A stretch of 64,000 bases of DNA, taken from NCBI GenBank assembly GCA_963844415.1, contig CAWJOA010000006.1, positions 678,494 through 742,493 of the forward strand. The letters are read 5' to 3'. The notes under the pieces are model-generated. The model saw nothing but the letters and a program-made list of their open reading frames with translations. It was not told where the DNA came from and made no database searches. Made by a program: the position numbers and the translations under genes. This document shows positions 1 through 64,000 of this stretch, one piece after another (positions within the stretch are counted from its first letter, which is position 1; each line of letters starts with the position of its first letter). The stretch is from an uncultured Chloroflexia bacterium. Lineage in GTDB: Bacteria; Chloroflexota; Limnocylindria; QHBO01.

Positions 1-93
1 ATCGGTGTCGGCGAGCGCGAGCCGATCCGGCCCCTCCTGGCGCGCCTCCAGGCGGCCCTCGACGAGGTCGCCGAGCGCGCCGACGCGGGGTGA
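1..93 (+). CDS. 3' end (30 codons) of an unidentified CDS entering from upstream of the window
   Basis: Frame 1 is open from base 1 to TGA 91-93. 29 of 30 third codon positions are G/C, as in the real genes here. Too short to name. Confidence 0.35.
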   Translation: MGVGEREPIRPLLARLQAALDEVAERADAG

Positions 94-1014
94 CTACGGG
101 ACGAAGTCGACCTGCTGGACGATCACCGTGCCGGCGATCGGGACCGCGCCCATGCCCGGCACGTCGGCCGCCGGGCACTCGATCGTCAGCTCCACGACGG
201 CGGTCCCCGGCGTGAGCCGGCCAAGCTCGTTGCTCTCGAGAGCGCACGCGCCGGCGGCCAGGTCGGCGTCCTCGCCGTCGCGCTCGACGTTGACCAGTGT
301 CAGCCGGTGGTGCTGAACGTCATAGCTGAATCGGAGCGATGTCCGGGAGCAGTCCGGACCGGGGCAGCCCTCGTCGGTGCCCTCGCGCGCGAGGATCATG
401 TTGTAGTCGTCCTCCCCGGCAACCGCGACAAAGGGGACTGCGAACAGCATCGCCGCGTCGAACTGCCACGTCTCGTCGCCGACGGTGACGCTGCCGCCCG
501 ACTCGGGGAGGTCGCTGTCACCGACGAGTGTGAGTGCGACTCCCACCGTGCCGGACACGCTGACCGTCCCGCCGTCGCGGATGTCGACGAGGTCGGTGCA
601 CTCGACCTGGGCATAGCCGACGCCGAGCTGATCGTCGAGCTCGCCAGGCGTGATGCTGCAGTCCTCCGGCTCGGGGAAGAACTCGAGCCCGTCCCACGAC
701 ACCTGAGCGACCGTCGGCGGGTCGCCCTCGAACACCATTCGTGCGTCGTCGCCGACGAGCGAGTACCGCTCATCGTTCGACTCACGCGTGAGCGTGAGCG
801 TTCCCTCGCGCTCGCCGGTGACGGCCAGGTGGCCGCCCACGCCCGCGATCGGCTGCAGCGTCGGGGACGTCGCCGCGTCCCCGTCACCTCCGCCGGCGGC
901 CTGCGGGTCTGCGCCTCCTCCGGGCACAATGACATTCGCCAGGCCGATCGTCACGACCAGTGCGCCGACGAAGGCCATGACCAGCACCGTGACCGATCTG
1001 AACCAATCACCCAT
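94..1014 (-). CDS. hypothetical secreted or membrane-anchored protein
   Basis: 306-aa ORF with an N-terminal hydrophobic anchor (VTVLVMAFVGALVVTIGLANVIV), then a Gly/Asp/Thr-rich Cys-containing domain. No family recognised. Confidence 0.6.
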   Translation of the reverse strand: MGDWFRSVTVLVMAFVGALVVTIGLANVIVPGGGADPQAAGGGDGDAATSPTLQPIAGVGGHLAVTGEREGTLTLTRESNDERYSLVGDDARMVFEGDPPTVAQVSWDGLEFFPEPEDCSITPGELDDQLGVGYAQVECTDLVDIRDGGTVSVSGTVGVALTLVGDSDLPESGGSVTVGDETWQFDAAMLFAVPFVAVAGEDDYNMILAREGTDEGCPGPDCSRTSLRFSYDVQHHRLTLVNVERDGEDADLAAGACALESNELGRLTPGTAVVELTIECPAADVPGMGAVPIAGTVIVQQVDFVP

Positions 1015-1113
1015 CGGTGGGGATTGTATGGGTGAGGGACTTCACGCACCGCCACCCGGATCCAACCATGCCCCGATGACGTCCATGGGTCCGGAGCGGT
1101 TCAGGGTGAGCGC

Positions 1114-2373
1114 ATGATCGAGGTGGACGTGCAGGAGATGAGCGAACCGCGCGCCAGGGTGCGTGTGCCGTGGTTCGTCTCGTTCCTCGGCCGGCGGCTG
1201 GTCTGGGCTCTGGTCACCCTGCTCATCTTCCTGACCGCGGTCTTCTTCTTCGTGCAGGTCTGGGTGCCGTACACGTGGGCCACTCAGTTCCTCGGGCCGG
1301 ATCGGGGAGCTGCCTACCGCGCGGCCCTCGAGTCGGCCGGCCTGACCCGCCCGCTCGTCGAGCGCTATGCCGACTTCATGACCGGACTCGCCACCGGTGA
1401 TCTCGGCACCTCCTTCAGCGGGCAGTCGGTCTTCGCGCTGATCGCCGAAGCCCTGCCGGTGACGCTGACGATCTTCATCGTCGGCACGGTCATCGGCTGG
1501 ATCGTCGGCGAGCTGCTCGGGCGCATCGGCACCTGGAGCCGGCGGCCGTTCAGTGGGGCGGGGCTGTCGGTGCTCGGCATCCTGTCGGCCACGATCTTTC
1601 CGCCGTTCCTCGTCTTCGTCCTCGTCCGCTGGCTGCGCGAGCCGCTGCTCGGTGCTCGCGAGGCGATCGGCCTGCCCGTCGACAGCCTCGAGCTGTGGCG
1701 CGATGCCGTCACCGGCGTCCCCGGTGCGCTGAGCCCGGCCGACGTCCGCTGGCTCATCGCGCTCGGGTTCTGTGCTGCCCTCGTCGTCGCGCTCGTCGTT
1801 CGTGCCCACGGCAGGCGCCAGCAGCTGCCGCTCGTCGAAGGCCTCGCCCTGCCCTTGTCGTTCCTCGGCGTCGGCGTCGGCATCTGGCTCAGCGACCTCG
1901 GGCCGCACGCCGTCGACCTCCTCTACCGCTCCGACATTGCCGCAACCACCGGCCGCGGGACGCCGGCACTCGCCATCGTCGGCGTGATCTTCCTGTCGTT
2001 CGGGCAGGTGATGCTCGTCATGCACGCCGGCATGGAGGCTGAGAAGTCCGAGGACTACGTCCTCACCGGCCGGGCCAAGGGCCTCACCGAGCGCGCGGTG
2101 CGCGACAAGCACGTCGCCCGCAACGTGCTGGCGCCGGTCCTGGCCGGCTCGTTCCTGACCTTCCCGACCGTGCTCGCCGGGATGATCATCGTCGAGTACG
2201 AGCTCGAGATGGACGGGCTGTCATCGGTCCTCTTCGACGCGATCGAGTTCCAGGACATTCCGGTGATCATGGGCGTGATCGTCGTGCTCGGCCTCATCGG
2301 CGTCGGGTTCCGGCTCGTCACCGACTTCACGATCGCCGTGCTCGATCCCCGCCAGCGGCACGGTCGAGCATGA
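1114..2373 (+). CDS. ABC transporter permease, DppB/OppB type
   Basis: Polytopic 419-aa ORF with the binding-protein-dependent permease signature EDYVLTGRAKGLTERAVRDKHVARNVLAPVL. Start could be ATG 1138 instead. Confidence 0.85.
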   Translation: MIEVDVQEMSEPRARVRVPWFVSFLGRRLVWALVTLLIFLTAVFFFVQVWVPYTWATQFLGPDRGAAYRAALESAGLTRPLVERYADFMTGLATGDLGTSFSGQSVFALIAEALPVTLTIFIVGTVIGWIVGELLGRIGTWSRRPFSGAGLSVLGILSATIFPPFLVFVLVRWLREPLLGAREAIGLPVDSLELWRDAVTGVPGALSPADVRWLIALGFCAALVVALVVRAHGRRQQLPLVEGLALPLSFLGVGVGIWLSDLGPHAVDLLYRSDIAATTGRGTPALAIVGVIFLSFGQVMLVMHAGMEAEKSEDYVLTGRAKGLTERAVRDKHVARNVLAPVLAGSFLTFPTVLAGMIIVEYELEMDGLSSVLFDAIEFQDIPVIMGVIVVLGLIGVGFRLVTDFTIAVLDPRQRHGRA

Positions 2374-3311
2374 CCGCCGTCTCCGAGCCGCTCGTCGTCG
2401 CCACGCCGCGGCTGCGGCGCGCGCGCCTCTCGGTCCTCACCCACCCGAAGATCCTGGCCGGGATTGCGATCCTCGGCTTCTTCGTCCTGCTGACCGTCGC
2501 CGGTCCGCTGCTGGACGCGACGCTGTGGGCCGGAAAGAGCAGCATCTACCATCCGCAATTCGGGTTCGACACCGGCGTCGCCCATCCGTCGGCGCCGTCG
2601 TTCGAGCACTGGCTGGGGACGAGCTCGCTCGGCCGCGACGTCTTCTCGATGCTCGCCTACGCCGCGCGTCCGACCCTCCTCGTCGCGGTCAGCGCGGCGA
2701 TCACGATCGCCGTCGTCTCGCTGGTCTTCGGCTCGATCTCGGCGTTTCGCCGCGGCTGGGTCGACGGCTTCGTCAGCCACCTCAGCGATGCGATGGTCCT
2801 CCTGCCCGCAATGCTGGCCGTGTTCGTCCTCGGCATCAGCCGTCCCGACGAGCAGTTCGGCGCGCTCCACGTCGGCATCACCTTCGGCGTCATCTACGGG
2901 CTCGGACCGGCCACCGCGACCGTGCGCGCAGCGGCGATGACGGTGGTCGCCAGGCCGTTTCTCGACGCCGCGCGCGTGGCCGGCGGCGGCGGCGGCTGGA
3001 TCATCACCCGCCACGTCCTGCCGCACGTGTACGCCCACGCCGCGGTGCAGGCGATGATCGGGGCGACCGGGGCGGTCATCGCCGATGCGTTCCTCAGCTT
3101 CCGCAGCGCCATCGGCGAGGACATCGGCTTCGGGCAGATGGTGTACGACGGGATCGTGTGGTCGGACCTGATGGCCGGCATCGCGCCGATCCCGTGGTGG
3201 ATCATGCTGGCCGGCGCCGGCGGCATCACCCTGCTGGCGGCGTCGTTCTACCTCATCGGCGTCGGGCTGCGGGAGGCCCTCGACCCGAGGACCCAGGGGG
3301 ACGTCCGCTGA
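2370..3311 (+). CDS. ABC transporter permease, DppC/OppC type
   Basis: 313-aa polytopic ORF with an ATGA overlap onto the previous permease and the motif LGTSSLGRDVFSMLAYAARP typical of DppC-type permeases. Confidence 0.85.
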   Translation: MTAVSEPLVVATPRLRRARLSVLTHPKILAGIAILGFFVLLTVAGPLLDATLWAGKSSIYHPQFGFDTGVAHPSAPSFEHWLGTSSLGRDVFSMLAYAARPTLLVAVSAAITIAVVSLVFGSISAFRRGWVDGFVSHLSDAMVLLPAMLAVFVLGISRPDEQFGALHVGITFGVIYGLGPATATVRAAAMTVVARPFLDAARVAGGGGGWIITRHVLPHVYAHAAVQAMIGATGAVIADAFLSFRSAIGEDIGFGQMVYDGIVWSDLMAGIAPIPWWIMLAGAGGITLLAASFYLIGVGLREALDPRTQGDVR

Positions 3312-3314
3312 GAA

Positions 3315-4829
3315 GTGGGCTCCCGCGTCCGGGGACGCCTCGGCTACCATGGGTGGCCGGTGACGACGATCAAGTTCGGGACCGATGGCTGGCGCGCCGC
3401 CATCGCCGAGGACTACACCTTCCATAACGTGCGCCGCTGCGCGCGCGGCGTTGCCGAGCACCTCCAGCGCACCGGTGCGGCGGACCGCGGCGTGGTCGTC
3501 TGCCACGACCGGCGCTTCGCGTCCGAGCATTTCGCGCGCGCCTGCGTCGAGGTCCTTGCGGCGCACGACATCCGCAGCTTCACGCCGCCGGAGGCGGTGC
3601 CGACCCAGGTCGGCAGCTTCTTCACCCGCGAGCTCGGGGCGGGCGCCGGCATCGTCATCACCGCCAGCCACAACCCGTGGACCGACAACGGCTTCAAGGT
3701 CAAGGCCGATACGGGCGGCGCCGCCGCGCCGGAGATGCTCGCCGCCATCGAGGCGACGATGGACGAGCACCCCACCGACGAGCTGCCGCCGCGCCGCGAC
3801 CACGCCGACGCAGTCGCCGCCGGCCTCGTCGAGACCTTCGACGCCTACCCGCCCTTCCGCGACCAGCTGACGAGCATCGTCGACATCGAGAAGATCCGCG
3901 CGGCCGAGCGGCGGGTCCTCGTCGAGAACCTGTACGGGTCCGGTGCCGGCTGGTACACGCGGCTGATCGGGGACGGCCGGCTGACGGTTCGCGAGCTGCA
4001 CACCGAGCGCAACCCGTTCTTCGGCGGCGTCAACCCGGAGCCGATCCGCCCCAACATCGACGAGTGGCTCGACGAGATCCCGCGCTGGGGCGCCGACATC
4101 GGCATCGCCTTCGATGGCGACGCGGACCGCGTCGGCATGGCGACCGAGGAGGGCGTCTTCGTCAACCAGCTCCAGGTCTACGGCCTCCTGTACTGGTACC
4201 TGCTCGAGGTGCGCGGGCTCATCGGTCCGGCGGTCTACACCGTCACGACCACGAGCATGGCCAAGCGCCTGGCCGAGATCTACGGCACCCAGGCGCACGA
4301 GACCGGCGTCGGCTTCAAGTTCGTGGGGCCCAAGATGACCGAGACGAACGCCGTCATCGGCGGCGAGGAGTCCGGCGGCTTCGGGTTCGGGATGCACATC
4401 CCCGAGCGCGACGGCCTTGCCTCCGGCCTCTTCCTCCTCGACCTGTGGCTGACCCGCGGCAAGCGGGCGTCCGAGGTGCTGGCCGAGCTCCAGGCCCTCG
4501 CCGGCCCGTCGTACTACGACCGCATCGACATCCGCTTCGCCCGCGAGGGCTACGACGGGGTCAAGGCCGAGACGCTCGCGCGGCTCGCCGTGGAGGCGCC
4601 GACCGAGCTGGCCGGCCGCGAGGTCGTCGAGCGCGCCGAGCTCGAGACACGCGACGGCTTCAAGTTCTACCGCGACGACGGCTCCTGGCTGCTCATTCGC
4701 TTCAGCGGCACGGAGGCACTGCTGCGCGTCTACGTCGAGGCCCGCTCGCCGGAGGACGTCACGGCACTGCTGGCCGAGGGACGCCGGATCGCCGCCGCGG
4801 AGACGCCGCGCGCCGCGGCCGCCTCCTGA
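3315..4829 (+). CDS. alpha-D-phosphohexomutase (phosphoglucomutase/phosphomannomutase family)
   Basis: N-terminal IKFGTDGWRA and the active-site serine loop ITASHNPWTDNGFKVK. The true start may be GTG 3360 (VTTIKFGTDGWR). Confidence 0.9.
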   Translation: MGSRVRGRLGYHGWPVTTIKFGTDGWRAAIAEDYTFHNVRRCARGVAEHLQRTGAADRGVVVCHDRRFASEHFARACVEVLAAHDIRSFTPPEAVPTQVGSFFTRELGAGAGIVITASHNPWTDNGFKVKADTGGAAAPEMLAAIEATMDEHPTDELPPRRDHADAVAAGLVETFDAYPPFRDQLTSIVDIEKIRAAERRVLVENLYGSGAGWYTRLIGDGRLTVRELHTERNPFFGGVNPEPIRPNIDEWLDEIPRWGADIGIAFDGDADRVGMATEEGVFVNQLQVYGLLYWYLLEVRGLIGPAVYTVTTTSMAKRLAEIYGTQAHETGVGFKFVGPKMTETNAVIGGEESGGFGFGMHIPERDGLASGLFLLDLWLTRGKRASEVLAELQALAGPSYYDRIDIRFAREGYDGVKAETLARLAVEAPTELAGREVVERAELETRDGFKFYRDDGSWLLIRFSGTEALLRVYVEARSPEDVTALLAEGRRIAAAETPRAAAAS

Positions 4830-6019
4830 TGGACGCCCGCGACTTCTTCGGCTACAAGAACCCCGACGAGGAGCCCGGCCACCCCGATCCCGCCGACGTG
4901 GCGGAGGACGAGGGGCCGCCGCTGTTCGAGGACGCGGTCACCCTCGACGACCCGGCCACGCTGCGACGGATCGATCCGGAGGACATGCTCGGCCGGGTCG
5001 CCGAGATGCCGCGGCAGCTGGCCCAGGCCCGACAGGTCGCCGCCGCCTTCGAGCCCGACGCGCGCCTGCGCGACGTCGACGCCGTCATCGTCCTGGCGAT
5101 GGGCGGCTCGGCCATCGGCGCCGAGCTGGTGGCCGCCGCGGCGGGGGAGCGGCTGCGCGTGCCGCTCATCGTCCACCGCGACTACGGCCTCCCGGCCGGG
5201 GCCGGTCCGCGGACGCTCATCGTCGCCGCGAGCCATTCGGGCGAGACGGCCGAGACGCTCTCCGGCTTCGCCGAGGCCCGCCGCCGCGAGCTGCCGCTCG
5301 TCGCGGTGACGACCGGCGGTCGCCTGGCCTCGCAGGCGGACGAGGCCCGGATCCCGGTCCTTCGCTACCGGCCGGGCGGGCAGCCGCGCGCCGCCATCGG
5401 CTTCGGCGTCGGCCTCGTCCACGAGCTGCTCGGCCGGCTGGAGCTCGTGACCGAGCCGGACCCCATCGGTCCGGTCGTCGCCTCCCTGGAGGGCGTGCTC
5501 GAACGACTCGGTCCATCGGTCGAGACCGATGCGAACCCGGCCAAGCAGCTGGCATGGTCGACCTTCGGCCGCATCCCGGTCGTCTACGGCCACGGGATGA
5601 TGGCGTCGGTCGCGCACCGCTGGAAGACCCAGCTCAACGAGAACGCCAAGGCCTGGGCGGCGTGGGAGCCGATGCCGGAGGCCAACCACAACGCGATCGA
5701 GGGCAGCCTCAACCCGCGTGAGCTGTCGGATGCGCTCTACGTCGTCGAGGTACGCGATCCGGACGAGCCTGCAGAGATCGCCGAGCGCTATCGCGTCGTC
5801 GAGGAGCTGCTCGGCGAGCGCGCCACGAACCGATCGACGGTGTGGGCCGAGGGACCGTCGCGGCTGGCCCGGGTGCTCGGCGCGGTCGCCCACGGCGACC
5901 TGGCGAGCGTGTATCTCGCGATCCTCTACCAGACCGACCCGACGCCGGTTACACTGCTGGCGATGCTCAAGGAGCGGCTCGCCAGGGCCACCGGATCCAA
6001 CCAGACGAGCGCCAGGTAA
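4829..6019 (+). CDS. bifunctional phosphoglucose/phosphomannose isomerase (SIS domain)
   Basis: ATG 4829 overlaps the upstream stop (TGATG). SIS motifs VIVLAMGGSAIGAEL and IVAASHSGETAETL are present. The 780-aa track ORF from 3677 is only an out-of-frame N-terminal extension. Confidence 0.85.
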   Translation: MDARDFFGYKNPDEEPGHPDPADVAEDEGPPLFEDAVTLDDPATLRRIDPEDMLGRVAEMPRQLAQARQVAAAFEPDARLRDVDAVIVLAMGGSAIGAELVAAAAGERLRVPLIVHRDYGLPAGAGPRTLIVAASHSGETAETLSGFAEARRRELPLVAVTTGGRLASQADEARIPVLRYRPGGQPRAAIGFGVGLVHELLGRLELVTEPDPIGPVVASLEGVLERLGPSVETDANPAKQLAWSTFGRIPVVYGHGMMASVAHRWKTQLNENAKAWAAWEPMPEANHNAIEGSLNPRELSDALYVVEVRDPDEPAEIAERYRVVEELLGERATNRSTVWAEGPSRLARVLGAVAHGDLASVYLAILYQTDPTPVTLLAMLKERLARATGSNQTSAR

Positions 6020-6062
6020 GTAGGGCGCCGGGAGGATCCGGCGCCATGGAGGTACTCGCGAC

Positions 6063-6356
6063 GTGCATTCGAGCATGATCGGCAAGGTCGAGAAGGCGAT
6101 GCGCTACGCGCACGAGCCCGACCGCGTGAAGCTGACCTCGTTCAGCGCCAGCTTCGCCGGTGACAACGGCACCCACACCGTGTCTCTCGACGCCGAGTCG
6201 TGGCAGTGCGACTGTCACCTCTTCGAGTCGGCCGGCGGCTGCACCCACACGCTGGCGATCCAGAAGATGCTCGACCCGATGCTCAGCGATACCGCTCGCG
6301 AGACGCCGCTGTACGGCTCCTTCGAGGTCCGCGAGGAGGACGCCGTCCCCGCCTAG
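6063..6356 (+). CDS. small SWIM zinc-finger protein
   Basis: 97-aa ORF with the CxCxnCxH pattern WQCDCHLFESAGGCTHTLA. GGAGG lies 11 nt upstream of GTG 6063. Confidence 0.7.
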   Translation: MHSSMIGKVEKAMRYAHEPDRVKLTSFSASFAGDNGTHTVSLDAESWQCDCHLFESAGGCTHTLAIQKMLDPMLSDTARETPLYGSFEVREEDAVPA

Positions 6357-6833
6357 GGATGCGGCGCCGGCGTGACGCTTTCGGTGTCCACATCGCCGAG
6401 GCGACGACCGTGGACGGCCACAGCACGCTCGCGCCGGTCATGTCGGAACCGACGACCTTGCGGAATCCGCATTGAACCTTTCGGCCGGTGACTGACTAGG
6501 TACCGATAGACGGACCGGGCGGGAAGGGTGACGCTGCCCTTCACTCGCTCTCGGCGTGCGTCCGGAGGCTCGGTCTCGGGGCGCCATGCTACCGTTCGGG
6601 CCTGGAGCGAGCCGATGCGTAAGGAGGTGGACGCAGAGGGACCATATCGCCGGTTGCCGCGGACCGCATGCTCGCTCGTGTGGAGTACAATCCGCGGAAT
6701 CTTGGAGGAGAGGGATCACTCTCCGGCATCGCCGGAGCACCGGCGACCCGACGATTCGTGCGCGCTCGTGGCGCATGGTGTTCGTCGCCGATGACTCCGA
6801 TACAGAGGGAGATCGATGACAGAAGGGAACTTT

Positions 6834-8760
6834 ATGAGTAGGACGACGCCCCAGATGCGTCTCATGGCCCTCCTGGCCGTGCTGGCGATCACGCTCGCAG
6901 CGTGCACCAGCGACACGCCAGAGGCGACCACCGACGAGTCGGAACCGCCTTCGGCGTCCGGCTCGGGGGCTCCGACAACGGGGGGTGGTGACCTCGGGAC
7001 GTACACCCTGGGCATCTTCGAGGACGTGACCACTGACAACCAGTGGGCGTTCAACGACGTGGCGGAAGGCACGGTATGGAACCAGTACTTCCTGTCGCCG
7101 ACCACCGCCGGGATGTACACGATCGCCTACCCGGGCATTGAGTACGTGCCGGATCTCGCAGACGGCGAGCTCCAGCCGGCAGTCCAGGAAGGCGACACGT
7201 GGGTCGGTGAGATCACGCTTCGCGAGGGCCTGCTGTGGTCCGACGGCGAGCCCTTTACCGCCAACGACGTGGCCTTCACGTGGCAGACGGTCGTCGACGT
7301 CGGGCTCCAGGGCGGCTGGCTCGACTACACCGACTACGCTGCCAGCGCACTGACCGATCCACCGGACGACGCGACGGACAACGGGCCCGTCACCGCCGTC
7401 GAGGCGGTCGATGACACCACCGTGCGTGTCACCTTCAACGCGCAGCCTGGCCTCGCGATCTGGGGTCCCGGCACCGGCGTCACCACGATGCCGATCCAGC
7501 CAATGCACTTCTGGCAGCCGGTCGTCGACGAGGCGCTCGCCTCGGATGACCCGGCCCCCACGCTCATGTCTGCGTCCGGCCTCGAGGCTCCCGGCATCGG
7601 GCCGACCGTGGTCGAGGACCTGGAGGAAGGCAGCTTCGCTGCCAGCACCACCAATCCTGAGTACTACGACGAGGGCGCCGAGAAGACGTCCGGCGGCGTG
7701 ACCTGGACCGAAGGCCCGTTTGCCGACGACTTCCAGTACCCGCTGTACGGTGGCCAGGAGGCCGCAGTGCTCGCTCTCGCCGAGGGCGAGGTCGACTACC
7801 TGCTCAACCCGCTGGGAATGCAGCGTGGCTTCCAGGACCAGGTCTCGGAGAACCCGGACCTGACCGCGGTCGTCAACCCGACCAACGGCTATCGGTTCAT
7901 GGCGTTCAACCACTCCCGGGCTCCGATGAGTGACCCGGCCTTCCGCGACGCGCTGACGGCCCTGATCAACAAGGAGTTCGTGACGGAGAACCTGCTCCAG
8001 GGCGTGGCCTTCCCGCTCTACGTCATCCTGCCCGAGGGCAACGTGGCGTGGTACAACGAGGAGGTCGCCACTGAGCTGGCAACGGCCGGCTACGCAGGTC
8101 TCGAGGACCTCGAGCGCAAGCAGATCGCGATCGACCTGCTGACCGAGGCCGGGTACACGTGGGAGACCGCCCCCGCCATCGCGGACGGCGTCTTCACCGC
8201 CGGCACAGGGATCATCGGTCCTGACGGCGAGCCCATTGGGCAGCTCGAGCTGATCACCCCAACGGCCTCGTACGACCCGCTGCGGGCGACGTTCTGCCAG
8301 CTACATCTCCGGCGTTGCGCAGGAGATGGGCATCGATCTCGTGGCGATCCCGACGGACTTCACGAAGATCGTGGCCGACGTGTTCACTCTCGACGATGAG
8401 AACAACTACACGTCGCCGTTCGACATGTTCATCCTCGGGTACTCGCTCGGCAACGCCGCGTTCCCGACCTTCCATGGTTCGTTCTTCGCCACCGGCGGAG
8501 ACTCGAACAACACGCAGTACTCCAACGAGGATTACGACGCGCAGTCTGCGGCGTTCGACGCGGCGCAGACGCAGGAAGAGGCGTTCGCGGCAATGTGGGA
8601 GATGGAGCGGCTGATCGCGCGCGATAAGCCACATGTCCCGCTGTTCGATACCGGAATCCTGGAGTTCTACAACAACAGGGTCCAGTATCCGTTCGTCGAG
8701 ACGCTGTCCGGCCTGCAGTTCCTGTTCGGACTGCCGAGCACGGCGGCTGCGGCGCAGTAA
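6834..8760 (+). pseudogene. ABC transporter substrate-binding lipoprotein (family 5, peptide/nickel type), interrupted by a +1 frameshift near 8292-8298
   Basis: Lipoprotein signal MRLMALLAVLAITLAAC. The SBP sequence continues in the +1 frame after ...YDPLRATF as ASYISGVAQEMGIDLVAIPTDF. The span is 1927 nt (3n+1), so one extra base. Confidence 0.8.
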
Positions 8761-8885
8761 CCGAAGGTACGTTCACCGTCATGGGGGTCGGTCCGACGGA
8801 CCGGCCCCCATTCCCCAACATCCCCACCATCGCGTACACTCCCGGCTCTGCGAGTCGGACTTAGCGGAAGGAGCGCCGCTCCGGG

Positions 8886-10043
8886 ATGTTCAAGTTCTTG
8901 GCCGGCCGCCTGGTGCAGATGGCGATCCTCTTCGTCATCTTCCTCACCCTGATCTGGTTCCTGCTCCAGGCCATGCCCGGCGACATCAGCGACACGCTGA
9001 CCGCCAACCCGGAGATTCCGCTCGAGCAACGACTCCTGCTCCGCGAACGGCTCGGGCTCGACCAGCCGCTCCTGCAGCAGTACGTGACCTACATCACGAA
9101 CTTCTTCCGTGGCGAGATGGGAGTGAGCTTCAGCCGCTATCCAGAGGACGTCTCGGTCATCCTCTTCCAGGCGCTGCCTCGCACGCTCGTCCTCTTCCTG
9201 TCTGCAACGCTGTTCGCCTTCTGGCTCGGCTTCAAGGCCGGCAAGTTCATCGCATGGCGCCGCGGCGCGGCCGCCGAGAAGGGCCTGATCGTGTCGGGCA
9301 TCTTCCTGCAGACGGTCTTCTACCCCTGGTTCGCGATCATCATGCTGTGGCTGTTCGGCTTCTACCTCGGCTGGTTCCCGATCGGTCGCTTCATCACCGC
9401 CGACCTCTGGCAGGGAGCGCCGTACAGCGCGAACGATGTCTTCGCACAGATGATCCTGTCGGTGGTCGTCGTAAGCGTGCTGTACGGCATCGGTCGCTGG
9501 CTGATCGCGAAGTTCTCCCGCAACCTGGTGACCCAGATCCGGGCCGGGCAGGCGCTCGGCATCCTCGCCGTCGGCTCGCTCCTGCTGTACTGGTGGGTGC
9601 GCCCCGAGACGGAGTACGTCGCCGACATCGCCCACCACACGATCCTGCCGGTGATCACGCTTGGCCTGGTCGCCTTCGGCGCGACGATGCTCCTGACCCG
9701 CAGCGCGATGCTCGAGACCCTCGGCGAGGACTACGTCCTCACCGCGCGCGCGAAGGGCATTCCCGACTGGATCATCCGGGACAGGCACGCCGCTCGCAAC
9801 GCGATGCTGCCGGTGACCACCTCGCTCGTCCTGGCGCTCGCGTTCGTCATCGGTGGCGGCATCGTCACCGAGACGATCTTCTCGTGGCCGGGCATGGGAC
9901 TCGTCTTCCTCCAGGCCATCAGCGTCTCGGACCTTCCGTTGGCCATCGGTGCGCTCGCCATCACCGGCGTGCTGGCCCTCTTCGGTCACCTGATCGCCGA
10001 TGTTCTCTACGCCGTCCTCGATCCACGAATCCGTGTCGCATGA
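8886..10043 (+). CDS. ABC transporter permease, DppB/OppB type
   Basis: 385-aa polytopic ORF with EDYVLTARAKGIPDWIIRDRHAARNAMLPV. GGAAGGAG lies upstream. Confidence 0.9.
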   Translation: MFKFLAGRLVQMAILFVIFLTLIWFLLQAMPGDISDTLTANPEIPLEQRLLLRERLGLDQPLLQQYVTYITNFFRGEMGVSFSRYPEDVSVILFQALPRTLVLFLSATLFAFWLGFKAGKFIAWRRGAAAEKGLIVSGIFLQTVFYPWFAIIMLWLFGFYLGWFPIGRFITADLWQGAPYSANDVFAQMILSVVVVSVLYGIGRWLIAKFSRNLVTQIRAGQALGILAVGSLLLYWWVRPETEYVADIAHHTILPVITLGLVAFGATMLLTRSAMLETLGEDYVLTARAKGIPDWIIRDRHAARNAMLPVTTSLVLALAFVIGGGIVTETIFSWPGMGLVFLQAISVSDLPLAIGALAITGVLALFGHLIADVLYAVLDPRIRVA

Positions 10044-10053
10044 GCGTGCTGAG

Positions 10054-11202
10054 ATGACTCTTCCCGACAACCAGGCCCAGAACCCCGAGCTGGGGGTCCC
10101 GGTCCCCGGCGCCACCGTCCGCCAGCTGACGAAGGGCAGGGACCTCTCCAGCGTCCCGATGTGGCGGATCCGGCTGCGGCTGATGCGCCGATCGTTCGCG
10201 ACGACGTGGGGCCTCTTCCGCGAGAACCGGCTCGGGATGTTCGGGTTGGCGCTGATCGGTCTCTTCGCCGTGATGGCGATCATCCACCCGATCCTCATGG
10301 CCACGGTCTGGGATCCGGCCGTGTACGACCCGGTCGTCGGCTACGACTCGGTCACCACCGAGTTCACGGTCGTGGAGGACGGCACGGTCACCGACCCGGC
10401 GACCCAGATCGAGCAGACCGAGGCCCGCCTCGAGCTGAACCCGACCATCGACGCCGGTGACGTCGTCAACATCCCGACCCAGCCCGCGCCGCCATCCTTC
10501 TCGGGTGACCACGTGCACGTCCTGGGGACCGATGTCCGCGGGCGCGACATCCTCTCCCAGCTGCTGTTCAGCACGCGCGCCGCCTTCGCGCTCGGCGCGG
10601 TCGCCGCGCTGACGACCGTCCTCATCGCGACGACGGTCGGCGCGATCGCGGCCTACTTCGGCGGCTGGATCGACAGCGGGCTGATGCGCTTCGCCGACCT
10701 CATCCTGCTGATGCCGCTGCTCCCGGTGCTGATCCTGCTGAGCGCGATGTTCGAGATGACGATGGTGATCCTGGGGATCATGATCGGTGTCCTCTCGGGC
10801 TTCGGGGGCGTGGCCATCGTGCTCAAATCCCAGGCGCTGTCGGTCAAGGTCAAGTCGTACATCGACGCGGCGCGCGTCGCCGGCGGGAGCGACTGGCACG
10901 TGATCTTCCGGCACATCGTGCCGAACGTCCTGCCGCTGAGCTTCCTGTACATGATGTTCGGCGTGACCGAGGCGATCGCCATCGAGTCCACGCTGTCGTT
11001 CTTCGGGCTCCTCAACGTCGACATGACGTGGGGCCTGATGATCGAGAGCGCCCGGACCAGCGGGTACCTGCTCAGCGGGACCAGCTACTGGTGGCTGCTC
11101 TTCCCGGCAGGCCTCGCGGTGTCGTTCCTGTGCTTCGCCTTCTTCCTGGTCGGCCGAGGCATGGATGAGGTGATCAACCCTCGGCTCCGCGCTCGAGGAT
11201 GA
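10054..11202 (+). CDS. ABC transporter permease, DppC/OppC type with a long N-terminal periplasmic loop
   Basis: Motif VLGTDVRGRDILSQLLFSTR. ATG 10054 lies just after the previous stop (10041-10043). The track ORF starts earlier, at 10000. Confidence 0.85.
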   Translation: MTLPDNQAQNPELGVPVPGATVRQLTKGRDLSSVPMWRIRLRLMRRSFATTWGLFRENRLGMFGLALIGLFAVMAIIHPILMATVWDPAVYDPVVGYDSVTTEFTVVEDGTVTDPATQIEQTEARLELNPTIDAGDVVNIPTQPAPPSFSGDHVHVLGTDVRGRDILSQLLFSTRAAFALGAVAALTTVLIATTVGAIAAYFGGWIDSGLMRFADLILLMPLLPVLILLSAMFEMTMVILGIMIGVLSGFGGVAIVLKSQALSVKVKSYIDAARVAGGSDWHVIFRHIVPNVLPLSFLYMMFGVTEAIAIESTLSFFGLLNVDMTWGLMIESARTSGYLLSGTSYWWLLFPAGLAVSFLCFAFFLVGRGMDEVINPRLRARG

Positions 11203-12260
11203 GCATCGCGGAGACCGCGGCAGCGGAGTCCCTCGAGGACCTGGAAGCCCGTCAGATCGATCCCACCAAGCCGCTGCTCGAGGTGGATCGACTGATCATG
11301 CATTACCGCATCAAGGCCGGCGAGGTCTCGGCCGTCGAGGACGTGTCGTTCACGGTCCACGAGGGCGAGTCGGTCGGCCTGGTCGGCGAGTCGGGCTGTG
11401 GCAAGACCTCGATCGCCCTGTCGCTGCTGCGCCTGCTGCCCTCGAACGCCGAGTTCATCTCCGGCGAGATTCGCCTCGACGGCGAGGACCTCCTGTGGCT
11501 GAGCCCCGAGGAGATGCGCAAGCGGCGGTGGAAGGACATCGCGATGGTGTTCCAGGGTGCGATGAACTCCTGGAACCCGGTCTACCGGGTCGGCGACCAG
11601 ATCCGGGAGACCCTCGACACGCATTACCGCGGCGTCATGGACTACGACGAGCAGCGGGCGCACATGGAGAAGCTGTTCACCGCCGTCGGCCTGCCGCCGA
11701 CGATGCTGGATCGGTATCCGCACGAGTTCTCCGGTGGCATGCGCCAGCGTGCGGTCATCGCCATGGCGCTCGCCTGCAGCCCGAAGCTGATCATCGCCGA
11801 CGAGCCGACCACGGCGCTGGACGTCATCGTCCAGGACCAGATCCTCAAGGAGCTCAAGCGCATCCAGGCCGAGATGGGGATGTCGATCATCTACATCAGC
11901 CACGACATCGCGGTCATCGCCGAGGTGACCGACTCGCTCGGCGTCATGTACGCGGGCAAGCTCGTCGAATACGGCAAGACGGCCGAGATCTTCGCCCGTC
12001 CGCGCCATCCATACGCCTACCTGCTGCTTCGCTCGACGCCGTCGATCACGGGGCCGCGCCGCAAGCTCGCCCCGCTCGAGGGTGAGCCGCCCGACCTGTT
12101 CCGACCGCCAACGGGCTGTCGCTTCCACCCGCGCTGCCCGTTCGCCACCGAGGTCTGCGCGAGCGAGGAGCCGCCGCTTGCGGACATCGGCGGTGGGCAC
12201 CGCGTCGCCTGCTGGCACCACGACCAGGTCCCGGAGCTCGAGGAACACCTCCAGCGATGA
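11199..12260 (+). CDS. oligopeptide/dipeptide ABC transporter ATP-binding protein (DppD/OppD type)
   Basis: Walker [10 protein letters not shown], signature [15 protein letters not shown], Walker [13 protein letters not shown], and the C-terminal oligopeptide-type GCRFHPRCP. Confidence 0.95.
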
Positions 12261-13345
12261 CGACCTCGAGCCCGATTCCCGAGGTCCGCCCGGAGCCGAA
12301 GGGGAAGGTCCCGCTGCTCGAGATCACCGACCTCGAGATGCGCTTCCCGATCTCGCGCGGCCTCTTCCGCGCACCGACCGACTTCGTCCACGCCGTCGAC
12401 GGCATCAGCTTCGAGATCGCCCCGGGCGAGAGCCTCGGCCTCGTCGGCGAGTCCGGCTGCGGCAAGTCGACCACCGGCCGCATGCTCGTGAAGCTCCAGG
12501 AGCCGACCGGCGGCAGCGTGATGTTCCGCGACGCCGACTACGAGCGCGACATTGCCACGATCAAGGGGCGGGAGATCAAGGAGTTCCGCCGTCGGGCGCA
12601 GATGATCTTCCAGGACCCGTATGAGTCGATGAACCCGCGCCGCACGATCTTCGACACGGTCAGCGAGCCGATGGCCGTGCAGAAGGTGGGCTCGATGCCC
12701 GAGCGCGAGGGTCGCGTCCTGGCGCTCCTCCGCCTCGTCGGGCTCGTGCCGCCGGAGAACTTCCTCTTCCGCTATCCGCACGAGCTGTCCGGCGGCCAGC
12801 GGCAGCGGATCGCGATCGCCCGCGCGCTGGTCATGAACCCGAGCTTCGTCGTCGCCGACGAGCCGACCTCGATGCTGGACGTCAGCATCCGCATCTCGAT
12901 CATGGAGCTGATGGCCGGGCTGGCCCGCGAGTTCCGGGTCTCGTACCTCTACATCACCCACGACCTCGCCGTGGCGCGCTACATGTGCGACCGGATCGCG
13001 GTCATGTACCTCGGCAAGATCGTCGAGATGGGTCCGACCGAGGAGATCCTCGCGCGACCCAAGCATCCCTACACGAAGGCGCTGCTCTCGGCGGTGCCGG
13101 TGCCGGACCCGTCGATCAAGCGCACCCCCGTCCAGATCAAGGGCGGCATCAGCAAGGCGATCAACCCATCGCCGGAGTGCCGGTTCATCCAGCGCTGCCC
13201 ATTCGCGGCCGAAGTGTGCCGCACGAATCCGCACCCTCCGCTCGAGGAGAAGGGCCCGGGGCATCGCGTCGCGTGCTATCGAGCCGACGAGATCGAGGAG
13301 CTGGCGGAGATCGCCGCCGCCGAGGCGGAGGCCGCCACGGCCTAG
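12257..13345 (+). CDS. oligopeptide/dipeptide ABC transporter ATP-binding protein (DppF/OppF type)
   Basis: Walker A GESGCGKST, signature LSGGQRQRIAIARAL, Walker B VVADEPTSMLD, C-terminal CRFIQRCP. ATGA overlap with the previous gene. Confidence 0.95.
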   Translation: MTTSSPIPEVRPEPKGKVPLLEITDLEMRFPISRGLFRAPTDFVHAVDGISFEIAPGESLGLVGESGCGKSTTGRMLVKLQEPTGGSVMFRDADYERDIATIKGREIKEFRRRAQMIFQDPYESMNPRRTIFDTVSEPMAVQKVGSMPEREGRVLALLRLVGLVPPENFLFRYPHELSGGQRQRIAIARALVMNPSFVVADEPTSMLDVSIRISIMELMAGLAREFRVSYLYITHDLAVARYMCDRIAVMYLGKIVEMGPTEEILARPKHPYTKALLSAVPVPDPSIKRTPVQIKGGISKAINPSPECRFIQRCPFAAEVCRTNPHPPLEEKGPGHRVACYRADEIEELAEIAAAEAEAATA

Positions 13346-13348
13346 GCC

Positions 13349-14605
13349 TCAGGCGTTCGGGTCGCGGACCGGATCGGTCTGGATGTCCACCTGCTCGCTG
13401 CCGTCCGCGCCACGCGAACGGGTCACGCGAATGTGCGGGTGCGTCTCGTCGCCGACCTGCTCCTTGGCCACGCTCACCATCACGTGCTCGTCGACGTCGC
13501 TGAGGCGCTCCTGGTCGGGGAGTGCCGCGTTGGGCACGGTGCCGAAGAGCGCGTAGCTGACGAAGACCCAGCCGACGGCGATCACCGGGATCCCGAACAG
13601 CGCGCCCCACACGCCGGCGACCTGCGCGCCGATGAGCAGCCCGACGAGCACGAGGATCGGGTGCAGCCCGAGGGCGTCACGCATGAGGCGCGGCTGGAGC
13701 CAGTTGACGATGACCGTCTGCGCCACCAGCAGGATGATCGCGACCGGCAGCGCGGAGCCGGTGAAGAGCGCCGCGCCGATGATCGGCGGGAGGAGGGCGA
13801 GCGGCGGGCCGAAGAACGGGATGAGCATCGCCAGCGCGCTGATCGTGGCCCACAGGAACAGGTACGGGATGCCGAAGACCGTCCCGACCACGGCGACGAG
13901 CAGCCCCATGACCACCGCGAGGATCAGCTGCGCGCGGAGGAATCCGCCGAAGGCGCGAACGGTGCTGCGCTCGAAGAGGTTGGCCTCGTCCCGGAAGCGC
14001 CGCGGCACGGTCGAGCGAAGCCGCGGAAGGATGCGCCGCGAGTCCATGAGCATGTACAGCGAGAGGAAGATGATCAGCAGCAGCGAGCCGAGCGCGGCGA
14101 TCGTGATGCCGGCGATCGCCTCCGCCTGGTCGACGATCTGGCGGCCGAGCAGCGCGACCTGCGCCTCGACGCCGGTGTACAGGTCGGTCAGGTCGACGCG
14201 CAGCCGTCCAAGCTCCCAGGTGGGCAGGGCATTGACGATGTCGTTGCGGGCCGGTCCGTATGCCCCCGCCAGCTCCGCGACCTGCTGGGTGATGGCCGCG
14301 CCGGTGTAGAAGAGCGCGAAGCCGAGCACGACGAGCACGAGCAGGTACGTCGCCACGACCACCGGCCCGCGTGGAGCATCGAGGCGATCCTCGAGCCACG
14401 CGACGAGCGGCGACATCACGAACGCCAGCAGCCACGCCAGGAAGAGGATGAGCAGGATCGAGGCAAACCCGCTGAGCACCCCGATCATCCGGTCCGCCAG
14501 CAGCAGCCCGAAGTAGAGGCTCCCGAGCGCGAGGAAGACGAGCAGCCAGCGGCGCTCGCGCGGACCGATGCCGCCCGTCCCGACCTCGACCTTCTGCTCG
14601 GTCAT
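13349..14605 (-). CDS. AI-2E family transporter (PerM/UPF0118-like membrane protein)
   Basis: ATG at 14605 (MTEQKVEV...) overlaps the trpS stop (ATGA). 418-aa polytopic protein with typical AI-2E architecture. It forms the C-terminal part of the 759-aa track ORF. Confidence 0.8.
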   Translation of the reverse strand: MTEQKVEVGTGGIGPRERRWLLVFLALGSLYFGLLLADRMIGVLSGFASILLILFLAWLLAFVMSPLVAWLEDRLDAPRGPVVVATYLLVLVVLGFALFYTGAAITQQVAELAGAYGPARNDIVNALPTWELGRLRVDLTDLYTGVEAQVALLGRQIVDQAEAIAGITIAALGSLLLIIFLSLYMLMDSRRILPRLRSTVPRRFRDEANLFERSTVRAFGGFLRAQLILAVVMGLLVAVVGTVFGIPYLFLWATISALAMLIPFFGPPLALLPPIIGAALFTGSALPVAIILLVAQTVIVNWLQPRLMRDALGLHPILVLVGLLIGAQVAGVWGALFGIPVIAVGWVFVSYALFGTVPNAALPDQERLSDVDEHVMVSVAKEQVGDETHPHIRVTRSRGADGSEQVDIQTDPVRDPNA

Positions 14606-15628
14606 CGGAGGTCGCGCGGCCCGATGCCGACCGCCGCGCGCACCTCGGCCATCGTGGCGTCCAGGATCGGCCGCACGCTGGCAGCGCCCGCGGCCAGGGT
14701 CTCCTCGACCACCGCGGGGTCGGCCGCGAGCTGGAGCCGGCGCTCTCGCATCGGCCGGAAGTGCTCGATGATTCGTTCGGCCAGCAGCTGCTTCGTCTCG
14801 ACGCAGCCGGTGCGTGCGGTGCGCTCGCCGTCCTGGATCTGGAGGTAGTCGCGCGCCGAAGAACCGATGCAGCTGGCACACGTTGCAGACCTCCGGTCGG
14901 CCAGGATCGGTCCGCTTGATGCGCAGCGGGTCGGTGACCATGCTCATCACGAGGCGCCGGATCTCGTCGGGCTCGGCGAAGATCGGGATCGTGTTGCCGG
15001 CGCTCTTGCCCATCTTCCGCACGCCATCGGTGCCGAGGACGACCGGGGCGTCGGTGTAGACCGCCTGCGGCTCGGGGAAGATGTCGCCGTAGCGTCGGTT
15101 GAAGGCACGAACCACCTCGCGGCTCAGCTCGAGGTGGGCCGCCTGGTCCTTGCCGACTGGCACGCGACTGGCCTTGTAGATGACGATGTCGGCGGCCTGG
15201 AGGATCGGGTAGTCGAGCAGGCCGAGGCTGTTCTCCTTGCCCTCTTCGCGGCCCTCCTTGTACGTCGGGTTCCGCTCGGCCCAGGCGACGGGCACGCAGG
15301 TGTTGAAGATCCACGCCAGCTCGGTGTGCTCGGGGAAGTCCGACTGCCGGATGAGCGCGCATCGGTTCGGGTCGAGGCCGACCGCGAGCAGGTCGAGCAC
15401 CATCTCGTGCGTCAGGTCGCGAAGCTGCTGCGGATCGTGGACCGTCGTGAGCGCGTGCAGGTCGACGATGCCGTAGATCGTCTCGTACTCGTCCTGCATG
15501 GCGACGTAGTTCACCTGGGCGCCGAGGTAGTTGCCGAGGTGCGACGCGCCCGATGGCTGGATCCCGCTGAAGACGCGCTCGCGGAGCGGTGGTTCAGGGG
15601 CGCGCGGAGCGTCGAGCGTCTGGCTCAT
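14602..15628 (-). pseudogene. trpS: tryptophan--tRNA ligase, interrupted by a single-base frameshift near 14850-14857
   Basis: Class I motifs SGIQPSGASHLGNY and KMGKSAGN. After ...CNVCQLHRFFGA the TrpS C-terminus continues in another frame (DYLQIQDGERTARTGCVETKQLLAERIIEHFRPMRERR...GIGPRDLR, stop 14602-14604). The span is 1027 nt (3n+1). Confidence 0.85.
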
Positions 15629-15647
15629 GGGACCCCGGAGTGTACCG

Positions 15648-16484
15648 CTAGGTCACGTCGCGCGCCCGAACCACGATGGCGGACACGACGAGGCCGACGA
15701 CAAGGTAGGCGGCCACGACGAGCGTGGCGACGGCCGGCTCGATGTCGAGCGCCGGCCCGCCGAACTGCGGCGGCAGCTCCGGGCCGAACGAGCCTGCCAG
15801 CGCGGCGGCATTGAGGCCGATGAGCCCGCGTGCGATCGCCTCCACCACCGGCGACGCGCCGGACAGCGCGGCGACGAGGGTCTCGATCACGAACGCGTAG
15901 GCCAGTCCGAGACCGATGGCGAGGCCCGTGGCGCGGAGGAGGAACCCGAGCGCGAGCCCGATCGATCCCCAGGCGCCGACGATGAGCCAGCCGACGCCGA
16001 GGCCTGCTGCCACCTCGTCGATCGGCGGGAGCGCCATCTCGGTGCCCTCGAGCGCGGCGACGAGAACGCTTCCGGCGAGCGCCGCCACGAACGTGGCGAC
16101 GGTCATCACCGCCAGCACGATCGCGAGGGCTCCCGCCTTCGCCGCGACCATCGCCATGCGTGATCGGCCCTGGACGAGGAGCGTGCCGACGGTTCGCCAG
16201 CCGTACTCGCGTGCCGACATCAATGCGCCCAGCACGAGCGCCAGCGCACCGCCCAGACCGGCGAGCATCGCGAGGGCGTTGCCGACCAGCCCCTCAACGC
16301 CGAGCGTGGCGAGGAGCGCCGCGCTCGCCGCCTCGTCGAGGCCGCCCTGGTCGGCCGGTGCCTGGAGGACGAGCCAGATCACGAGGTAGCCGAGCAGGAG
16401 CTCGACGAGCACCACGATGGCGATGAGGATCGTGGTCGCCCACGAGCGCCAGGCCTTGAGCAGCTCGGCGTTCAGCGGCCCCAT
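15648..16484 (-). CDS. ABC-2 type transporter permease
   Basis: 278-aa six-TM-like hydrophobic ORF, translationally coupled (TGATG) to the upstream ABC ATPase. Confidence 0.75.
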   Translation of the reverse strand: MGPLNAELLKAWRSWATTILIAIVVLVELLLGYLVIWLVLQAPADQGGLDEAASAALLATLGVEGLVGNALAMLAGLGGALALVLGALMSAREYGWRTVGTLLVQGRSRMAMVAAKAGALAIVLAVMTVATFVAALAGSVLVAALEGTEMALPPIDEVAAGLGVGWLIVGAWGSIGLALGFLLRATGLAIGLGLAYAFVIETLVAALSGASPVVEAIARGLIGLNAAALAGSFGPELPPQFGGPALDIEPAVATLVVAAYLVVGLVVSAIVVRARDVT

Positions 16485-17416
16485 CAGCCGAGCTCCCTCC
16501 CGTCGGCCGGCTCGCCGGTGAGCTGCATGAACGCCTCTTCCAGCGAGCGCGACGTCTCGCGCAGCTCGACGAGGTCGACCCCGCCCTGGACCAGCGCCCG
16601 GGCGATCGCGGGGGCGTTGGCGGGATCGGTCGTCACGTCGAGCCCGTGGTCGGTCACCGTCACGGCCTCCACCCCGTCCACAGTGCGAAGGACCTCGGAG
16701 GCGCGATCGACCGGCGAGGCAACGACCCGCAGCCGTCCACCGGCGCCGCGCAGCTCGCCCATCGTCTCTTCGAGGAGGAGCCGGCCATGGTGGATGATGC
16801 CGATGCGGTCGCAGACCTGCTCCACCTCGGCAAGGAGGTGGCTCGACAGGAGCACCGTGCGTCCGGAGTCGGCGAGGTCGCGGATGATCCGGCGCATGGC
16901 GGCGATGCCGTACGGGTCGAGGCCGTTCGTCGGCTCGTCGAGGAGATAGAGGGCCGGGTCCTTCATGAACGCTGCCGCCAGCCCCAGGCGCTGCCGCATG
17001 CCGAGCGAGTAGCCCGACACCTTGTCACGCGCGCGATCGGCGAGGCCGACCCGCTCGAGGGCAGGATCGATCAGCGCCGGATCGGTGCCCGCATACCGCG
17101 CCAGGACGACGAGGTTGTTGCGGCCGGACAGGTACGGGTAGAACGCCGGCGCCTCGACGACAGCCCCGACGCGGCGCAGCGCATCGGGGGAGCCGGCCGG
17201 TGCGCCGAGGACCGAGGAGCTTCCCTCGGTCGGGCGGATCAGGCCGAGCACCAGCCGCAGGAACGTCGTCTTCCCGGCCCCGTTCGGGCCGATGAGCCCG
17301 TACACCTCGCCCGGTCGCAGCTGGAGGTTCACGTGGTCGAGCGCCAGGACGTGCGGACCGTAGCGTCGCGTGAGATCCCTGGTCTCGACGACCGCATCGG
17401 TGCCCATCGGTCGCAT
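16484..17416 (-). CDS. ABC transporter ATP-binding protein (ABC-2 exporter type)
   Basis: Walker A GPNGAGKTT, signature YSLGMRQRLGLAAAF, Walker B LLDEPTNGLD. Start placed at ATG 17416 (MRPMGTDAVVETRDL); ATG 17407 is also possible. The track ORF is extended to 17503. Confidence 0.9.
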   Translation of the reverse strand: MRPMGTDAVVETRDLTRRYGPHVLALDHVNLQLRPGEVYGLIGPNGAGKTTFLRLVLGLIRPTEGSSSVLGAPAGSPDALRRVGAVVEAPAFYPYLSGRNNLVVLARYAGTDPALIDPALERVGLADRARDKVSGYSLGMRQRLGLAAAFMKDPALYLLDEPTNGLDPYGIAAMRRIIRDLADSGRTVLLSSHLLAEVEQVCDRIGIIHHGRLLLEETMGELRGAGGRLRVVASPVDRASEVLRTVDGVEAVTVTDHGLDVTTDPANAPAIARALVQGGVDLVELRETSRSLEEAFMQLTGEPADGRELG

Positions 17417-17437
17417 TGTGCCATCCGGAGCCGGCGG

Positions 17438-17443
17438 TAGAAT
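17438..17443 (+). promoter_or_regulatory. -10-like hexamer TAGAAT 8 nt upstream of TTG 17452 (possible leaderless birA promoter)
   Basis: gccggcggTAGAATcgccggcgTTG, with GCCGGC hexamers on both sides as at polX. Confidence 0.4.
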
Positions 17444-17451
17444 CGCCGGCG

Positions 17452-18261
17452 TTGACGACCCTCGCCGACTTCGCGGAGCGCTGGGCCGATGCGGCGACCC
17501 CACACCGGCGGATCGGCCGCGCCCTCGAGGTCGTCCCCGTCATCGGCTCCACCAACGACCGTGCCCGTGAGCTCCTCGTCGAGGCCGACGGGGACGGCGC
17601 GGTCGTCGTCGCCGACGAACAGACCGCCGGCCGTGGCCGGCGCGGGCGGACCTGGCAGTCGCCGCCGGGGCGCAACCTGTACCTGAGCGTGGCGATTCGC
17701 CCCGCGCTGCCCGCCGCCGATGCCTGGCAGCTCGGGCTCGCGACCGCCCTGGCGGTGGCCGGCGCATGCGAGTCCGTGGCACCCGTCGCCCTCAAGTGGC
17801 CGAACGACGTCGTCGCGGCCGGCGACGGGCGCAAGGTCGGTGGGCTGCTGATCGAGACGATCGTCGAGGCCGATCGGCTGCGAGGTGCGGTGCTCGGGAT
17901 CGGGATCAACGTGAACTGGCGGCGTTCCGAGATGCCGGCCGAGCTCCGGGCGCGAGCGACCTCGCTGGCCGACCTGCGTGACGCATCGGTGGATCGCGAG
18001 GAGCTCCTCGGCCACCTCCTCGACGCGCTCGGCACCGAGGTCAGCGCCGTCGAGGCCGGGACATCGCCGCTCGAGCGCTACCGCGCCCGCTGCTCGACGC
18101 TCGGCGCGACGGTCGAGGTGCAGACGGCCGACGGCCCGGTCACGGGGCGCGCGCTCGACCTCGACCCGACGGGGGCGCTCGTCGTGGAGGACGCCGGGGG
18201 GCGTCGTCATGTCGTCTCGGGCGGCGAGGCGACGCAGGTTCGCGGGGCGGTGCCCGCGTGA
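17452..18261 (+). CDS. birA: biotin--[acetyl-CoA-carboxylase] ligase (group I, no HTH domain)
   Basis: Motifs VIGSTNDRAREL and ADEQTAGRGRRGRTWQSPPGRNLYLSV. The ORF is open from TTG 17416. TTG 17452 is preferred because TAGAAT sits 8 nt upstream. Confidence 0.85.
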   Translation: MTTLADFAERWADAATPHRRIGRALEVVPVIGSTNDRARELLVEADGDGAVVVADEQTAGRGRRGRTWQSPPGRNLYLSVAIRPALPAADAWQLGLATALAVAGACESVAPVALKWPNDVVAAGDGRKVGGLLIETIVEADRLRGAVLGIGINVNWRRSEMPAELRARATSLADLRDASVDREELLGHLLDALGTEVSAVEAGTSPLERYRARCSTLGATVEVQTADGPVTGRALDLDPTGALVVEDAGGRRHVVSGGEATQVRGAVPA

Positions 18262-18848
18262 CCGTCGATCCGCGGCGCGCGCCGCGACGCGGCGAGCCGG
18301 ATCCGGATCTCGCCGACGTCCGTGCCGCGCAGCTCGATCGTTCCGCATTCGGCGCCCTCTACCGCCGATACGTCGACCGCGTCTACGGATACTGCTTCTA
18401 TCTGCTCGGCGACCACCACGATGCCGAGGACGTCACCGAGCGCACGTTCGTCGCCGCGCTGGCGGCCATCGACGGCTACCGCGACGTGGGCGCCACGTTC
18501 CGCGCCTGGCTGTTCCGGATCGCCCACAACCAGCTGGCCAACGCGCTCCGGTCGCGGCAACGCCAGCGCGCGGCCTCGCTCGAGACCGTGCCCGAACCGG
18601 CCACGCGGACGGATCCCGCCGGCCAGTTCGGTCGTGCCGAAGACGCCCGCGGGCTGCGGCGGGCACTCGAGCAGCTGCCGGACGACCGTCGCCAGGTCGT
18701 CGTGCTTCGCTTCGTCGACGGCCTCTCGGCGCGCGAGATCGGTGCCGTGCTCGGCCGCAGCGAGGGCGCCGTGCGGGTGCTCCAGCACCGCGCCCTGCGT
18801 CAGCTCGCCGAGCTGCTCGCGCATGGAGGCTCGGGCCCGACGGTGTAA
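18258..18848 (+). CDS. ECF-type RNA polymerase sigma-70 family factor
   Basis: Region 2 (YRRYVDRVYGYCFYLLGDHHDAEDVTERTF...FRAWLFRIAHN) and region 4 (VVVLRFVDGLSAREIGAVLGRSEGAVRVLQHRALRQL). GTGA overlap with birA. Confidence 0.9.
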   Translation: MTVDPRRAPRRGEPDPDLADVRAAQLDRSAFGALYRRYVDRVYGYCFYLLGDHHDAEDVTERTFVAALAAIDGYRDVGATFRAWLFRIAHNQLANALRSRQRQRAASLETVPEPATRTDPAGQFGRAEDARGLRRALEQLPDDRRQVVVLRFVDGLSAREIGAVLGRSEGAVRVLQHRALRQLAELLAHGGSGPTV

Positions 18849-18878
18849 CGTTTCACGCTTCCCGGTGTTAGCAGAGGC

Positions 18879-19229
18879 GTGATGACCATTCGTCCGACAA
18901 CCGCCGAGCGGCTGGACCGCGCGGTCGATGCGGTGCTGGCCGGCGCACCAGCGCCGGTCGCGGCGGCGTCCGCGGGCGTCGAACCGGCCGACCGTGCGCT
19001 CGTCGAGGCCGCCGCCACGCTGCGCGCCACCCTCGCGACGTCGATCGTCGCGCCCCGCTTCGAGGCGCGGCTCGGCGCCCGGCTCGCGGGCGTCGACGCG
19101 ACGCCCTGGGTCCTGCGCCATCCCGGCCGCCTGATCGTGACCGGCGCCGTCGGCTCGGCCGTCGGCGTCGGGGTCACCGCCTACGCCGTGTGGCGCAGCC
19201 GCTCCACCCATCGGCTCCTGCATCGGTAG
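18879..19229 (+). CDS. putative anti-sigma factor (single-pass membrane protein)
   Basis: 116-aa ORF directly after the ECF sigma gene, with one C-terminal TM segment (LIVTGAVGSAVGVGVTAYAVW). The call rests on position and topology only. Confidence 0.5.
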   Translation: MMTIRPTTAERLDRAVDAVLAGAPAPVAAASAGVEPADRALVEAAATLRATLATSIVAPRFEARLGARLAGVDATPWVLRHPGRLIVTGAVGSAVGVGVTAYAVWRSRSTHRLLHR

Positions 19230-19245
19230 ACGGAGGCCCGCTGCA

Positions 19246-20265
19246 TTGCCGATCAAGTTCCCGTTCAGCCGCCGCGCGGCACCGTCCGATGCGTGGACCA
19301 AGTGCCCGACCTGCGACGCCCAGGTCTTCAACAAGCAGCTCGAGCGCACCCTGCGACTGTGCCCGTCGTGCGGCCACCACTTCCGGATGTCCATCGGCGA
19401 GCGGATCGACATGCTGCTCGACGCGAACACGTTCGAGGAGCGCGACGCCGGGATCGAGTCGGTCGACCGCCTCGGCTTCCACGACGCCCGCCCGTATCCC
19501 GACCGGCTCGAGGCGGCGCGGGTGAAGACCGGGCTGCGCGACGCGGTGGTCTGGGGCGTCGGCGAGATCGAGGGGATCCGGGTCGCGATCGCCATCTTCG
19601 ACTTCCGGTTCATGGGCGGCAGCATGGGCAGCGTCGTCGGCGAGAAGCTGGCGCGCTGCTTCGAGACGGCGCTCGACGAGCGGATCCCGGCCATCGTCGT
19701 CAGCGCCTCGGGCGGCGCGCGGATGCAGGAGGGAACGCTGTCGCTCATGCAGCTGTCGAAGACGACCGCGCCCCTCGTCCGCCTGGACGAATCGGGCGTC
19801 CCGTTCATCGCCGTCCTGACCGATCCGACCACCGGCGGCGTGCTGGCCAGCTTCGCCAGCCTCGGGGACGTCATCCTCGCCGAGCCGAAGGCGCTCATCG
19901 GGTTCGCCGGCGCGCGCGTCGCCTCCGACACCGTCGGCGAGCAGCTGCCGGAGGGCTTCCAGACCGCGGAGTTCCTGCTCGCGCACGGCTTCGTCGACGC
20001 GATCGTGCCCCGCTCGGAGCTGCGCGTGGCGCTCGGCCGGCTCCTCCGCCTCCTGCCCGTCCCGGTGGCCGCGGACGCGGCGGCGGACGACGCGGACCGG
20101 TCGTGGGGCCCGATCGGCGCCCTCTCCGGGCTCGCCGAGCGCCTGGGCGGCGCGGTGAGCGAGACGATCGGCATCGACGTCGAGCCGCAATCCGGCGGCA
20201 ACGGCCGCCGCCCGGCCGACGCGACCCCGGAGCCGGCGGTCGCCGACGAGGAGACACGGCCGTGA
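19246..20265 (+). CDS. accD: acetyl-CoA carboxylase carboxyltransferase beta subunit
   Basis: N-terminal Zn ribbon CPTCDAQVFNKQLERTLRLCPSCGHH, then FDFRFMGGSMGSVVGEK and VSASGGARMQEG. TTG start with GGAGG 9 nt upstream. Confidence 0.95.
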   Translation: MPIKFPFSRRAAPSDAWTKCPTCDAQVFNKQLERTLRLCPSCGHHFRMSIGERIDMLLDANTFEERDAGIESVDRLGFHDARPYPDRLEAARVKTGLRDAVVWGVGEIEGIRVAIAIFDFRFMGGSMGSVVGEKLARCFETALDERIPAIVVSASGGARMQEGTLSLMQLSKTTAPLVRLDESGVPFIAVLTDPTTGGVLASFASLGDVILAEPKALIGFAGARVASDTVGEQLPEGFQTAEFLLAHGFVDAIVPRSELRVALGRLLRLLPVPVAADAAADDADRSWGPIGALSGLAERLGGAVSETIGIDVEPQSGGNGRRPADATPEPAVADEETRP

Positions 20266-21254
20266 GCGAGACCGTCGTGCATGCCGACGCGCCGAGTCCG
20301 GAGGCGGTCGAGGCCGCCTGGCGGCACGTGCAGCTGGCCAGACACCCGCAGCGGCCGCGCACCCTCGATCTCGTGCCGCAGATCTTCACCGGGTTCTTCG
20401 AGCTGCATGGCGACCGGGCATTCGGCGACGACCCGGCCATCGTCGGCGGGCCGGCCCTGCTCGATGGGCGGCCGGTGATGATCGTCGGGCACCAGAAGGG
20501 GACCGATACCGAGTCGAATATCGCGCGAAACTTCGGCTCGCCCTACCCGGAGGGCTTCCGCAAGGCCCAGCGGCTCATGCGGCTGGCCGACAAGCTCGGG
20601 ATCCCGATCGTCACGTTCCTCGACACGGCCGGCGCGTTCCCAGGACCCGCGGCCGAGGAGCGCGGCCAGGCGGAGGCGATCGCCTCGAGCATCAAGCTGA
20701 TGACCGGGCTCCAGGTCCCGATCGTCGTCGTCGTGCTCGGCGAGGGCGGCTCGGGAGGCGCGCTCGCCATCGGCGTCGGCGACGTGGTCCTCTCGCTCGA
20801 GAACGCGGTCTACGCGGTGATCAGCCCCGAGGGCGCGTCGTCGATCCTGTGGCGCTCCCGTGACGAGGCACGGACGGCGGCCGCCGCGATGCGGATGACG
20901 GCCGAGGACCAGGTCGAGCTCGGCGTCGTCGACGCGATCATCCCGGAGCCCGGCGAGGGCGCGCACGCCGACCCCGCGGCGACCGCGCGAGCCATCCACG
21001 AGGCCATCCTTTCGGCGCTCCGCGACCTCTCCGGGCTCGACACCGCCGAGCTGCTCGCCAGGCGCTATGCTCGGCTGCGCGGCGCGGGCGCCTACCTCGA
21101 GACCGGGGCGGCCTCGAGCCGCCCACCGGTGGAGCCGTCGCTGCGCCACCGGATCGGCCGGATCCTCCGTCTGCCCGGCGTCCCGGCCCGGCCGCGCTGG
21201 AGCGAGATCTGGCCGAGTGCCGACGACGACTCCGAGAGCGAGAGGGGCGCATGA
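20262..21254 (+). CDS. accA: acetyl-CoA carboxylase carboxyltransferase alpha subunit
   Basis: GTG 20262 overlaps the accD stop (GTGA). Motifs FGSPYPEGFRKAQRLMRLADKLGIPIVTFLDTAGAFPG and VLGEGGSGGALAIGVGD. The 653-aa track ORF is a false extension. Confidence 0.95.
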   Translation: MSETVVHADAPSPEAVEAAWRHVQLARHPQRPRTLDLVPQIFTGFFELHGDRAFGDDPAIVGGPALLDGRPVMIVGHQKGTDTESNIARNFGSPYPEGFRKAQRLMRLADKLGIPIVTFLDTAGAFPGPAAEERGQAEAIASSIKLMTGLQVPIVVVVLGEGGSGGALAIGVGDVVLSLENAVYAVISPEGASSILWRSRDEARTAAAAMRMTAEDQVELGVVDAIIPEPGEGAHADPAATARAIHEAILSALRDLSGLDTAELLARRYARLRGAGAYLETGAASSRPPVEPSLRHRIGRILRLPGVPARPRWSEIWPSADDDSESERGA

Positions 21255-21718
21255 CCGATACCGACCGCGCCCTCGAGGCGATCAGCGCCGCCGCCGAGCG
21301 GCTCGTGCCCGAGCTCACCGAGCGTCTGCGCCGCCACGGACTCGGCGAGATCGAGGTCGCGCACGGCGACCTGCGCCTGCGCGTTGCCGCCAGCCCCGGA
21401 ACCGTGGCGTCGAAGCCCGCCGAGGCGACCGCCGGCGGCGAGGCTCCGGCCGCACCGGCCGCCACGACCGAGGCACACCCGAGCATGGTCGGGGTCGCAT
21501 CGCCGGCCGTCGGCTTCTTCGTCTACGCCGATGGCCTCGGCCCGGGGCTCGAGGTGAGCAAGGGCGACGAGCTCGGGCACGTCGAGATGCTCGGCGTGCG
21601 CCACGACGTCCGCGCTCCGCGCGGGGGGACGGTCGGCCACCTCGTCGCCGAGAGCGGCGAGGCGGTCGAGTACGGGCAGGTCGTGCTCGAGCTCGAGACG
21701 GCCGAGGCGGTTCGATGA
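21251..21718 (+). CDS. BCCP-like biotinyl-domain protein lacking the biotin-acceptor lysine
   Basis: 155 aa with ATGA overlaps at both ends. It aligns to the AccB at 25786-26259, but EAMKLFNEI is replaced by VEMLGVRHDV, with Gly115 (GGC, 21593-21595) at the Lys position. Confidence 0.8.
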   Translation: MTDTDRALEAISAAAERLVPELTERLRRHGLGEIEVAHGDLRLRVAASPGTVASKPAEATAGGEAPAAPAATTEAHPSMVGVASPAVGFFVYADGLGPGLEVSKGDELGHVEMLGVRHDVRAPRGGTVGHLVAESGEAVEYGQVVLELETAEAVR

Positions 21719-22653
21719 CGCTGGCGCTGCTGTTCAGCCCGCAGGGCTCCCAGGCGGTCGGGATGGGCCGCGAGCTCGCCGATCACTCGCCGGCAGCCGC
21801 CGCGGCCTTCGCCGAGGCCGATGCCACGCTCGGCTGGTCGGTCTCCGAGACGTGCTGGAACGGCCCCGCCGACCGCCTCGACGACACGCGCCAGACCCAG
21901 CCGTGCCTGCTCACGACGTCCGTCGCCGCCTACCGCGCGCTCGCCGAGGCGGCCGACCCGGCGGCGGTGGTCGTGGCCGGGCACTCCGTCGGCGAGTACG
22001 CCGCGCTCGTGGCCGCCGCGGTCCTCGAGCTGCCGGCCGCGCTGCGCCTCGTCGCGCGTCGTGCCGAGCTCATGGCCGGCGCCGGTGAGGGCGGCATGGC
22101 CGCCGTCCTGGGCCTCGATCGCGATGCCGTCCAGGCGGTCGTCGACAGCCTCGCGCGTCCGACGGAGCTGGTCGTCGCGAACGACAACGCTCCCGGGCAG
22201 GTGGTGGTCTCTGGGAGCCTCGACGCGCTCGAGCGTGTCGGCGAGGGGATGCGCGCCGCCGGCGCGCGCCGCGTCCTGCGGCTGCCGGTGTCCGGCGCCT
22301 TCCACTCGCCGCAGATGGCCGGCGTCGCGGAGCAGCTGGCCGACGCGTTCGAGGCCGAGACCTGGAGCGACGCGCGCGTGCCGGTGATGAGCAACGTCAG
22401 CGCCGAGCCGCTCACCGACGCACCCCGCATTCGCGCCCTGCTCGCCGAGCAGGTGCGTTCCCCGGTCGAGTGGGTCGCGTGTGTCCGGCGCATGGTCGAC
22501 GACGGCGTCGACGTGATGGTGGAGTGCGGCGCCGGCGCCGCGCTGGTGGGCATGGTCAGGCGCATCGCCCCCGAGGTGGAGACCGCGACGGTGACCGATG
22601 CCGCGAGCCTCGCATCGGCGGTCGAGCTGCTCGGCCAGCGGGTGACGGCCTGA
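21715..22653 (+). CDS. fabD: malonyl CoA-ACP transacylase
   Basis: [18 protein letters not shown], active-site [10 protein letters not shown], and SGAFHSPQM. Confidence 0.95.
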
Positions 22654-24013
22654 TGGCGGTCGGCAAGATCCTCATCGCCAACCGCGGCGAGATCGCGGTG
22701 CGCATCCTGCGCGCGTGCCGCGACCTCGGGATCCCGGCCGTCGTCGCCTTCAGCGAGGCCGACCGCGACTCGCTGGCGGTGCGCCTGGCGGACGAGGCGA
22801 TCTGCATCGGTCCGGCCGAGGCGCGCAAGAGCTACCTGAACCAGCCCGCGGTCATCAGTGCGGCCATGATCACCGGCTGCGACGCGGTCCACCCCGGCTA
22901 CGGCTTCCTCAGCGAGGACGCGAGCTTCGCCGAGGCCTGTGCGGCGCACGAGCTGACCTTCATCGGTCCGCGACCGGAGGTCCTCGAGCGGTTCGCCAGC
23001 AAGTACGCGGTGCGGCGCATGCTGGCCGCGAACGGCCTGCCCACCGTGCCGGGCAGCCGCGGGATCGTCACCGACCTAGCCGATGCGCTCGAGCAGGCCG
23101 GCGAGGCCGGCTACCCGGTGCTCCTCAAGCCCTCGGCCGGCGGTGGGGGCCGCGGGATGCGCCTCGTGCGCTCGCCGCGCGAGATGGAGACGTCGCTGCC
23201 CCTCGCCCGGTCGGAAGCGCAGGCCGCCTTCGGCGACGACAGCGTCTACTTCGAGCGCTGGATCGAGGAGTCGCGCCACGTCGAGGTGCAGGTCGTCGTC
23301 GACCGCCACGGCAACGGCGTCCATCTCGGCGAGCGCGACTGCAGCGTGCAGCGCCGGCACCAGAAGATCATCGAGGAGGGCCCGTCACCGGCGATGAACG
23401 ACGCGAGCCGCGAGCGACTGCGCGACCTCGCCATCCGCAGCGTCGTGGCGGCCGGCTACGAGAGCGTGGGGACCCTCGAGTTCCTCCTCGACGCCGAGGG
23501 CAACTTCTACTTCATCGAGATCAACTGCCGCATCCAGGTCGAGCACCCGGTCACCGAGGCGCTGACCGGCGTCGACCTCATCGCCGAGCAGATCCGGATC
23601 GCGGCCGGCGAGCCGCTGACCCTGCGGCAGGACGCGATCACCTTCCGCGGCCACGCGATCGAGTTCCGCATCAACGCCGAGGACCCCGGCGACAACTTCT
23701 CGCCCCAGACCGGCGAAATCGACTGGCTGCAGCTGCCCGGTGGTCCCGGGGTGCGCGTCGACACCCACCTCTACCCGGCTACGAGGTGCCGCCCTTCTAC
23801 GACAGCCTGCTCGCCAAGCTGATCGTGTGGGGCGACACGCGCGAGATCGCGCTGGCGCGCTCCCGTCGAGCCCTCGCCGAGTTCGAGGTCGGCGGAGTGC
23901 GCACGAACATCCCGTTCCACCGTGGCATCGTCGACAACGAAGCCTTCCTCGACGCGCGCGTCAGCACGAACCTGCTCGACCGGGTCGGGCCGGCCGCCTT
24001 CGTGCCAAGCTAG
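22653..24013 (+). pseudogene. accC: acetyl-CoA carboxylase biotin carboxylase subunit, interrupted by a 1-nt deletion near 23775-23779
   Basis: [46 protein letters not shown]. After ...VRVDTHLYP the sequence continues in the +1 frame as [26 protein letters not shown]... to stop 24013. Observed ccggct where ccgggc would be in frame. The span is 1361 nt (3n+2). Confidence 0.9.
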
Positions 24014-24036
24014 CGAACCAGAGCGCCTGGAGAACC

Positions 24037-24528
24037 ATGACGACCGACACCCAACCGACCCTTGGCCTGCCGCTCGAGGCGGCCGAGATCATGCGCATCC
24101 TCCCGCATCGGTATCCGTTCCTGCTCGTCGACCGCGTCGTCGAGCTCGAGCCGGGCAAGCGGGCCGTCGGGATCAAGCAGGTGAGCGCCAATGAGCCGCA
24201 GTTCACCGGCCACTTCCCCGGCCGGCCCATCATGCCCGGCGTGCTCATGGTCGAGGCGCTGGCCCAGACGGCCGGGATCGCGGTCCTCACCCTCGAGGAG
24301 TACCGCGGCAAGATCGGCCTCTTCGCCGGCATCGACGAGTGTCGCTTCCGGCGGCTGGTCGCGCCGGGCGACACGCTGCGCCTCGAGGTGACCGTCGAGA
24401 AGCTGCGTGGCATGTTCGGCCGAGTGAAGGCGGTGGCGACCGTCGACGGCGAGGTCGCCGTCGAGGCCACCCTCAGCATCATCATCCCGCGCGACCAGGA
24501 GATCGCCGGAGCCCAGACCGATGCGTGA
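24037..24528 (+). CDS. fabZ: 3-hydroxyacyl-ACP dehydratase
   Basis: [19 protein letters not shown] and [22 protein letters not shown]. Confidence 0.95.
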
Positions 24529-25789
24529 CGGCGAGCGCCGCGTGGTCGTCACCGGGATGGGCGCGCTGACGCCGATCGGCAACGACGTGCCCGCCTTCTG
24601 GGACTCGCTCGTGAACGGGCGCAGCGGGATCACCCGGATCACGTCCTTCGACCCGGCCAGGACCGCGGCGAAGGTCGCCGGCGAGATCAAGGACTGGGAC
24701 GCCGAGTCGGTGATGCCGAAGAAGGAGATCCGGCGCAACGACCGCTACGTGCACTACGCCTGGGGCGCGACCGTCGAGGCGATGGCCGATGCCGGGCTCC
24801 CGAACCCGATCGACGACGACGCGCTCGCGTGGCGCACCGGCGCGATCATCGGCTCGGGGATCGGCGGCATCAACACGATGATCCGCGACATCATCGAGGC
24901 CAACGAGCACGGCATCGAGCGCGTGGGGCCGTTCCTCGTGACCGCCCTCATCCCGGACATGGGAGCCGGCTACGTCGCGATCTACGCGAACGCGCGTGGC
25001 CCGAACTACGCGACCGTCAGCGCGTGCTCCAGCGCGAACCACGCGATCGGCGCCTCCGCGAACTACATCCGGCGCGGCGACGCGGACGTGATGATCGCCG
25101 GTGGCGCGGAGGCGGGTATCGGCGAGATCCCGGTCGCTGCGTTCAGCGCGATGCGCGCGCTCTCGACGCGCTGCAACGACAACCCCGAGAAGGCGTCGCG
25201 ACCGTTCGACGCCGAGCGCGATGGCTTCGTGATGGCCGACGGCGCCGGCATCCTCGTCCTCGAGGCGCTCGACCACGCACGCGCACGCGGCGCGACGATC
25301 CACGCCGAGCTGGTCGGCTACGGCGCCACCGACGACGCCTCGCACATCACCCTGCCCGCACCCGGTGGCCGTGGCGCGGTCGAGTCGATGCGCGTCGCGA
25401 TCGCCGACGCGGGGCTGGAGCCCGCCGACATCGGCTACATCAACGCCCACGGCACGTCGACGCCGCCGAACGACAAATCCGAGACCGCCGCCATCAAGAC
25501 GCTGTTCGGGGAGCAGGCCTACCGGGTCCCGGTAAGCAGCACGAAGTCGATGACCGGCCACCTCATGGGCGCGGGTGGCGGGGTCGAGGCGGTCGCCACG
25601 ATCCAGACCCTGAAGACCGGGATCATCCCGCCCACGATCAACCTCGACCACCCCGACCCCGAATGCGATCTCGACTACGTCCCGCACGAGGCACGGCAGG
25701 TCGAGGCCATCGACGTCGGCATGAGCAACAGCTTCGGCTTCGGCGGTCACAACGCCACCCTTGTCTTCCGCAGGTACGACGGCGCGTGA
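24521..25789 (+). CDS. fabF: beta-ketoacyl-ACP synthase II
   Basis: [13 protein letters not shown], active-site [35 protein letters not shown]. Confidence 0.95.
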
Positions 25790-26259
25790 GCGATCAGCCG
25801 GAACCGATCCTGGCCGCGGTCGACCTGCTGGCGCCGGCGTTCGCCGACGCCGGGCTCGACGAGCTCGAGCTGTCGGTCGGCGACCTCCACGTGCGCCTGG
25901 CGAAGCCTCGCGCGGCTGCGCCGATCGCCGCGGCGGTCCCCGCCGAGACGCCTGCCGCCATCCCCGTGCCGGCACCGTCCACCGATGGGCTGACGCCGTT
26001 CGGCGAGCCGGCACCGGGCATGCGCTTCGTCAGCGCACCGCTGACCGGCGTCTGGTACCCCGCCCCGTCGCCCGGCGCCCGTCCCTATGTCAACGAGGGC
26101 GACGAGATCGCCAACGGCCAGGTCATCGGCCTCATCGAGGCGATGAAGCTATTCAACGAGATCAAGTCGGATGCCTCCGGCCGAATCACCCGCGTCCTCG
26201 TCGAGAACGGGACGCTCGTGAAGCGGAAGCAGCCGCTGCTGGAAGTCGACCCGCGATGA
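25786..26259 (+). CDS. accB: acetyl-CoA carboxylase biotin carboxyl carrier protein (canonical)
   Basis: GTG 25786 overlaps the fabF stop (GTGA). Canonical biotinylation motif GLIEAMKLFNEIKSDASGRI. Confidence 0.9.
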   Translation: MSDQPEPILAAVDLLAPAFADAGLDELELSVGDLHVRLAKPRAAAPIAAAVPAETPAAIPVPAPSTDGLTPFGEPAPGMRFVSAPLTGVWYPAPSPGARPYVNEGDEIANGQVIGLIEAMKLFNEIKSDASGRITRVLVENGTLVKRKQPLLEVDPR

Positions 26260-26281
26260 GCGCACCCCGAGGAGCACCGGA

Positions 26282-27364
26282 ATGAATACGCCGACGGGCA
26301 CGAATGCCCTGATCACCGGATGGGGGATGTACGCGCCGTCGCGCGTGATGACGAACGACGAGCTGGCAAAGATGGTCGACACGAGCGACGAGTGGATCGT
26401 CAGCCGGACCGGCATCCGCGCGCGCCGGATCGCGGCCGATGACGAGACGACGACGTCCCTGAGCGTGAATGCCGCGCGGGACGCGCTGGCGGTGGCCGGA
26501 CTCGACCCCGCCGAGCTCGATCTCGTCATCGTCGGCACCTGCACGCCGGACTACCCGCTGCCCGCCACGGCCGTCCTGATCGCCACGGAGCTGGGCGCGA
26601 CACGCGCGGCCGGCTTCGACCTCCAGGCCGCGTGCTCGGGCTTCCTGTACGGCTACGCGGTCGGCACGAGCTTCATCCGCAGCGGGATGTACCGCAACGT
26701 GCTCGTCATCGGTGTCGAGGTGCTCAGCCGCTTCCTGGACTGGACCGATCGCAGCACCTGCGTGCTGTTCGGCGACGGCGCCGGCGCGGTCCTGCTCCAG
26801 GCGTCGGACCAGCCTGGCGGGGTGCTGGGCATCGACCTGTTCAGCGACGGGACCGGCTGCGAGGGGATCATCATGCCGGCCGGCGGGGCGATCAACCCGC
26901 CCTCGCACGAGACGGTCGACGCGCGGATGCACACGATCAAGATGCTCGGCAGCGAGGTCTACAAGTACGCCACCCGCCAGATGGGCGAGTCGGCGCTGGC
27001 GGCCCTCGGCCAGGCCGGGCTGACCGTCGACGACATCGACCAGTTCGTCTTCCACCAGGCCAACCTGCGCATCATCAACAGCGTCCAGAAGCAGTTCGGC
27101 ATCCCCGACGAGAAGACCTACGTGAACATCGAGAAGTACGGCAACACGAGCGCCGCATCGGTGCCGATGGCGCTCGCCGAGGCCGTCGCGGCCGGCCGGA
27201 TCAAGCAGGGCGACCGCATCCTCATGGTCGCCTTCGGCGCCGGCTACACCGCTGGCGGCGCGGTCGTCGAGTGGACCGCCGACCCGGCGCGCGCCTTCCT
27301 CGCCCCCGGCGAGCAGACGCGGATGGGGCAGCCGCAGCGGACCCTCGAGCGCGCCGGCGTCTGA
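26282..27364 (+). CDS. fabH: beta-ketoacyl-ACP synthase III
   Basis: TSDEWIVSRTGIRARR, catalytic Cys in QAACSGFLYG, His in FHQANLRII, Asn in YGNTSAASVP. Confidence 0.95.
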   Translation: MNTPTGTNALITGWGMYAPSRVMTNDELAKMVDTSDEWIVSRTGIRARRIAADDETTTSLSVNAARDALAVAGLDPAELDLVIVGTCTPDYPLPATAVLIATELGATRAAGFDLQAACSGFLYGYAVGTSFIRSGMYRNVLVIGVEVLSRFLDWTDRSTCVLFGDGAGAVLLQASDQPGGVLGIDLFSDGTGCEGIIMPAGGAINPPSHETVDARMHTIKMLGSEVYKYATRQMGESALAALGQAGLTVDDIDQFVFHQANLRIINSVQKQFGIPDEKTYVNIEKYGNTSAASVPMALAEAVAAGRIKQGDRILMVAFGAGYTAGGAVVEWTADPARAFLAPGEQTRMGQPQRTLERAGV

Positions 27365-28119
27365 TGTTCGACCTCACCGGCAAGACCGCGCTCGTCACCG
27401 GTGGCAGCCGCGGGCTCGGCCGCGCGATCGCGCTCGCCTTCGCCGGTCAGGGCGCCGACATGGCGATCAACTACCGCGGCAACGCCGACGCCGCCGAGGA
27501 GGTCGCCGCCGAGATCTCGGGACTCGGGCGACGCGCGGTCACGATCCAGGGCGACACCGCCGCCGGGCGCGAGGCGGCCGAGGCGATCGTGAAGGCCGCG
27601 CTCGACGGCCTCGGATCGGTCGACATCCTCGTCAACAACGCCGGCATCACCCGCGACAACCTGCTCATGCGCATGGACGCCGACGAGTGGGACGCGGTGA
27701 TCGACACCAACCTGTCCGGCCCGTTCTGGATGACGCGCGCCATCGCGCGACCGATGCTCAAGGCCCGATCCGGGCGCATCATCAACATGTCCAGCGCCGC
27801 CGGGCGGATGGGGAATCCCGGCCAGGCGAACTACGCCGCCGCCAAGGCGGGGCTCATCGGCCTCACGAAGACGACCGCTCGCGAGCTCGCCAGCCGCGGG
27901 ATCACCTGCAACGCCATCGCCCCCGGGCTCATCACCACCGATCTCACCGCCGACCTGCCGGAGGCCGCCACCGAGGCGCTGACCGCGTTGACGCCGCTCG
28001 GCTACGTCGGCTCGGTGGAGGACGTCGCCGCCGCGGCCGTCTACTTCGCCTCCGACGAGGCGCGCTACGTCACCGGCCAGGTGCTCGGGGTCGACGGCGG
28101 CATCGTCATGGGGAGCTGA
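27364..28119 (+). CDS. fabG: 3-oxoacyl-ACP reductase (SDR)
   Basis: ATG overlaps the fabH stop (TGATG). TGGSRGLGRAIA, NNAGITRD, and SSAAGRMGNPGQANYAAAKAG. Confidence 0.95.
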   Translation: MFDLTGKTALVTGGSRGLGRAIALAFAGQGADMAINYRGNADAAEEVAAEISGLGRRAVTIQGDTAAGREAAEAIVKAALDGLGSVDILVNNAGITRDNLLMRMDADEWDAVIDTNLSGPFWMTRAIARPMLKARSGRIINMSSAAGRMGNPGQANYAAAKAGLIGLTKTTARELASRGITCNAIAPGLITTDLTADLPEAATEALTALTPLGYVGSVEDVAAAAVYFASDEARYVTGQVLGVDGGIVMGS

Positions 28120-28140
28120 GGCGCGCCGCCGCCGCTCCTC

Positions 28141-28156
28141 GGCCGCTTCTGCGGCC
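28141..28156 (+). terminator. short GC hairpin after fabG (possible terminator without a U-tract)
   Basis: GGCCGC-ttct-GCGGCC lies 22 nt after the fabG stop. No T-run follows. Confidence 0.3.
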
Positions 28157-28160
28157 AGGC

Positions 28161-28180
28161 ATCACTATATCGTTAGTGAT
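28161..28180. promoter_or_regulatory. AT-rich inverted repeat ATCACTA-N6-TAGTGAT upstream of sodN (candidate operator)
   Basis: Perfect 7-bp arms (28161-28167 and 28174-28180) in a locally AT-rich patch. TTGACA follows at 28188-28193. The site is about 120 nt upstream of the sodN start. Confidence 0.45.
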
Positions 28181-28302
28181 ATATCCATTGACAGCGCGCC
28201 GCGCGTGGAGTCTCTGGGCGAGGCTCCTTCATCGGCCCGTGGCTTGCAACGACCTAAGATTGGACCACCCAGCAAGCGATCCCTCACCGGAGAAGGAGAC
28301 CG

Positions 28303-28734
28303 ATGCTTTCCCTGCGCACCATCCTGCGCCCGACGCGCATCGTCGACGCGCACTGCGACATTCCGTGCGGCATCTACGACCCCGAGCAGGCCCGCATCGA
28401 GGCCGAGTCGTGCCTCCGCATCATCGAGAAGCACGACGCCAGCGACGACGCCCTCTTCAAGGCCCGCTGCATCGGGGTCAAGGAGGAGCGTGCCGAGCTC
28501 GTCAAGCACCACCTCGACGTCCTCTGGCACGACTACTTCAAGCCCGAGCACCTCGAGACGTACCCCGACCTGCACGAGACGTTCTGGAAGGCCACGAAGC
28601 AGGCCTCGAAGGTGAAGCAGTCGCTCGACGCGGGTGCCGCCAAGGAGCTGCTCTCGATGATCGACACGATCGACGAGATGTGGAAGGCCACCGGCGGACT
28701 CGAGAAGACCCGGGTCAGCGGACGACCCTCCTGA
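28303..28734 (+). CDS. sodN: nickel superoxide dismutase precursor
   Basis: Ni-hook HCDIPCGIYDP follows a 16-aa propeptide (MLSLRTILRPTRIVDA). Strong RBS GAAGGAG 5 nt upstream. Confidence 0.9.
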   Translation: MLSLRTILRPTRIVDAHCDIPCGIYDPEQARIEAESCLRIIEKHDASDDALFKARCIGVKEERAELVKHHLDVLWHDYFKPEHLETYPDLHETFWKATKQASKVKQSLDAGAAKELLSMIDTIDEMWKATGGLEKTRVSGRPS

Positions 28735-28741
28735 GAGACCG

Positions 28742-29179
28742 ATGCGCCCGCGGGCGCTGATCTGGCTCGCTCTCGGCGTCGCCGCGGCCACGGCCGCTCG
28801 GCGCCGGCTCGACGTGGTCGAGGTCCGCGGCCGCTCGATGGCACCGACGCTGCTTCCAGGCGATCGGCTCCTCGTCGTTCGGGCCGGGCCGCGCCTCGGT
28901 GACGTCGTCCTCGCTCCGGACCCGGGCATGCCGTCACGCGAGCTCATCAAACGCGTGGCATCCGTCGACGGCGATGCCGTCGACCTGTGTGGTGACAATC
29001 CCGTTGCGAGCACGAACGCCAACGTGGCAACGGGCAATGTCCGTTGGCGGGCCGTCCTGCGGTACTGGCCACCGGCCCGCGCGACGGCCCGGCTCGGGAG
29101 AGCACCGCGACTCGATCCGATCGTCGAGGGCGGCGAGCCGGCCTGTGCCGTTCCCGAGGCGCTGATCGCGGGGCCCTGA
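28742..29179 (+). CDS. sodX: S26-family signal-peptidase-like NiSOD maturation protease
   Basis: Directly downstream of sodN, with the S26 serine motif GRSMAPTLLPGD and KRV. Confidence 0.8.
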   Translation: MRPRALIWLALGVAAATAARRRLDVVEVRGRSMAPTLLPGDRLLVVRAGPRLGDVVLAPDPGMPSRELIKRVASVDGDAVDLCGDNPVASTNANVATGNVRWRAVLRYWPPARATARLGRAPRLDPIVEGGEPACAVPEALIAGP

Positions 29180-29183
29180 CGAG

Positions 29184-29549
29184 CTACGCGAACGCGACCT
29201 CGACGGGGAGAGCGCCCGCGGCCCACGAGCTCAGCGGCCGCCCTTCCGACCAGCCCTGGTACTTCGCGGCGACCAGCTGTCGGGCGAGCAGCTCGCGATC
29301 CTCGCCCTCGATCACGCGTGCCACACCGGCCACCGTCTGGCCGCCGATCCGGACGCGCACGCGCGGATCGGCAATGAGGTTGCGGACCCAGTGCGCGCGA
29401 TGCCCGCCACCCGCCAGGAAGTAGACGCGCTCGCCATCGGTCCCGAACCAGATCTCGATCGTGCGCGGCCGGCCGCTCGTGCGACCGGTGGTCTGGAGGT
29501 GGCAGACGCCGTCGCCGCCGTGCGCCGCCAGCAGCTCCCTGGGACTCAC
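29184..29549 (-). CDS. nitroreductase-family deazaflavin-dependent oxidoreductase-like protein (DUF385 type)
   Basis: TTGRTSGRPRTIEIWF...GGGHRAHWVRNLIADPRVRVRIGG pattern. GTG 29549 overlaps the upstream stop (GTGA). Confidence 0.7.
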   Translation of the reverse strand: MSPRELLAAHGGDGVCHLQTTGRTSGRPRTIEIWFGTDGERVYFLAGGGHRAHWVRNLIADPRVRVRIGGQTVAGVARVIEGEDRELLARQLVAAKYQGWSEGRPLSSWAAGALPVEVAFA

Positions 29550-29917
29550 GCCCGGGCGCAGGCCGCCAGCACCGCGCTCACGCAGCCGTCGACGTCGGCG
29601 GCGACGACCTCGACGCCCGCTCCGGCCTCGGCGGCAACGAGGTGCTCGACGGCGGCCGTCGGGCGGACCGCCAGCCGGGCCGCCGGCACCCGGTGTCGGA
29701 GGAAGTCGAACACCGGCCCGAGCCCCGCGTCGCCGTACTCGGCGCGCACGGCGCCGGTGTCGACGAGGACGACCTGTGGCTCGCGCAGCGTCACCGCCTG
29801 GTGCAGCCGGGCCGCGTCGTTGTAGAAGAAGGCGATTGCCCCGGTGAGGCGTTCGTCGATGGCCGCGGCCAGCGCTCGGTCTCGCGTCAGGCAATAGACG
29901 ATCGGGTCGGTGGACAT
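29546..29917 (-). CDS. hypothetical protein (possibly a degenerate receiver-like fold)
   Basis: 123-aa ORF coupled to the DUF385 gene. The alternating beta/alpha-like pattern with VVLVD resembles a REC domain, but the N-terminal acidic pair is absent. Confidence 0.5.
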   Translation of the reverse strand: MSTDPIVYCLTRDRALAAAIDERLTGAIAFFYNDAARLHQAVTLREPQVVLVDTGAVRAEYGDAGLGPVFDFLRHRVPAARLAVRPTAAVEHLVAAEAGAGVEVVAADVDGCVSAVLAACARA

Positions 29918-29949
29918 CGGCCTCGAAGGGTAGCAGCCGGTCTGCTGCG

Positions 29950-29955
29950 TACAAT
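29950..29955 (+). promoter_or_regulatory. -10-like hexamer TACAAT 9 nt upstream of the deoC ATG (leaderless-type promoter)
   Basis: cgTACAATggatggtccATG. Confidence 0.45.
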
Positions 29956-29964
29956 GGATGGTCC

Positions 29965-30930
29965 ATGGCCACCAGCAGCACGCCGTCCCGCACGAGCGCG
30001 CGACGCGACCTGACGACGAAGAAGCACCAGCACCTCGGCAGCCTCCTCGGCCGGGTGTGGGCGGTCGACGCCGTCGGGATCGACGAGCGCGCCGCCTCCC
30101 TCGCCAAGCGCAGCATCAAGCGCGAGGCGAAGCTGTGGGCCCTCGACCTCGCGATCCGGATGATGGATCTCACGACCCTCGAGGGAAAGGACACGCCCGG
30201 CAAGGTCCGCGCGCTGGCCGGCAAGGCGCGGCGCCCGGATCCGACGGACCCGTCAATCCCGAGCGTCGCGGCCCTGTGCGTCTACCCGAACATGATCACC
30301 ACCGCCATCGAGGCGCTCAAGGGCTCCGGGGTAAAGGTGGCGTCGGTGGCGACCTACTTCCCGTCGGGCCAGGCGCCGCTCGACGTGAAGCTCCACGACG
30401 TGCGTTCGGCCGTCGAGCTCGGCGCGGACGAGATCGACATGGTCATCGATCGCGGCGCGTTCCTCGCCGGCGACTACGCATCGGTCTACGACGAGATCAC
30501 CGCGGTGAAGGAGGCGTGTGGCGATGCGCACCTGAAGGTCATCCTCGAGACCGGCGAGCTCGAGACGTACGACAACGTGCGGCGCGCGTCGGTCCTGGCG
30601 ATGGCGGCCGGCGCCGACTTCATCAAGACCAGCACCGGCAAGGTGCAGCCGGCGGCGACCTTGCCGGTCACGCTCGTCATGCTCGAGGCGATCCGCGACT
30701 TCCACGCCCAGACCGGGCGGATGGTGGGCATGAAGCCGGCCGGCGGCATCAAGACCTCGAAGGAAGCGATCGCGTATCTCACGACCCTGTACGAGACGCT
30801 CGGCCCGGCCTGGATGACGCCCGACTACTTCCGCTTCGGCGCCTCCAGCCTCCTCAACGACGTGCTCATGCAGATCCGCAAGGAACGCACGGGCCGATAC
30901 AGCGGCGGCGACTACTTCACCCTCGACTGA
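29965..30930 (+). CDS. deoC: deoxyribose-phosphate aldolase (long actinobacterial type)
   Basis: MDLTTLEG, VATYFPSG, EIDMVIDRG, and the Schiff-base lysine region ADFIKTSTGK. Confidence 0.9.
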   Translation: MATSSTPSRTSARRDLTTKKHQHLGSLLGRVWAVDAVGIDERAASLAKRSIKREAKLWALDLAIRMMDLTTLEGKDTPGKVRALAGKARRPDPTDPSIPSVAALCVYPNMITTAIEALKGSGVKVASVATYFPSGQAPLDVKLHDVRSAVELGADEIDMVIDRGAFLAGDYASVYDEITAVKEACGDAHLKVILETGELETYDNVRRASVLAMAAGADFIKTSTGKVQPAATLPVTLVMLEAIRDFHAQTGRMVGMKPAGGIKTSKEAIAYLTTLYETLGPAWMTPDYFRFGASSLLNDVLMQIRKERTGRYSGGDYFTLD

Positions 30931-30937
30931 TTCACCG

Positions 30938-31600
30938 ATGCAGGTTGCGCCAGGCACGATCGCCGTCTGGTCCGATCTCGGCTGCCCGTGGTCGCATGCG
31001 GTCGTGTGGCGCCTCCACGACGCCCGCCGCCGACTCGAACTGACCGATCGCGTGCGCTTCGAGCACCACGCCTTCCCGCTCGAGCTGTTCAACAGCGAGC
31101 CGACGCCGCGCCCGCTGCGCGAGGCGGAGTGGGCGGTGGCTGCCACGCTCGCGCCGCGGGCCGGCTGGCAGGCATGGTCCGCGCCCGATCACGCGTGGCC
31201 GGTCACGATGCTGCCGCCGATGGAGGCCGTCCAGGCGGCCGCGCTGCAGTCGACCTCGGCGGCCGAGGAGCTCGATCGCGGCCTGCGTCGCGCGTTCTGG
31301 GGCGAGAGCCGCTGCATCAGCCTGCGCCACGTCATCCTCGAAGTGGCGAACGAATGCGCAGCCGTGGACGTGGCCGGGCTTGCCGAGGCTCTCGACGATG
31401 GCCGCGCCCGGCGCCGGATCCTCGACGACTGGGCGATCGCTCGGACGGACGAGGTTCGGGGCTCGGCGCACATCTTCGCGCCCGACGGAACGAACGCCCA
31501 GAACCCCGGCATCACGATCGGCTGGAGCGGCAACGCGCCGACCATCGAGCACGACGACCCGAGTGCCATCGACGCGATCGTGCGCGCGGCCGCGACGTGA
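30938..31600 (+). CDS. DsbA-family thioredoxin-fold protein (CPWS variant)
   Basis: N-terminal IAVWSDLGCPWSHAVVWRL, a DsbA/FrnE-like layout with Ser replacing the second Cys. Confidence 0.7.
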   Translation: MQVAPGTIAVWSDLGCPWSHAVVWRLHDARRRLELTDRVRFEHHAFPLELFNSEPTPRPLREAEWAVAATLAPRAGWQAWSAPDHAWPVTMLPPMEAVQAAALQSTSAAEELDRGLRRAFWGESRCISLRHVILEVANECAAVDVAGLAEALDDGRARRRILDDWAIARTDEVRGSAHIFAPDGTNAQNPGITIGWSGNAPTIEHDDPSAIDAIVRAAAT

Positions 31601-32448
31601 CCGATCCGCCCGCCGCCCGGATGGACGAGCTGTCTGCAAGCGAGGCCCGAATGCTGCTCGAACGCCTCGTCGCAGGCGGACCCGCTCGCCTCGACGCGTT
31701 CGTTGACGCGGTGCGCGACGCGGGCGGACCGGCCGATGCGCTGGATCGGTCTCTCGGCAGTCTCGAGGCCCTGTGGCCGTGGTTCCTGGCGCGGGCGCCG
31801 ACGAGCGCGCCGCCGGAGCGCGTCGCGCAGGCGTGGTGGGCTCCATTCCACCCGCAGTGGGCCAGCGCGCTTGGCCCGGGTGCCACGGCGCTGGCCACCG
31901 GGCTCGCCGAGTACTTCTTCTCGTCCATCGCCCTGCACGCGCCCGGCTCGACCTGGATCGTCGGCCGCCGCGCGGGCACGCGACGTCACCCCGTCCTCCT
32001 GATCCCGGACCGGGGCGAGATGAACTACGCCGTCCCGCTCGGGTTCGTCGTGCGCGCGCTCGCAGGAGACCTGCCCGTCGACCGGGAGCCGGGTGCGCTG
32101 CGCCGTCTCGCGGAGATCTGGCTCGGGCTCGACGAGGCGCACGAGGCGGCGATGGCGGCCCTGGCGCGCCCGATCGGACCCTGGGCCGTGCGCACCATCG
32201 ACGATCCACGGTTCACCCACGAGCTCGACTTCGACGAGTCGACGGCCAACCGGCGGGCCGGGCGGATCGCGAGGCTGCTCGACGCGCTGGCTCGTGAGCC
32301 GGGGATTGCCGAGGTCGTCCGCGAGGATCGCGAGGTGGCGCTCATTCGCGCTCCACAGCGGACCGCCGCCGAGGTCGAGGCCCTCGTCGACCGGATCTGG
32401 TCAGGTGCCGGGCGCTCTCACGGAGACGCCACCTCCGGCGTTCCATGA
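31597..32448 (+). CDS. hypothetical protein
   Basis: GTG 31597 overlaps the upstream stop (GTGA); ATG 31621 is an alternative start. About 280 aa with high GC3 and no recognised motif. Confidence 0.6.
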   Translation: MTDPPAARMDELSASEARMLLERLVAGGPARLDAFVDAVRDAGGPADALDRSLGSLEALWPWFLARAPTSAPPERVAQAWWAPFHPQWASALGPGATALATGLAEYFFSSIALHAPGSTWIVGRRAGTRRHPVLLIPDRGEMNYAVPLGFVVRALAGDLPVDREPGALRRLAEIWLGLDEAHEAAMAALARPIGPWAVRTIDDPRFTHELDFDESTANRRAGRIARLLDALAREPGIAEVVREDREVALIRAPQRTAAEVEALVDRIWSGAGRSHGDATSGVP

Positions 32449-32918
32449 GCGTGCACCTTCCGCCTTTCGAGCGGCTCGTCGACGCGCACGCGGCGGAGCT
32501 GCATCGGTTTCTGATCGGCCTCGTCGGCCCGTCGGAAGCCGAGGACTGCCTCCAGGAGACCTTCATGTCCGCGCTTCGCGCCTACCCGAAACTCCGCCAC
32601 GGCGACAACCTTCGCGCCTGGCTCTACACGATCGCCCACCGCAAGGCGACCGACGTGATCCGCCGATCCGCCCGTCGGCCGACGCGCACGCTCGACGGCG
32701 TCGACCCCGTGGCCGGGGCTGCCGCCGAGCGTCCCGACGACGCCCTCTGGCGGACGGTGCGCGGGCTGCCGCCGAAGCAGCGGGTGGCGATCGTCCATCG
32801 GTTCGTGCTCGATCTCGCGTATGCCGAGATCGGGGAGCGGATGGGCACCAGCGAGGAGGCCGCCCGCCAGAACGTGAGCGCCGGCCTGCGCCGGCTGCGC
32901 CGGGAGGTGCCCGCATGA
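32445..32918 (+). CDS. ECF-type RNA polymerase sigma-70 family factor
   Basis: Region 2 (ELHRFLIGLVGPSEAEDCLQETFMSAL...LRAWLYTIAHRKATD) and region 4 (VAIVHRFVLDLAYAEIGERMGTSEEAARQNVSAGLRRLR). ATGA overlaps on both sides. Confidence 0.9.
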   Translation: MSVHLPPFERLVDAHAAELHRFLIGLVGPSEAEDCLQETFMSALRAYPKLRHGDNLRAWLYTIAHRKATDVIRRSARRPTRTLDGVDPVAGAAAERPDDALWRTVRGLPPKQRVAIVHRFVLDLAYAEIGERMGTSEEAARQNVSAGLRRLRREVPA

Positions 32919-33547
32919 CCGATGACCTCGAGCGCCGCCTCGCGTCGGTGACCTCACCTCAGCTCAACCTGGACAGCCTCCGCGCGGAGCTCGCACGGCG
33001 GGCCGACGACGAGGGTGTGCTCGACGTCGCATACGGCCTCGCCGACTCGCCGCTCGGGCCGCTCACGGTGATCGTGACGCGCCGCGGCCTCGTGCGCCTC
33101 TCGTACGGCAACGAGGCCGTCGACGAGCAGCTCGACGAGGTCGCATCGCGCGTCTCGCCTCGGATCCTTGCCTCGCCCGACCGCACCGATGCGGTCCGCC
33201 GCCAGCTCGACGAGTACTTCGCGGGGGCGCGCCGCGGCTTCGACGTGCCGATCGACTGGCGCCTCGTGCGCGGCTTTGCCGGCGACGTCCTGCGCGCGAC
33301 GGCCCGCATCCCGTTCGGATCGGTCTCGACCTACCGCGAGATTGCGACCGATGCCGGCTCGCCGAACGCGTATCGCGCGGCCGGGAACGCCCTCGGCTCG
33401 AACCCGATCCCGATCGTCGTGCCCTGCCACCGCGTCCTGCACGCCGGCGGCGGGCTGGGCGGCTACACCGGCGGCCTCGAGCGCAAGCGATACCTGCTGC
33501 ACCTCGAGGGCGTGCTCGACGAGAACGAATCGCCGGCGGGCGGCTAG
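32915..33547 (+). CDS. ogt: methylated-DNA--protein-cysteine methyltransferase with an N-terminal extension
   Basis: Active site IVVPCHRVL, plus FGSVSTYREIA and NPIPIVVPCHRV. 210 aa, which I judge to be about 30 aa longer at the N-terminus than is usual for this family. Confidence 0.9.
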   Translation: MTDDLERRLASVTSPQLNLDSLRAELARRADDEGVLDVAYGLADSPLGPLTVIVTRRGLVRLSYGNEAVDEQLDEVASRVSPRILASPDRTDAVRRQLDEYFAGARRGFDVPIDWRLVRGFAGDVLRATARIPFGSVSTYREIATDAGSPNAYRAAGNALGSNPIPIVVPCHRVLHAGGGLGGYTGGLERKRYLLHLEGVLDENESPAGG

Positions 33548-34158
33548 AAGCGGATCTCCTGGATGCCCCAGGTGACGAGCGCCACGAGCGCGAGGCCGAT
33601 CGGTGCCGCGGCCAGCGCCACGCCGTACGCGATGAGCCACCGATCGCGGCGCAGGAGCAGCACCGGCGCCAGCACCGCGCCGACCACGTTCGCGATCGCG
33701 ACCTGCATGCTCGTGCGCGCGAGGTCGATGCCGTCCCAGGCCTCGAGCTGGATGAACCGATACGCCGCCTCCGCCAGCAGGGCGCCGGCGAGGATCCCGA
33801 CCGCGATCGGCTCGCGCCGCGCGCCCCACGCGCCTCCCGCCGCGCCGAACGCCGGGCCGGCGAGTGCGGCGACGCCGATCCAGGCCAGCGTCGTGATGGC
33901 GACGTCGACCGGTGCCGAGCCCCGCGCCAGCAGCCCGAGGTAGTACACGACCACCGCGGTCGCCAGCGCCGCCGCGCCGGTCAGTGCGCCGCGCGCCGGT
34001 GTGCCGGCCGCGGCGCCCGCCGCGAACGCGGTGACGAGCCACGGGCTCGCGGCGTTGGCCAGCCCGACGACCACGGTCAGCGTTGCACCGTCGCCGAGCA
34101 GGCTGAAGAGGCCGAGCAGCAGCCCGAGCGCCGCTGCGACCGCCAGGTCACGAATCAT
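33544..34158 (-). CDS. hypothetical integral membrane protein
   Basis: 204-aa Ala/Gly/Leu-rich ORF with about six hydrophobic segments. Confidence 0.6.
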   Translation of the reverse strand: MIRDLAVAAALGLLLGLFSLLGDGATLTVVVGLANAASPWLVTAFAAGAAAGTPARGALTGAAALATAVVVYYLGLLARGSAPVDVAITTLAWIGVAALAGPAFGAAGGAWGARREPIAVGILAGALLAEAAYRFIQLEAWDGIDLARTSMQVAIANVVGAVLAPVLLLRRDRWLIAYGVALAAAPIGLALVALVTWGIQEIRF

Positions 34159-34247
34159 CGATAGCCATTCTCTTCGCCCGATGCTGCCGTGAGGAGGCGT
34201 ATCGGCCGTTCAAGGCCACGAAGGGCGGCGCCGCCATGCCGGAGTGC

Positions 34248-34253
34248 GATAAT
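34248..34253 (+). promoter_or_regulatory. -10-like hexamer GATAAT 8 nt upstream of the ALDH ATG (leaderless-type promoter)
   Basis: gcGATAATcgaggggcATG. Confidence 0.45.
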
Positions 34254-34261
34254 CGAGGGGC

Positions 34262-35785
34262 ATGACCCTCACGAAGAAGCCCGAGTCGAAGCCCGCGACG
34301 GCGTCGTGGGGCCTCGCCGGGGGCGAGAACCCGTGGGAGTACGCCCCGGCTCCCGAGGCGACCGACCACATCAGGATCGAGCCGGAGTACGGCCTCTTCA
34401 TCGGCAACGAATTCCGCCCCGCGAAGCCGAAGAAGACCTTCACCGTCATCAACCCGGCCACCGAGGAGCCGCTGGCGAAGGTCGCCCACGCGAGCAAGGC
34501 GGACGTGGGGCGTGCGGTCGCCACCGCGAAGGAGGCGCATCGGTCCAGCTGGTCGAAGCTGCCGGGCCGCGAGCGCGCGAAGTACCTGTACCGGATCGCG
34601 CGCATCCTCCAGGAGCGCAGCAGGGAGTTCGCCGTCGTCGAGAGCATGAACTCCGGCAAGCCGATCAAGGAGAGCCGCGACGTCGACGTGCCGCTCGCGG
34701 CGGCCCACTTCTTCTACTACGCCGGCTGGGCCGACAAGCTGGATTACGCCTTCCCGAATCGCGAGCCGCGCTCCATCGGCGTGGCCGCGCAGGTCATCCC
34801 GTGGAACTTCCCGCTGCTCATGCTGGCCTGGAAGATCGCCCCGGCCATCGCCGCGGGGAACACCGTCGTCCTGAAGCCCGCCTCCACGACCCCGCTGACG
34901 GCCTACCTGTTCGCCGACGTCGTGCGCCAGGCCGACCTCCCGCCGGGCGTCGTGAACATCATCACCGGCCCCGGTGAGATTGGGATGGAGCTCGTCCGTC
35001 ACCCCGACGTCGGCAAGGTCGCGTTCACCGGCTCGACCGCGGTCGGCAAGATGATCGCGCGGGCGATCGCCGGGAGCGGCAAGAAGATCACCCTCGAGCT
35101 CGGTGGCAAGGCGGCGAACATCGTCTTCGACGACGCGCCGCTCGACCAGGCCATCGAGGGCATCATCAACGGCATCTACTTCAACCAGGGCGAGGTCTGC
35201 TGCGCCGGCTCGCGCCTCTTCGTGCAGGAGTCGGTCTACGAGCCGCTGCTCGACAAGCTCAAGGCGCGCCTCTCGACGTTGCGGGTCGGCGACCCGCTCG
35301 ACAAGAACACCGATGTCGGCGCAATCAACTCGGCCGGCCAGCTGGCGAAGGTGCAGGAGCTCGTGCAGTCGGGGATCGACGAGGGCGCCGAGATCTTCCA
35401 GCCGGCGTGCGAGCTGCCCGACAAGGGCTTCTTCTTCCGCCCGACGCTCTTCACCGGCGTGAGCCAGAGCCACCGGATCGCGCAGGAGGAGATCTTCGGC
35501 CCGGTGCTCAGCGTGCTCACGTTCCGGACGCCGGAGGAGGCGATCGAGAAGGCCAACAACACTCCGTACGGCCTGAGCGCCGGCGTGTGGACCGAGAAGG
35601 GCAGCCGGATCTTCAAGATGGTCAGCGCCATGAAGGCCGGCGTCGTGTGGGCCAACACCTTCAACCGCTTCGACCCGACCAGCCCGTTCGGCGGCTACAA
35701 GGAGTCCGGCTACGGCCGCGAGGGCGGCATCCACGGCCTCGGCGCGTACCTCGACCTCTCCACCACGAGCACGAACGGCCGATGA
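34262..35785 (+). CDS. NAD(P)-dependent aldehyde dehydrogenase
   Basis: 507 aa with PWNFPLLM, VVNIITGPG, catalytic Glu in ELGGKAA and catalytic Cys in QGEVCCAGSR. Confidence 0.95.
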   Translation: MTLTKKPESKPATASWGLAGGENPWEYAPAPEATDHIRIEPEYGLFIGNEFRPAKPKKTFTVINPATEEPLAKVAHASKADVGRAVATAKEAHRSSWSKLPGRERAKYLYRIARILQERSREFAVVESMNSGKPIKESRDVDVPLAAAHFFYYAGWADKLDYAFPNREPRSIGVAAQVIPWNFPLLMLAWKIAPAIAAGNTVVLKPASTTPLTAYLFADVVRQADLPPGVVNIITGPGEIGMELVRHPDVGKVAFTGSTAVGKMIARAIAGSGKKITLELGGKAANIVFDDAPLDQAIEGIINGIYFNQGEVCCAGSRLFVQESVYEPLLDKLKARLSTLRVGDPLDKNTDVGAINSAGQLAKVQELVQSGIDEGAEIFQPACELPDKGFFFRPTLFTGVSQSHRIAQEEIFGPVLSVLTFRTPEEAIEKANNTPYGLSAGVWTEKGSRIFKMVSAMKAGVVWANTFNRFDPTSPFGGYKESGYGREGGIHGLGAYLDLSTTSTNGR

Positions 35786-36135
35786 CGACGTCGAGCACCA
35801 GCGTCGGCGAGATCGCGCTCGACAGCGTGGCCGATGGCCTGACCGAGGCCTGGAAGCCTGTCGATCTCGCGGCTGTGAACGAGGCCAGCGTCCGCATGGC
35901 CCGCCTCGAGGGCGCCTTTCCGTGGCATCACCACGCCGAGGACGAGCTGTTCCTGTGCTGGCGCGGCGCGTTCCGCATCGAGCTGGAGGGCCGCGCGGCG
36001 GCGCACCTGTCGCCCGGCGAGCTGTTCGTCGTGCCGCGCGGCGTCCGCCACCGCCCGGTCGCGGATGCCGGACCGGCCTACGCGCTGCTCATCGAGCGCA
36101 GCGAGACGAAGCAGTACGGCGAGGAGGCCGGCTGA
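35782..36135 (+). CDS. cupin domain protein
   Basis: ATGA overlap with the ALDH gene. Cupin motifs PWHHHAEDELF and GELFVVPRGVRHRP. Confidence 0.8.
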   Translation: MTTSSTSVGEIALDSVADGLTEAWKPVDLAAVNEASVRMARLEGAFPWHHHAEDELFLCWRGAFRIELEGRAAAHLSPGELFVVPRGVRHRPVADAGPAYALLIERSETKQYGEEAG

Positions 36136-37124
36136 TGCAGCCGCAGCGTCGACGAGCGGCCACGAAGGTCCGCGCGAAGGGCGCGTCGGTCCTGGAGGAG
36201 CGCGCGCTCCAGCCGCCGGCGACGACGAACGGGGCCGGCGCTCGCGGCGAGCGGATCGAGGTGCGCAAGACGTACAAGCTCTACATCGGTGGCGCCTTCC
36301 CGCGGACCGAGTCCGGGCGCGCGTACGAGGTCTTCGGCGCCAAGGGCCGGCCCCTGGCCAACGCGAGCCGCGGCACGCGCAAGGACATTCGCGATGCGGT
36401 TCGCGCGGCGCGCGGCGCCCAGCCGGAGTGGGCGGCGAAGACCGCATACAACCGGTCGCAGATCCTCTACCGCATCGCCGAGCTGATGGAGGGGCGGCGC
36501 GACCAGTTCATCGCCGAGGTGGTCGCGGCCGAGGGCGTCACTCGCCCGCGGGCCGTCCGCCTCGTCGACGCGGCGATCGACCGCTGGGTCTGGTACGCCG
36601 GCTGGGCCGACAAGTTCCAGCAGGTCGTCGGCACGGTCAACCCGGTCGCCGGGCACTACTTCAACTTCAGCGTCCCGGAGCCGACCGGCGTGGTCGGGGT
36701 CATCGCGCCGGAGGAATCGTCGCTGCTCGGGCTGGTCAGCCGCTTGGCGCCGGCCATCGTCAGCGGCAACGCGGCGGTGGTGCTGGCGTCGGAGTCGCGC
36801 CCGCTGCCGGCGGTCACCCTCACCGAGGTATTCGCCACGTCCGACGTGCCGGGCGGCGTCGTGAACCTCATCACCGGGCTGCGTCGAGAGCTGATCGGCC
36901 ACCTGGCCGGCCACATGGACGTCAACGCCCTCGACGCCTTCGGCGCGCCGGCCGAGGAGGCCGCGGCACTCGAGGAGCTCGCGGTCGAGAACGTGAAGCG
37001 CTTCGTGCGCCCGCCCGTCGCCGGCCTCGACCGCTACGACTGGCTGAGCGACCGTGCGCAGTCGCCGTACCTGATCGGCGAGTACGTCGAGATCAAGACC
37101 GTCTGGCACCCGATCGGCTCATAG
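36135..37124 (+). CDS. aldehyde-dehydrogenase-like protein lacking the catalytic domain
   Basis: 329 aa with an ALDH N-terminal/NAD-binding part (KLYIGGAF, GVIAPEESSL, GGVVNLITG) and an ALDH-like C-terminal tail (YVEIKTVWHPIG). No ELGGK Glu or catalytic Cys segment is present. Confidence 0.75.
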   Translation: MQPQRRRAATKVRAKGASVLEERALQPPATTNGAGARGERIEVRKTYKLYIGGAFPRTESGRAYEVFGAKGRPLANASRGTRKDIRDAVRAARGAQPEWAAKTAYNRSQILYRIAELMEGRRDQFIAEVVAAEGVTRPRAVRLVDAAIDRWVWYAGWADKFQQVVGTVNPVAGHYFNFSVPEPTGVVGVIAPEESSLLGLVSRLAPAIVSGNAAVVLASESRPLPAVTLTEVFATSDVPGGVVNLITGLRRELIGHLAGHMDVNALDAFGAPAEEAAALEELAVENVKRFVRPPVAGLDRYDWLSDRAQSPYLIGEYVEIKTVWHPIGS

Positions 37125-38111
37125 CCAGCCGCGCGAGCGGAAGTAGATGATCATGCCGCCGAAGGTGGCGACCATCGCGCCGAGGATGAGCCAGAAGGCG
37201 ACCTCGCTGCCCTCGCCGGGAAACTCGACGTTCATGCCGAAGATGCTCGCCAGGAGCGTCAGCGGCAGCAGGATGACGCTCACCGCGGTAAGCACACGCA
37301 GGCCGTCGTTCAGGCGGTGCGAGATGACCGACTCGTTCGTGCTCTCCAGGCCCTCGACGATCTCCTTGAAGTTCTCGAGCACGTCCCAGATGCGCTCGGA
37401 GGCATCGGTCAGGTCGTCGAAGTAGATCTCGAGCTCCGCGCTCATGTAGCGCTGCTTGGCGCGCTCGAGCGAGCGAAACACGGCGCGCTGGGGGCGAATG
37501 ACGGCGCGGAAGTTGATGATCTCCTGCTTCGCGTTGCTGATCTCGCGCACGACCTCCTGCGACCGGCCCATGAAGATGTCCTCCTCGAGGTCGCGAAGCT
37601 TGCGCCCGAGCGTGCCGAGCATCGGGAATCCGGCGTCGACGCATCGGTCCAGGATCTCGTACAGCAGGCGGCCCGAGCCCTTGGTCATCAGCTCTTCGCG
37701 CACCTCCGGACGGGCGCGCACGCGCTCGAAGAGCTGGGTGAGCGGCGGGATCGGCTCGTTCGGCAGGGTGATCACGTAGTCGCGGCCGATGAAGACGTCG
37801 AGCTCGGCGGCGTGCAGTCGTGCGGTCGCCTTGTCGTACCGCGGGAACTGCATGACCAGGAAGAGGTAGTCGGGGTACTCGTCGACCTTCGGTCGCTGGT
37901 TGCGGCTGGCGACGTCCTCGAGGTCGAGCTCATGGAAGTCGAAGTTCTCCGCCAGCCACAGGCGATCGGCCAAGCGCGGCTCCTCGATGTGGATCCAGCG
38001 CAGGTCGGGGGCATCGATGATCTCGGGACGCGGCTCGAGCACCGGCTCCTCGGCGCCGCCGAGGCCCGGGGTGCTGAGCGACCGGCGCAGCCGTCGCGGC
38101 AGCGCGCGCAT
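37119..38111 (-). CDS. corA: magnesium/cobalt transporter CorA
   Basis: C-terminal two TM segments with the signature SIFGMNVEFPGE (GMN motif) and a CorA-like cytoplasmic domain. Confidence 0.9.
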   Translation of the reverse strand: MRALPRRLRRSLSTPGLGGAEEPVLEPRPEIIDAPDLRWIHIEEPRLADRLWLAENFDFHELDLEDVASRNQRPKVDEYPDYLFLVMQFPRYDKATARLHAAELDVFIGRDYVITLPNEPIPPLTQLFERVRARPEVREELMTKGSGRLLYEILDRCVDAGFPMLGTLGRKLRDLEEDIFMGRSQEVVREISNAKQEIINFRAVIRPQRAVFRSLERAKQRYMSAELEIYFDDLTDASERIWDVLENFKEIVEGLESTNESVISHRLNDGLRVLTAVSVILLPLTLLASIFGMNVEFPGEGSEVAFWLILGAMVATFGGMIIYFRSRGWL

Positions 38112-38347
38112 CAGGGACCGATGCGGCGCATGCGCGCCGCGTGCAGGACGAGCTCGAACATGACCACCACCTTGCGATCGACGGCGCGTCGCGGGTGGAG
38201 GCCGGGTCAGGTGCGGGGGTTCGTCACCTGGAGCCGCGGCGAGCCACTCGGATGTGCGCCGTCGGGATGTCTGGAACCGACGTCCACGGAAGTCGCACGT
38301 GCCTCGCTGTGGGTTTCATCGGCCGGGCGAGCCGGCGCGTCGGCATT

Positions 38348-38977
38348 CTAGCCCGCCGGGCTGGCCGGCGAAACCCGCCCCGAGGCGCTCTTGCGCGCGC
38401 GATGGCGCTTCACCTTCGCTCGGTTGCCGCAGGTCCGCATGTCGCACCAGACTCGCCGACCGGCGGGAGACCGATCGATGAACCGCCAGCGGCAGCCGTC
38501 GTTGGCGCAGATCCGCATGCGGCTCACGTCGTGGTCCGCGATGTAGTGCGCGAGGGAGCCGGCGATCGAGGCCCGCGCCTGGGCGAAGTCGTCGCCGGCG
38601 TGTCCCATCGTGTAGTGCGATCCGTCCGGGCTGGGACGCAGCTCGTGGTAGTGCGTGCCCTCGCGGAGGAATTCGTTCAGGGCCGCCACCTGCGCGCGAC
38701 TCGGTTCCCGGTCGGTCGCCAGGCGCTCGGTGACGTCGTTCACGACCGTCCGCAGGCGTCGGAAGGCCGGCAGCTCCCGCTCGGCCGCGGCGATCGACGC
38801 GCGCGCCCCGCAGAGCTCGTGCTCGCCGAGCCAGGCGCGCAGGGCCGCCCCGTCGGGGAGGTGCTCGACGGGCATCCCGTGGCTGAACTGGCCGCTGTTG
38901 ACGAACTCGATGAAGAGCTCGGTGTCGCGATCCGGCTCGGGGGGCGCGACGTGCTGCTCGGACATGCCCGTAACCAT
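38348..38977 (-). CDS. CGNR zinc-finger (ABATE-domain) putative transcription regulator
   Basis: C-terminal CANDGCRWRFIDRSPAGRRVWCDMRTCGNRAKVKRHR. ATG 38965 (MSEQH) is an alternative start. Confidence 0.85.
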   Translation of the reverse strand: MVTGMSEQHVAPPEPDRDTELFIEFVNSGQFSHGMPVEHLPDGAALRAWLGEHELCGARASIAAAERELPAFRRLRTVVNDVTERLATDREPSRAQVAALNEFLREGTHYHELRPSPDGSHYTMGHAGDDFAQARASIAGSLAHYIADHDVSRMRICANDGCRWRFIDRSPAGRRVWCDMRTCGNRAKVKRHRARKSASGRVSPASPAG

Positions 38978-38987
38978 ATCAAAAGCC

Positions 38988-39015
38988 TTGACAAGTTACA
39001 AGCGGCTGCTAGCAT
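38988..39015 (+). promoter_or_regulatory. sigma-70-like promoter TTGACA-N16-TAGCAT for the small-ORF pair, bracketed by an AGTTAC/GTAACT inverted repeat
   Basis: TTGACA 38988-38993 and TAGCAT 39010-39015. AGTTAC 38994-38999 pairs with GTAACT 39017-39022. Confidence 0.5.
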
Positions 39016-39061
39016 CGTAACTACAAGAACCGCCATGAACAGTTACGAAGGAGCACAGATC

Positions 39062-39172
39062 ATGGAGCTGCTGCTGATCGTCGCGATCCTGGCCGTCTTC
39101 GCGCTCGGCGCGGCCCGGTCGGGCTACGACAGCCGGCCGTCCATCGACGACGAGCCGCACCGGGCCATCTGA
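39062..39172 (+). CDS. small hydrophobic protein (36 aa)
   Basis: MELLLIVAILAVFALGAARSGYDSRPSIDDEPHRAI. RBS GAAGGAG 8 nt upstream. Below the ORF-track length cut-off. Confidence 0.5.
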   Translation: MELLLIVAILAVFALGAARSGYDSRPSIDDEPHRAI

Positions 39173-39182
39173 GGAGCGACCG

Positions 39183-39353
39183 ATGGAGCGACTGCACCTG
39201 CGAGCGACGAGCCTCGCCGATATCCAGGCGGAGCTGCACGAGCGCGACCTGCTGCGCGAGGCGCGGGCCAGGCGACGCGCTTTCCAGGCCGATCCGCTCG
39301 GGAAGACGGGCTGGGCGGGGTTGACGATCCTGGGGAGGCGCATCCTGCGCTGA
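39183..39353 (+). CDS. small basic protein (56 aa)
   Basis: MERLHLRATSLADIQAELHERDLLREARARRRAFQADPLGKTGWAGLTILGRRILR. RBS GAGGAG 6 nt upstream. Not in the ORF track (under 60 aa). Confidence 0.45.
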   Translation: MERLHLRATSLADIQAELHERDLLREARARRRAFQADPLGKTGWAGLTILGRRILR

Positions 39354-39366
39354 TCGTGCGCCGGCC

Positions 39367-39372
39367 TAGAAT
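39367..39372 (+). promoter_or_regulatory. -10-like hexamer TAGAAT 8 nt upstream of the polX ATG (leaderless-type promoter)
   Basis: gccggccTAGAATggccggcgATG, with GCCGGC hexamers on both sides. Confidence 0.5.
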
Positions 39373-39380
39373 GGCCGGCG

Positions 39381-41138
39381 ATGCCTCGACCCCGCAGCGT
39401 CTCGCGCAGCGGCGAGACCGTCATCAGCAACGGGGAGCTGGCGCGGATCTTCAACGAGATCGGCGACATGCTCGAGATTCTCGGCGAGGTCGTCTACAAG
39501 GCGGTGGCCTACCGTCGCGTGGCCGACATCGTCGAGCGCTACCCCGATGACGTCGCTGCCCTCTACAACCGCGGCGAGCCGCCGAAGATTCCCGGCGCCG
39601 GGCCCGCGCTGGCCGCGAAGCTCGCCGAGCTGAGCGAGACCGGCCGGCTCGAGTATCACGAGCGGCTGCGGGCGCAGGTGCCCGACGGGCTGCTCGACAT
39701 GCTGCGCGTGCCCGGGATCGGACCGAAGACCGTGCGGCTGCTGCACACCGAGCTCGGGATCGACTCGCTCGAGGGGCTCCGCGCCGCCGCCGAGGCGGGC
39801 CAGCTGCGCTCGGTCAAGGGCCTCTCGGCTCGCACCGAGCAGAACGTCCTCGACGGGATCGGCCGCATCGAGCGGCGCAGCACGGACACCCGCCTCCTCC
39901 TTCACGACGCCGATGCGCTCGTGGCGACCCTCATCGACGCGCTGCGTGACGTGCGCGGCGTCCGGCGCATCTCGGCCGCCGGCTCGCTGCGTCGCCGCCG
40001 CGCGACGATCGGCGACCTCGACCTCCTCGCCGCCGTCGACGACCCGGCCGCGGTGATCGCCACACTCGACGGGCTGCCGGAGGTCGAGAAGGTGCTCTCG
40101 GCGGGCACCGACAAGTCGAGCATCATTCTGCGCGACGGTCCCCGAGTCGACCTCATGGTCTGCCCGCCGGCATCGTGGGGAACGCACCTCGTCCACTTCA
40201 CCGGCAATACCGACCACAACATCGCCCTGCGCGGCATGGCCCTCGACCGCGGCTGGTCGCTCTCCGAGAAGGGCTTCAAGGTCATCGAGGACGGCTCGCT
40301 GCTGGACGCGGCCGAGGAGACCGACGTCTACGAGCGCCTCGGGCTGCCGTGGATCGCGCCCGAGCTGCGCGAGGCCGACGGCGAGATCGAGGCCGCGCTC
40401 GCCGGCGGCCTGCCTACCCTCGTCAGCCACGACGACGTGCGTGGCGACACGCACACCCATTCGAGCTGGACCGATGGCGTCGACACGATCGAGGTGATGG
40501 CCCGCGCGGCGCGCGACCTCGGCCACGAGTACATCGTGCTCACCGACCACTCGCCGTCACTCGGCGTCGCCCGCGGCCTCGCGCCGTCGCAGGTCGACGA
40601 GCAGGCCGCGGAGATCGCGCGCGTCAATGCCGAGCTGGCGCCGTTCCGGGTGCTGCACGGCACGGAGCTCGAGATCCGCGCCGATGCCACGCTCGACTAT
40701 CCGGACGAGCTGCTGGCGCGCTTCGACGTCGTCATCGCCAGCATCCACACCGGTCGCAACCAGTCCAGCGAGCAGCTGACTCGCCGTGCCCTGGCGGCCG
40801 TCGAGCACCCGCATGTCGACGTCCTCGCGCACCCGACCGGCCGGATCGTCAACCGCCGCGACCCGCTGCCCATCGACTGGCCGCGCGTCTTCGCTGCCGC
40901 GGCCGCGAACGGCACGGCCCTCGAGATCAACGGCAGCCCGCGCCTCGACCTCGACGACTCGCTGGCGCGCGCGGCGGCGCGCGCGGGGGCCCGGCTGACG
41001 GTCGCCTCCGACGCCCATCGCACCGAGGAGCTCGGGCAGCAGCGATACGCGGTCGACGTCGCGCGCCGGGCGTGGCTCGCGCCGGATCAGCTGCTGGCGA
41101 CGCGGTCGGCAGACGACTTGCTTGAGCTCGTGCGGTGA
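39381..41138 (+). CDS. polX: family X DNA polymerase with C-terminal PHP domain
   Basis: HhH motifs (IPGAGPALAAKL, VPGIGPKTVRLL), the pol X nucleotidyltransferase core GSLRRRRATIGDLDLL, and PHP motifs GDTHTHSSWTDG and ASDAH. Confidence 0.9.
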   Translation: MPRPRSVSRSGETVISNGELARIFNEIGDMLEILGEVVYKAVAYRRVADIVERYPDDVAALYNRGEPPKIPGAGPALAAKLAELSETGRLEYHERLRAQVPDGLLDMLRVPGIGPKTVRLLHTELGIDSLEGLRAAAEAGQLRSVKGLSARTEQNVLDGIGRIERRSTDTRLLLHDADALVATLIDALRDVRGVRRISAAGSLRRRRATIGDLDLLAAVDDPAAVIATLDGLPEVEKVLSAGTDKSSIILRDGPRVDLMVCPPASWGTHLVHFTGNTDHNIALRGMALDRGWSLSEKGFKVIEDGSLLDAAEETDVYERLGLPWIAPELREADGEIEAALAGGLPTLVSHDDVRGDTHTHSSWTDGVDTIEVMARAARDLGHEYIVLTDHSPSLGVARGLAPSQVDEQAAEIARVNAELAPFRVLHGTELEIRADATLDYPDELLARFDVVIASIHTGRNQSSEQLTRRALAAVEHPHVDVLAHPTGRIVNRRDPLPIDWPRVFAAAAANGTALEINGSPRLDLDDSLARAAARAGARLTVASDAHRTEELGQQRYAVDVARRAWLAPDQLLATRSADDLLELVR

Positions 41139-41914
41139 TCAACCGAATCTTCACTGATCGGCGAGGAGTGGCGATCCTGCGCCGGCTCGATCGGCCCGCT
41201 GCGGTCCTCATCGCGATCCTCCAGGCGGTCGTCGCCGCCGTCGGCTGGTTCGCGATCGAGCCGGTCGTGCTGGCCATCACGATCGCCACGCAGCTGGCGC
41301 TCGGCGGCCTGGCCGCGGCGTACGTCATCGGTCCGGCCCGCCCGGACTCCGGCCTGGCCCGCTACGCCATGCCCGCGGTGGCCGGGATCGCGGCTACCGT
41401 CTTCGGCCGCCTGATCCCCGGCGGCCTGAGCCTCCTGCTCGTCCCGATCGTGGCCGTGCTGCTCTGGTCGGTCACGTACCTCGAGCTGCGCCTCGCGCGC
41501 GGGACCGGGGGAAAGACGATCCAGAACCTGCTGCTCACCGGGATCGTGTTCACCGGCGCGTGGGGCCTGCTCGGCTACTTCGGCGGTCAGACCTGGCCGA
41601 CCCCGCTCATCCTCCTCGCGATCCTCACGCTGCCGCTCGCGATTCGCGCGGCGGAGGCTCGCGGCGCGCTCGGCGCGGAGGCGCTCGGGCAGTCGCTGCT
41701 CCACGTCCTCGTCGTGTTCCAGGTCGGGTTGGCCGTGTCGCTGCTGAACATCCAGCTGCAGCTCACGGCCGCGATCATCGCCCTCGCGTTCTACACGTGG
41801 GGCGGCGCGGTCGACGCGCTGCGCGGCGAGGCGTCGGGGCGTGCGGTGGCCGCCGAGTTCGGCTCGCTCGTGCTCGTCGGACTGGTGGCGGGCCTGCTCC
41901 TGCATCGGCCGTGA
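41135..41914 (+). CDS. hypothetical polytopic membrane protein
   Basis: 259-aa ORF with about seven hydrophobic segments. GTGA overlap with the polX stop. Confidence 0.6.
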   Translation: MINRIFTDRRGVAILRRLDRPAAVLIAILQAVVAAVGWFAIEPVVLAITIATQLALGGLAAAYVIGPARPDSGLARYAMPAVAGIAATVFGRLIPGGLSLLLVPIVAVLLWSVTYLELRLARGTGGKTIQNLLLTGIVFTGAWGLLGYFGGQTWPTPLILLAILTLPLAIRAAEARGALGAEALGQSLLHVLVVFQVGLAVSLLNIQLQLTAAIIALAFYTWGGAVDALRGEASGRAVAAEFGSLVLVGLVAGLLLHRP

Positions 41915-41935
41915 GGCGGCTCGCGCGCCCTCACG

Positions 41936-41964
41936 TTGACACCCCCCATGGCCGGTGGTACAAG
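41936..41964 (+). promoter_or_regulatory. sigma-70-like promoter TTGACA-N17-TACAAG upstream of the TPR gene
   Basis: TTGACA 41936-41941, a 17-nt spacer, and TACAAG 41959-41964. Confidence 0.4.
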
Positions 41965-42028
41965 AGGTCGCCCTTCGGCCGGAAGCCGGCCAACCCACCC
42001 GTCTGCACCGGAGGCCTTCACGACGCTC

Positions 42029-42871
42029 ATGGCGCTTGGAGATGCCGATTCCACCACCCGACAGCGACGCCAGCTGGCTGACGCCGCCATCGCCCACGCC
42101 ACCCGCGGCGAATGGGAGGACGCTGTCGAGGCGAACCGTCAGCTGCTCGAGCTCGGCCCGGATATCGACGCCTTCAACCGGCTCGGCAAGGCCCTCGCGG
42201 AGCTGAACCGCCCGGCCGAGGCGCTCGAAGCGTACGAGCAGGCGCTCGAGCGCGACGCGACGAACCGGATCGCGCAGCGCAACTCCGAACGGCTGCGCGT
42301 GGTCACCGCGGCCGCAAAGCCGAGCAAGACGAACAAGAACGGCAAGGGGCGCACCGACAAGGCGCCGGCCACCCTCTTCATCGAGGAGATGGGGAAGACC
42401 GGGCGTGCCCGGCTCATCAACCTCGCGGCTCCGCGCGCCCTCGCGCCGCTTTCGCCCGGCGACGCGGTCGAGCTGGTCGTCGAGGGCGACGAGCTCCGGG
42501 CGCGGGTCGGCGAGGCCACGATCGGCAGCGTCGAGCCGCGGATCGCGGCGCGGCTGCTCAAGCTGATCGCGGGCGGAAACCGCTACGAAGCGGCCATCAC
42601 GACCCTCCATGAGGCTGGATCGGATCTCACGATCATCATCCGCGAGGTCTTCACGCACCCGTCGAACTTCGGAAAGGTCTCGTTCCCGACCGTCGCTTCA
42701 GGCGGGGGTGGCGTCAGACCGTACATGAAGGGCAGCGCGCTTCGCTACGATGACGAGGACGAGGTGGAGGAGGCCGATGAGGACTCCGAGGAGGTCGAAG
42801 AGCTCGACACGACACTCCCCGAGTACTCCGGCGAGCCCGAACTCGAAGAGGAGCTGGTAGAAGAGCCATAG
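42029..42871 (+). CDS. TPR-repeat protein with a beta-rich middle domain and a strongly acidic C-terminal tail
   Basis: TPR-like WEDAVEANRQLLELGPDIDAFNRLGKALAELNRPAEALEAYEQALERD. C-terminus DDEDEVEEADEDSEEVEELDTTLPEYSGEPELEEELVEEP. Start at ATG 42029 preferred over 41936. Confidence 0.7.
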   Translation: MALGDADSTTRQRRQLADAAIAHATRGEWEDAVEANRQLLELGPDIDAFNRLGKALAELNRPAEALEAYEQALERDATNRIAQRNSERLRVVTAAAKPSKTNKNGKGRTDKAPATLFIEEMGKTGRARLINLAAPRALAPLSPGDAVELVVEGDELRARVGEATIGSVEPRIAARLLKLIAGGNRYEAAITTLHEAGSDLTIIIREVFTHPSNFGKVSFPTVASGGGGVRPYMKGSALRYDDEDEVEEADEDSEEVEELDTTLPEYSGEPELEEELVEEP

Positions 42872-42877
42872 CGTGCG

Positions 42878-45658
42878 ATGACCGAGGCTGAACGGACAGG
42901 ACTCGACCACGTCGTCCTCCCGAGACGCCGCCCCGGCCTCGCCCTCCTCGAGCGCCACCGGCCCTCACCGGCCGACAACGTCCTCGACGCCGAGCTTGCG
43001 GCCTTCGCGGCCCCCGGCGACACGATCCTCGATCCCTGGGCCGGCACCGGCTCCGTCGCGCGCCGCGCCGTCGGCCACGGGATGCGGGCCGTCGCCGCCG
43101 ATGCCAGCCCCTTCAGCCAGCTGGCCGCGATCGCCTTCCTGAACGCCCCGGACCCATCGGTGCTCGACGCGGCGTTCTCCCAGCTCGCCGGTTCACGCAA
43201 GGTCGACGTGCCGCTGCGCCAGCACATCGAGGAGCTCTACGCGTCGCGCTGCGCCGCCTGCCGGCGGCCGATCGTCGTCGATCAGTTCATCTGGCCGCGG
43301 GACGGCGACGCCCCCGGCCGCAAGATCTACCGCTGCGCCGCGTGCGACGCGTCCGTCGGCGGGGCGGAAGAGCGCGTTGCCCCCGTCGACGAGGTGGACC
43401 TCGCCAAGCTCGGCATCGATCGCGACGAGCGGCCGCCGGTCCCGATCGCCGACGAGGCCGAGGAGCTGCCACCCGCGCCGATTGGCCTCACCGAGATCGA
43501 CGACGACCCTGCCCAGGCGGAGGAGGCACCGCTCGGCGAAGCCGGCGGCCCGCCCGATCCGCCGTCTCCGGCCGTCGATCCGCCGAGCGGCCTCGGCGAC
43601 CGTCCGCGATTTGCGTCCACCGTGCGCCCGGACCCGCTGCCGGTTGCGGCCGCGGAAGGGATCCGGCACAGCCCGCAGTATCTCGAGCTGCGGGCCCGCT
43701 TCCCGGTCCTCGACGGACGCGACGAGCTCGTCGCCGAGCTGCTCGACCTGTTCACGCCGCGCAATCTCTACGCGCTCCACGCCATCGGCTCGAAAGTCGA
43801 CAGCGAGATTCGCGACGCTGGCACTGCGGCCGCCATGCGCCTCGCCCTCGCGGCCTGCCTGCTGCCCGCGAGCCGCCTGAACGGCTACCCCGGCCGCGTC
43901 GCGTCGCTGCGCATCGCCGCCGGCCACGTTCGCCAGCCGGCGAGCCGCCACCAGCGCGAGGTGAACGTCTGGCGCGCGTTCGAGCAGGCCTTCGCCGACG
44001 TGCGCGCCGCCATCGGCGCCCTGCCGCGCGACCGGCAGGAGGCGCGCTTCGCGGCCGACTACGGCGAGCTGGGCGGGATGGGCGCCGCGAACGTCCTCTG
44101 GCTGCGCTCGCGGGCGGCGGTCGTCGGCCAGTACGTGCCGTCGGACGGGGTCGACTTCATCCTCAGCTCACCCCCGGTGAGCGCGACCATCGACGAGCTG
44201 TCGTACGAGTACCTCGCCACCTCGTGGGTGCTCGGCCGCGAGGCGGCGGAGACCCTGCGCCTGGAGCCGATCTTCGGCGGCGGTACACAGGGCCCGGGCG
44301 CCGAGGCCACCGCGCTGCGTCACGGGCTGGCCTCGGCCGTCGGCGCGCTGAAGCCGGGAGGCTGGTGCTCGCTGCTCCTCGACGGCGTCGACGCCGATCG
44401 GCTCCTCGCCTCGGCGCTCACCGCGGTCGCCGCCGGCCTCGAGCTCGTCGACGTCATCCATCGCGAGTCCTCGCGCGTCGGCGACGGCGTGGTGCTCCAC
44501 CTGCGCAAGCCGTCGGCCGAGGACCGCCTGCGCCAGGCGGTCACACCGAGCCCGCTGCGCCTCGGCGTCGAGCGCGGCCACCTGACCTATCCGGAGCTGG
44601 CATCGGCAATCGACCGCGCCGCCCTCGGACTGCTGCGTGACCGTGGCGAGCCCGCAGGGCTGCTGCGGATGGTGGCGTCGATCGTCGCGGAGCTCGGCCG
44701 CGCCGGGCTGCTCCGGCGTCTGGCCGTCGCGCGCGCTGCCGACGACGACGAGCCGCGCGAGGAACGGATCGAGGGCGGGGGACCGCAGATGCTCGCGTCG
44801 CTCGTCCACGAGGAGCTGTGGCGCGACGACCATCCCAGCCTCGTCCGCCTCGGCGACGACTCGCGGCCGTCGTGGTGGCTCCGCGAGCCGGAGCTGGCCG
44901 AGCGTCCGCTGGCCGACCGCGTCGAGTGGGCGGTGTGGTCCATCCTCTCCACCGCCGGGCGCATCGACGAGCACGGCTTCCTCGAACGAATCTACCGCCT
45001 CTTCCCGGGGCTCCGGGCGCCCGACGAGGAGCTCGTGCGCGCCTGCCTGGCCGCGTACATCGCGCCGGGCGAGCTCGGGTCGCTCGGGACGAACGACGAC
45101 GCCGCCGGCCGGGCCGACGACCACGCGCGCGTGATCGCGACCCTCGTCGACTACGCCCATCGCCTCGGCCTGCGCGCCTGGGTCGCCTCGCGCGAGCACG
45201 ACCGGCGATTCGGCGGAAGCACGCTCGCCGAACGCCTGACCGATGAGGAGCGCCGGGTCTACCTGCCGCTCGTCATCCGCGCGCCCGGCGACGCGCTCGG
45301 GGCGGTCGACGTGATCTGGTATGTGCGCGGGCGCCTCTCGTTCCTGTTCGAGGTCGAATGGACCGCCATGGTCGGCGACGCCATCCTCGATCGCGGACGC
45401 CAGATTCCGGTGGGCAAGGAGCAGGCGCGGTTCCTCGTGATTCCCGCCGAACGCGGCGACCTGCTCCGCCTCAAGCTCGAGCGCTCACCGTGGCTGCGCG
45501 CCGAGATCGAGCGCCAGAATTGGCACGTTCTCAAGTGGCAGCACCTCGATACGCTGGCCGCCAGGTCGGGGGCGCAGGTCGAGTGGCTGGAGCCGGTCCT
45601 CGGGCTCGATCCCCTCATCGAGCGGGGCGGCGAACAGCTGACGATCTTCGGCGAATGA
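42878..45658 (+). CDS. 926-aa putative methyltransferase with Zn ribbon and a C-terminal restriction-endonuclease-like region
   Basis: SAM motif I ILDPWAGTGS (about 43028-43057). CxxC...CxxC ribbon CAACRR...YRCAACD. LFTPRNLYAL. Atypical motif IV ILSSPPV (44165-44179). C-terminal VDVIWYVRGRLSFLFEVEW (about 45300-45365). Confidence 0.65.
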   Translation: MTEAERTGLDHVVLPRRRPGLALLERHRPSPADNVLDAELAAFAAPGDTILDPWAGTGSVARRAVGHGMRAVAADASPFSQLAAIAFLNAPDPSVLDAAFSQLAGSRKVDVPLRQHIEELYASRCAACRRPIVVDQFIWPRDGDAPGRKIYRCAACDASVGGAEERVAPVDEVDLAKLGIDRDERPPVPIADEAEELPPAPIGLTEIDDDPAQAEEAPLGEAGGPPDPPSPAVDPPSGLGDRPRFASTVRPDPLPVAAAEGIRHSPQYLELRARFPVLDGRDELVAELLDLFTPRNLYALHAIGSKVDSEIRDAGTAAAMRLALAACLLPASRLNGYPGRVASLRIAAGHVRQPASRHQREVNVWRAFEQAFADVRAAIGALPRDRQEARFAADYGELGGMGAANVLWLRSRAAVVGQYVPSDGVDFILSSPPVSATIDELSYEYLATSWVLGREAAETLRLEPIFGGGTQGPGAEATALRHGLASAVGALKPGGWCSLLLDGVDADRLLASALTAVAAGLELVDVIHRESSRVGDGVVLHLRKPSAEDRLRQAVTPSPLRLGVERGHLTYPELASAIDRAALGLLRDRGEPAGLLRMVASIVAELGRAGLLRRLAVARAADDDEPREERIEGGGPQMLASLVHEELWRDDHPSLVRLGDDSRPSWWLREPELAERPLADRVEWAVWSILSTAGRIDEHGFLERIYRLFPGLRAPDEELVRACLAAYIAPGELGSLGTNDDAAGRADDHARVIATLVDYAHRLGLRAWVASREHDRRFGGSTLAERLTDEERRVYLPLVIRAPGDALGAVDVIWYVRGRLSFLFEVEWTAMVGDAILDRGRQIPVGKEQARFLVIPAERGDLLRLKLERSPWLRAEIERQNWHVLKWQHLDTLAARSGAQVEWLEPVLGLDPLIERGGEQLTIFGE

Positions 45659-45667
45659 CCTTCCTTG

Positions 45668-45684
45668 CTCGCTCGCCGAGCGAG
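45668..45684. terminator. hairpin CTCGCTC-gcc-GAGCGAG in the convergent spacer
   Basis: 7-bp perfect stem 10 nt after the 42878-45658 stop. Confidence 0.35.
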
Positions 45685-45700
45685 GGGTAGACTCCGGCCC

Positions 45701-45733
45701 GGGAGTGCCGTGGTTCCCCCCTGCGGCACTCCC
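45701..45733. terminator. 10-bp hairpin GGGAGTGCCG...CGGCACTCCC (likely bidirectional terminator)
   Basis: Perfect 10-bp stem with a 13-nt loop, followed by GTTTC on the plus strand. It lies between convergent genes (stops at 45658 and 45738). Confidence 0.5.
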
Positions 45734-45737
45734 GTTT

Positions 45738-46073
45738 CTATGCTCCCCGGGCCGTGCTCCGCGGTCCGCGCCGCCCCATCGTGCGGCGCACGACGGCCAT
45801 CACCTCGTCGACGTACGGCTGGCCCTGGCCGGTCTCGACCGCGTGCGTCAGGCAGCCGTCGATGTGGTCCTCGAGCACGAGCAGCGCCACCTGGTCGGCG
45901 GCCGCGGTCATCGCCTCGACCTGCTGAAGGATGTCGAGGCAGTAGGCCTCGTCCTCGACGAGTCGCTGGATCCCGCGCGCCTGTCCCTCGATCCGCCGCA
46001 GGCGGGTGACGAGGTCGCGCTTGTCCTTGGTGTAGCTGTGGCGGAAGTGTGCGGCGTGCGCATCGGTGCTCAT
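45738..46073 (-). CDS. CsoR/RcnR-family metal-sensing transcriptional repressor
   Basis: Family motif RLRRIEGQARGIQRLVE. Ligand set Cys45-His70-Cys74 (AYCLDIL...EDHIDGC). His-rich N-terminus (H6, H9, H12). Confidence 0.85.
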   Translation of the reverse strand: MSTDAHAAHFRHSYTKDKRDLVTRLRRIEGQARGIQRLVEDEAYCLDILQQVEAMTAAADQVALLVLEDHIDGCLTHAVETGQGQPYVDEVMAVVRRTMGRRGPRSTARGA

Positions 46074-46089
46074 ACTGGTGGGCAGTATG
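46071..46089. promoter_or_regulatory. perfect 19-bp palindrome CATACTG-GTGGG-CAGTATG (candidate CsoR/RcnR operator)
   Basis: 7-bp arms around a G-rich centre. It overlaps the repressor start codon and sits in the 57-bp divergent intergenic region. It resembles the TACT-G-tract-AGTA site type. Confidence 0.6.
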
Positions 46090-46118
46090 TTGACGACGGG
46101 TCAGAGCGTCAATCGGGC

Positions 46119-46124
46119 TAGCAT
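46119..46124 (+). promoter_or_regulatory. -10-like hexamer TAGCAT 6 nt upstream of ATG 46131 (leaderless-type promoter)
   Basis: ggcTAGCATggggacATG. Confidence 0.45.
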
Positions 46125-46130
46125 GGGGAC

Positions 46131-46859
46131 ATGAGCCCTTTGGAGCGCCACGAGCTCATCGACCCGCTCGAGCGCGTGCTCGTGGTCGTCAGCCACCCCG
46201 ACGACGCCGAGTTCGGCGCCGGTCCGACGATCGCGCTGCTCGCGAAGGCCGGCGCGCGGGTCGACTACGTGGTCACCACCGACGGCGCGAAGGGAACCGA
46301 GGACCCATCGGTCACGCCCGCGCAGCTGTCGGCGACCCGCAGGGCCGAGCAGCGTGCCGCGGCAGACCTGCTCGGCGTCAGTGACATCGTCCATCTCGAC
46401 TATCCCGATGGCTACCTGCAGCCGACGCTCGACCTGCGGCGCGACATCACGCGCCAGATCCGCCGCTTCCGTCCGGACCTCGTCATCACCCAGAACCCGC
46501 AGCGACGGCTCGACCACAACCCGTTCGTCGGCCATCCGGACCACCTCGCCACCGGGGAGGCGACGCTCGCATCGGTCTATCCGGCGGCTCGCGACCGTCT
46601 GAACTTCCCGGAGCTGTGGACCGATGAGCGCCTGGAGCCGTGGAAGGTGCGCCAGGTGCTCCTGACCGGAGTCGAGGAGCCGAACCTGTGGCTGGACGTC
46701 GGCGAGACGTTCGAGACCGGGCTGGCCTCGATCCTGGCCCACGTCAGCCAGGTGGATCCCGAGGACGTCGAGGAGCGGATGCGTGAGCGAGCGCGCCTGG
46801 TGGGGGAGCCGCAGGGCATCGGCCTGGCGCAGGCGTTCCTCTCGATCCTGCTGACATGA
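46131..46859 (+). CDS. PIG-L (LmbE-like) family deacetylase
   Basis: VLVVVSHPDDAEFGAG and the HPDH motif (VGHPDHLATGEA). Confidence 0.85.
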   Translation: MSPLERHELIDPLERVLVVVSHPDDAEFGAGPTIALLAKAGARVDYVVTTDGAKGTEDPSVTPAQLSATRRAEQRAAADLLGVSDIVHLDYPDGYLQPTLDLRRDITRQIRRFRPDLVITQNPQRRLDHNPFVGHPDHLATGEATLASVYPAARDRLNFPELWTDERLEPWKVRQVLLTGVEEPNLWLDVGETFETGLASILAHVSQVDPEDVEERMRERARLVGEPQGIGLAQAFLSILLT

Positions 46860-48775
46860 CCCGGCGCGGCGGCGGTGGTGGTGGAGGCTTCTGGGGCGGC
46901 GGCGCGGAGCCCGATCTGACGCGTCGACCCGGTAGCGAGGGCCCGACGCTCCGCCGGATCGCCGGGTTCTTCCGGCCGTACCGAGGGCGCCTCGCGTTCA
47001 TCGCCGTCCTCATTCTGATCACCGTCGGCATCGGCGTCATCAACCCGATCCTGCTCGGGCTCGCCATCGACAACCTCGTGCCGGGCGGTGAGCAGGACCT
47101 CGGCCTCCTGTTCCTCCAGTGCGGGCTGATGATCGTGCTGCCGATCATCACCAGCGCCATCGGCGTGTGGCAGTCGTTCCTGTCGAACGTCGTCGGTCAG
47201 CGCGTCATGAACGACCTGCGCCTCGCGCTGTACCGCCACCTGCAGTGGATGCCGCTGCGCTTCTTCACCGAGACCCGCACCGGCGAGATCCAGAGCCGCA
47301 TCGCCAACGACGTCGGCGGCGTGCAGTCGGTCGTGACCGATACGGCCGCATCGGTCCTGAGCAACTTCGCCACCGTGGCAACCACCGTGATCGCGATGGC
47401 GATCCTCGACTGGCGCCTCACCGTGCTGAGCCTGGGCCTGCTGCCCGTGTTCGCCTACATCACCTACCGCGTCGGCAAGGTGCGCCGCGAGGTCAGCACG
47501 CTGACCCAGCGCTCGATGGCCGAGATGAGCGCCATCACCGAGGAGTCGCTGAGCGTGTCGGGGATCCTGCTGAGCAAGACGTTCGGGCAGCAGGAGGCAT
47601 CGATCGAGCGCTTCCGCGCCGAATCGCAGCGGCTCGGCGACCTCCAGATCCGTGGCCAGATGATCGGCCGCTGGTTCTTCGCGCTGATCGGCACCTTTTT
47701 CAGCATCATGCCGGCGTTCGTCTATCTGCTGGCCGGGATCCTGATCATCGGCGGCGACGAGAGCGTCACGATCGGCACGATCGTCGCGTTCACCACGCTC
47801 CAGTCACGCCTCTTCTTCCCGCTCGGGCAGCTGCTCAACGTGCAGGTCGAGATCCAGGGCGCCCTCGCGCTCTTCGATCGCATTTTCGAGTACCTCGAGA
47901 TGGATCACGAGATCACCGATGCGCCCGATGCCGTCGAGCTCACGCCGGCCGGCACCCGGGGCGAGGTGCGCTTCGAGAACGTCTCGTTCCGCTATCCGGT
48001 GGCCGAGGGCCAGCTCGAGGTCACCGACGAGATGGTCTCCGCGGAATCCGACGGGCGCGCGGTGCCGAGCCGGGTCATGCCCTTCGCGCTATCCGACATC
48101 ACGTACACCGCGGCGCCGGGTCAGCTCGTGGCACTCGTCGGGCCGTCGGGCGGCGGCAAGACGACGTCGACGTACCTGATTCCGCGGCTGTACGACGTGG
48201 ACGCCGGGTCGGTCCTGATCGACGGGATCGACGTGCGCGGGATCAAGCTCACCTCGCTCGGTCGCGTGCTCGGCTTCGTGACCCAGGAGACGTACCTCTT
48301 CCACGACACGGTGCTCGCCAACCTGCGCTACGCGAAGCCCGACGCGACGATGGCCGAGATCGAGGCCGCGGCACAGGCGGCCGCCATCCACGACCGCATT
48401 CTCGAGCTGCCGGGCGGCTACGACACCGTCGTCGGGGAGCGCGGCTACAAGCTGTCGGGTGGCGAGAAGCAGCGCGTCGCCATCGCGCGGGTGCTGCTCA
48501 AGGATCCGCGCATCCTCATCCTCGACGAGGCGACGTCGGCGCTCGACACGGTGAGCGAGCGGCTCATCCAGGCAGCGCTGGCGCGGCTGGAGCAGGGGCG
48601 GACGACGATCGCGATCGCGCACCGGCTGTCGACGATCCTGCGCGCGGACCAGATCCTCGTCATCCAGCGCGGTCGGATCGTCGAGCGCGGCACGCACGCC
48701 GAGCTGATTCGCCAGGAGGGCCTGTACGCGAAGCTGTACCGGGAGCAGTTCGCCGTCGAGGCGCGGGCGCGCTGA
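46856..48775 (+). CDS. ABC transporter ATP-binding/permease fusion (MsbA-like exporter)
   Basis: Six-TM domain followed by an NBD with GPSGGGKTT, LSGGEKQRVAIARVLL and ILILDEATSALD. ATGA overlap with the PIG-L gene. Gly7 run near the N-terminus. Confidence 0.9.
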   Translation: MTRRGGGGGGGFWGGGAEPDLTRRPGSEGPTLRRIAGFFRPYRGRLAFIAVLILITVGIGVINPILLGLAIDNLVPGGEQDLGLLFLQCGLMIVLPIITSAIGVWQSFLSNVVGQRVMNDLRLALYRHLQWMPLRFFTETRTGEIQSRIANDVGGVQSVVTDTAASVLSNFATVATTVIAMAILDWRLTVLSLGLLPVFAYITYRVGKVRREVSTLTQRSMAEMSAITEESLSVSGILLSKTFGQQEASIERFRAESQRLGDLQIRGQMIGRWFFALIGTFFSIMPAFVYLLAGILIIGGDESVTIGTIVAFTTLQSRLFFPLGQLLNVQVEIQGALALFDRIFEYLEMDHEITDAPDAVELTPAGTRGEVRFENVSFRYPVAEGQLEVTDEMVSAESDGRAVPSRVMPFALSDITYTAAPGQLVALVGPSGGGKTTSTYLIPRLYDVDAGSVLIDGIDVRGIKLTSLGRVLGFVTQETYLFHDTVLANLRYAKPDATMAEIEAAAQAAAIHDRILELPGGYDTVVGERGYKLSGGEKQRVAIARVLLKDPRILILDEATSALDTVSERLIQAALARLEQGRTTIAIAHRLSTILRADQILVIQRGRIVERGTHAELIRQEGLYAKLYREQFAVEARAR

Positions 48776-48791
48776 GTGATTGTCCAACGAG

Positions 48792-48820
48792 TTGACGTCT
48801 CCGCCTGTAGCCGCTAGAGT
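48792..48820 (+). promoter_or_regulatory. sigma-70-like promoter TTGACG-N17-TAGAGT upstream of the FtsX-type permease
   Basis: TTGACG 48792-48797 and TAGAGT 48815-48820. The -10 overlaps nested inverted repeats. Confidence 0.5.
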
Positions 48821-48867
48821 CTAGACAAACACTCTACAAAGACTCCACGCAAGAGCCGCGCCATTCC

Positions 48868-50007
48868 GTGCTTCCGCTCCAGATCGCCCGTCGCTTCCTC
48901 TGGCGGTCGAAGGTCCAGTCCGTGCTCATCCTGCTCGGGATTGCCGTCGGCATCGGCACGCAGGTGTTCGTCGGCTCGTTGATCAGCAGCCTCCAGACCT
49001 CGTTGATCGACACGACCGTCGGCACGAGCGCCCACGTCACCTTGACCGCCGACGAAGAGGGGGAGCGGCTCGCCCTCGACGACGAACTGCTCGCGCGCCT
49101 CGAGGATCCCGCCATCACCGCCGTCGTCCCGCAGCACCGGCTGTCGACGCTCGCCCGTGCCGGAGATGCGTCCGACCCGCTGGTCGTCCGGGTCATGGAC
49201 GCCGACGTGCGCGACACGATCTATGACCTTCCGCCCCGCGTGGTCGAAGGATCCGCGGACCCCGCTGAAGGCGAGCTGATCGTCGGGCTCGAGTATGCCG
49301 AGCAGGAAGAGGTCGAAGTCGGCGACGAGCTCGAGCTCCTGACTGATGACGGCGAGCGGCTTGTCGTCACAGTGGCCGGAATCTTCGACCTCGGCGTTGC
49401 GGCCATCAACGCGGGCACGGCATTCGCCGCGCCGGACTTGGCGCCCGCTGTGCTCGACCTGCCGGACGACGCCTTCGACCTCATCGAGCTCCAGGTGGCC
49501 GACGTCTTCGCCTCGGATGCGACCGCCGCCGAATTCGACCAGGTCGAGGGCGTGGCCGCGACCGATTGGCAGGCCGAGAACGCCGACCTCCTTACCGGGC
49601 TCCGGTCGCAGAGCGTCAGCTCGATCATGATCCAGGTCTTCGTGGTCATCGCAGTCGGGCTCGGGATCGCGTCGACGCTGGCAATCGCCGCCGTTCAGAA
49701 GACCCGCCAGATCGGCATCCTGAAGGCTCTTGGGCTCACGGACCGCGGAAGCGGCGCGGTGTTCGTCTGGCAGGCAGCCATCCTGGGAGGCGCGGGGACC
49801 GCGCTTGGGATCGCCGTCGGCTCGGGCCTGATCGCGGCGTTCGACGCCTCGGCCGCCGGATCCGATGCCCTCTTCCCGGTGTCGGTTGACCCGGCCTTCG
49901 CTCTTGCCAGCGCGTGCGTGGGCGTGGGGATCGCTCTGCTCAGCGCGCTCATTCCGTACCGCCGCACGTCGCGGCTCGATCCGATCGAGGTGATCCAGAA
50001 TGGCTGA
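48868..50007 (+). CDS. ABC transporter permease, FtsX/LolE/MacB type
   Basis: N-terminal IARRFLWRSKVQSVLILLGIAVGI, a large extracytoplasmic loop, and a C-terminal FtsX-like three-TM bundle. Confidence 0.85.
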   Translation: MLPLQIARRFLWRSKVQSVLILLGIAVGIGTQVFVGSLISSLQTSLIDTTVGTSAHVTLTADEEGERLALDDELLARLEDPAITAVVPQHRLSTLARAGDASDPLVVRVMDADVRDTIYDLPPRVVEGSADPAEGELIVGLEYAEQEEVEVGDELELLTDDGERLVVTVAGIFDLGVAAINAGTAFAAPDLAPAVLDLPDDAFDLIELQVADVFASDATAAEFDQVEGVAATDWQAENADLLTGLRSQSVSSIMIQVFVVIAVGLGIASTLAIAAVQKTRQIGILKALGLTDRGSGAVFVWQAAILGGAGTALGIAVGSGLIAAFDASAAGSDALFPVSVDPAFALASACVGVGIALLSALIPYRRTSRLDPIEVIQNG

Positions 50008-50695
50008 CCTGGTGGTGGCCGACGAGCTCGGCCGCAGGTATGGCGACGGAGACACCGCGACGCTCGCCCTAAGCAAAGCAAGCTTCGGTATCGGCGCCGG
50101 TGAGTACATGGCGCTGGTCGGCAGGTCGGGGTCTGGCAAGTCGACGCTGCTGAACCTGCTCGGTCTGCTGGACCGACCGTCGGACGGCCGGCTCTATCTG
50201 CTGGGCGAGCGTGTCGACCATCTCGACGATCGGCGGCGCGCCGCGCTGCGCAACCGGCACATCGGCTTCATCTTCCAGTTTCACCACCTGCTGCCCGAGT
50301 TCACGGTGCGCGAGAACCTGCTCATGCCGGCGCGGATCGCCGGCAACCGCGAGATGCGCGGCGCGCGGGCTTGGGCCGACGAGCTGGCGAACATGCTCGG
50401 TCTCGAGAGCGTCGTGGATCGCCCGGCCGATGCCCTGTCGGGTGGCCAGAAGCAACGCGTCGCCATCGGCCGTGCGCTAATGAACCGGCCAGACCTGGTC
50501 CTCGCCGACGAGCCGACCGGGAACCTCGACAGCCAGAACTCGGCGGCCGTGAACGCGCTCTTCCGACGCATGCATGCCGCAACGGGCACGACGTTCGTCA
50601 TCGTCACGCACGACGCAGGGCTGGCCGAGACCGCCGACAGAATCATCGAGGTCACCGATGGCACGATCGCGCGCGATACGCGCATGGCGGCCTGA
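50000..50695 (+). CDS. ABC transporter ATP-binding protein (LolD/MacB type)
   Basis: [56 protein letters not shown]. Confidence 0.95.
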
Positions 50696-50762
50696 GCCCG
50701 GCCGGTTCGAGGCGCGGCCAGCCAGGGAACCATCGGATCCGATGCGCGTGCCACACTGGCGC

Positions 50763-52806
50763 ATGCCGAACCGCCTCGCGGCCGAGACGAGCCCCTACCT
50801 GCTCCAGCACGCCAACAACCCCGTCGACTGGTACCCATGGGGCCCCGAGGCGCTCGAGCGCGCCCGCGCCGAGGATCGGCCGATCTTCCTCTCGATCGGC
50901 TACGCCGCGTGCCACTGGTGCCACGTCATGGAGCGCGAGTCGTTCGAGAACCCCGCCATCGCCGCGCAGATGAACGAGGACTTCGTCTCGATCAAGGTCG
51001 ATCGCGAGGAGCGGCCCGACCTCGACGACGTCTACATGGCCGCCGTGCAGGCGATGACCGGCTCGGGCGGATGGCCGATGACCGTCTTCCTGACCCCGAG
51101 CCTCGAGCCCTTCTTCGGCGGCACGTACTTCCCGCCCGAGGATCGCCACGGCATGTCGGGGCTGCCCCGCGTGCTCTCCGCCGTCGCCGATGCCTACCGC
51201 ACCCGGCGCAACGAGGTCGAGGAGCAGGCCCGCGCGCTGTCGGACCACCTGCGGGCACGGCTCGCGGTGCCGGCCGGAACGCAGGACGTCGAGCTGCGAC
51301 AGCTCGATGCCGCCGTTGCCCGCCTGGCCGCAACGTTCGACGCGACCAACGGCGGATTCGGCGGCGCGCCGAAGTTCCCCGCGCCGATGATCCTCGAGTT
51401 CCTGCTCCGCTGCTGGCGGCGCACGCGCGACGAAGCGACCCTTCGGATGGTGACGCGCACGCTGGACGCGATGGCCGATGGCGGCATCCATGACCAGCTC
51501 GGCGGCGGCTTCGCGCGCTACAGCACCGATGCGCACTGGCTCGTGCCGCACTTCGAGAAGATGCTCTATGACAACGCGCTGCTGGCCCACGCCTACCTGG
51601 AGGGCTACCGCGCCACCGGCGCGGACCGATACGCGCGCGTCGCGCGCGCGACGCTTGACTTCATGCTCGCCGAGCTGCGCACCGACGACGACGGGTTCGC
51701 GTCGGCGCTCGACGCCGACAGCGAGGGCGTGGAGGGGCGCTTCTACGCGTGGTCCTACGACGAGTTCATGACGGTCCTCACCGATGCGGGCCTCGATGAT
51801 GCCGATCGGGCCTTACTGGCCGATTACTGGGGGCTTACCGCGGCCGGCAACTGGGAGGGGACGAACGTCCTCCACCGCGCCGGTGCGGATCCCGGCGACG
51901 AGCTCGTCGAGCGCGGGCGCCGCGCCCTCCTCGACGCTCGCGCGCAGCCGGACGCGGCCGGCCCGCGACGACAAGCAGATCGCGTCATGGAACGGCCTGG
52001 CGCTGCGCGCGCTGGCCCACGGAGCCCTCGTGCTCCGCGACGAGCGATACGCCGACGCGACCCGATCGCTGGTGGCCTTCGTCGAGCGCGACCTCCTCCG
52101 CGACGACGATCGTCTGTGGCGGACGGTCCGCGACGGCCGCGGTGCCACGCCGGCGTTCGCCGAGGACTACCTGGCCCTGGCCGACGGGCTCCTCGGCGCG
52201 CACGCGGCCCTCGGGGATGCCGCGCCCCTGCTCCTCGCCCGCCGGCTGGCCGAGACGGCGATCCGCGACTTCTGGGACGACGAGGCGGGGACCTTCGTGG
52301 ACACCTCCGACGAGCACGACCGAACGGTTGCCCGGCCACGTGGTTTGGTCGACAACGCCACTCCGTCGGCGAACGCGATCGGTGCCGACCTGCTGCATCG
52401 CCTCGCGCTCCTGACCGGCGAGGAGGGCTTCGCGCGTCGCGCCTCCTCGATCGTCCGCGCCGTGGCGCCCGCCCTCGAGCAGCAGCCGAGTGCCTTCGGC
52501 CGCATGCTGAGCACGGCCGACCGGCTCATCGGCGAGCAGGTCGACGTCGTCGTCGCGACCGCGGCGGCCGGTGCCGGCGGGCGGGCACTGCGCGAGGCGG
52601 CGATCGGCCCGTTCGTGCCTGATCTCGTGCTCACCACGCTCGCGCCGGGCGATCCGCACGCCGAGTGGCCGCTGTACGCCGGCAAGGCGGCGCGGGACGA
52701 CGTGGCCACGGCGTATGCCTGCCGCGGCTACGCGTGCGACGCACCCACGAGCGACCCGGAACGGCTCGCCGAGCAGGTGGCCGCCCTCGGAGGTTCGTCG
52801 CCCTAG
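50763..52806 (+). pseudogene. thioredoxin-domain (DUF255/YyaL-like) protein, interrupted by a 1-nt insertion near 51945-51950
   Basis: [25 protein letters not shown] and [12 protein letters not shown]. After ...LLDARAQ the sequence continues in the +1 frame as [22 protein letters not shown]... to stop 52806. The span is 2044 nt (3n+1). Confidence 0.85.
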
Positions 52807-53219
52807 CCCTCCGGCGCGAGCTCCTGGAAGAGCGTGATCTGGAGGCCCGCCGGCGCGGCCAGCCGCGCGTTCAGCGACCGCCACGGCGTCTCGACCGGCG
52901 GGGCGATGAGCTCGGCGCCGGCGTCCACGAGCGCATCGGTCGCCGAGGACGAATCGGCGACCTCGAAGGCGACCCGCAGGCGTGGGGCAACCTGCCTGCC
53001 GACCTCGACCTCGTCGATCATCCGCTTCTGGGCCGGGTTGGCGATCTCGAGCGTGGCGCGGCCGGCATCGAGGATGGCGACCCGGGCGTCGCCGGCACCG
53101 CTGAACGATGCCTCCTCCCGCAGTCCGAGGACGTCGCGGAAGAAGCGGACGGCCTCCTCGTAGTCATCGGCCTCGACCACGAGGCGCATCTGGAGCACGC
53201 GTGGCGCATCGGTGTGCAT
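52803..53219 (-). CDS. VOC (glyoxalase/bleomycin-resistance) family protein
   Basis: 138 aa with a paired beta-alpha-beta-beta-beta pattern (AVRFFRDVLGL...ATLEIA...RVAFEV). Confidence 0.7.
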   Translation of the reverse strand: MHTDAPRVLQMRLVVEADDYEEAVRFFRDVLGLREEASFSGAGDARVAILDAGRATLEIANPAQKRMIDEVEVGRQVAPRLRVAFEVADSSSATDALVDAGAELIAPPVETPWRSLNARLAAPAGLQITLFQELAPEG

Positions 53220-53232
53220 CGGTCAACGATAG

Positions 53233-53643
53233 TCAGCCGGCGAGGAACGAGAGCATGACGCTGCGGCGGGCGTTGTCGCGGTTGGGGTCGAGCAGGGCGA
53301 CCGACTGCCAGGTGCCGAGCGTCATCCGGCCGCCGACGACCGGGACGACGAGCGACGGCGAGACGAGCAGCGGCAGGACGTGGTCTGCGCCGTGGCCGAC
53401 GCTGCCGTGGGCGTGCACCCAGCGATCGTCGCGCGGCAGGAGGCGATCGAGGGCCGCCTGGAGGTCCGGCTCGGTCCCGGCGCCAAGCTCGACGACCACG
53501 ACGCCGGCGGTCGCGTGTGGCACGAAGACGGTGAGCAGGCCGTCGGTCGCGTCGATCTCGGCCAGGAACCGAACGCAGTCGCCGGTCAGGTCCACCAGCG
53601 CTGGCGACCGCCCGGTGTCGATGGTCAGCTCACGCGTCTCCAT
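53233..53643 (-). CDS. yjbQ: YjbQ/UPF0047 family (secondary thiamine-phosphate synthase) protein
   Basis: GLLTVFVPHATAGVVVVE, and HGADHVLPLLVSPSLVVPVVGGRMTLGTWQSV. Confidence 0.85.
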   Translation of the reverse strand: METRELTIDTGRSPALVDLTGDCVRFLAEIDATDGLLTVFVPHATAGVVVVELGAGTEPDLQAALDRLLPRDDRWVHAHGSVGHGADHVLPLLVSPSLVVPVVGGRMTLGTWQSVALLDPNRDNARRSVMLSFLAG

Positions 53644-53645
53644 CC

Positions 53646-54098
53646 CTAGTCGCAGCCGGGGAACTCTTTCTCGCCGGCGTGCCGCTCGAAGCGCACGACC
53701 GAGCCGGACTCGGTCCGGAAGCGCAGCTCGTCCCCGATGACGACGATCACGCCACCGGTGGCGTTGATCATCTCGGAGTCGGTCTCCAGGTCGAGCGGCG
53801 CGCCGTTCGCGGTGGTGCCATCGAGCGGGTCCCAGAAGCTGCCGTCGACGTCGATCGGCGAGAACAGCCCGCAGTGCCCGAGGCTGAACGAGTGGGCGAC
53901 GGCCTCGTCGATCGGGAGGGACTGCGGCTGCAGGATCGTGCCGCCGTTCGGACCCTCCCGGCCCTCGGCGTGACCGGCCACGACCGGCAGGTCGCGGGGA
54001 TTCGCAACCGAGACGCCCTCGAATCCCGCCGGCGTCGCCTCCCCGGCGCAGGCGGAGAGCGCCAGCACGGCGAAGACGACCGCGAACCGATGGCTCAC
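53646..54098 (-). CDS. hypothetical lipoprotein
   Basis: Lipobox FAVLALSAC. GTG 54098 overlaps the ccsA stop (GTGA). No known domain recognised. Confidence 0.6.
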   Translation of the reverse strand: MSHRFAVVFAVLALSACAGEATPAGFEGVSVANPRDLPVVAGHAEGREGPNGGTILQPQSLPIDEAVAHSFSLGHCGLFSPIDVDGSFWDPLDGTTANGAPLDLETDSEMINATGGVIVVIGDELRFRTESGSVVRFERHAGEKEFPGCD

Positions 54099-54967
54099 GG
54101 CTGCCCGTACGAGTGCTCGCCGACGAAGAAGAGCCCGGCACCGATGTAGGTGAACAGCACGCCGGCGAAGCCGAGCACGATGAGCCACGGGGCGAGGCGC
54201 TGCCATCGGTCTCGTCGCGAGGCGACGTGGAGGTACGCGCCGAACACGAGCCACGTGGCCGCCGCGGCGAGCTCCTTGGGATCGTTGCTCCAGTACGAGC
54301 GCCAGGCGAGGTTCGCCCACACCGAGCCGAGAGCGATGGCGACCGTGAGGATCGGGAAGGCGATGAGGACGGACCGATGGCCGACGGCGCGGCACACCGC
54401 CGCCGACGGCAGTCCGCCGATGCGGTCGCCGCCGCGCGCCTGCGCGATCTCCGCGACGGCCGCCAGGAAGGCGACACCGGACACCGCATAGGCGAGCGCC
54501 GCCGTGCCGACGTGGATTGTCAGCAGGACCGGCTGCTGGAGCGCCGGGACGAGCGGGTCGACCCGGTCGTCGAACTGGAGCGCGAAGACGACGAGGCCGG
54601 CGGCCAGGATGGCGACCAGTGGCGCGAGGGAGGCGATCGGGTAGACGCGAGCGAGGAGCAGGTACGTCGCCACCAGCGCGGCCGCGAAGGCGAGGCTGAA
54701 CTCGTGGAGGTTCGACCACGGGGCGTGGCCGACGACGATCGCGCGGGCGACGAGCGCGACCACCAGCAGGACGAGCCCGCCAAGCAATCCCGCCAGCGCC
54801 GTCCGTTGGAGCAGCGCGCGCCGGGAGGGATCGACCTCGACCGATCCGCCCTCGGCCGTGGCGGCGGCCGGGGCCGGCGCGACGATCGCGGCACCGATCC
54901 CGGCGGCCGCGGCGGCGACGAGCGACGCGAGCGCTCCGATGATCAGGATCGGGATGAAGGTGGTCAT
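54095..54967 (-). CDS. ccsA: cytochrome c biogenesis protein CcsA/ResC (System II heme handling)
   Basis: Trp-rich signature WANLAWRSYWSNDPKE and a polytopic membrane layout. Confidence 0.85.
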   Translation of the reverse strand: MTTFIPILIIGALASLVAAAAAGIGAAIVAPAPAAATAEGGSVEVDPSRRALLQRTALAGLLGGLVLLVVALVARAIVVGHAPWSNLHEFSLAFAAALVATYLLLARVYPIASLAPLVAILAAGLVVFALQFDDRVDPLVPALQQPVLLTIHVGTAALAYAVSGVAFLAAVAEIAQARGGDRIGGLPSAAVCRAVGHRSVLIAFPILTVAIALGSVWANLAWRSYWSNDPKELAAAATWLVFGAYLHVASRRDRWQRLAPWLIVLGFAGVLFTYIGAGLFFVGEHSYGQP

Positions 54968-55003
54968 CGGTCTGCTCCGATCAGGGGCTGGACCGGCCGC
55001 CGG

Positions 55004-55414
55004 TCAGCCCGGGCGCGCGGTCCCCGCGGCGCCGGTCGGGGTGCCGCATCGGTAGCAGGACGCGTCGCTCGCGGCGAGGGTTGCGCCGCAGTTCGCGCAG
55101 TCGAGCAGCAGGTCGCGCTCGCACGCGGTGCAGAAGGTCGCTCCCAGCGGATACTGGAGCTGGTCGAAGGAGCAGTACGCGACGCCACGCGGCAGCTCGA
55201 GGGCCGCGGTCTCGCTCGACGAGGGAAGCTCGAGGACACGTCGTGGGGGGTGGCCCTCGGCGAGGCCGACCTGGCTCACGCGCAGGTAGCCGATGACGAG
55301 CCACAGGACATACAGGCCGAGCAGGCCGAGCAGGATCCACGGCGTGAGCGTGGCGCCGATCTGGGCGAGATCCTCCGCGAGGAACTCGATGAATTCCTTG
55401 ATGGACTCCAGCAC
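55004..55414 (-). CDS. single-pass membrane protein with a C-terminal double zinc ribbon
   Basis: GTG 55414 (VLESIKEF...), TM segment WILLGLLGLYVLWLVIGY, and CTACE...CANCG...CYRCG. The track ORF is extended to 55504. Confidence 0.6.
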   Translation of the reverse strand: MLESIKEFIEFLAEDLAQIGATLTPWILLGLLGLYVLWLVIGYLRVSQVGLAEGHPPRRVLELPSSSETAALELPRGVAYCSFDQLQYPLGATFCTACERDLLLDCANCGATLAASDASCYRCGTPTGAAGTARPG

Positions 55415-55421
55415 GGGGCCG

Positions 55422-55427
55422 ATTCTA
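55422..55427 (-). promoter_or_regulatory. -10-like hexamer TAGAAT 7 nt upstream of GTG 55414 (leaderless-type promoter)
   Basis: Minus strand reads gcTAGAATcggccccGTG. Confidence 0.45.
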
Positions 55428-55479
55428 GCATCGGGTTCGTGCGCTACACTCCGCCGACGAAACCAGCCAGCGGAGCCTG

Positions 55480-56553
55480 ATGTCGCGCCAGCGCCTCGAT
55501 CCACGCGTGCCGCTCTGCGAGCTCCACGTGCACCTCGGCGCGGCGGTCACTCCGGCGATCATGTGGGGCATCGCCCACGCCCAGGGCATCCGCCTGCCGA
55601 CGAAGGACTACTGGGCGTTCCGCGACCTCATCACCGTCGGCCGCCGGCGCAAGGGCTTCGACGCGTACCTCGACCTCTTCCACTGGACCGAGCTCATCCA
55701 GTCGAGCCCGACCGCGGTCGAGCGCAGCGTGTACGAGGTCATCGGCGGCGCCTATCGCAAGAACAACGTCACCCAGCTCGAGCTGCGCTTCAACCCGATG
55801 AAGCGCAACCGTGGCGGCGAGCAGGACCTCGACCACATCATCGCCGCGGCGGTCCGCGGCATGGACCGCGCGGTGCTCGAGTACCCCCAGGTGCGCGCCG
55901 GCCTGATCTTCTGCCTCGACCGCTCCTTCTCGCGGGACCTCAACGAGATCCTGGCCGCCAAGGCGATCGCGTGGCGCAGCCGCGGCGTGATCGGCATCGA
56001 CATCGCCGGTCCGGTCACCGATGGCTTCCGGTTCGCCGACTACACCGACATCTATCGCGAGTGCCGTCGGGCCGGGCTGGGCCTCACCGTCCATGCCGGC
56101 GAGACGGGCGGGGCCGACGAGGTTCGCCAGGCGCTCGAGGCGCTCGAGCCGGACCGCATCGGTCACGGCGTCCGCAGCGCCGAAGACCCGAGCGTGCTGG
56201 CGATGTTGCGCGAGCGGGGGACCGTGCTCGAGGTGTGCCCGAGCTCGAACCTGAACACCGGTGTGCTGGGGTCGCATGCCGAGCTGCGCCGGGTCGTCCG
56301 CGCACTCGTCGACGGCGGCGTCCGCTTCACGATCAGCACCGACGGGCCCGAGATGCTGCGCTCCTACCTGCGCGACGAGCTGGCGATGCTCATGCGTCAC
56401 GAGATCCTCTCGCTGGACGAGGTGCGGATGGCGATCGAGACCGGCGACCGGGCCAGCTTTCTCGACCGGGCGCCGGTGATCGACACCTCCGTCAGCGGGC
56501 GCGAATCCGGCGGCAACGGCCACGCGGCGATCCCCGTCGAGGTCGGCTCCTAG
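55480..56553 (+). CDS. add: adenosine/adenine deaminase family protein
   Basis: CELHVHLGAA, TVHAGE, RIGHGV, CPSSN, ISTDGP. Confidence 0.85.
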   Translation: MSRQRLDPRVPLCELHVHLGAAVTPAIMWGIAHAQGIRLPTKDYWAFRDLITVGRRRKGFDAYLDLFHWTELIQSSPTAVERSVYEVIGGAYRKNNVTQLELRFNPMKRNRGGEQDLDHIIAAAVRGMDRAVLEYPQVRAGLIFCLDRSFSRDLNEILAAKAIAWRSRGVIGIDIAGPVTDGFRFADYTDIYRECRRAGLGLTVHAGETGGADEVRQALEALEPDRIGHGVRSAEDPSVLAMLRERGTVLEVCPSSNLNTGVLGSHAELRRVVRALVDGGVRFTISTDGPEMLRSYLRDELAMLMRHEILSLDEVRMAIETGDRASFLDRAPVIDTSVSGRESGGNGHAAIPVEVGS

Positions 56554-56558
56554 GCTCG

Positions 56559-56564
56559 TATACT
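56559..56564 (+). promoter_or_regulatory. -10-like hexamer TATACT 7 nt upstream of GTG 56572 (leaderless-type promoter)
   Basis: cgTATACTgccggccGTG. Confidence 0.45.
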
Positions 56565-56571
56565 GCCGGCC

Positions 56572-57426
56572 GTGTCCTCGATCTGGCGGCCCGTCCGAGA
56601 GCGCGCGCCTGCGCGCAGCCTGATGGTGATCGTCGCCCATCCGGGTGACGAGGCCTTCGGATTCGGGGGCGCGATCGCGAGCGCGGCAGCCGACGGCGCC
56701 TACGTCGTCGTCGTCTGCGTCACCCGGGGATGGTTCGACCCCCGCCTGACCGATAAGCCGCCCGCGCCGGGCGGCAAGAACCGCGACCTCAAGCTCGGCC
56801 AGGTGAACTGGCGCAACCTCGACACCGTCCGCGAGGACGAGCTGCGCCGATCCGTGGCCGTGCTCGGCGTGCGCGTGGTGCGGATGCTCGACTACGCCGA
56901 GGGTGAGCTCGATCGGGCCGACTTCGACCACCTCGTCGGCCGCATCGTGGAGCCGATCCGGATGCACCGCCCGGAGGTGATTCTCTCGTTCGGACCCGAC
57001 GGGATCACCGGCGACACCGACCACGTCGTCCTCTCCCGCGCCGTGAGCGCCGCCTACCGGCGCGCGGCGGAGCCGATGGCCTACGAGGAGGTCATCGAGG
57101 AGGACCAGGTCGCCTGGCGCGCCGCCAAGCTCTACCAGCTCGTCGTGCCGCCCTCGACCGTCTCGACGCTCGGCCCGCGGGGACCGGGCGAGGGCTATGG
57201 CTCCGAGGTCGAGCCGACGCTCGCCCTCGAGCTCGGGGAGCTGGCTCAGCTGAAGCTCGCCGCCATCAGCCGCCACGTGTCGCAGACCGGCTCCGCGGGC
57301 CCATTCCACGACTGGGGCGCCGAGGCCCGCGACGCGTACCTCGCCACGGAGCACTACCGGCTGGCGGCCAGCGCGGCGGGGATCGGCGCCGCCGCCGAGC
57401 AGAGCCTCTTCGACGGCTTGGCCTAG
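56572..57426 (+). CDS. PIG-L (LmbE-like) family deacetylase
   Basis: LMVIVAHPGDEAFGFGGAIA and GDTDHVVLSRA. Confidence 0.85.
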   Translation: MSSIWRPVRERAPARSLMVIVAHPGDEAFGFGGAIASAAADGAYVVVVCVTRGWFDPRLTDKPPAPGGKNRDLKLGQVNWRNLDTVREDELRRSVAVLGVRVVRMLDYAEGELDRADFDHLVGRIVEPIRMHRPEVILSFGPDGITGDTDHVVLSRAVSAAYRRAAEPMAYEEVIEEDQVAWRAAKLYQLVVPPSTVSTLGPRGPGEGYGSEVEPTLALELGELAQLKLAAISRHVSQTGSAGPFHDWGAEARDAYLATEHYRLAASAAGIGAAAEQSLFDGLA

Positions 57427-57716
57427 GCGCCAGGCCGTTCCGGCGCCGCGGGGAGTCCTTAAGCGACCGTTATCGCGAACGAAGCGCCGCGGAGGGACGC
57501 GCGATGCTCGTTTCGAGCCGCTAGGCGGCTCGATCGGCGCACGACCGCGGGTCGCCGGTCCCGTCATTCGCGTTAGCAACCGCTGAGCGACCAGGGGCGC
57601 GCGCCCGATGGCGCGTCGTGCTCGGGCAAGCTGGGTGGCGTCGAAGTCGCTTGGAGCGACCTCTGCTACGCTCAACGGGCCGCATCGGCCCCGCATCGAG
57701 GTGCTCCGAGCTCCCC

Positions 57717-58826
57717 ATGGCCAACCAGCTCACCGACGAGAACATCCTCGCCGCGCTCGGCGGGGTGAAGGATCCCGAGATCGGGCGAGACCTCGTCTCG
57801 CTCGGCATGGTCAAGAACATCACGATCGACGGCAGCGTCGTCGACCTGACCGTCGAGCTCACCACGCCCGCGTGCCCGCTCAAGGCGACGATCGAGAGCG
57901 ACATCGGTGACGCGCTCACCGGCCTCGGCGCGAGTCTCGTACGCGTCGACTGGGCGAGCAACGTGAAGCGCAGCTTCGGTGGCCCGGCCGCCGACCTCAT
58001 TCCCGGCGTGCGCAACACGATCGCCGTGGCGTCGGGCAAGGGCGGCGTCGGCAAGTCGACGGTCGCGGTCAACCTGGCGGTCAGCCTGGCGCGCGACGGC
58101 GCGAAGGTCGGCCTGCTCGACGCCGACATCACCGGCCCGAACGTCCCCCTCATGATGGGCACGCAGGGCGCCCACGTGACCGGTGCCGGCGGTCGCCCGA
58201 ACCCGGTCGTCGCGCACGGCGTGCAGATGATGAGCATCCAGTACTTCCTCCAGGCCGATGCCCCGGTCATCTGGCGCGGACCGCTCATCCACAGCGCGAT
58301 CGCGCAGTTCCTGCGGGACGTGGAGTGGGGCGAGCTCGACTACCTCGTCATCGACCTGCCGCCGGGGACCGGCGACGCCGCCCTCAGCCTCAGCCAGCTC
58401 ATCCCGCTCACCGGCGCGGTCATCGTCACCACGCCGCAGGAGGTGAGCCTCCTCGATGCGCGCAAGGCGATCGGGATGTTCTCGAAGGTCAACGTGCGCA
58501 CGCTTGGCGTCATCGAGAACATGAGCGGCTTCATCTGCCCCGACTGTGGCAGCGAGCACGACATCTTCGGATCGGGCGGCGGGGCGAAGATCGCCCGCGA
58601 GCTCGAGCTCGACGTCCTCGGCCGTATCCCGCTCGAGCCGGGTGTGCGCGCGGGCGGCGACGCCGGCGTGCCGATCACCTCGACGCAGTACCCCGGTGGC
58701 GAGGACTCGAAGGCGGCGCAGGCGCTGCGCGAGGTGGCGCGGACCGTGGCCGGGCGGGTCAGCGTGCTCGCGGCTCCCGCGATGATGTCCGGCGCCGTGG
58801 CGGAGGCCCCGATCGCTTCGGCGTAG
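57717..58826 (+). CDS. mrp: Mrp/NBP35 (ApbC) family Fe-S cluster carrier ATPase
   Basis: N-terminal DUF59-like VKDPEIGRDLVSLGMV, deviant Walker A ASGKGGVGKST, and CPDCGSEHDIFG. The track ORF is extended to 57618. Confidence 0.9.
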   Translation: MANQLTDENILAALGGVKDPEIGRDLVSLGMVKNITIDGSVVDLTVELTTPACPLKATIESDIGDALTGLGASLVRVDWASNVKRSFGGPAADLIPGVRNTIAVASGKGGVGKSTVAVNLAVSLARDGAKVGLLDADITGPNVPLMMGTQGAHVTGAGGRPNPVVAHGVQMMSIQYFLQADAPVIWRGPLIHSAIAQFLRDVEWGELDYLVIDLPPGTGDAALSLSQLIPLTGAVIVTTPQEVSLLDARKAIGMFSKVNVRTLGVIENMSGFICPDCGSEHDIFGSGGGAKIARELELDVLGRIPLEPGVRAGGDAGVPITSTQYPGGEDSKAAQALREVARTVAGRVSVLAAPAMMSGAVAEAPIASA

Positions 58827-58859
58827 GCGTGCGCTGCGGGCCTCCCTCGTCGACCACCA

Positions 58860-58990
58860 GTCAGATTCATATGGGAGCCGCACTACCGATGCGGATCCCG
58901 TCTGATTCCGGCGCCCTGCAGGGTGACAGCCGCAGTTGGAGCCCCCGTCCCTGAAGCGGCCGTGTACTGCGGCCCTCGGATGAATCTGAC
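58860..58990. other. 131-nt intergenic element closed by an 11-bp inverted repeat (structured RNA or MITE-like element)
   Basis: GTCAGATTCAT (58860-58870) pairs with ATGAATCTGAC (58980-58990). Nested stems are CCGCA/TGCGG (58878-58894), CCC-tgca-GGG (58914-58923) and GCCGCAGT/ACTGCGGC (58929-58973). Confidence 0.45.
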
Positions 58991-59092
58991 GGAATGCGGC
59001 CCCCGGACGCCGCCGCCGAACGACGTACCGGTCCGATAGTCCCGCGGCGCACCGGACCCGCGCGGGGGATTGCCCCGGACTCGCGCAGGCCT

Positions 59093-59098
59093 GAGAAT
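59093..59098 (+). promoter_or_regulatory. -10-like hexamer GAGAAT 7 nt upstream of ATG 59106 (leaderless-type promoter)
   Basis: cctGAGAATccgcgccATG. Confidence 0.4.
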
Positions 59099-59105
59099 CC
59101 GCGCC

Positions 59106-59852
59106 ATGCGAATTGCGGTGATCGGGGACATCCACGCCAACCTGCCCGCGTTGCGGGCCGTGATCGACGACGTCGCCCGCATCGGTGCCGATGCGATCTA
59201 CTGCGTCGGAGATCTCGTCGGCAGGGGACCGCATCCGAACGAGGTCGTCGACGAGTTCCGCCGCCTCGAGATCCCGACCGTGCAGGGCAACTGGGACGAG
59301 GCAGTCGGCATGGATCGCGAGCAGACCGGAGCGGCATGGGCCACGGCCAAGGCCGAGGCCGAGGGCAACGCCTCGATGCGCTGGTCGGCCGAGGTCCTGA
59401 CCGAGGACAACAAGGCCTGGCTGCGGCAGCTGCCGCAGACGATGCGGGTGTCGCTCGGCGGACGATCGGTCTTCCTCTTCCACGGCGCGCCGTACCGGCA
59501 GGCCGAGTACCTGTGGGCAGCGCGGCCCTCGCGCGTCTTCGCGCGGCTGGCGAGCGACGAGGCCGACGACCTGTTCTGCTTCGGCCACACCCACGAGGCC
59601 TGGCACCGGGTCGTCGGGCAGGCACACGTCGTGGCCTGTGGCTCCGTCGGCTGCGGGACCGATGGCGACGCGCGCGCACGCTACGCGGTCGTGTACATCG
59701 GCGAGCCCGACATCTCCGTCGGATTCCGATCGGTCGACTACGACCACGTCGCGGTGGTGCGCGACATGGCGGCCGCGGGTCAGTCGATCGACCTGCTGCG
59801 CGAGCCGCCGGCGACGCACCCGCATCTGCCGACCGAGGTCGCCCCCGCCTAG
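59106..59852 (+). CDS. metallophosphoesterase (YfcE-like)
   Basis: MRIAVIGDIHAN, VGDLVGRGP, QGNWD, FGHTHE. The track ORF starts at 59070. Confidence 0.85.
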   Translation: MRIAVIGDIHANLPALRAVIDDVARIGADAIYCVGDLVGRGPHPNEVVDEFRRLEIPTVQGNWDEAVGMDREQTGAAWATAKAEAEGNASMRWSAEVLTEDNKAWLRQLPQTMRVSLGGRSVFLFHGAPYRQAEYLWAARPSRVFARLASDEADDLFCFGHTHEAWHRVVGQAHVVACGSVGCGTDGDARARYAVVYIGEPDISVGFRSVDYDHVAVVRDMAAAGQSIDLLREPPATHPHLPTEVAPA

Positions 59853-60850
59853 CCGATCGGCGCCAGCCGCTCCCTGAGCGCGGCGCGGGTCGAGTCGTCG
59901 CAGAAGACCCGCTCCACCGACGCCGTGTGGATGCGGCGGATCTCGTCCGGCCCGAGGCCGACGTCCGTCGTGAGGTGGGCGATCTCGGCCGACAGCGGCG
60001 CGCCCGTCGTCGTTGGGTCGTCGTCGCCGATCACGACCTCGCACCCGGCCTCCAGGAACGCGCGGATCGGGTGCTCCGCGTACGACGCCACGGCGCCGGT
60101 GAGCACGTTCGAGGTCGGGCATTGCTCGAAGCAGATGCCCGCATCGGCCGCCCAGCGCAGGATCTCGCGGTCGTCGATGGCCCGGATCCCGTGGCCGATG
60201 CGCCGCACGCCGAGCCGCTCGACTGCGTCGCGGGCGTGCTGCGCCGTACCGGCCTCGGCGGCGTGCGCGGTCAGGCCCAGCCCGGCCGCCGCGGCGATCC
60301 CGAACGGGCGCACCATCGGCTCGACCGACGGGAAGCGGAGCTCGTCGCCGGCGACGTCGAAGCCGACCACCCCCTGACCGGCGTGGCCGGCCGCCGCACG
60401 CGCCACCTCCTCGTTCGTGTCGCCGTCGTGGTGCCGCAGTGCGCAGACGACGAGGCCTGCGGGCAGGCCCGAGCGCCGGGTCCCCTCGCGCACGCCGGCT
60501 GCGGCCGCGCCGATCACCTCGCCGATGCTCATCGTCGAGGCGTGGGTCGCCGGGCCGAACCGCAGCTCGAGGTACGCCACGCCGTCCGCGGCGGCGTCCT
60601 CGACCGCCTCGGCCACGATCCGCGCGACGGCGTCGGGAGTCGCGAACAGGGGGTAGGCCGCCGCGACGTGCTCGAGGAACGTCGTGAGCGTGCCCGCCTC
60701 GCGCATCCGCAGAGCCGCCTCCCACCCGCCGGACGGTGCAGGGACTCCGTGTGCCTCGGCCAGCTCGGCGGCCGTCTGCGGGCGGATGGTGCCCTCGAGG
60801 TGGGTATGCAGGTTCAGGCCGACCGCGGCTCGTGTGGCGGGATCGGTCAC
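59849..60850 (-). CDS. adenosine deaminase family protein (second paralogue)
   Basis: GTG 60850 overlaps the upstream stop (GTGA). LHTHLEGTIRP, TAHAAE, RIGHGI, CPTSN, GDDDP. Confidence 0.85.
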   Translation of the reverse strand: MTDPATRAAVGLNLHTHLEGTIRPQTAAELAEAHGVPAPSGGWEAALRMREAGTLTTFLEHVAAAYPLFATPDAVARIVAEAVEDAAADGVAYLELRFGPATHASTMSIGEVIGAAAAGVREGTRRSGLPAGLVVCALRHHDGDTNEEVARAAAGHAGQGVVGFDVAGDELRFPSVEPMVRPFGIAAAAGLGLTAHAAEAGTAQHARDAVERLGVRRIGHGIRAIDDREILRWAADAGICFEQCPTSNVLTGAVASYAEHPIRAFLEAGCEVVIGDDDPTTTGAPLSAEIAHLTTDVGLGPDEIRRIHTASVERVFCDDSTRAALRERLAPIG

Positions 60851-61614
60851 AGCGAGAGGGCGACCGCCGTCCTCAGCGCGACCTCGATGCTGTGATGCCA
60901 GCCCGCGGCGAGCCGGTCGTGGGTGTCGTACACGCTGGCGCCCTCGACGAGGTTGCTCGACACGGCGCAGATCATGCCGGCGCGGAACCCGCGCTGGCGG
61001 GCGACGACGAAGAGCGCCGAGCTCTCCATCTCGACGTTCAGGAGGCCGAGCTCCGACATCTGCGTCGTCCACGCGGGGGACTCGGCGTAGAACGCGTCAT
61101 CGGTGGCGTTGAGGCCGGCGTGGACCGCGTAGTCGGCGCCGTCGGCGAGGGTCCGCGCCTCCTGCTCGAGGCGCAGCGCGATCTCGAGGTCGGGGACCGC
61201 GGGGTAGCCCTTGGGCACGTAGGCGTCGGACGTGCCGTCGTTGCGGTACGAGCCCTGGCTGACGATCAGGTCGCCGGGCTGGATCCCCGGCTGGAGCGCG
61301 GCGGTGCTGCCGACGCGGATCATCGACGTGACGCCCACGCGGAACAGCTCCTCGGCGGCGATCGCGGTCGAGGGGCAGCCCATCCCGGTCGAGGTCGCGG
61401 TGATCTCGCGGCCACCGAACGTGCCGACCATCGTCCGATGCTCTCGCTTGTGGGCGACCTCGCGCACGTCGGTCAGGTGCTCGGCGATGAGCGGCACCCG
61501 GAACGGGTCGCCGGGCAGCAGCGCGATGGTGCTCACCTCGCCCGGCGCGACCCCGATGTGGAACTGGCGAACGTCGCGGCCCACGGCGCTCTTGTCGAGC
61601 ACGGTGTCACCCAT
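60847..61614 (-). CDS. purine/uridine nucleoside phosphorylase (PNP_UDP_1 family)
   Basis: ALLPGDPFRV, TSTGMGCPSTAIAAEEL, IRVGSTAAL, NVEMESSALF. Confidence 0.85.
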   Translation of the reverse strand: MGDTVLDKSAVGRDVRQFHIGVAPGEVSTIALLPGDPFRVPLIAEHLTDVREVAHKREHRTMVGTFGGREITATSTGMGCPSTAIAAEELFRVGVTSMIRVGSTAALQPGIQPGDLIVSQGSYRNDGTSDAYVPKGYPAVPDLEIALRLEQEARTLADGADYAVHAGLNATDDAFYAESPAWTTQMSELGLLNVEMESSALFVVARQRGFRAGMICAVSSNLVEGASVYDTHDRLAAGWHHSIEVALRTAVALSL

Positions 61615-61617
61615 CGA

Positions 61618-62697
61618 TCAGGATTGGCCTTCCTTGGCGTACGGTCGGCCGACCGCCGCCGGCGCGATGCTGCGGCCCACGACGCCGGCCAGGATCACGA
61701 TCGTGACGATGTACGGCAGCGCGCCGTACACCTGCGACGGAACGGCGGCCATGATCGCGCCGAGGTCGGGATAGGCATCGCCCGGCGGCCGGATGCGAAC
61801 GGCCTGCCCGAAGGCGCCCGAGTACGCGAACAGGAGCGCGCCGGCGAAGGCGCCGATCGGGGTCCAGCGGCCGAAGATGACGGCAGCGAGCGCGATGAAC
61901 CCGCGGCCGGCGGTCATGCCGTTCTGGAAGGAGCCGGTGCCCTCGAGGGTGAGGTACGCGCCGGCAAGCCCGGCGAACACGCCGGCGATGATGACGTTCC
62001 GATAGCGGAGCCGGATGACGTCGATGCCGACCGTGTCCGCGGCGCGCGGGTGCTCGCCAACGGCGCGGGTCCGCAGCCCCCATCGCGAGCGGAACAGGAG
62101 GACCTGCAGGACGAGCACGAACACGATGACGCTCATCGCGATCGGCCCCTGCTCGATGAACATCTCGAGAATCCAGCCGATGACCGGGATGTCGACGACC
62201 TCCTGCGGCAGGCGGAACGTCTCGAACGTCCCGGCTCCGAGGCGCGGGTTCGGAGAGATCAACAGGCGGTTGAGGTAGCCGGTGAGGCCGATCGCGGCGA
62301 CGTTGATGATGACGCCGCTGATGATCTGGTCGGCGCCGATCGAGATCGACAGCCACGCGTGCAGCGCGGAGAGAACCATCGCGGCCAGGATGGCGACGAG
62401 GACCCCGACGAGCAGCGCCGGGGTCGCCGCGAACGGGCCGGCCCAGGGATCGACGGGGAACGCCTGGTGCCAGAGGCCGGCCGCCAGGAATCCGGCGAAC
62501 GCCGCCGACAGCATCATGCCCTCGATGCCGATGTTCACGATTCCCGACCGCTCGTTCATGACGCCGCACATGGCCCCGAGCGCGATCGGCGCCGCCAGGC
62601 CGAGCACGATCGGCGCGATCCCGGGCGTGACCTCGACGACGTAGCCGAGGAACTGGAAGATGACCCCGAGGATCGGGATCCCGTACACGACCTCCAT
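61618..62697 (-). CDS. ABC transporter permease (BMP/nucleoside-type, YufQ/NupQ-like)
   Basis: 359-aa polytopic ORF of the BPD_transp_2 (LivH-like) type, sitting within the nucleoside-salvage context. Confidence 0.8.
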   Translation of the reverse strand: MEVVYGIPILGVIFQFLGYVVEVTPGIAPIVLGLAAPIALGAMCGVMNERSGIVNIGIEGMMLSAAFAGFLAAGLWHQAFPVDPWAGPFAATPALLVGVLVAILAAMVLSALHAWLSISIGADQIISGVIINVAAIGLTGYLNRLLISPNPRLGAGTFETFRLPQEVVDIPVIGWILEMFIEQGPIAMSVIVFVLVLQVLLFRSRWGLRTRAVGEHPRAADTVGIDVIRLRYRNVIIAGVFAGLAGAYLTLEGTGSFQNGMTAGRGFIALAAVIFGRWTPIGAFAGALLFAYSGAFGQAVRIRPPGDAYPDLGAIMAAVPSQVYGALPYIVTIVILAGVVGRSIAPAAVGRPYAKEGQS

Positions 62698-63854
62698 CAG
62701 GTTGGCGTCCCGCTGCCGTAGCTCTTCGTGACCGTCTGGAGCTCCGTCGGCTCAGCGCCCGGAGCGCGGATGCGAAGGACGCGCCGGATGAGCACATCGG
62801 CCGCGAGGAAGAGGAGGATCGTGGCCTGGATGACGTCGATGATCTCGACCGGGATGCCGGCCTCGATCTGCATGAGCCCGGATCCGGCGCGCATCGCGCC
62901 GAATAGCAGCGCCGCGAGCATGATCCCGACCGGATGCGCGCGGCCGAGGAGGGCCACCGAGATCGAGTCGAATCCGATCGAGGTGCCGTACGAGGCGGTC
63001 ATGAACCCGCTGATGCCGAGGATCTGGCCGGCGCCGGCCAGGCCGGCCAGGAGCCCGCACAGCGACATCGTGAGGATCGTCAGGAAGGCGGGGTGCATGC
63101 CGGCGTAGCGCGCGGCGTCGGGGTTGGCGCCCACCGTGCGGATCTCGAACCCGAGCGTACTGCGCCAGAGGAGCCACCAGACCACGGGGACGAGGGCGAA
63201 GGCGATGAAGACGCCGAGGTGGATGCCGGTGTCGAAGAACGTCGGGTACGCGGCGTTCCCGACGGGCCCGGTTCGCGAGAACGAGAACCCCGGCGCCTCG
63301 AGCGGTCCGGTGATGAGGTAACCGATGAGGGCGCCGGCGATGAAGTTGAGCATGATCGTGGTCACGACTTCGTGCGCCCCGGTCCATGCCTTGAGCGCGC
63401 CCGGGATGAACCCCCAGCCGGCGCCGAGCGCCGCGCCGGCCAGGACCGCCGCCGGGATGGCGATGATCGGCGGCGCGCCGGCCACGTAGGCGCCGACCGC
63501 CGCCGCGCCGAGCGCGCCCATGAGGAACTGGCCCTGTGCGCCGATGTTGAAGAGGCCGGCCTTGAAGCCGAGCCCGACGGCCATGCCGCCGAGGATGAGC
63601 GGCGTGGCGGCGAGGATCGTGAAGGTGATGCCGCGGACGCTGCCGAACGCGCCCTCGAGCAGGTTCGCGTAGGCCTGCAGTGGCAGCAGCAGGTCCAGGT
63701 CACCGGTGAGGAGGCTGGAGAGGAGGATGACGATGGCCCCGACGATGAGCCCGCCGAGGATGGCGGCCAGCGGGATGATCGAGAGGCGGATGAGCCGCGC
63801 GATCGGCCCCTGCCGTGGGCGCGCCGGTGGCTGCGCTTCGGTGGCGGCCGTCAC
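62697..63854 (-). CDS. ABC transporter permease (BMP/nucleoside-type, YufP/NupP-like)
   Basis: 385-aa polytopic ORF with a 1-nt overlap onto the downstream permease. GTG 63854 overlaps the ATPase stop. Confidence 0.8.
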   Translation of the reverse strand: MTAATEAQPPARPRQGPIARLIRLSIIPLAAILGGLIVGAIVILLSSLLTGDLDLLLPLQAYANLLEGAFGSVRGITFTILAATPLILGGMAVGLGFKAGLFNIGAQGQFLMGALGAAAVGAYVAGAPPIIAIPAAVLAGAALGAGWGFIPGALKAWTGAHEVVTTIMLNFIAGALIGYLITGPLEAPGFSFSRTGPVGNAAYPTFFDTGIHLGVFIAFALVPVVWWLLWRSTLGFEIRTVGANPDAARYAGMHPAFLTILTMSLCGLLAGLAGAGQILGISGFMTASYGTSIGFDSISVALLGRAHPVGIMLAALLFGAMRAGSGLMQIEAGIPVEIIDVIQATILLFLAADVLIRRVLRIRAPGAEPTELQTVTKSYGSGTPT

Positions 63855-64000
63855 GGTGCCTGCTCCAGGTCGGTGCTCATGCTCTTCGTCTGGGCCTCGA
63901 GCGGGACCCGGCCGCCGGTCGCCATGAGCAGGCCGATCTCCTCCTTGTCGGCCTGTCGAGCGTCGACGATCGACACCAGCTCGCCACGGTACATGACCCC
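63851..64000 (-). CDS. 3' end of an ABC transporter ATP-binding protein (partial, runs off the window)
   Basis: The minus frame reads GVMYRGELVSIVDARQADKEEIGLLMATGGRVPLEAQ...stop at 63851-63853, typical of the C-terminus of BMP-type (RnsA/NupO-like) double ATPases. Confidence 0.6.
   Translation of the reverse strand, partial: GVMYRGELVSIVDARQADKEEIGLLMATGGRVPLEAQTKSMSTDLEQAP

What the first reader, a model, noticed from the sequence alone, without database searches (positions are those of the whole stretch)
21251..21718. BCCP paralogue without the biotinyl-lysine embedded in the acc/fab operon
A 155-aa ORF sits between accA and fabD with ATGA overlaps at both ends. Its C-terminal half aligns without gaps to the canonical AccB encoded 4 kb downstream (25786-26259). 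Where AccB reads IEAMKLFNEIKSDASG, this protein reads VEMLGVRHDVRAPRGG. The acceptor Lys is Gly115 (GGC at 21593-21595), and turning GGC into a Lys codon needs at least two base changes (three to AAG), so this is not a simple miscall. The N-terminal part also resembles AccB (GL.EIEV/LEL...GDL..RL). One transcription unit therefore encodes BirA, BC, both CT subunits, one biotinylatable carrier and one non-biotinylatable look-alike. Non-biotinylatable BCCP look-alikes (BADC proteins) are known negative regulators of plant heteromeric ACCase. I know of no characterised bacterial counterpart.
Basis: partly seen in the sequence, partly recalled or inferred. Interest (0 to 1): 0.7.

Follow-up and report, generated by a model that had tools for sequence, protein, structure and literature searches.

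The report
Lysine-less BCCP paralogue in bacterial ACC operon
A soil Chloroflexota bacterium (class Limnocylindria) encodes, inside its acetyl-CoA carboxylase/fatty-acid operon, a well-conserved copy of the biotin carrier protein that cannot carry biotin; it looks like a bacterial counterpart of the plant BADC proteins that tune fatty-acid synthesis.

Summary
ORF 21251-21718 (+) encodes a 155-aa, full-length BCCP homologue. It has an N-terminal helix plus beta-hairpin, an Ala/Pro linker, and a confidently modelled biotinyl-domain fold (closest structure: E. coli BCCP 1BDO). The hairpin-tip lysine is Gly115 (GGC), giving E-M-L-G where BCCP has E-A-M-K, and the "thumb" region is 6 residues shorter.

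This is not a sequencing error. Gly is present in 75/75 species-level orthologues and in about 140 of the 150 best 50%-identity cluster representatives. Both folded domains evolve under purifying selection (dN/dS 0.06-0.2) while the linker is near neutral.

The gene overlaps accA and fabD by ATGA. It always lies in a birA-ECF sigma-accD-accA-X-(fabD)-accC-fabZ-fabF-accB-fabH-fabG cluster that also encodes a canonical Lys-bearing AccB. In sister lineages it sits directly upstream of accC, the classical accB position.

Real plant BADC sequences also have Gly at the lysine position, but common descent with BADC is unresolved.

Best reading: a non-catalytic, BADC-like subunit of the heteromeric ACC of Limnocylindria. 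Whether it aids assembly or inhibits is unknown. Library searches found no described bacterial counterpart, and public annotation calls it AccB or "hypothetical".

The parts
21251..21718 (+). Gene X: 155-aa Lys-less BCCP paralogue (stop codon included)
   Evidence: ORF and translation. Pfam PF00364 scores 25.7 bits. Best PDB sequence match is full-length E. coli BCCP 4HR7_B, E 1e-16. Conserved in 79 species-level genomes.
21251..21388 (+). X N-terminal domain (aa 1-46): helix 2-29 plus beta-hairpin 33-46, the BCCP-type alpha/beta/beta motif
   Evidence: AF2 pLDDT is about 85-90 in two independent runs. It aligns with the AccB and E. coli BCCP N-termini. dN/dS is 0.06-0.2 against close relatives.
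21389..21487 (+). X Ala/Pro-rich flexible linker (aa 47-79)
   Evidence: pLDDT is below 50. It varies in sequence and length among orthologues. dN/dS is 0.5-1.36.
21488..21715 (+). X C-terminal pseudo-biotinyl domain (aa 80-155)
   Evidence: AF2 pLDDT is 96-98. Foldseek top hit is 1BDO, TM 0.82, rmsd 1.8 A. dN/dS is 0.06-0.17. It is 6 residues shorter than BCCP in the thumb region.
21593..21595 (+). GGC codon for Gly115, at the hairpin tip where BCCP carries the biotinyl-lysine
   Evidence: Sequence. It lies between strands 107-113 and 116-121 of the model. It aligns with E. coli K122 and with AccB K121. Gly is found in 75/75 orthologues.
17416..18261 (+). birA: biotin protein ligase with no N-terminal HTH detected
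   Evidence: Pfam BPL_LplA_LipB plus BPL_C.
18258..18848 (+). ECF-type sigma factor inside the cluster
   Evidence: Pfam Sigma70_r2/r4. It holds the same position in distant loci L080-L086.
19246..20265 (+). accD (carboxyltransferase beta, with Zn ribbon)
   Evidence: Pfam Zn_ribbon_ACC plus Carboxyl_trans.
20262..21254 (+). accA (carboxyltransferase alpha); its GTG start overlaps the accD stop (GTGA)
   Evidence: Pfam ACCA, 378 bits. Start and junction.
21715..22653 (+). fabD (malonyl-CoA:ACP transacylase)
   Evidence: Pfam Acyl_transf_1.
22653..24013 (+). accC (biotin carboxylase), split here by a 1-nt deletion near 23774-23777
   Evidence: Pfam domains are split over two frames. A C-run is one base short compared with L001, L002 and L004.
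24037..24528 (+). fabZ
   Evidence: Pfam FabA-like. Start.
24521..25789 (+). fabF
   Evidence: Pfam ketoacyl-synt N and C.
25786..26259 (+). accB: canonical BCCP with E-A-M-K (Lys121 = AAG at 26146-26148)
   Evidence: Pfam scores 53.8 bits and TIGR00531 scores 103 bits. The Lys is conserved in all true AccB orthologues.
26282..27364 (+). fabH
   Evidence: Pfam ACP_syn_III.
27364..28119 (+). fabG
   Evidence: Pfam adh_short. Start.

Best explanation
Gene X encodes a complete but catalytically dead paralogue of the biotin carboxyl carrier protein.

What it keeps and what it has lost. It keeps the three BCCP modules: an N-terminal alpha/beta/beta oligomerisation and BC-interaction motif, a flexible Ala/Pro linker, and a C-terminal biotinyl-domain fold. 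The acceptor lysine is replaced by an invariant glycine at the hairpin tip, and the thumb is shortened. It therefore cannot be biotinylated and cannot shuttle CO2.

How it is expressed. It is co-translated with the carboxyltransferase subunits and, in sister lineages, with biotin carboxylase. The operon also makes BirA and a normal AccB.

Proposed mechanism. [quoted passage not shown] It would enter the complex through BCCP-type contacts: by mixing into the oligomer formed by BCCP N-termini and/or by occupying BCCP docking sites on BC/AccD. In that way it would set how the enzyme assembles and how many productive holo-BCCP positions it has. That makes it a bacterial functional analogue of plant BADC.

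Shown here: identity, fold, loss of the lysine, selection, and conserved operon position.

Inferred: physical membership of the ACC complex and the sign of the effect. Because X is constitutively and stoichiometrically coupled to the catalytic genes, I lean towards a structural or assembly ('glue', stoichiometry-setting) role rather than a conditional inhibitor.
For: - Full-length BCCP homology: 4HR7_B E 1e-16; co-resident AccB 98.4% probability over the N and C domains.
- Confident biotinyl-domain model with Gly115 at the hairpin tip. Foldseek top hit is 1BDO with TM 0.82.
- Gly is invariant in 120/120 close homologues and 75/75 species orthologues, and in about 140 of the 150 best representatives of the wider family.
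- No lysine is conserved across the family.
- Purifying selection acts on both folded domains (dN/dS 0.06-0.2), while the linker is near neutral.
- Synteny inside the acc/fab cluster is invariant in 79 species-level genomes and in the divergent lineages L080-L086, where X overlaps the accC start.
- Start and stop codons overlap on both sides.
- A canonical AccB is present in every locus whose sequence reaches the accB position.
- The E. coli BCCP N-terminal alpha/beta/beta motif is proposed to form the central beta-barrel of the ACC tube, and BCCP also occupies a non-catalytic site on BC/AccD (PMC11160672).
- Plant BADCs are Lys-less BCCP look-alikes that bind BC/BCCP (PMC11926652). The one algal BADC-like protein measured is stoichiometric with the CT subunits (PMC13585458).
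- Real BADC sequences carry Gly at the same position.
Against: - No experiment, expression data or complex prediction supports binding. The organisms are uncultured.
- The thumb is shortened by 6 residues. From general knowledge of E. coli BCCP it matters for function, and the NMR paper proposes it as the BADC contact site on BCCP (PMC11926652). Docking could therefore differ from BCCP.
- Operon position indicates an association with ACC but cannot separate activator, inhibitor or scaffold roles.
- Specific relatedness to BADC is not resolved (NJ bootstrap 35%).
Confidence: 0.6

Rival explanations
1. X is a pure competitive negative regulator, following the original BADC model. It occupies BCCP sites on biotin carboxylase, or in BCCP oligomers, and lowers ACC flux. 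The effect may depend on conditions such as pH or the X:AccB ratio.
For: - Plant BADCs are reported to inhibit ACC in E. coli and Arabidopsis and to compete with BCCP for BC (Salie 2016 and Ye 2020, as summarised in PMC11926652 and PMC13585458).
- X retains the BCCP N-domain and a hairpin of conserved shape.
- Conserved His residues (H110, H118) flank the hairpin tip in the core clade.
Against: - X is translationally coupled to the catalytic subunits, and no separate promoter or regulator was detected. An inhibitor made in fixed ratio with its target has little regulatory leverage unless it is controlled post-translationally.
- The inhibitor model itself is disputed for BADC.
Confidence: 0.2
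2. X is a regulatory decoy or autoregulator rather than an ACC subunit. Its BCCP-type N-terminus would repress operon expression, as E. coli AccB residues 1-68 do. Alternatively its pseudo-biotinyl domain would titrate BCCP-binding partners such as PII or BirA.
For: - The E. coli AccB N-terminus alone down-regulates accBC, and AccB is bound by GlnB (PMC11160672).
- Plant PII binds BADC (PMC12706156).
- The X N-domain is the most BCCP-like part and is strongly conserved.
Against: - The C-terminal domain is at least as strongly conserved as the N-domain, which an N-terminus-only regulator would not need.
- BirA here has no HTH domain, so the E. coli-type BirA repressor switch is absent.
- No PII gene is linked to the cluster.
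Confidence: 0.1
3. X still acts as a carrier but uses another residue or cofactor, for example modification of Lys104.
For: Lys104 is present in 72/75 core-clade orthologues.
Against: - Position 104 is A, S, R, Q, G and other residues in the wider family, and no Lys is invariant.
- Residue 104 is not at the hairpin tip in the model. The only other Lys, K55, lies in the variable linker.
- As general background, biotin and lipoate ligases need the lysine at the beta-turn tip.
Confidence: 0.03
4. X is a sequencing artefact or a decaying pseudogene kept only by chance.
For: The same window has a 1-nt homopolymer deletion in accC, so the assembly is not error-free.
Against: - Three nucleotide changes separate GGC from a Lys codon.
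- Gly is conserved in hundreds of independent assemblies.
- dN/dS is about 0.1 in both domains.
- The frame is intact and the start and stop are coupled to the neighbouring genes in 79 species.
Confidence: 0.01

Closest known systems
Plant/algal BADC proteins (biotin attachment domain-containing; Arabidopsis BADC1-3)
   Same: - Both are BCCP homologues without the biotinyl-lysine.
- In both, Gly replaces Lys at the hairpin tip: BADC reads L-D-Q-F-G, X reads V-E-M-L-G or V-D-V-L-G.
- They share a G-E-A-V-x-Y-G stretch near the C-terminus.
- Both coexist with a true BCCP and a heteromeric ACC.
- Profile-profile probability is 97.3%, E 3e-11.
   Different: - X is bacterial and operon-encoded, whereas BADC is nuclear-encoded and plastid-targeted.
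- BADC keeps a long basic insert in the thumb region (RGRTVKGKKQPP), while X has a shortened loop.
- Common descent is unresolved (35% NJ bootstrap).
- BADC has experimental binding and activity data; X has none.
Canonical AccB/BCCP (E. coli AccB, PDB 1BDO and 4HR7; the co-resident AccB at 25786-26259)
   Same: X has the same three-module architecture and fold. In sister lineages X occupies the classical accB position directly upstream of accC.
   Different: - X has E-M-L-G where BCCP has E-A-M-K.
- The thumb is 6 residues shorter.
- TIGR00531 scores 32.5 bits against a cutoff of 115.2.
- The X profile scores generic BCCPs higher (E. coli 65 bits, P0253 81 bits) than the co-resident AccB (36-52 bits). 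X is therefore not a recent copy of that AccB.
Non-catalytic 'glue' subunits of actinobacterial acyl-CoA carboxylases (epsilon subunits, e.g. AccE/PccE)
   Same: Both are small non-catalytic proteins encoded with carboxylase genes. The epsilon subunits are reported to help holoenzyme assembly and activity (cited in PMC11926652).
   Different: The epsilon subunits are not BCCP homologues (general knowledge; not tested here). X is a full BCCP paralogue.
Chloroflexus aurantiacus BC1 (fused BC-BCCP)
   Same: This is another Chloroflexota ACC with unusual BCCP organisation. Part of its BCCP region forms an eight-stranded beta-barrel that links BC dimers (PMC11077971). That shows a structural role for BCCP segments.
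   Different: Its BCCP domain is biotinylated on Lys553 and fused to BC. X is free-standing and lacks the lysine.

Membership tests
Pfam PF00364 Biotin_lipoyl (barrel-sandwich hybrid domain) | Score at or above the Pfam gathering threshold | tested here: met
   25.7 bits against a cutoff of 22.1, over aa 97-148.
Pfam PF00364 Biotin_lipoyl (barrel-sandwich hybrid domain) | Flattened beta-barrel fold with a hairpin that presents the modified residue | tested here: met
   AF2 pLDDT 96-98 for aa 80-150. Foldseek top hit 1BDO, TM 0.82, rmsd 1.8 A.
AccB/BCCP of acetyl-CoA carboxylase (TIGR00531) | Biotinyl-lysine in an (E)-A-M-K motif at the hairpin tip | tested here: not met
   The motif is E-M-L-G. 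Gly115 aligns with E. coli K122 and AccB K121. Gly is found in 75/75 orthologues.
AccB/BCCP of acetyl-CoA carboxylase (TIGR00531) | Equivalog HMM score at or above the curated cutoff | tested here: not met
   32.5 bits against a cutoff of 115.2.
AccB/BCCP of acetyl-CoA carboxylase (TIGR00531) | N-terminal alpha/beta/beta motif plus Ala/Pro linker plus C-terminal domain | tested here: met
AccB/BCCP of acetyl-CoA carboxylase (TIGR00531) | 'Thumb' protrusion between strands 2 and 3 | tested here: not met
   X is 6 residues shorter than E. coli BCCP and the co-resident AccB in this region. It has a conserved short D-G-L-G-P-G loop instead.
Plant BADC | BCCP-like protein that lacks the biotinylation motif and lysine | tested here: met
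   The same Lys-to-Gly replacement is seen in real BADC sequences.
Plant BADC | Coexists with a true BCCP and a heteromeric (four-subunit) ACC | tested here: met
   accD, accA, accC and accB lie in the same cluster.
Plant BADC | Common descent with BADC (monophyly to the exclusion of BCCPs) | tested here: inconclusive
   An NJ tree on 75 columns groups BADC with X, but with only 35% bootstrap support. The hhalign X-BADC score (74) is slightly above AccB-BADC (65).
Plant BADC | Binds BC and/or BCCP and changes ACC activity | not testable with these tools
   This needs pull-downs and reconstituted enzyme assays.
Plant BADC | Not biotinylated in vivo | not testable with these tools
   Inferred from the absence of any conserved Lys. 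It needs a streptavidin blot or mass spectrometry.

The most novel reading that the evidence does not exclude
Limnocylindria run a five-subunit bacterial ACC. X is an obligate, stoichiometric 'structural BCCP' descended from the original accB of the accB-accC pair, while a second, divergent AccB does the carboxyl shuttling.

Lys-to-Gly BCCP look-alikes have now been seen in three settings: this class, a low-GC bacterium with a tandem double pseudo-domain AccB (P0245), and plant BADC. That would mean heteromeric ACCs in general need BCCP copies for architecture as well as for catalysis. It would also provide a simple bacterial system for settling the BADC 'inhibitor versus glue' dispute.
Probability: 0.3. 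Interest if true: 0.75.

Novelty: new variant of a known kind. Interest (0 to 1): 0.6.

Why it matters
Acetyl-CoA carboxylase catalyses the committed step of fatty-acid synthesis. It is an antibiotic target and a metabolic-engineering target.

- Until now, non-biotinylatable BCCP look-alikes have been a plant and algal peculiarity, and their role (inhibitor or assembly factor) is still disputed.
- A compact, operon-encoded bacterial analogue is present in 79 species-level genomes assigned mostly to one abundant soil and freshwater class. It gives a five-gene system (plus birA) that could be reconstituted in E. coli to test what a 'dead' carrier does to complex assembly and flux.
- There is also an annotation problem. 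Pipelines label the protein 'acetyl-CoA carboxylase biotin carboxyl carrier protein' or 'hypothetical', and neither Pfam nor NCBIfam has a dedicated model. Genomes therefore appear to have two accB genes when only one can work as a carrier.

Tried and rejected
- **Sequencing error or pseudogene.** Rejected on conservation, dN/dS and the three-nucleotide distance from a Lys codon.
- **Alternative acceptor lysine.** Rejected. K104 is not conserved in the wider family and is not at the hairpin tip; K55 is in the variable linker.
- **The 653-aa ORF 19293-21254 as a fused AccD-AccA.** Rejected. accD lies in another frame (19246-20265) and accA starts at the GTG at 20262.
- **Recent duplication of the co-resident accB.** Not supported. 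The X profile scores E. coli BCCP and another Lys-type BCCP higher than its own genome's AccB.
- **Terminator-like hairpin at 21502-21514 inside X.** This is at chance level (1 found, 1.4 expected) and lies in the conserved SPAVGFF coding stretch.
- **First AF2 run with a shallow alignment.** It gave a poor C-domain model. It was repeated with 97 diverse sequences.
- **Papers not held.** The original BADC paper (PMC5059801) and the 2024 paper on the evolution of ACC regulatory subunits were not available. Whether those authors looked at prokaryotes could not be checked.
- **Taxonomy of the low-GC P0245 contig.** Cluster look-ups returned no names and a metagenome scan found no relatives.
- **Model coordinates.** They were not available to scripts, so conserved residues could not be mapped onto the surface.
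Full report
**1. The observation**

The window is about 70-75% G+C. ORF 21251-21718 on the + strand encodes 155 aa. Its ATG overlaps the stop of accA (GCATGACC), its stop overlaps the ATG of fabD (CGATGACG), and a GAGAGGGG stretch precedes the start.

Pfam places aa 97-148 in Biotin_lipoyl at 25.7 bits, above the 22.1 cutoff. BLASTP against the canonical AccB encoded at 25786-26259 gives E 5e-10 over both N- and C-terminal parts. A profile-profile comparison gives 98.4% probability, E 6e-15. VEMLGVRHDVRAPRGG lines up with IEAMKLFNEIKSDASG. Gly115 is GGC at 21593-21595, and AccB Lys121 is AAG at 26146-26148.

- The C-terminal halves need one 6-residue gap in the 'thumb' region. Only residues from about 96 to the end align without gaps, at 12/55 identities.
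- GGC is three substitutions from both Lys codons, not two.

**2. Gene map**

The cluster runs from birA to fabG on the + strand:

| Gene | Coordinates |
|---|---|
| birA | 17416-18261 |
| ECF sigma factor | 18258-18848 |
| accD | 19246-20265 |
| accA | 20262-21254 |
| X | 21251-21718 |
| fabD | 21715-22653 |
| accC | 22653-24013 |
| fabZ | 24037-24528 |
| fabF | 24521-25789 |
| accB | 25786-26259 |
| fabH | 26282-27364 |
| fabG | 27364-28119 |

Most junctions overlap (GTGA, ATGA, ATGA, TGATG, GTGA, TGATG), and no promoter-like site was found inside the cluster. The 653-aa ORF upstream of X is an open-frame artefact; accD and accA are separate genes. accC is split by a single-base deletion in a C-run (TACCC-GGC here, TACCCCGGC in relatives). 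This is probably a long-read homopolymer error.

**3. It is real and selected**

- The 120 closest database homologues (70-100% identity) all read G-H-V-E-M-L-G-V-R-H-D-V-R-A-P-R.
- A scan of one genome per species found 79 loci, nearly all labelled Candidatus Limnocylindria or Chloroflexota. A few carry other bin labels on short contigs.
- In 75 full-length orthologues the residue is Gly in 75/75. The true AccBs of the same loci have Lys in 57/57.
- Against close relatives, dN/dS is 0.06-0.2 in the N-domain and 0.06-0.17 in the C-domain, but 0.5-1.36 in the linker. AccB gives 0.08-0.28 and the fab genes 0.09-0.35. This is the pattern of a functional two-domain protein with a flexible tether.

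**4. A larger family**

A profile search of 1.84 billion representatives gave 232 hits at E <= 1e-10. About 140 of the best 150 have Gly at the lysine position, with the core motif G-x-V-(D/E)-x-L-G-V-(R/P)-x-x-V-x-A-P-x-x-G. Only two of the 150 are ordinary Lys-type BCCPs.

These wider members are 170-330 aa with long low-complexity linkers, and a profile search of the 90%-identity collection returned 3132 proteins at E <= 1e-5. The few that carry a source name are labelled Limnocylindrales or Chloroflexota. Five such loci all read birA-ECF sigma-?-accD-accA-X-accC-fabZ-metallophosphoesterase-fabF-accB-fabH-fabG. There X abuts or overlaps the accC start, which is the position accB normally holds in accBC operons. 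The Lys-bearing AccB sits between fabF and fabH.

The X profile scores E. coli BCCP (65 bits) and another Lys-type BCCP (P0253, 81 bits, itself upstream of an accC-sized gene) higher than the co-resident AccB (36-52 bits). I infer that X descends from an ordinary accB upstream of accC and lost its lysine after a second carrier was available. This is an inference, not a resolved phylogeny.

**5. Structure**

With a 97-sequence alignment, AlphaFold2 gives:
- pLDDT 96-98 for residues 80-150, a beta-sandwich;
- about 85-90 for residues 2-46, with a helix at 2-29 and strands at 33-38 and 41-46;
- below 50 for the linker at 50-75.

Gly115 lies between strands 107-113 and 116-121, at the hairpin tip. 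The best structural match is the E. coli BCCP biotinyl domain 1BDO (TM 0.82, rmsd 1.8 A); the Arabidopsis BCCP1 domain is also matched. By sequence profile, the best PDB match is full-length E. coli BCCP in the BC-BCCP complex 4HR7 (E 1e-16). That alignment starts in the N-terminal motif, places Gly on K122, and shows 6 extra E. coli residues in the thumb region.

No lysine is conserved across the family. The window protein has only K55 (linker) and K104, and K104 is replaced by many residues in the wider family.

**6. Mechanism**

Shown: X is a full-length BCCP paralogue that cannot accept biotin. It is under selection and is locked into the ACC/FAS operon with translational coupling to CT and, in sister lineages, to BC.

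Inferred: X is a non-catalytic subunit of ACC.

Three published observations make this plausible:
- In E. coli the first ~30 residues of BCCP form an alpha/beta/beta motif. This motif is modelled as a beta-barrel in the centre of the active ACC tube. BCCP also sits at a non-catalytic site on BC and the AccD N-terminus, and BCCP is thought to be needed in excess over the catalytic subunits (PMC11160672).
- In Chloroflexus, a BCCP segment forms a beta-barrel that links BC dimers (PMC11077971).
- Plant BADCs, the only described Lys-less BCCP look-alikes I could find, bind BC/BCCP. They are described either as inhibitors or as a 'glue' that promotes BC-BCCP assembly (PMC11926652). The algal BADC-like protein is stoichiometric with CT (PMC13585458).

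X keeps exactly the parts needed for such contacts. Because it is made in fixed proportion with the catalytic subunits, I favour an architectural or stoichiometry-setting role. A competitive-inhibitor role remains a live alternative. An autoregulator or decoy role is less likely, because the C-domain is as constrained as the N-domain and BirA here lacks a DNA-binding domain.

**7. Comparison with BADC**

Real plant BADC fragments retrieved here read G-Y-L-D-Q-F-G-T-E-L-P-V. When aligned to X and to E. coli BCCP, the Gly falls on the lysine position. X and BADC also share G-E-A-V-x-Y-G.

- Profile-profile scores are X-BADC 74 (E 3e-11) and AccB-BADC 65 (E 7e-10).
- A neighbour-joining tree on 75 columns puts BADC next to X, but with 35% bootstrap support.

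X therefore works like, and looks like, a BADC. Membership of the BADC family by descent is undecided; convergence on Gly at a tight turn is equally possible.

**8. Novelty**

- Full-text searches for bacterial BADC-like, BCCP-like or non-biotinylated BCCP paralogues returned only plant papers.
- Neither Pfam nor NCBIfam has a dedicated model. The best NCBIfam hit is TIGR00531 at 32.5 bits against a cutoff of 115.2.
- Sources name the protein 'acetyl-CoA carboxylase biotin carboxyl carrier protein' or 'hypothetical protein'.
- I could not read the two papers most likely to have surveyed prokaryotes, so prior mention cannot be excluded.

I rate this a new (bacterial, operon-encoded) variant of a known kind, with interest 0.6.

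**9. Side observation relevant to generality**

One representative, P0245, comes from a 30% G+C contig with Firmicute-like synteny (dnaE-[P0245]-accC-asp23...nusB...plsX-fabH). It has a BCCP N-terminal motif followed by two tandem biotinyl-like domains, and both read (R/K)-A-L-G where E-A-M-K is expected. This looks like an independent loss of the lysine in an accB-position gene. I could not establish its taxonomy or find relatives.

Noticed in passing
window 23770-23780 (accC, 22653-24013): accC is frameshifted by a single missing base in a C-run: TACCC-GGC here, TACCCCGGC in L001, L002 and L004. Pfam domains are split between ORFs 22470-23822 and 22715-24013. This is most likely a long-read homopolymer error rather than a real pseudogene, since all relatives are intact.
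   Followed up: yes
L087 8001-8702 (protein P0245; also L088): On a 30% G+C contig with Firmicute-like synteny, the gene directly upstream of accC encodes a 233-aa protein. It has a BCCP N-terminal motif and two tandem biotinyl-like domains, both with (R/K)-A-L-G instead of E-A-M-K. No other biotinyl-domain gene lies within 8 kb. This may be an independent Lys-less AccB lineage. Taxonomy is unknown and a metagenome scan found no relatives.
   Followed up: partly
window 18258-18848 and 18879-19229; L080-L086: An ECF-type sigma factor and a following small ORF with no Pfam hit (a possible anti-sigma factor) sit between birA and accD. The position is conserved in distant family members. A sigma factor embedded in an acc/fab operon is unusual and unexplained.
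   Followed up: partly
L080-L085, between fabZ and fabF: The divergent lineages carry a 248-aa metallophosphoesterase gene inside the fab cluster and lack fabD between X and accC. The window lineage has fabD there and no metallophosphoesterase.
   Followed up: no
window 13349-15628 (-): One 759-aa ORF combines a class-I tRNA synthetase (W/Y) domain (aa 18-256) with an AI-2E family transporter domain (aa 381-691). It is probably two genes joined by read-through or by another indel in the assembly.
   Followed up: no
window 28303-28734 and 28742-29179 (+): A nickel superoxide dismutase (Sod_Ni) followed by an S26/S24-type peptidase lies immediately downstream of fabG. The peptidase is the expected maturation protease.
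   Followed up: no
L015, L020, L029, L035, L036, L044, L054: Several loci have the same synteny and 55-70% identical X, but their bins are labelled Steroidobacteraceae, Binatia, Methylomirabilota, Solirubrobacterales or Angelobacter. They are probably mis-binned Limnocylindria contigs.
   Followed up: no
database entries P0002-P0120, P0116: JGI and NCBI annotate X orthologues as 'acetyl-CoA carboxylase biotin carboxyl carrier protein'. These genomes therefore appear to have two accB genes although only one has the lysine.
   Followed up: yes
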